A stretch of DNA of 64,000 bases from NCBI GenBank assembly GCA_964016885.1, contig OZ024763.1, positions 29,574,001 to 29,638,000 of the forward strand, given 5' to 3'. The DNA comes from Eledone cirrhosa. Taxonomy: Eukaryota. Both the position numbers and the translations under genes were made by a program. This document shows, piece by piece, positions 1 to 64,000 of the stretch; positions within the stretch are counted from its first letter, which is position 1; every line of letters begins with the position of its first letter. The notes below the pieces were generated by a model. That model worked only from the letters and a program-made list of their open reading frames with translations. It made no database searches and had not been told where the DNA came from.

Positions 1-15926: not shown

Positions 15927-15988
15927 TTTCATTATATATATTTCGGGGATATCATATTAACAATATGCTATGCCTTCATCAGACAAAA
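15927..15988 (-). ncRNA. Type-I hammerhead ribozyme in element 15883-16181
   Basis: Reverse complement reads ttttgt-CTGATGA-agg...ccc-GAAAT-atat-ATA-atgaaa. Family members are at 21894, 33181 and 54440. Confidence 0.7.
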
Positions 15989-16180
15989 TACAATATAAAC
16001 AGTTTTATAGATAAAATATATTCGACATACCGTAATAAACATCAACTTCATTTGAAGAGGTTTACGCTAGCAGTTTTCCATTTATTTAATATTGTAAATA
16101 TACTCCAAATATTTGTCGAGTGCTTTTATATCAGTTATAAATATTTACTAGTTGTAACCCAACAATTTTAAATATAACTT

Positions 16181-16240
<60 letters not shown>

Positions 16241-16241
<1 letters not shown>

Positions 16242-16430
16242 GTAGGTCCCGGGTTGAGTCGGGGATAACCACAGTAAGTAAGGTACTCAATACATGGCAG
16301 AGTAAATTTTTTTTATTTTATAGAAGGAGCTTCTACAGGACTAGTACTGTTTCATTCAGATGAAATCTTCAGGAAGCTTCCTGAAGATTTCATCTGAATG
16401 AAACAGTACTAGTCCTGTAGAAGCTCCTTC

Positions 16431-16434
<4 letters not shown>
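16241..16434 (-). mobile_element. Short HHR-bearing element with a perfect 116-bp palindrome (16319-16434) in (TA)n
   Basis: agcttc-CTGAAGA-tttcatctgaat-GAAAC-agtactagtcct-GTA-gaagct is present on both strands. The tail is homologous to 46042-46110. Confidence 0.85.
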
Positions 16435-16465
<31 letters not shown>

Positions 16466-16570
16466 CTGTGTGTGATTATATATATATATGTGTGTCTGAT
16501 TATATATATACATATGATTATATATATATATACATATGATTATATGTATATATATATACATATAATAATA

Positions 16571-16601
<31 letters not shown>

Positions 16602-16618
16602 GTATATATAAACATATG

Positions 16619-16695
<77 letters not shown>

Positions 16696-16700
16696 GTATA

Positions 16701-16739
<39 letters not shown>

Positions 16740-17975
16740 TACATATATATATACATATATGTATATATATATATATGTATATATATGTAATATATATATA
16801 TAAATACTTGTACATATATATATATATATAATATATATATATACACATATATATATATATATATATATACATATATACATATATATATATATACATACAT
16901 ACATATATATACATATACATATATATACATATGTATAAATACATATATATACATAAATATATACAAATACATACATATATATATATATATATATGTTTAT
17001 ACATACACGTCTTAACGTAACCCGATTCTGATATTCGATTAACGTCGGAGTATCTAACTTCCGGTGAATTTAATGGCGTTCCCCTAATTAATGTAACCAC
17101 TTCCGGTTATGATCTGTCATATCATCAACTGAGTCATCAAACTCATTTATTTCATCTTTCCTCATCATTACTCTCTCCTCTCTCTCTCTCTCCTTCTCTC
17201 TCTCCTTCTCTCTCTCCTCCTCTCTCTATTCCCTATCTCTGCTCTCCTCTGTCTCTCCTCTCTCTATCCCCCTCTCTCCTCCTCTCTCTCTCCTCCTCTG
17301 TCTCTCTTCTCCCTCATCTCTCTCCCCTCCTCTCTCTCCTCTCTCTCTCCTCCTCTCTCCCCTCTTCTCCCTCCTCTCTCTCTCCCCCTCTTCTCCCTCC
17401 TCCCTCTCTCTCTCCCCTCTTCTCCCTCCTCTCTCTCTCTCTCTCTCCGCTCACTCATCTACTCCCTCATCTCTCTCCCATCCTCTCTCTCCCCTCCTCT
17501 CTCTCATCTACTCCCTCCTCTCTCTCCCTCCCCACTCTCTTTTATTCTTTTTTATTTATTTATTTAATATTCATTATTCTCTCCTCCTCCTTCTCCCCCC
17601 CCACTCTCTCTCCTCCTCATTCTCCCCCCTCCCACTCTCTCTCCTCCTCATTCTCCACCCTCCCACCCTTCCTCTCTCTCTCTCCTTCTTCTCCTCCTTC
17701 CCTCTCTTTTTTTCTTCACAGAAATATTTCTTCAACTTTCTTTATATTCCTTTAACCCTCTCTGTCTCTCCCTCTTTCCTCCCCTTCACTTACTCTTCCA
17801 CTCTTTCCTCATCTTTGTTACTCTCTCTCTTTCTCTTTCTCTCTCTCTCTCTCTCTATATATATATCTATCTCTATCCCCCCCCCTCTCTCTCTCTCTCT
17901 CTCGCTTTCCCGTGTCGTTTCCTTTCCATTTTCTTGTCCTTTCTCACATCAACCAGCAATCACAATCACCATCAC

Positions 17976-18012
<37 letters not shown>

Positions 18013-18481
18013 GTATTTATCACCACCATCATCATCATTACCATCAAAATCGTCTTTATCATCACCATCACCACCATCATCACCACCATCATCATCATTA
18101 CCATCAACATCGTCTTTATCATCACCATCACCATCACCATCATCATCACCACCATCATCATCATTATCATCAACATCGTCTTTATCATCACCATCACCAT
18201 CATCATCACCGCCATCATCATCATTACCATCAACATCGTCTTTATCATCACCATCACCATCATCATCATCGTTACCACATTAATCATCAACAAAATTATC
18301 ATAATTATAATCACAATCACAATCCACGTGCAATCCCACTTCTCCTCACCACCACCACCACCACAATCCGCCACCCTTACCATCACCACTACCACCACCA
18401 ACACCACTATTACTACCACCACCACAATCACCACCAACCACCACCACCACAAATACTACTACCACAACTCGCACGCACCAC

Positions 18482-18681
18482 NNNNNNNNNNNNNNNNNNN
18501 NNNNNNNNNNNNNNNNNNNNNNNNNNNNNNNNNNNNNNNNNNNNNNNNNNNNNNNNNNNNNNNNNNNNNNNNNNNNNNNNNNNNNNNNNNNNNNNNNNNN
18601 NNNNNNNNNNNNNNNNNNNNNNNNNNNNNNNNNNNNNNNNNNNNNNNNNNNNNNNNNNNNNNNNNNNNNNNNNNNNNNNNN
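18482..18681. other. Assembly gap (200 N)
   Basis: Run of n. Confidence 1.
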
Positions 18682-19784
18682 CCTCTCCCCATTATCATTT
18701 TCAAGCCTTCCATATGTTCGGGGATGGGGGGGGGGGGGGGGTGATTATCGATAATTTCTGTGGAGTTTTTTACCATTTTTTTCCATTTTTCAATCAAGGA
18801 TTTATTACAGGTCCCTGTCTTCGATTAAAATGTCTTCAGCTCTTCATGTCAATACCGTTTTTTTCTCTAAATCCTTCCCCACCCTAAATAAGACCCCTCC
18901 CTCTTCTACCCTATCCTTCTCCGTCAAAACCACCACCACCACCACTACCACCAATACCACCACCACCCACCACTACCACCACCACTACCACCAAAACCAC
19001 CACCACCACCACTACCCACCACCACTACCACCAATACCAAAACCACCACCAAACCACTACCACCACCACTACACCACCACTACCACCAATACCAACACCG
19101 CCACCACCACCAACACCACCACCACCAAAACCACCACCACCACCACCACTACCAACACCGCCTCCACCACCACCACCACCAAAACCACCCCACCACTACC
19201 ACCAATACCAACACCGCCTCCACCACCACCACTACCACCAAAACCACCACCACTACCACCAATACCAACACCGCCTCCACCACCACCACCACCAAAACCA
19301 CCACCACTACCACCAATACCAACACCCGCCTCCACCACCACCACCACCACCAAAACCACCACCACTACCACCAATACCAACACCGCCACCAACACCACCA
19401 CCACCAAAACGACCACCACCACCACTACCACCACCACTACCACCAATACCAAAACCGCCTCCACCACCACCACCACCACCAAAACCACCACCACTACCAC
19501 CAATACCAACACCGCCTCCACCACCAACACCACCACCACCAAAACCACCACCACCACCAAAACCACCAGCACTACCACCAATACCAACACCGCCTCCAGC
19601 ACCAACACCACCAAAACCACCACCACCACCAAAACCACCAGCACTACCACCAATACCAAACACCGCCTCCACCACCACCACCACCACCAAAACCACCACC
19701 ACTACCACCAATACCAACACCGCCTCCACCACCAACACCACCACCACCAAAACCACCACCACTACCACCAATACCAACACAGTA

Positions 19785-20232
19785 ATGTGTAGAGCGTCGG
19801 ACATCTTCCATCGCGGCACGTAGTTCTGGCACTTTACGTTCCGACTTCAAATCCCGTCGAAGTTAGCTTTGCCTTTCATCTTTAGGTGATGGATAACATT
19901 TTATCACGTGCACCAGCGGTTTGCTGTGTTTTAAGGTTCTGTTGTATATGAGAGCTCCCGCAAACATGAAGGAAGGGCCCCGGCCCCCCAAGGTCTAAAG
20001 CCAAATACCTCTCAGGGAGAGTCAGTGAGACACAGTGTGTATCAATGTTGACCGTTCGAATATTCCTTCGAACTGAGTGAACTGGAATAAAGTGATATAA
20101 AGTGCCTTGCCCCAAAACAGGACACAACGCAATTAAATCGAATCCAGTGAATTACTGGTACTCTATTTTATCGACCTCAGAAGGGTGAGAGGTGAAGTTA
20201 ATCAGGATGGAGTTTGAACTCAGAACGTAATA
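19785..20232. mobile_element. Cluster of SINE fragments (+ head 19785-19895; - fragments 20060-20232)
   Basis: gtagagcgtcggac...ttcaaatccc...ctttgcctttcatc, plus reverse-complement ctggtactctattttatcgacc...tttgaactcag. Confidence 0.6.
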
Positions 20233-20326
20233 TGCAAATTAATGTACCTCAAAGAATATAGTCCAACCTTCTGTCATTTCTGCATAGATATATATATAAC
20301 TACATATGTATATACACATATACACA

Positions 20327-20384
<58 letters not shown>

Positions 20385-20620
20385 ATACACATACACACAT
20401 ATATATATACAGATAGAGAGAGAGGGAGATGAGAAAAATTGAATGTATAATTTGATTAATAAAGGAATATATACATGACTAGATGAGATGTGATGATATC
20501 GTCTGCTTTTCTTCAAATCTTTCCTCTGCCAAAGTTCAATATCCGTAATAGCATGTACATTTCAATTGTGTTGGCTTCCATTTTCTGATACTCTATCTGA
20601 GCTCTTCAATATGTGTGTGC

Positions 20621-20693
<73 letters not shown>

Positions 20694-20923
20694 CGTGTGT
20701 GTGTTTTAAATGTATGTATATATATATATGTATGTATATATTTGTGTATATATATATATTTGTGTATATGTATATATATGTATATATTTGTGTGTGTGTA
20801 TATATATATATATATGTGCGTATGTGTGTTTTAAATGTATGTATATATATATATATATGTATATATTTGTGTATATATATATATTTGTGTATATGTATAT
20901 ATATGTATATATTTGTGTGTGTG

Positions 20924-20956
<33 letters not shown>

Positions 20957-21044
20957 TTTAAATGTATGTATATATATATATATATATGTATATATTTGTC
21001 TATATATATATAAATTTGTGTATATGTATATATATGTATATATT

Positions 21045-21075
<31 letters not shown>

Positions 21076-21210
21076 GTGTGCGTGTGTGTATGTACACATA
21101 TGTATATTATCAATGTATGTATACGTGTACACGTTTGTATATGTATTAATATATCCATCCAATGTTATCTCATATCGTGTCTATCTATCTCTGTGTGATC
21201 ACACACACAC

Positions 21211-21325
<115 letters not shown>

Positions 21326-21628
21326 CCGTACATATACACACAAAGCCGGGTGCAAAAGCACACACAGACGGAAACACACACACTCGTACATTTTTACACA
21401 CATATATATATACACTTATATATATATATATAGTTTATAGTGAAATTTATCTTTAACCTGTCAAGTCTCTCACCATTGCTGTCTGGTGATCTGATGAACC
21501 TCGTCGGCTGAAACTGAAGCAACGGGGGTAGTGACCCTGTTTAAAGAAACTCTATACTCAACAACATAGACTGCGTGCTTCTCCGTGTGAGACCTTCCCA
21601 AGAAGTAACGTTCGAACCGTATATATAT

Positions 21629-21679
<51 letters not shown>

Positions 21680-21680
<1 letters not shown>

Positions 21681-21993
21681 AAAGTTATATTTAAATTGCT
21701 GGGTTAACAACGAGTAAATATTTATAACTGATATAAAAGCACTCAACAAGTATTTGGAGTATATTTATGATATTAAATAAATGGAAACTATATTTATAAA
21801 ACCATATTTATTTCGTTATATATATTTCAGGGTTATCATATTAACAATATGTTATGTCGTATCTATTTATTTATAAGACTGTTTATATTATATTTTGTCT
21901 GAAGAAGGCATAACATATTGTTAATATGATATCCCTGAAATATATATAACGAAATAAATATGGTTTTATAAATATAGTTTCCATTTATTTAAT

Positions 21994-21999
<6 letters not shown>
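21680..21999. mobile_element. Short HHR-bearing fold-back element in (TA)n; HHR on + at 21894-21954
   Basis: tttgt-CTGAAGA-agg..cct-GAAAT-atat-ATA-acgaa. Arms 21768-21858 and 21907-21998 are inverted. Homologous to 15883-16181. Confidence 0.8.
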
Positions 22000-22075
<76 letters not shown>

Positions 22076-22159
22076 GAAAAATTGAACAGGGACAAAACAG
22101 AGAGGCAGTACAATAAATGTTTATTAAATTCACGCTCAGGAGAGTGGGGGTAGGTGGGG

Positions 22160-22193
22160 GACGACGTTTCGGGAATAAGCCCTTCTTCAGGTG
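22160..22193 (-). ncRNA. Minimal hammerhead ribozyme in TA-flanked element 22074-22271
   Basis: Reverse complement reads ac-CTGAAGA-aggg cttatt ccc-GAAAC-GTC-gt, the canonical Penelope pLTR form. Confidence 0.8.
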
Positions 22194-23832
22194 AGAAGTG
22201 TGTGGGAACAGAGTTCAAAAGGTGTGTAGGGGAGTGGTGGAGAGACATATAGCGAAAGGAAACGGGGCGAATATATATATATATATATATAGTGTTATAC
22301 TTTGGGAGGGTCATGTTGCCAATAAGAAACACACGCACCAGTTGCTTTCACTTCAATTTATTATAATAAATTTATAATAAGACAAATCACAGAGGCAATA
22401 AACATAAAAGAATTACAACCAAAATTAAATAGAAAAAATATGAGTGGAACAGTAACATCACAACTTACAATTAAGGACAAAATGAAAACACACACACATA
22501 TAGAACAAACAACCAACCAGTAACATGCAAATAAACAAATAAATAAATGAATATAAACACACACAGGCACCCGGATGTGGCGCATGCGCAGACTGAGCAC
22601 ACAACACACACACACAGAAACAGTATCGTCATCACCGTCGCCACCATCACCACCACCACCACCACCACCATCATCTGCACCACCACCGCCACCACCACCA
22701 CCACCACCACCACTACAACTACTACCATTATCATCACCACCATCATCACCACCATCAGCACCACCACCAATATCACCATCTGCACCACCACCACCACTAC
22801 TACCATTATCACCATCATCATCATCATCAACAACATTAATCTAATGTACTCTACACCTTCTTATTAATTAGCTCTAGCTACTGTGTAACAATCAAAGAAA
22901 TATGGGAAATGGTTAATAATCCCCCTCACACCACCCCTTCCCTCACCCTCCCTCATACCTTTCATCATCCTCCCCCCACCACCACCCCTTCTCCCACTCC
23001 ACCACCACTACTTACTCGCCCCTTTTCTCAAAGTTCTCTCTTCTACTCTCCCTCTCCCATCTCTTCCTCTTACCTCACCCCAAAAGCTCTTCCACTCCGT
23101 CTCTCTCCTTCACTCCCCTCCTCTCTCTCCTCCTTCCTCTCACTCCTCTTTTTCCTACTCCTTCGCCGCCATCTTCCCTATTTGATCTTTTTCCACGTTC
23201 TCTAATAATAAGAGTTTAGCCGCATTTTCCGATGCACCATCGGCACCCCACCCCACCACCATCACCACCACCACCATCGGCACCCCACCACCACCAACAT
23301 CGGCACCCCACCCCACAACCACCACCACCACCACTACCACCACAACCACCACCGCCATCGGCACCCCACCCCACCACCACAATCACCATCACCACCACCA
23401 GTACCACCAACACCACCACAACCATCACCACGACCAGTACCACCACCAACATCACCACCACCACTCATCCGAGCCCTCCCACCACCATCACCACCCGAGC
23501 CCCACCCCAAAACCACCACCACCACCACCACCATCACCCCATCCACCCCACCATCAACACCACCACCATCACCCCATCCACCCCACCATCAACACCACCA
23601 CCATCACCCCATCCACCCCACCATCAACACCACCACCACCACCACCCGAGCCTCATACCCTCTATATAATTCACCCCCCCCTCTAACATCTGTTTATTTA
23701 ACTCCCACTCCCACCCTACTTCTCTCTCACTACCATGTTCTCTCTCTCACGGTGTCATTCTGTTTCTCTCTTTGTCTTTCTCTGTCTCCCTATCTTTAAT
23801 ATAGATTCATTATGCTTCTCTCTCTCTCTCTC

Positions 23833-23880
<48 letters not shown>

Positions 23881-23971
23881 TCCATATCTCTCTCTCTCCC
23901 TCTCTCTCACTCTCTCTCTCTCTCTCCATCTATCTCCCTCTCTCTCTCCCTCTCTCTCTCCCTCTCTCACT

Positions 23972-24031
<60 letters not shown>

Positions 24032-24080
24032 CTATATCTTTCTACCTGTATGTCTGTCTATCTTTTTCTCCCCACTCCCG

Positions 24081-24140
<60 letters not shown>

Positions 24141-24156
24141 TCCATCTCTCTCTCTG

Positions 24157-24197
<41 letters not shown>

Positions 24198-24368
24198 GTC
24201 TTTCTACCTGTATGTCTGTCTATCTTTTTCTCCCCACTCCCGCTCCTCTCTCCCTCTCTCTCTCTAACTATCTATGTATCTATCTATCTATCTATCTGTC
24301 TGTCCGTCTTTCTTTTTCTCTCCTCTTTCACCCTCCACTCTCTCTCTCCATCTCTATCAATCTATTCA

Positions 24369-24401
<33 letters not shown>

Positions 24402-24784
24402 CTAACTCTCTCCCTCCACCTCTCTCTATCTACCTACTTATCTAACTCTCGCTCTCTCGCTCTCTATATCTATCTATCTAACTCACTCTCTCTCTCATAG
24501 AGTTATCCTACTCCCTTCCTCTCACCCCTCCTCCTGCTACTCCTGGCCCAAGAGACATCTCAGTACCTCAATAACCAAATAACGAAGTAACGGTTTCTTT
24601 ACGAGAGAGAGAGAGCGAGAGGCACCGAGGGCCTTGTGATTATAGGAGGAGGGGGGGGGGGAGGAGGAGGGGGAAGAAGAAGCGGAGGAGGAGTGGAGGC
24701 AGGAGGAGAAGAATGAAATGATGAATGAAAAGAAGGAGAAAAAGAACAAGAGAAAGCATGAAGGAAATAGATAGGATGATTATA

Positions 24785-24819
<35 letters not shown>

Positions 24820-24967
24820 TACGAAGACGTAAGCAATAGGGAGGAGGAGGAGGAAGAAGAAGAAAGATAAACAGGAAAGAGAATGATACAAGAGAAAGGA
24901 GGAACAAAATAGAGATGATGATGAAGAAGAAGAAAAGAAAGAAGTGAGCAAGAAGAGGAAGGGGAAT

Positions 24968-25565
24968 AAGATATATTCCGTAACTTATCCCTCCCTACCA
25001 TACCATAACCTACCATACCATTTCCTTTATTACCTTCCATACCATACCATTTCCTGTATTACCTTCCATACCATTTCTCTCCATACCATTATATTCCGTA
25101 ACATATCCCTCCCTACCATACCATACCATTTCCTTTATTACCTTCCATACCATTTCCCTCCATACCATTATATTCCGTAACTTATCCCTCCCTACCATAC
25201 CATACCCTACATACCATACCATTTCCTTTATTACCTTCCATACCATACCATTTCCTTTATTACCTACCATACCATTTCCTTTATTACCTTCCATACCATT
25301 TCTCTCCATACCATTATATTCTGTAACATAACCCTCCCTACCATACCATACCATACCATACCATTTCATTTATTACCTTCCATACCATTTCCCTCCATAC
25401 TATTATATTCCGTAACATATCCCTCCCTACCATACCCTACCATTTCATTTATTACCTTCCATACCATTTCACTCCATACCATTATATTTCGTAACATATC
25501 CTTCACTACCATACCCTACCATTCCATACCATTCCATACCATTCCATACCATTTCATACCATTCC
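24968..25565. repeat. (TACCA)n-derived minisatellite with recurring atattccgtaac unit
   Basis: The unit anchor recurs at ~24973, 25091, 25170, 25316, 25405 and 25485. Confidence 0.85.
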
Positions 25566-25798
25566 GGTTCTATACCAATCCGTTCTGTTGTTTTCCTTAC
25601 AAAAGATGAAAGGCTCCAGCCGTGACTCTTCCATCGAGATTTCCACAGACACAGTCTCCATCTTACAGAGATACAATCTAAACGTTATAACACATTCTTT
25701 ATTGCCATTCTCATTTTTTGTTCTGATATTCTGATATTCTGATATTCTGATATTCTGATATTCTGATTCTTGATAAACATAATATTCCTCATTCACCC

Positions 25799-25860
<62 letters not shown>

Positions 25861-25940
25861 CATTGTCAGCCTCTCAGCCACCCGCAATTACCATACCACG
25901 TGGCACATTCCTGTAATGTATATATATATATATATGTATA

Positions 25941-25984
<44 letters not shown>

Positions 25985-26147
25985 AGAGTGAGTGAGAGAT
26001 ATTTCTATGTGTATGTATATATATGTGTGTGTATATATGTACATCTGTGTGTATATATGTATATATATATGCATGTATATGTTTATGTATATTTATATAT
26101 GTATATATATGTATATATGTATATATACATATCTATCTCTATACATA

Positions 26148-26207
<60 letters not shown>

Positions 26208-26400
26208 TGTATGTATGTATGTGTGTATATATGTATGTATAACAAACAAAAAGCAGTTATTGTTCCCTCCAGAATACGTGGCATAAATTAATTACACCTA
26301 TTCGTATCCAGACGTGCGCATGCGCCTCTTTATTGTAGGATATATGCATGTATGTATGTATGTATGTATGTATGTATGTATGTATGTATGTATGTATGTG

Positions 26401-26431
<31 letters not shown>

Positions 26432-26457
26432 TTGTGAGTATATATATTTTTTTTTTC

Positions 26458-26493
<36 letters not shown>

Positions 26494-26625
26494 TTTATAA
26501 ATATATATATAAATATTTATAAAAATATATATATACACACACACATATATGTACATAAATACACGCACACACACATACACATATATCTATATATCTCTCT
26601 ATCAATTTATAAATATATATGCATA

Positions 26626-26697
<72 letters not shown>

Positions 26698-27274
26698 TTT
26701 ATACATATATATATATATAGATAGATAGATATAGATATATTTTCATGGGTGGATGTAAATTGATAAATATGATTGTCGGCTGGCGCAAACCAAGTGCTTG
26801 CACAAAGCATGTGCATTCTTATTGCAGAAAATGCACATTCTTATGTTTCGAATAGGAACAGATGTTTATACATATATTCATATATTCAACATCTATAATC
26901 TCACACTCACAATACATTCTTGGCTCTCAGTACACATTTATACAATATACAATACATTTATGTAATTTATTCAATCGATCATCTATGGAGGACCTTAATT
27001 TAGTTGTTCGATTTGCTAGAAGTAGGAGTAGAGCGTTTTTCTTTCAAGGTTCTTTCAGATTTGTGTTTGTATGTATTGTATGTATTGTATGTATATGAAA
27101 TGAAAATGTTAGAAAGCTATATATATCACTGCTATATTCTAAATTCTATATCAGCCATTTTTTCTCATCCTAGTGAAAGAAGCCACTAAAGGAACAACTG
27201 ACTGTATATATATATGCGTGTGTGTGTGTATGCGTGTGTGTGTGTATGTGTGTGTGTATGTGTGTGTGTGTGCG

Positions 27275-27330
<56 letters not shown>

Positions 27331-27332
<2 letters not shown>

Positions 27333-27386
27333 CCTGATCTAGCTGTCGAAACGGCCGGAGCTCAGCGGTCGGGGTCCTGGCTCTTT

Positions 27387-27390
<4 letters not shown>
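27331..27390 (+). mobile_element. Family A fragment (single arm)
   Basis: gatctagctgtcgaaacggccggagctcagcggtcggggtcct lies between (TG)n and (TA)n. Confidence 0.6.
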
Positions 27391-27435
<45 letters not shown>

Positions 27436-27929
27436 CAGTTGATCTACAAGATCCAAGACCTCATCTGCCTAACGCATGGAAGTGGAGCTCGTGAAATCAG
27501 ACCGAAGCAACTATGTTCCCATTGGACTTTCCATTAGCTAATAGTATCTACTGGTCGCCAATCCAGGCAGAAGGGCCAATACTCACGAACATAACGCGTA
27601 GATTAAATCAACACTAGTACACTTTTCAGTGTTGGGTTTTTTTTTGAAAGTCAGAAACCTAGATGTGTGTCAGACCTGCTATCCATCCTACCCCCTGAAA
27701 ATATGAACACTAACTTAATATCAACAATTACTCATCCCTACAAAATTGAGAAATATAATTGTTGCTGATAAGTGGCTTTCATCATTTCCCATATCTTTCT
27801 ACTTATACAGTAATCTTACAAGTATAATAAAACGTGCCTATTTTTCCATTTTGAAAGCCTCTTAAATTCTTCCGAGAAGATTTTAATGGATGTGGGGCGG
27901 TTTTATATCACCACTTGGAAAGTATTTAC

Positions 27930-28500
27930 AGTTGTTGCTCTTGTTGTTGTTGTTGGTCTTGTTGTTGCTGTTGTGGTTGTTGCTATTGTTGTTGTTGCTT
28001 TTGTTGCTCTTGTTGTTGTTGTTGGTCTTCTTGTTGTTGTTGCTGTTGTTGTTGTTGTTGGTCTTGTTGTTGCTGCTGTTGTTGTTGTTGCTATTGTTGT
28101 TGTTGCTTTTGTTGCTCTTGTTGTTGTTGTTGGTCTTGTTGTTGTTGTTGCTGTTGTTGTTGTTGTTGGTCTTGTTGTTGCTGCTGCTGTTGTTGTTGTT
28201 GCTATTGTTGTTGTTGCTTTTGTTGCTCTTGTTGTTGTTGTTGTTGTTGTTGGTGCTGTTGTAGTATATATGATAATTGTGTATGTGATGTATATGCGAT
28301 GGTGGCGATAACGATGTCGATGATGATGATTATGAGAATCATGGTGATGATGATGATGGGTTAGTTTTCAAAATGGCGACTATGATGTTGATGAAGGTGT
28401 TAATAATAATGATGATGATGATGGTGATGATTGTGATTAATGCGCGGAATATGATATTCATGATAATGATGATGATTAGGATGATGATAGCGGTCGTTGG

Positions 28501-28540
<40 letters not shown>

Positions 28541-28651
28541 AGTGGTGTTGGTGGTGGCGTTGGTGATGATGATGATGATAGTGATGGTGGTGGTGGTGGT
28601 GGTGGTGGTTGTGATGGTTATGATGATGATATTGCTGATGATAATGAGTTG

Positions 28652-28690
<39 letters not shown>

Positions 28691-28924
28691 AATGGTTGTG
28701 GTGGTGGCGTTGGTGGTGGTGATGGTGGTGTTTGTGGTGGTTATGATGATGATGATGGGTTGTATGAAAGTAATGATGATGATGATGATGATGATGATGA
28801 TAGTGGTGTTGGTGGTGGCGTTGGTGATGGTGATGATGATGATGATAGTGATGGTGGTGGGGGTGGTGGTGGTGGTTGTGATGGTTATGATGATGATATT
28901 GCTGATGATAATGAGTTGTTTGAA

Positions 28925-28969
<45 letters not shown>

Positions 28970-29051
28970 AGTGGTGTTGGTGGTGGCGTTGGTGATGGTG
29001 ATGGTGGTGTTTGTGGTGGTTATGATGATGATGATGGGTTGTATGAAAGTA

Positions 29052-29083
<32 letters not shown>

Positions 29084-29206
29084 AGTGGTGTTGGTGGTGG
29101 CGTTGGTGATGGTGATGATGATGATGATAGTGATGGTGGTGGGGGTGGTGGTGGTGGTTGTGATGGTTATGATGATGATATTGCTGATGATAATGAGTTG
29201 TTTGAA

Positions 29207-29245
<39 letters not shown>

Positions 29246-29385
29246 AATGGTTGTGGTGGTGGCGTTGGTGGTGGTGATGGTGGCGTTTGTGGTGGTTACG
29301 ATGATGATGATGGGTTGTATGAAAGTAATGACGATGATGATGATGATGATGATGATAGTGTGTGTGGTGATTATGATGAATAAAT
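27930..29385. repeat. (GTT)n field followed by (GAT)/(GGT) compound minisatellite with ~240-280-bp higher-order period
   Basis: attgctgatgataatgagttgttt and gggttgtatgaaagtaat each recur three times. Confidence 0.9.
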
Positions 29386-29687
29386 GTTATATGAAAGTCT
29401 TGACGATGTTGACAGCGATGGTGATGGTGATGATGACGATTCGAGAGGTGCTATGACCCGGCTGTGGCCTGGCCTCCTTTTTTTAAAGCATGCCGAAGAA
29501 TGTTAAGGGTCCTAAAAGAGAACGCCCCATACACACACACACACATACACACACACACACAAATATACACAAAAGAAACAAAAGCAAATGACAATTAAAG
29601 AAGAGAAACAGATTAAAACCTCACAAAACTTACACACAGATATATATATATACATATGTATATATATATATTATATTTACATATAGA

Positions 29688-29868
29688 CTGGCAGTATCGG
29701 TAGAGGGTCAGACGCCATGCTTTGACGCATAGAGTTACGGCCCTTGTCATTCTGAGTTCAAATCACGCCGAGGTTAACTTTGTCTTTCATCCTTACGGGG
29801 TCGATAAAATAAAGTACCAGTACTGCACTGGGGTAACTGCTAGCCTTGTGCCAACAAGTAGAAACAGT
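29688..29868 (+). mobile_element. tRNA-derived SINE (same family)
   Basis: Colinear with the 48503 copy. Confidence 0.8.
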
Positions 29869-29893
29869 TATATTTACATATTTATATATATAT

Positions 29894-29937
<44 letters not shown>

Positions 29938-30268
29938 CGTTGCTGTCGATCCTTCCATGTTTGTTTACTTGTCTCGCCCGCTTTACGCGATTTACTTGTC
30001 TCGCCCGCTTTATTTAGCTATTGCTCGCACCAACCGGAGGTATATGATTTTTAAAGCGTTGAAATACCAATGAAGGTTGGAAAATCACTGATGAAGGACT
30101 ATTTTTATCATATGTAACCCATGTGCAGCCACGCAGTATTCTTTCTTCTCATCTTTTATATATATATATAAATGTATATATATATATATACGCACACATA
30201 CATATTGTATATACGTATGTAAATATATGTAATATATATATAGATATATAAATATATATATATATGTG

Positions 30269-30349
<81 letters not shown>

Positions 30350-30400
30350 GTATGCGTGTGTGTGTGTGTATCTATGTGCGTGTGTATGTCTGAATATATG

Positions 30401-30440
<40 letters not shown>

Positions 30441-30457
30441 TATATTCAGACATACAC

Positions 30458-30521
<64 letters not shown>

Positions 30522-30633
30522 TTGCATGAGTGTGTTTATATAAGTATATATGTACATGTATACACATGCATATACATATATATATATATATACATATATA
30601 TGCATATATCTATGTGTGTGTTGGTATGTATGC

Positions 30634-30700
<67 letters not shown>

Positions 30701-30773
30701 TACATACATACATACATACATACATACATACATACATACATACATACATACATACATACATACATACATACAT

Positions 30774-30821
<48 letters not shown>

Positions 30822-30937
30822 ACAAACACATGCTGCCAATAGTCTCAAGTAGAGACACTTCCCGCTTCTTGAGAAACTGTTAAAGAATTTATCACGTTTT
30901 TCATTCTTCAAAAAACAAATTATATCGTTGTGAACAT

Positions 30938-31130
30938 TTGGATTAGCAGAATCGGTAGAGCGTCGATTTAAATGTTTTGCGGCGTTTAATAACTATATTT
31001 AGACGATCTGGGTTGAAAGCACGTAGTGTACTTTACGTTTCATACTTACGTTATAGATAAAATAAAGTACCAGTCAAGTACTGGTGTCGATTTAATTGAC
31101 TTAGGTGGCTGTGCCTAAATTAGAAGTCGT
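30938..31130 (+). mobile_element. tRNA-derived SINE, diverged
   Basis: agcagaatcggtagagcgtcg...gataaaataaagtaccagt. Confidence 0.6.
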
Positions 31131-31206
31131 AAAGCAAACATATATATATATAAATACACACACACATACACACACAAGTATATATATCTATATATATATA
31201 TATATA

Positions 31207-31292
<86 letters not shown>

Positions 31293-31329
31293 CATATATT
31301 TACATACGTATATACAGTATGTATGTGTG

Positions 31330-31371
<42 letters not shown>

Positions 31372-31472
31372 CACACATACATACATTTTTATACATTATA
31401 TTTTGCTCTGATACTTACATAGAGCACTCTTCATTTCTATGACCTTTTCTGTTTCCAACGGAAATTTCAATA

Positions 31473-31587
<115 letters not shown>

Positions 31588-31689
31588 GAATATTTAAATA
31601 TCACTGTTTCTACTGTTTGGCACAAGGCTAGCAATTACCCAGTGCATTACTGGTATTTATTTTATATATACACACGCACACATACATAC

Positions 31690-31750
<61 letters not shown>

Positions 31751-31751
<1 letters not shown>

Positions 31752-31963
31752 CAAACGAATTGTGCTAAGGAACCAGATGCCCCATAACGCACCAGAGTAC
31801 TCAATACTTAAAGTAGTAGAGTAGGAAATAGGAAAAAGTATGACCCCGACGGCAGAGCTCAAGCCGTTTCGGCGGCTATTTCTGGATTCAAGGCTATTTC
31901 TGAGTCCAGAAATAGCCGTCGAAACGGCTTGAGCTCTACCGTCGGGATCATACTTTTTCCTAT
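31751..31963 (-). mobile_element. Fold-back element family A copy
   Basis: Reverse-complement tail plus inverted arms aggaaaaagtatgaccccgacgg/ccgtcgggatcatactttttcct. Confidence 0.8.
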
Positions 31964-32159
31964 ATATATGAATTAATATTAGAGTAAGAAGCCAGGACTA
32001 TCCATCATCAGTGATCTTCTGGTCACCAGAGGTATTTCTTCGCATTTAAAGATCTTTAATACGAAGAAATACCTGATCACTGATGATGGATAGTCCTGGC
32101 TTCTTACTCTAATATTAATTCATATATATCACATCCGCAACAACGCACCACGCCATTTT

Positions 32160-32256
<97 letters not shown>

Positions 32257-32285
32257 TATATATATATGTATATGAATATTTATAT

Positions 32286-32761
32286 ATTGTTATACTTTGG
32301 GAGGGTCATGTTGCCAATAAGAAACACACGCACTAGGTGCTTTCACTTCAATTTATTATAATAAATTTATAAATTTAGGAATTTATAAAAAAAAAAAAAG
32401 GAAAAAATAAAAAAAAAAAAGATGGCGTAGTACAGAACAAAGGAGAGGCACAAAAAAAAGCAAAGAAAAGAATCCCCAGTCACTGAACAGGTCACAGAAT
32501 GTGTGACGAAAGAACTTTGATAATATATAAACAACCATCTGGTTGTGGAACCAACCAACCAACCGGAAATTTATAAATTCCTAAATTTATAAATTTATTA
32601 TAATAAATTGAAGTCAAGGCGTATGGTGCGTGTGTTTCTAATTGGCAACATGACCCACCCAAAGTATAACAATATCGGTTTCAACACACGTTTTCAGATA
32701 AAGAATCTTGCTAAACAAATTCAGAAACGAAATATTTATATAAATAACTATAATAGATTTT

Positions 32762-32765
<4 letters not shown>
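32286..32765 (+). mobile_element. TA-flanked element with ~100-bp inverted arms (family E; other copies 22294-22560, 45411-45520)
   Basis: gttatactttgggagggtcatgttgccaataagaaacacacgcac at 32289 and its reverse complement at 32625-32670. Confidence 0.75.
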
Positions 32766-32811
<46 letters not shown>

Positions 32812-32834
32812 GACACACACATACACACACACAT

Positions 32835-32865
<31 letters not shown>

Positions 32866-32892
32866 CACACACATATATATATATACATATAT

Positions 32893-33054
32893 AACAAAGA
32901 AGATGTGCTAAGATACCAGGTGGACCATAATGCACCATGATACTCAATACTTGGGGTATTAGAGTGGGTAATAGGAAAAGAGTCAGGACCCCGTTCTAGC
33001 TTTCGGATCTAGCTGTCGAAAGGGCCGGAGCTAAGCCGTTGGGGTCCTGACTAT

Positions 33055-33060
<6 letters not shown>
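32893..33060 (-). mobile_element. Fold-back element family A, diverged copy
   Basis: Tail gtggaccataatgcacca.gatactcaatactt; arms gagtcaggacccc/ggggtcctgacta. Confidence 0.7.
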
Positions 33061-33138
<78 letters not shown>

Positions 33139-33328
33139 GATATTAACAAATGGAAACTATATTTATAAAACCATATTTAATTCATTATACATATTTCAAG
33201 GACACCAAGTTAAATTATGGTGTGCTTTCATCAGATAAAATATAATATAGATCAGTTTTATAAATAAATATAGACATACCCTTAAAGAATGCAACCATTA
33301 CTGTTGGAAGCTCACCGGATAGTCATAT

Positions 33329-33364
<36 letters not shown>

Positions 33365-33490
33365 GATCTTTTGAATATGCATGCCAATTCTAACACATAT
33401 ATGTCCTAGAAACGATCGTTAAATGATGAACTTTTTTTGTTTAATATAAGGAACTGTTTCATTGTTTTATTCATTATTTTTTTAATATTT

Positions 33491-33547
<57 letters not shown>

Positions 33548-33751
33548 GGTTGCACAGGTGGTCACACTCGTATAAACCTGTAAGCATACATGTAAGGCCG
33601 ATATATAAGTTACAATAATAACAAGGATGAATAAGAAGAGGGAGAGGAAGAAGAAGAAACAAAAGCTACAATAACAACAAACAACAGCAACAAGATTAAA
33701 GTTAACGCCGCTCAGAACAACTCCGAACGAACGAACAATTATTTCAACACA

Positions 33752-33794
<43 letters not shown>

Positions 33795-34317
33795 ACAATA
33801 ACAAGTAAATAAACACACTGGTAGTAAGTCTTTTTACATAAGCGAGACATGAAAATAAGAAGAGTTTGTCAAACAAGAATCACATACTACAATAATATAT
33901 CATCCAGCTCTCGTAACATGGCGTCTCATTATAATTAATTGCAACAATTAAGGTGTTCTAAAGAGGAGAGACTAAACTATAAACGCCTACCCTTTTGTTG
34001 TTGCTGCCATTTTTAATTTGTACTTAAATATTTAGGCTGAGGGGGTTGAGTGGTGTGGAGGTAGTGGTTGTGTGATGGGGTTTGTGGTGTAGTGGTTGGT
34101 CGTGAATGTTTTGGTTGTGGTTGTCATTGTGGGTGGTTGGCCGGGGTTGGCTGTGAGTGGGGTGGTGGTGTGGTGGTGCGGAGGGGCTAAATATAATTAT
34201 AACAATGGCCAGCTTGAGAAAACACCACGTTACAAAACACGAGTTAAGTAGGCTGTTTTTGTGTCTATCATACACAAAACTCCAGCACCAACAGTTTTCC
34301 AAGAGATATCAACATGA

Positions 34318-34525
34318 ATGGACCTGTTATTTTTATCTAAAGACATTTTTTTCCACTTCCATCTCGCCCGTCCCCTCATTCTATCTTATTTCTCATCCTT
34401 TATTCTGATGAAGGACTAGCGTCCGAAAGGTTAAGACTCTCTTCCTGCTATTTCAAGCCTTAACCTAATATATCCCTTCCATATACTGTACCGATTGTGT
34501 TGTTATTTCTGTTTACCTTTTACAT
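34318..34525 (+). mobile_element. Penelope-like pLTR remnant, second copy of the 2460-2665 family
   Basis: Colinear homology with 2460-2665, including CTGATGAaggactagcgtccGAAA at 34405. Confidence 0.75.
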
Positions 34526-34619
34526 GCATATATATATATAGAAAGATAGATAGATTTCTTTATTTATTTATATATAGATAGATATATAGATGGATGGATG
34601 GATGGATAGATAGATATAT

Positions 34620-37600
34620 TTCTTTTATTTGCCACTAGGGCATCAAAAGTGGGACAAGTACAAAGGGGGGAGTTTACACAAAAAGGCGTCCTCAATAAGG
34701 AGGAGGCAATAACAAAATATAAAAATAAAATAAGATATAACAAAAAATAAATTTTTACCAAAATCCTCAATAGAGAGGAGGCGCCTTGGGGGGTCGCACA
34801 CACCCCCGAAAAAGGTGTGCAACCCTTCTCCTCAGGAGCACAGAGAAGGGGTGCTCCCTTGGTCTTTCATCTTCCTCACCTATAGTCTGATGTAGAGTGA
34901 AGGCCCATTCACACGGGCCATTCTCGCCACTTTCACCCATCTTTCATAGAAACGGCTGGGGTGCAGCACCTCTCTCTCCATCCTGATCCTTCTTCCGAAA
35001 TGATATCGGAAGAAACGGACCAGTTGTTGGCCAGAGAGAAAGGTGCCCGACCTCAGTCCTTTCAGACGCGTCCACCATACAACCTCTTTCGCCATGGCTA
35101 TTACGCACAGAAACACCGCCTCTGCTTCATCTTTGAAGGGGGGAGGCGGCTTGATCATTACAATAGACTCGGTGGTCAACCGGATCGGTCCCACCCTTGA
35201 CAGCAGTTGTTCGACATAGCCCCACAGATCGGCTACGCCCGAGCAGTGTACTAATGCGTGTGCAACGGTTTCCTCGTCGCACACGCATCTGGGACAGATC
35301 TTTTTGGCGGGGTCCCTACCCGGGCGCCCGTGTCTGTAGAGCCTTTCTCGAACGGGTAAAGCCCCTCGGTAGCACTGCCAGGCCAGGGACTTCTGGAAGT
35401 TGTCCATAGGTCCCGGGCTGAATGTCCTACCGAACAGGCTGGCCAGTTCGTCCTCCTCCATGTCTAGGGCTTCTCCGAGGGCGTCGTCGCACCTGCTGCG
35501 CACCAGCCCTCTATAGAATGTTGCGGTGGAGTCTCCACTGATAACCGGATCCGCCTGCCAGAGGGCGGTGAGCGCCTGGGCACACTCAGTGTGCCAGGCG
35601 CCCAGTTTTCTCGGTCTTTGCTTGACCCAGGATTGCAGCTCGGTGAGTGAGACGAGTCTGGGAAAGGTTCGTCTCACAAACGAGGCCCACACCGGTTGTC
35701 CGGTGAGGAATACGTAGAGGTGCCGTAGCCTTAATGCGTGTTTACGCATCATTAGCCACGGCATCCCCAGCCCTCCTTTCGAAGGGTGTTGACAGCAGAT
35801 GGATCTCCTCACCATAGGAGCCCGCCTCTTCCAAAGGAATTGGAAGAGCGCGCGCTCCATCTTGGTGAGCGTTTCCCTTGGGCAGGGCACTACGGTCAGG
35901 CGGTAGTAGATGACGGACGCTATGTAGGTGTTCGCCACCTCCGCCCGACCTTTCAGGGATAGTTTGCAACTGGCCCACTTCTGGGTCAGTGCAAACACCC
36001 TGTTCGTAACCTCCGCCCAGTTTTTCTCCACCTGGAGGTCCGGTCCGAACCAGACCCCGAGCAACTTCACCGGGCCCTCCGTCCAGCGTCCGACGACGCC
36101 ATCGGAGGGCATCGGTCTGCCCCTCCACGTGCCGAGTTGCAAACCGATCGACTTGTCCCGGTTCAGCTTAGCCCCTGTGAACTTTTCGTACTCCTCCAGT
36201 AAGGTGCCGACCGCCTCGATTTCGGAGGCCGTCGACACCATTACTGTCACGTCATCGGCGTAGGCCGACACCGCTTTCCGCAATCCCGGTTCCAAAGGGA
36301 TGCCCTGCAACAACTCCAACTTCCGCAGTAGTGGCTCGAGAGTCAACACATACAGAAGGGAGGAGAGAGGGCACCCTTGTCGGATGGACCGCGCGATTTT
36401 GAACGGCTCCGAGAGGTAGCCGTTCACCTTGACCCTAGAGCAGATGCGGCTGCTGTGCATAGCAGTGATCCAGCCCCTGAAAACGGGTCCGAAGCCTGCC
36501 GCCGCTAGCACCGCATCCAGGTAACCATGGTCGACCCTATCGAACGCCTTAGATTGATCCAAGTTGATCAGAGCCCCACCAAAGCCGGGTTCGTTCCCAA
36601 CCCTCTCTATGATGTATCGCATGAGGTGGAGGTTGTCATGGATGGACCTGGACGGGATAGCGCATGTCTGCGCATCTCCCACCAGGTTGCCCACGACAAG
36701 CGCCAACCTCTTTGCTAGCACCTTGGCCAAAATCTGTAACTCTGTATTTAGCAGTGTTATGGGCCTGAAGTTACTTATTTCGTCCCCCTTGTTCTCGTCC
36801 TTCCTCACTAGCGTGACTACGCCCTTGGTCACAGTACAGGGAATTCTCCCGTTCTGTTGCCAGTTGCAGTAGACCGCCTCGAGGAGATCGGGGAACAAGT
36901 CCGGCATAGCTAGATATAATTCGTAAGGAAGACCATCGAGACCCGGGGATTTGCGTTTGCCGCATTGGCTCAGCACGTCCTCTATCTCAGCGGCCGAAAT
37001 CGGCTCCTCGCAGGACTTCGCCTCCCTGTCCGAGAGGCGCGGCAGGCCGTCGAGGTATGGACCGAAGTCCACGTTCCCAACCGGCTCACCGCCCCTCCCG
37101 AACAGTCGGGCAAAGTGCCTTTGAAAGGCCTCACACATCTGCTTAGGCTCAAGAATCGCCCGTCCATCCAGGTCTCGCAAAGACCGGATGGTGGATTTAG
37201 TTCCACTGTTGGCCTCTGTCACGCGGGCCCAGCTAACAGCTTTGGTCCCCTCGTTCCCTAGAGCACGTATTTTACTTCGGACAACGCAGCCTTCGTGCTT
37301 CGCGTCGAAAAACTGGCTCAAAGCCGTTCTCGACGCTAGCACTCTGGCCACGTCGCCGCTTCTAATTGCCTCTTCTACTCTATCTATTAGCTCCCTTTCC
37401 TTCCTATTCCTATCCGCAGCTAGAACCTTACTAAATTCTATCGAGACTACTCTAATCTCTCTCTTTAGAGATACCCACCACCTGCTGTTGACGATCGCTC
37501 CAGTCAACCGTTCCTTAACTAACGTACTAATCCGATTCCTGTAGGCTCTACTTGCCGGCAAGGACAAGTTGAGCTTCCAGTAACCGGGGCCCTGTCTATG

Positions 37601-38293
37601 AGTTCTGTCAAGGTTGACCATGCAGGTCACTAATTTGTGGTCTGAATAGCCAACAATGCGCATTTTTGGACAACTTAAAAAGTCCTTATCCTTAATTCTA
37701 ACTAAGAACCTATCTAGGTACGACCTAGATGATCCGCTACGATTTGCCCAAATCCAGGTTGGCGCAGTCGGAAAATCTAGTCGATATCTATCGGCCAGAT
37801 CAAATCGACCGATTATCCCTTTGAGGCTATTACACCCCTCTCTATCGGGGCAGGCCCCTACGTAGTCCCAGCGTGCATCTAGGATACCATTCCAGTCCCC
37901 CACTAATAGCAAGGAGCGGGACGTCCCTAGAAAAGTCTCCAGACGATGGAAGAAGTCCGGCCGCATTGACCCGAAAGGGCCGTAGGCGGCTACCAACCTA
38001 AACGCTCCGCCTTTACCGCTGCCAAGGTCCAGAACCACTAGTCGACCCTACGGGTCCAAATGTACCATCTGTGTTGCGAGACCCAGATGTTTTTGCAGCA
38101 GAACGACAACTCCACCCCCACCTCCGGGCTGACAGAGAGATGCGTGAATCTCAAAGTCATCAAAGGTGGGGGCCAGCTGTCGCACGTTGCTGATCCGGGC
38201 CTCGCAAATAACCATCACATCTATACGTTGTGACCTGAGGTCATTTAGAAGCATTGCTTGCTTCCAAGTTGAGCCCAGGCCACGCGCATTTAA
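34620..38293 (-). mobile_element. Tx1/L1-clade non-LTR retrotransposon, young copy 1; 5'-truncated at the start of ORF2, flanked on both sides by (GATA)n
   Basis: Carries the APE-RT-CCHC ORF2. The 3' UTR ends in AATAAAAGAAAT followed directly by (TATC)n. The 5' end (LNARGL motif) abuts (TATC)n at 38294. Confidence 0.95.
34880..38293 (-). pseudogene. LINE ORF2 (AP endonuclease + reverse transcriptase + C-terminal CCHC zinc finger) with one in-frame stop at 38048-38050
   Basis: ORF 38048..38254 and ORF 34880..38038 are in frame. APE motifs: LNARGL, ICE, AYGP, GDWN, LDR, SDH. RT motifs: KSPGLDG, FRPITLLN, DQSKAFDRV, QGCPLS, YADD, LGV. Zinc finger: CPRC-X8-H-X4-C. Confidence 0.93.
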
Positions 38294-38321
38294 GATAGAT
38301 AGATAGATAGATAGATGGATG

Positions 38322-38364
<43 letters not shown>

Positions 38365-38379
38365 GGATGGATAGATATA

Positions 38380-40992
38380 TTTCTTTTATTTGCCACTAGG
38401 GCATCAAAAGTGGGACAAATACAAAGGGGGGAGTTTACACAAAAAGGCGTCCTCAATAAGGAGGAGGCAATAACAAAATATAAAAATAAAATAAGATATA
38501 ACAAAAAATAAAATTTTTAACAAAATCCTCAATAGAGAGGAGGCGCCTTGGGGGGTCGCACACACCCCCGAAAAAAGTGTGCAACCCTTCTCCTCAGGAG
38601 CACAGAGAAGGGGTGCTCCCTTGGTCTTTCATCTTCCTCACCTATAGTCTGATGTAGAGTGAAGGCCCATTCACACGGGCCATTCTCGCCACTTTCACCC
38701 ATCTTTCATAGAAACGGCTGGGGTGCAGCACCTCTCTCTCCATCCTGATCCTTCTTCCGAAATGATATCGGAAGAAACGGACCAGTTGTTGGCCAGAGAG
38801 AAAGGTGCCCGACCTCAGTCCTTTCAGACGCGTCCACCATACAACCTCTTTCGCCATGGCTATTACGCACAGAAACACCGCCTCTGCTTCATCTTTGAAG
38901 GGGGGAGGCGGCTTGATCATTACAATAGACTCGGTGGTCAACCGGATCGGTCCCACCCTTGACAGCAGTTGTTCGACATAGCCCCACAGATCGGCTACGC
39001 CCGAGCAGTGTACTAATGCGTGTGCAACGGTTTCCTCGTCGCACACGCATCTGGGACAGATCTTTTTGGCGGGGTCCCTACCCGGGCGCCCGTGTCTGTA
39101 GAGCCTTTCTCGAACGGGTAAAGCCCCTCGGTAGCACTGCCAGGCCAGGGACTTCTGGAAGTTGTCCATAGGTCCCGGGCTGAATGTCCTACCGAACAGG
39201 CTGGCCAGTTCGTCCTCCTCCATGTCTAGGGCTTCTCCGAGGGCGTCGTCGCACCTGCTGCGTACCAGCCCTCTATAGAATGTTGCGGTGGAGTCTCCAC
39301 TGACAACCGGATCCGCCTGCCAGAGGGCGGTGAGCGCCTGGGCACACTCAGTGTGCCAGGCGCCCAGTTTTCTCGGTCTTTGCTTGACCCAGGATTGCAG
39401 CTCGGTGAGTGAGACGAGTCTGGGAAAGGTTCGTCTCACAAACGAGGCCCACACCGGTTGTCCGGTGAGGAATACGTAGAGGTGCCGTAGCCTTAATGCG
39501 TGTTTACGCATCATTAGCCACGGCATCCCCAGCCCTCCTTTCGAAGGGTGTTGACAGCAGATGGATCTCCTCACCATAGGAGCCCGCCTCTTCCAAAGGA
39601 ATTGGAAGAGCGCGCGCTCCATCTTGGTGAGGGTTTCCCTTGGGCAGGGCACTACGGTCAGGCGGTAGTAGATGACGGACGCTATGTAGGTGTTCGCCAC
39701 CTCCGCCCGACCTTTCAGGGATAGTTTGCAACTGGCCCACTTCTGGGTCAGTGCAAACACCCTGTTCGTAACCTCCGCCCAGTTTTTCTCCACCTGGAGG
39801 TCCGGTCCGAACCAGACCCCGAGCAACTTCACCGGGCCCTCCGTCCAGCGTCCGACGACGCTATCGGAGGGCATCGGTCTGCCCCTCCACGTGCCGAGTT
39901 GCAAACCGATCGACTTGTCCCGGTTCAGCTTAGCCCCTGTGAACTTTTCGTACTCCTCCAGTAAGGTGCCGACCGCCTCGATTTCGGAGGCCGTCGACAC
40001 CATTACTGTCACGTCATCGGCGTAGGCCGACACCGCTTTCCGCAATCCCGGTTCCAAAGGGATGCCCTGCAACAACTCCAACTTCCGCAGTAGTGGCTCG
40101 AGAGTCAACACATACAGAAGGGAGGAGAGAGGGCACCCTTGTCGGATGGACCGCGCGATTTTGAACGGCTCCGAGAGGTAGCCGTTCACCTTGACCCTAG
40201 AGCAGATGCGGCTGCTGTGCATAGCAGTGATCCAGCCCCTGAAAACGGGTCCGAAGCCTGCCGCCGCTAGCACCGCATCCAGGTAACCATGGTCGACCCT
40301 ATCGAACGCCTTAGATTGATCCAAGTTGATCAGAGCCCCACCAAAGCCGGGTTCGTTCCCAACCCTCTCTATGATGTATCGCATGAGGTGGAGGTTGTCA
40401 TGGATGGACCTGGACGGGATAGCGCATGTCTGCGCATCTCCCACCAGGTTGCCCACGACAAGCGCCAACCTCTTTGCTAGCACCTTGGCCAAAATCTGTA
40501 ACTCTGTATTTAGCAGTGTTATGGGCCTGAAGTTACTTATTTCGTCCCCCTTGTTCTCGTCCTTCCTCACTAGCGTGACTACGCCCTTGGTCACAGTACA
40601 GGGAATTCTCCCGTTCTGTTGCCAGTTGCAGTAGACCGCCTCGAGGAGATCGGGGAACAAGTCCGGCATAGCTAGATATAATTCGTAAGGAAGACCATCG
40701 AGACCCGGGGATTTGCGTTTGCCGCATTGGCTCAGCACGTCCTCTATCTCAGCGGCCGAAATCGGCTCCTCGCAGGACTTCGCCTCCCTGTCCGAGAGGC
40801 GCGGCAGGCCGTCGAGGTATGGACCGAAGTCCACGTTCCCAACCGGTTCCCCGCCCCTCCCGAACAGTCGGGCAAAGTGCCTTTGAAAGGCCTCACACAT
40901 CTGCTTAGGCTCAAGAATCGCCCGTCCATCCAGGTCTCGCAAAGACCGGATGGTGGATTTAGTTCCACTGTTGGCCTCTGTCACGCGGGCCC
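38380..40992 (-). mobile_element. Tx1/L1-clade LINE, young copy 2, 5'-truncated in the EN-RT linker
   Basis: Near-identical to copy 1 and bounded by (GATA)n at 38294-38376 and 40993-41282. Confidence 0.95.
38642..40984 (-). pseudogene. 5'-truncated LINE ORF2 (intact RT + CCHC, no endonuclease)
   Basis: The 780-aa open frame matches copy 1 except for a few residues (PSDG/PSDS, PVISG/PVVSG). Confidence 0.9.
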
Positions 40993-41029
40993 AGATAGAT
41001 AGGTAGATAGATAGATAGATAGATGGATG

Positions 41030-41068
<39 letters not shown>

Positions 41069-41069
41069 G

Positions 41070-41112
<43 letters not shown>

Positions 41113-41117
41113 GGATG

Positions 41118-41152
<35 letters not shown>

Positions 41153-41157
41153 GGATG

Positions 41158-41200
<43 letters not shown>

Positions 41201-41205
41201 GGATG

Positions 41206-41281
<76 letters not shown>

Positions 41282-41282
41282 T

Positions 41283-42229
41283 ATTTCTTTTATTTGCCAC
41301 TAGGGCATCAAAAGTGGGACAAGTACAAAGGGGGGAGTTTACACAAAAAGGCGTCCTCAATAAGGAGAAGGCAATAACAAAATATAAAAATAAAATAAGA
41401 TATAACAAAAAATAAAATTTTTAACAAAATCCTCAATAGAGAGGAGGCGCCTTGGGGGGTCGCACACACCCCCGAAAAAAGTGTGCAACTCTTCTCCTCA
41501 GGAGCACAGAGAAGGGGTGCTCCCTTGGTCTTTTATCTTCCTCACCTATAGTCTGATGTAGAGTGAAGGCCCATTCACACGGGCCATTCTCGCCACTTTC
41601 ACCCATCTTTCATAGAAACGGCTGGGGTGCAGCACCTCTCTCTCCATCCTGATCCTTCTTCCGAAATGATATCGGAAGAAACGGACCAGTTGTTGGCCAG
41701 AGAGAAAGGTGCCTGACCTCAGTCCTTTCAGACGCGTCCACCATACAACCTCTTTCGCCATGGCTATTACGCACAGAAACACCGCCTCTGCTTCATCTTT
41801 GAAGGGGGGAGGCGGCTTGATCATTACAATCGACTCGGTGGTCAACCGGATCGGTCCCACCCTTGACAGCAGTTGTTCGACATAGCCCCACAGATCGGCT
41901 ACGCCCGAGCAGTGTACCAATGCGTGTGCAACGGTTTCCTCGTCGCACACGCATCTGGGACAGATCTTTTTGGCGGGGTCCCTTCCCGGGCGCCCGTGTC
42001 TGTAGAGCCTTTCTCGAACGGGTAAAGCCCCTCGGTAGCACTGCCAGGCCAGGGACTTCTGGAAGTTGTCCATAGGTCCCGGGCTGAATGTCCTACCGAA
42101 CAGGCTGGCCAGTTCGTCCTCCTCCATGTCTAGGGCTTCTCCGAGGGCGTCGTCGCACCTGCTGCGTACCAGCCCTCTATAGAATGTTGCGGTGGAGTCT
42201 CCACTGATAACCGGATCCGCCTGCCAGAG

Positions 42230-42230
<1 letters not shown>
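41283..42230 (-). mobile_element. Tx1/L1-clade LINE, young copy 3 (3' ~950 bp: CCHC region + 3' UTR)
   Basis: Same C-terminus and 3' UTR as copies 1 and 2. The 5' end abuts (GATA)n at 42230. Confidence 0.95.
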
Positions 42231-42268
<38 letters not shown>

Positions 42269-42317
42269 GGATGGATGGAGTGATGGATGTGTGTGTGTTT
42301 GTCGTATATATATATAT

Positions 42318-55875: not shown

Positions 55876-55876
55876 C

Positions 55877-55908
<32 letters not shown>

Positions 55909-55972
55909 AAGTGTATTTTTATCTACTTGTCTCCCTACACGTCAATAATTGTCTTTAATATATATATATATA

Positions 55973-56044
<72 letters not shown>

Positions 56045-56090
56045 CAAATATGTACATACCTGGATATAGATACACATACATATGTATACG

Positions 56091-56143
<53 letters not shown>

Positions 56144-56298
56144 GCGTATATACATATATATTTACGTATACATATACATATATATTTACGTACATGTATA
56201 TATATATATATATATATGTATATGTATACATAAATACGTACACACATACACATATATATCTATCTCTCTCTCTCTATATATATATATATAATATATAC

Positions 56299-56358
<60 letters not shown>

Positions 56359-56469
56359 TTATATACACATACACACATATATATCTACATATATTTACAT
56401 ACACACATATATCTACACACATTCACACACACACACACATATATAATTGCTTGATTTAATATATATTTA

Positions 56470-56504
<35 letters not shown>

Positions 56505-56818
56505 TTATCTATATATATATATTAAATCGAGAAATTTATTCGCCATATTAGATAATCAAAACGAAACCAATACTAAACTAAAAATACAGTACATTTATAA
56601 GAGCATAGATGCTCATTAACAAACGGTTGCTGTTAAGACTATGTTGCTGAGGTGAAGTGCTGGGTTGATTGTTTCCGATTTTTGTTGAAGTACCTATGAG
56701 CTTAAAACAATTCAGCTCCGAATGATTTTATTGGATTCTGTCTGGTAGGTTTTTAATATTCGAACTGATACACGCACCGGTATATGTATGTATGTATGTA
56801 AGAATATGTGTATGTTTG

Positions 56819-56861
<43 letters not shown>

Positions 56862-56990
56862 ATGTGTGTGTGTGTGTGCCAATTTATGCATACACACACA
56901 TATATATATATATATATACGTACATAAACGCACACAGACACTCACTCATGCCCGTATACATATATATATAGGTGAGTATGTATATATGTA

Positions 56991-57035
<45 letters not shown>

Positions 57036-57154
57036 CTCCTTATATATATATATATAAATATACACACATATAGATCAGTATCTTTCTCTTCATATATATG
57101 TTCATATATGTAAATATATAATTATATATATATATGTCTGTGTGTGTTTGTGTG

Positions 57155-57193
<39 letters not shown>

Positions 57194-57649
57194 GCATGTA
57201 TATCGAATAGACAAATCAACATAAATCTGTGCGATCAGATCTGACAGCCTCGTTGTGGAAAGGTGAATAATTGAATCGAAAATAGAAATAGAAGAGAGAG
57301 CAAAACGTAGGTGGGGGTGGGGGTAGAGGTCATAATGGCGATGGTGGCGGTGGTGGTGGACCTGCTGTTGGTGGAGGTGGTGGTGGTGTTGGTGGTGGTG
57401 TTGGTGGTGGTGGTGATTGATGATGAAAATTGAAGCGATATTCACATGACGAATGAAACAAAGGAAAATGTTCATCGTCGCAACCGACGGGGGATCTTTG
57501 TACTTGTACGAATGTGCAAATGTTCAAATGGTTCCGAAATCAGATAAACAATCAATAAATGCTTTACGTTCGATCCTTCTGCTAAAGATCTAGTGCTTTT
57601 TTTCTCTCTGTATTTAAATCCTGTCTTCCGGGTGATTTCTTTCTATGTT

Positions 57650-58210
57650 CTAATGTCTGCCTCGAGCCAGGATGATCACCAGACTGGTGTTTATCCTGTT
57701 TTCCGGAGTGTGAAGAGACTTAGAGTAAAATCTTTACCTTCCCTTGAAAGGACGGTTGTCTACAGCACGGAAGTTCATGAGAGCACTTCTTATCCCGATT
57801 TCCGTGGCGTGAAGCGACTGAGAGTAAAATCTTTACCTTTCCTTGAAAGGACGGTTGTCTAGAGCACGGAAGTTCATGAGGCCAGTGCTTATCTCGATTC
57901 CCGGGGCGTGAAGTGAGTGAGAGTACAAGACTCTCCTCTGGACAGGACGCAAGTCCATCGCAAATTTAAAGACTGTCTCGAGGCCGGATTCTCATCGGGC
58001 CGGTAATTATAACCGTTTGCGTTGCGTTAAGCAACTGAGAATACAAGACATCCCCTGGACAGGACGGAAGTCTATCGCAAGCTTAAACCCACAGTTATCA
58101 CTGGTACTTATTTTCAGCTCAGTATACTAGAGCAACTTGAAATGAAATGTTATATTTAAGAATACAACACACAAACCAGTCCAGGCATCAAACCCGTGAC
58201 ATTATGATCG
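57650..58210 (-). mobile_element. SINE-like element with a ~99-bp segment tandemly repeated 3-4 times
   Basis: ttatcc...gtgaag.gact.agagtaaaatctttacctt.ccttgaaaggacggttgtcta recurs at ~57690 and 57790, with decayed copies at 57889 and 58008. 58085-58210 resembles a reversed tRNA-head SINE. Confidence 0.55.
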
Positions 58211-58334
58211 TAAGTCGAAAAGTGCTCAAGGAATTTGGCTAAGGTTCTAACGATTCTGCAAACTTACGACCCTGATAATGATAATAAAGATGATGATGAT
58301 GATGATGAAGATAACGATGACAAAAATAAAGAGA

Positions 58335-58520
58335 ATAGTTTCTGATTTAGGCATAAGGCCAAAGATTGGATCGACCCCAGCGTATTACTGGCACTTGATT
58401 CTATCGATCCCGTAAGGATGAGATGCAAAGCTAATCTCGAAGCAATTTAAAATCAGATCTGTGGTAGCCATGGTAAACACCGCTGAAGGTATTTGTCAAA
58501 GTCTCTAGCGATTTAAATAA
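58335..58520 (-). mobile_element. tRNA-derived SINE, diverged
   Basis: ctggcacttgattctatcgatcccgtaaggatgagatgcaaag is the reverse complement of the family body. Confidence 0.6.
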
Positions 58521-58719
58521 TTTACCACCCTGATAATCACAATGATGCTGATGACGATGGTAGTGGTCGTGATGATGGTAATGATGATGATGACTATTAC
58601 AACAACAACAACAAAAACAATTTTAATAATACATTACGTATATGGGTTTTGTTAAAAGAAATGATGTAAGGAATAGGCTTTCATTGTTTGACTCACAGCT
58701 TTTATTTTATATATATAGG

Positions 58720-58802
<83 letters not shown>

Positions 58803-58945
58803 CTATTTTATTGTCTCTCCCACTAAAACGAAAGCTGAGTAACACATATTTATATATTTTTGTATATTTATATTTATTCTTATTTGATTTTGATTCACTT
58901 ATTTTATTTTAGAATATATATATATATATACACATATATATTACC

Positions 58946-59009
<64 letters not shown>

Positions 59010-59010
59010 C

Positions 59011-59044
<34 letters not shown>

Positions 59045-59047
59045 TCA

Positions 59048-59104
<57 letters not shown>

Positions 59105-59294
59105 CATATATACATATTACGTTTTTATATGTATATATATATTAGCTTTCTATATATATATATATATATTGATATATATATATATGTATATATTACTTTT
59201 ATATATATATATATTAGCTTTTAATATGTATATATATATTTATATGTATACATATATATGTATTAAATTTCAATACATATATATATACATTACC

Positions 59295-59374
<80 letters not shown>

Positions 59375-59392
59375 TATATATATATTTATATT

Positions 59393-59549
<157 letters not shown>

Positions 59550-59626
59550 TTATATATATACATATATATTTAAATATATATATTTATATATATATATATT
59601 TATATATATATATATATATTTATATA

Positions 59627-59698
<72 letters not shown>

Positions 59699-59699
59699 C

Positions 59700-59751
<52 letters not shown>

Positions 59752-59765
59752 GTATATATATATAT

Positions 59766-59817
<52 letters not shown>

Positions 59818-59820
59818 ATT

Positions 59821-59854
<34 letters not shown>

Positions 59855-60421
59855 CATTTATATATATATATATAAATATATATATATACATACATACACA
59901 CATTCATACATATTACCTTTTAATACATTTATTTCATCGTTATGTCTGTTTGTTGTGTATTGTTTGTTTTGCCACAATATTATCATTTAACATTGAAATA
60001 CCATTATCTTCCATGCCATATAATATACCGTTGTATCTATCATTATACATTGATCTACATGTGCGTTTGTCTCTTTCAATATTTTTCAGATCAGCAACGA
60101 AAGCTTAGCTAAGGTAAGGTTTTTTGATAAACTTCCATTTTAGTTCTACTTTAAATTCTTCTTTTTCTTCGGTTTCTTCTTTGTTTTTTTTTTCTTTGTT
60201 TTTTTTTTCTTTTTTTTTTTTTGCTATTTTTACTTTTTATTTTTGTTGCTTTTCTGGTGGGGGTTTATGTTTGTGTTTTTTCTTCTTCTTTGTTTCTCCT
60301 TTGTTGTTTTGTTGTCCTGTTTAATGTTGTGTCTATTCTTTCGATGTACATGAAAATAGCGTTGTGTTTATCTGATTTTCCGAGGAGAAAATCAAATATA
60401 TATATATATATAAATATGTTC

Positions 60422-60605
<184 letters not shown>

Positions 60606-61058
60606 AAATAAATATAAATATATATATATATATATATATACATACATACATATTTATGTATACATATATGTGTTTATGTATGTGAGTATCTGTGTGTGCA
60701 TGTATATGTGTATGTGTGTGTATATATATTTGTATGTGTCTGTATGTGTTATGTTCTTTTGTTTTGCAGTATGTTTTACATATGTTTGTATAATTTTATT
60801 TGATTCTTATTGTTTGATTGTTTAAATTTTTTGCCGTTCAATTGTTTATGATTTGCATTTCAGAATTTATAGGGTTGTATTATTAGGTGTATATAAAGGA
60901 CAATACACACTTATATATACATGCATGTATGCATATATATAGGTGTGTGTATCTGTGTAGTTATGTATTTATTTATCTATGTATGTATGAATTATATCTA
61001 TATATATATGTTTATATATATATGTATAGCATGTATAGACATATATCTATGTATAAAC

Positions 61059-61092
<34 letters not shown>

Positions 61093-61093
61093 T

Positions 61094-61196
<103 letters not shown>

Positions 61197-61223
61197 ATAT
61201 TTATATGTATATATATATATATA

Positions 61224-61270
<47 letters not shown>

Positions 61271-61284
61271 TATATATATATATG

Positions 61285-61340
<56 letters not shown>

Positions 61341-61418
61341 CACATGTATAAGTACATATATATATATATATATACGATATCGATATATATATATATATAT
61401 ACACACATGTATATGTAC

Positions 61419-61497
<79 letters not shown>

Positions 61498-61799
61498 CAA
61501 ATTATGGTCGACCTTGTATATTTATGTATAACAATACACACGCGCGTTTATATACAACAATACACCTGTGTGTGTGTATGTGTGTGTATGTGTGTGTATG
61601 TGTGTTTTTATATGTATTGTTGTGAACGTGTGAATATATATATACTTATGTGTTTGAAAGTGGATGTATGTGCAAAGACAAACACATATACTAAAGGAAC
61701 TATATAATATAAAACTATATGTATTTATAAACATTTATATACTTGATTGCAGCCATGTGTATATAAACTTCATATAAAATCTAGCTGCAATATGATATT

Positions 61800-61919
<120 letters not shown>

Positions 61920-61931
61920 CATTTATATAAT

Positions 61932-61965
<34 letters not shown>

Positions 61966-62096
61966 CATTTATATAATTATATATATATATATTTATATAT
62001 ACATTTATATAATTATATATATATATATTTATATATATATATTTATATATACATTTATATAAATATATATGCAGATATATATAAATATATATGCTC

Positions 62097-62132
<36 letters not shown>

Positions 62133-62346
62133 ATATTTTTTATATACATTTATATAAATATATATGCACATATATATAAATATATATGCTCATATATATA
62201 TATATATATATATACATTTATATAAATATATATATACATTTATATAAATATATATATATACATTATATAAATATATATATACATTTATATAAATATATAT
62301 GCACATATATATAAATATATATGGTCATATAATATATATATGTATG

Positions 62347-62425
<79 letters not shown>

Positions 62426-62527
62426 GTATATGTAGGCGTGTCTATTTTACATGGTAACCCTTTCATTATTCACTCAAAAATTTAATAATTTAGCAACACC
62501 ATTGTCTCTCGACTTAATCTATTGTTT

Positions 62528-62624
<97 letters not shown>

Positions 62625-62625
62625 C

Positions 62626-62806
<181 letters not shown>

Positions 62807-62815
62807 CATATATAA

Positions 62816-62912
<97 letters not shown>

Positions 62913-63090
62913 TATAATAAATATTTTATATATACCTAGGTAATTTTATTAAACCCAAATGCAAATATACACATTCTTATAATCACGCACCTTTATATAT
63001 ATATATACACACATTCACACTTATATATATATATACACACACAGATATATATATATATATATATACAAACATTCACACTTATATATATAT

Positions 63091-63153
<63 letters not shown>

Positions 63154-63504
63154 GTGCATATATTATATAAATATATGTGTGTGGATGTGTCTGTCTGTCT
63201 GTGTGTGTGTGTGCGTGCGTGTGTGTGCGTGTGTAGACACAATAGATTAATCCATGAGACAATGGCATTGCAGAGCTCAATATATTTCACCATATTTGCT
63301 AACATATTATATTACTGGGTGTATAATGAAAGGAATTCCACGTAGAACCGACACGCCTACTGTCATGTGTTATATACAATTATTCACAAAATAAATATGT
63401 ACCCGACACACACATACTTCAGCACTGGGCATATCAAATGATCGAAATAACAGAGGTAAACTTTGTTCCATCATAATGGTTTTATGTTTTCTGTTAAAAT
63501 TCTA

Positions 63505-63562
63505 GCTGTCTGATGAGGTAAAAACTGTTGCATAAGGGTTGTCACCGAAATATAAATCAGTG
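63505..63562 (+). ncRNA. Hammerhead-like motif (weak stem I)
   Basis: CTGATGA-ggt aaaaac...gttgtc acc-GAAAT-ataa-ATC. Confidence 0.5.
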
Positions 63563-63735
63563 ACTATGAATAAACGAACTTAATTTTAACTTGTTGACTT
63601 ACACTTGTTTATATATATATATATATATATATAGTTATGTAATAAACAACATATGTTGTTTATTACATAACTATTAAGCTCTGTTACCTACATAGAGTAC
63701 TCTTTTTTCCTGGACTTTTCCGACGGAATTACTTC

Positions 63736-63787
<52 letters not shown>

Positions 63788-63854
63788 AATGTTTAGCAAA
63801 TAAGAAAAAGTTTCAAAATAAATTTTTAAAAATTCACTGTACTCACTATGGTTA

Positions 63855-63939
63855 TTTTTACCGAATCGGTTTCGAGTCTCAAAAATAAATGGACAGTCCT
63901 TGCGGCCTTCCATTGAAAAGATAAACTCTCGTCAGAAGG
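63855..63939 (-). ncRNA. Type-I hammerhead ribozyme with long stem II
   Basis: Reverse complement reads tt-CTGACGA-gagttt...agactc-GAAAC-cg att cg-GTA-aa. The element ends at the (TA)n at 63783. Confidence 0.7.
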
Positions 63940-64000
63940 TTCTTTTTACCCGGAGAATATAAAATTCCCGAGTTCAAATTACGAACTGGCGCTATTCAAA

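Follow-up and report, generated by a model that had tools for sequence, protein, structure and literature searches.

A clade of L1-group LINEs with a strong but leaky preference for GATA microsatellites in the octopod Eledone cirrhosa

How three near-identical fragments of a LINE came to lie head to tail inside a single GATA microsatellite is the question raised by one stretch of the Eledone cirrhosa genome, 64,000 nucleotides in length and referred to here as the window. The array could represent one insertion that was later multiplied, or several insertions drawn to the same repeat, and in the latter case the means by which the repeat is selected has to be considered as well.

Three insertions in one microsatellite

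All features of the window described here lie on the minus strand. The longest fragment, copy 1 (34617..38293, 3.68 kb), corresponds to element positions 2041-5716 plus a terminal TA; it retains almost the whole of ORF2 together with the 3′ UTR, with ORF1 absent, and is 99.4% identical to a full-length copy in locus L058, positions 2282-7997 (L-numbers designate genomic loci retrieved around copies). Its open frame of 1055 aa (34880..38047) covers the C-terminal part of the APE endonuclease, the reverse transcriptase (RT) and the zinc finger, with profile scores of E 4.5e-26 for RVT_1 and scores under their own cut-offs for zf-RVT and Exo_endo_phos. The first part of the endonuclease (EN) domain (38051-38293) is cut off from this frame by an in-frame stop at 38048-38050. 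Copy 2 (38378..40997, 2.62 kb, element positions 3099-5716) and copy 3 (41282..42230, 0.95 kb, element positions 4770-5716) are 99.5% and 98.7% identical to the full-length copy, respectively.

The repeat enclosing these copies consists of a degenerate (TATC/CATC)n target on the 3′ flank of copy 1 (34545..34616), (TATC/CATC)n spacers between copies 2 and 1 (38294..38377) and between copies 3 and 2 (40998..41281, ~280 nt), and (CATC)n(TATC)9 on the 5′ flank of copy 3 (42231..42277). Within the first of these tracts, a remnant of ~15 nt (34553..34569) matches the 3′ end of a sister family in sequence and is likely an ultra-short insertion. The locus thus looks much as a preliminary description had it, with near-identical minus-strand copies (98.7-99.5%) that begin at different truncation points (2041, 3099 and 4770), 6/6 junctions inside (TATC)n with some CATC units mixed in, and no poly(A) seen at any of copies 1-3.

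Over the 947 nt shared by the three copies, pairwise differences amount to 5, 11 and 10 sites, whereas each copy is only 1 site away from some copy elsewhere in the genome (71 compared). Since the window copies are closer to copies elsewhere than to one another, they are three separate insertions and not one that was duplicated. The array is therefore composed of three real and independent copies, as had been proposed, without tandem duplication or collapse.

A second, older head-to-tail array is found at 14188..15690, where members of three families of this clade (14211-15097, 15111-15481 and 15517-15639; best matches 93%, 92% and 93% to families C, B and A) each lie between (TATC)n tracts. 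The preliminary description had missed this array. Matches to ORF2 and the 3′ UTR in the window (those starting beyond element position 1900) fall only in the two GATA arrays.

An L1-group element in a clade of several families

Full-length genomic copies are ~5.7 kb long and comprise a 5′ UTR, ORF1 (593 aa), ORF2 (1145 aa) and a 3′ UTR of ~265 nt. ORF1 has a CCHC knuckle of the form CX2CX4HX4C, for which the Pfam zf-CCHC match is weak (E 0.051), and ORF2 has the domain order APE endonuclease, RT, zinc finger (full-length profile scores: Exo_endo_phos 4.6e-08, RVT_1 1.2e-25 and zf-RVT 3.9e-05, the last under its cut-off). The best match of ORF2 among solved structures is human L1 ORF2p (E 3.8e-48, residues 8-856), with which the APE and RT catalytic motifs line up; the EN domain alone gave weak matches to solved structures. 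The element is an APE-type non-LTR retrotransposon of the L1 group.

Genome-wide, the exact 3′ 23-mer of the element occurs 1,974 times in 3.0 Gb and the exact 5′ 23-mer 375 times. For the analysis of junctions we used 93 of the first 100 listed 3′-end matches on one contig (C1), taken regardless of flank; this sample takes in a subfamily that is ~87% identical overall and has the same 3′ end. The 93 copies range from 44 to 5716 nt, with a fixed 3′ end and variable 5′ truncation, and both ORFs are open in 6/17 near-full-length copies sampled. A poly(A) tail is a defining feature of the mammal-type L1 clade proper. An A-rich tail was present in 1/93 copies (L226) and poly(A) was absent in 92/93, which by this criterion places the element outside that clade. 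A short hairpin is predicted just ahead of the 3′ end in 5/7 family ends folded, which is weak evidence.

The precise terminus consists of AATAAAAGAAA and two further bases, after which the repeat begins. These two bases are TA in the window copies, and across the sample are TA in 36, CA in 30, CT in 24, CC in 2 and TC in 1. They track haplotypes of the 3′ UTR (one haplotype has CT in 17/22 copies and TA in 0/22) and are usually unlike the bases preceding the left duplication, so that the dinucleotide belongs to the element and is heritable. With respect to the earlier suggestion that the 3′ end is followed by TATC, the repeat does follow, but only after these two element-borne bases.

What had been taken for one lineage is instead a clade of several families. 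Relatives adjoining the copies show ORF2 identity down to ~60% and have the same 3′ ending, and two of these families, B and C, account for 5,846 and 1,282 exact 3′ ends genome-wide, with two TATC units after 22/30 copies in each. Their 5′ junctions, scored with a reference library (16/30 and 10/30 ran off the loci), were in TATC in 9/14 resolved cases for family B and in 10/20 for the older family C, where the association is weaker; the remaining 5/14 and 10/20 were non-TATC and without duplication.

Among named proteins, the nearest comes from Argonauta hians (67% identity over the RT region). A quick tree built from 60 RT rows, none of them a labelled Tx1, groups the octopod families and the Argonauta protein in a single clade (SH-aLRT 99), which has unnamed proteins of ~50% identity as its sister and lies near turtle and fish sequences and away from plant L1. 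A metagenome scan of 80 loci, in which the best segments were mostly 22-40% identical, gave no TATC run after ORF2 in the six examined, a result with no bearing on close relatives.

GATA preference, orientation and target duplication

The 3′ junctions reveal a preference that is exact to the base. Genome-wide, TATCTATC lies within 4 nt after 1,288 of the 1,974 exact 3′ ends (65%), while GATAGATA, the opposite-strand form, occurs within 8 nt after 0/1,974, in agreement with the fixed orientation noted previously. In the 93-copy sample, flank positions 1-3 are T, A and T in 92, 92 and 91 copies, and position 4 is C in 75/93 and A in 16/93. The flank begins with TATCTATC in 63/93 copies, with TATATATA in 8/93 and with TCTCTCTC in 0/93; (TC)n follows a few sister-family copies (L342, L392 and L396). 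Background counts of 85 for TATCTATC and 6,832 for TATATATA among 400,000 sites rule out chance junctions in the window array and correspond to a ~600-fold per-site preference, a figure based on a small background (20 stretches of 10 kb, 200 kb in all) that is itself partly shaped by the elements, as insertions put TATC into background and flanks alike.

A similar picture emerges at the 5′ side. Two TATC units lie within 25 nt of the 5′ junction in 61/93 copies (57/93 before outer junctions were used for five internally deleted or chimeric copies), as compared to 54/15,960 background 25-mers, and in 43/71 of the copies that are plainly truncated; none of the 5′ junctions is in the opposite phase. 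At full-length 5′ ends on the reverse strand, TATCTATC is found within 14 nt in 138/162 (on the forward strand, single copies contributed more than one start, and the resulting excessive count of 429 was set aside), and 28/30 full-length 5′ ends inspected lie within TATC or TACC-type repeats. Tabulation of genomic 5′ flanks had been named in the preliminary description as the test of its proposal, and by both the 61/93 and the 138/162 counts these flanks are mostly TATC.

The specificity for GATA is nonetheless leaky, and constitutes a preference rather than exclusivity. The 32/93 5′ flanks without two TATC units count against strict targeting. Some of these belong to insertions in (TA)n, satellite or unique DNA that left a clean duplication; at others, TATC is confined to the 3′ side and duplication is absent, with unique DNA on the 5′ side at L174, L227 and L235. 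Together with the 8/93 3′ flanks that begin with TATATATA, they rule out strict exclusivity, such that the GATA-specific lineage proposed at the outset survives as a strong preference only.

A further issue is whether the TATC at the junctions is a tail carried by the element or a duplicated target, both of which had been suggested. The duplicated stretch, counted from TAT, is unresolvable at 36 pure-repeat sites, absent at 35 and non-periodic at 22 of the 93 copies; of the non-periodic duplications, 20/22 measure 11-22 nt including microhomology and the other two 6 and 45 nt. Target duplications start at TAT(C/A)TAT and are present in sister families too. No TATC has been added where the insertion site is (TA)n, satellite or unique DNA (L078, L079, L170, L199, L203-205 and L195), a TATC unit is missing at the 3′ end of 18/93 copies, and TATC runs on the 3′ side do not exceed those on the 5′ side in length (medians 8 versus 6 units, n=43, p=0.10). 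These three observations rule out an obligatory TATC tail. Given the duplications that are seen, the TATC-free copies at other sites and the lack of excess length in the 3′ runs, the TATC repeat is the target, regenerated by duplication.

It is likely because the target repeat is duplicated at each insertion that insertions pile up. A neighbor of the same clade lies within 400 nt of 43/93 copies, and in 0 of these is one in opposite orientation downstream; the 3′-end motif alone occurs in 12/1,000 background pieces, a test not identical to the 43/93 count. At L092-L094, three copies are nested at one unique site with the same duplication repeated.

Target choice and comparison with known systems

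Target-primed reverse transcription is established for non-LTR elements. Building from this mechanism, we consider it probable that a young L1/Tx1-type LINE gave rise to the array by inserting three times, independently, in one GATA microsatellite, its sites likely being found by an APE endonuclease that would nick TAT(C/A)TAT(C/A) on one fixed strand. The first nick would separate A from G on the GATA strand (GATA^GATA), and the freed 3′ end would then prime cDNA synthesis at the 3′ end of an RNA with no poly(A). A second nick ~16 nt away would leave three to five repeat units duplicated. Each insertion would leave target on both sides, permitting later insertions by any family of the clade to build head-to-tail arrays. 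The 35/93 copies at which no duplication was found count against this explanation, as do the 32/93 5′ flanks without two TATC units and the non-TATC 5′ junctions of families B and C.

Among the alternatives, the most serious attributes target choice to RNA-DNA pairing, with transcripts that would extend into the (UAUC)n flank of the donor, such that only nicks exposing a GATA 3′ end could anneal and prime, and the endonuclease itself would be loosely specific. The absence of poly(A) in 92/93 copies is in keeping with such a scheme, as are the presence of TATC after nearly every donor, the almost invariant TAT directly after the element, the reappearance in the target, at two sites (L083 and L195), of the CT that ends the element, and copies with TATC on the 3′ side only. 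Against it stand the lack of added TATC at the (TA)n, satellite and unique sites listed above and the 3′ runs, which show no excess length; these observations set a bound on any copied tail and are compatible with pairing as such. We regard this alternative as unlikely, though pairing may add to endonuclease recognition, and sequence data by themselves do not distinguish a specific nick from pairing of RNA and primer.

Two other readings appear far less credible. Random insertion, with copies surviving or accumulating in repeat-rich DNA, would suit a genome rich in microsatellites, and accumulation of this type is named for Drosophila Waldo-A and -B in PMC3812793. It is already contradicted by the base-exact phase, the single orientation (opposite in 0/1,974), the ~99% identity of the copies and the avoidance of TATATATA, which is 80-fold commoner, and we assign it a very small probability. 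We are just as skeptical of the possibility that a single insertion, duplicated in tandem or mis-assembled, underlies the window array. Three near-identical head-to-tail copies in a repeat do invite that reading, as do 200 N in the window and four contig-only runs over 34560-36500, whose short contigs pass over the repeat, nowhere span the array and carry nothing on 3′ ends or empty sites, but the copies have three distinct truncation points and resemble copies elsewhere more than one another, arrays combine different families, and the nested copies at L092-L094 repeat the same duplication at a unique site.

Returning to endonuclease-guided insertion, a broader proposal can be offered tentatively, as one that may well prove too generous. 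The families would form an undescribed, long-lived octopod LINE clade (ORF2 identity to ~60%; at least 9,100 copies when three exact 3′ ends are counted) with an endonuclease that reads GATA on one strand and with duplications that build its own niche and shape a sizeable share of the GATA microsatellites of the host. Genome-wide, AAAGAAA plus two bases directly precedes 8,164 of the 53,610 perfect (TATC)3+ runs at their start (15%), as compared to 16 matches in a reversed control. This would link the origin and expansion of one class of microsatellite to a LINE clade, in a genome with debated LINE activity, and would widen the microsatellite targets of Tx1-type elements beyond pyrimidine repeats, to include GATA and a molluscan host. 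As young copies with both ORFs open exist, control of target choice by the endonuclease or by RNA pairing is directly testable. Octopod GATA markers should be treated with caution, as they often lie at LINE junctions. No principle is overturned, as harm-limiting targeting of repeats is already established.

In terms of precedent, a GATA-targeting Tx1-like element was not found in the accessible text of the literature searched (including PMC4494074, PMC3812793, PMC4640811, PMC3747384 and PMC10294476), and a prior description of the family elsewhere, as in Repbase, Dfam, subscription papers or the supplements of PMC4494074, where further targets may be given, is plausible. For Octopus vulgaris, 80 L1-Tx1 consensus families are reported, 13 of them recently active with 421 insertions (PMC13282606). 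These may well include the present clade; the main text and single supplement of that report contain no target analysis and do not use the word 'target'. According to the text of PMC4494074, target preference in Tx1 elements is recognized where >20% of flanks lie in the repeat. The present element exceeds this value in an animal host, with 65% of 3′ flanks genome-wide and 61/93 5′ flanks.

Comparison with known systems places these features in context. Human L1 shares the APE-RT-zinc finger order of ORF2p, 5′ truncation and target duplications, whereas the present element has no poly(A), a repeat target and an ORF1 with a weak CCHC knuckle. The target of human L1 is TTTT/A, and Waldo and Mino of insects belong to the R1 clade. 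The latter two are likewise APE-type with microsatellite targets (ACAY and AC, alongside TAA for Dong; PMC4494074, PMC3812793), but the repeat is a different one and ORF2 of the present element is nearest to L1 ORF2p among solved structures. Togen is described with a (TG)n target (PMC4640811). The crocodilian Tx1 group 2 (Tx1-1_Crp, Tx1-2_AMi and others) also prefers tetranucleotide microsatellites, in that case (TTCC)n or (TTTC)n (PMC4494074), which are pure pyrimidine units in a host of another phylum, in contrast to TATC here. Kibi and Koshi, Tx1-clade elements of teleost fish that target (TC)n and (TTC)n (PMC4494074, PMC3812793), are similar in target behavior as APE-type LINEs inserted in microsatellites; they differ from the element of this octopod mollusc in their fish hosts and in their TC and TTC repeats, where the latter uses (TATC)n and leaks to (TA)n.

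Arrays in (GATA)n and adjoining repeats

In addition to the main three-copy array, the window holds a second head-to-tail array in (GATA)n, located at 14188-15690 and composed of three different families from the same LINE clade. This array is older than the main one. The 3′ flank of the main array is abutted by a 224-nt dispersed repeat (window 34317-34540), a second copy of which lies at 2459-2680 with 89% identity, and a tandem satellite with roughly 16 copies of a unit of about 123 bp (42440-44407) is found 170 nt from the array.

Features of the 3′ end

Matches of 10-15 nt to the extreme 3′ end of the clade were observed inside TATC runs at window 34553-34569 and about 48905-48916, as well as at two sampled genomic loci (L245 near 4066 and L252 near 9287). 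Such pieces were present in two of three TATC runs of at least four units in background DNA, and they are likely ultra-short insertions. With respect to RNA structure, a small GCC-N5-GGY hairpin upstream of AATAAA was predicted within the last 45 nt of the element (for example, window 34619-34665) for five of the seven family ends folded, and this modeled hairpin might serve as an RNA recognition signal.

Deleted, mixed and atypical copies

Internally deleted copies and one chimera, the 5′ part of which is only 69% identical, were found at five loci (L183, L210, L217, L218 and L237). Several further full-length copies show 87% identity overall yet have their 3′ end in common, a pattern suggesting exchange between families. 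Separately, one satellite holds three copies (L203, L204 and L205) at TATATTTC sites; two of these share both a truncation point and an 18-nt duplication, and thus were probably duplicated together with the host satellite.

Comparison with related elements

Full-length ORF2 relatives (proteins P0002-P0046 and P0177-P0189), which derive from assemblies with long contigs, form large clusters of up to 732 members and are 38-45% identical overall. One copy (L226, near 138806061 of contig C1) terminates in an A-rich tail and is sited within a (TAA)n tract; it is possibly a polyadenylated transcript mobilized by a different LINE, and (TAA)n is the reported target of Dong (PMC4494074, PMC3812793).
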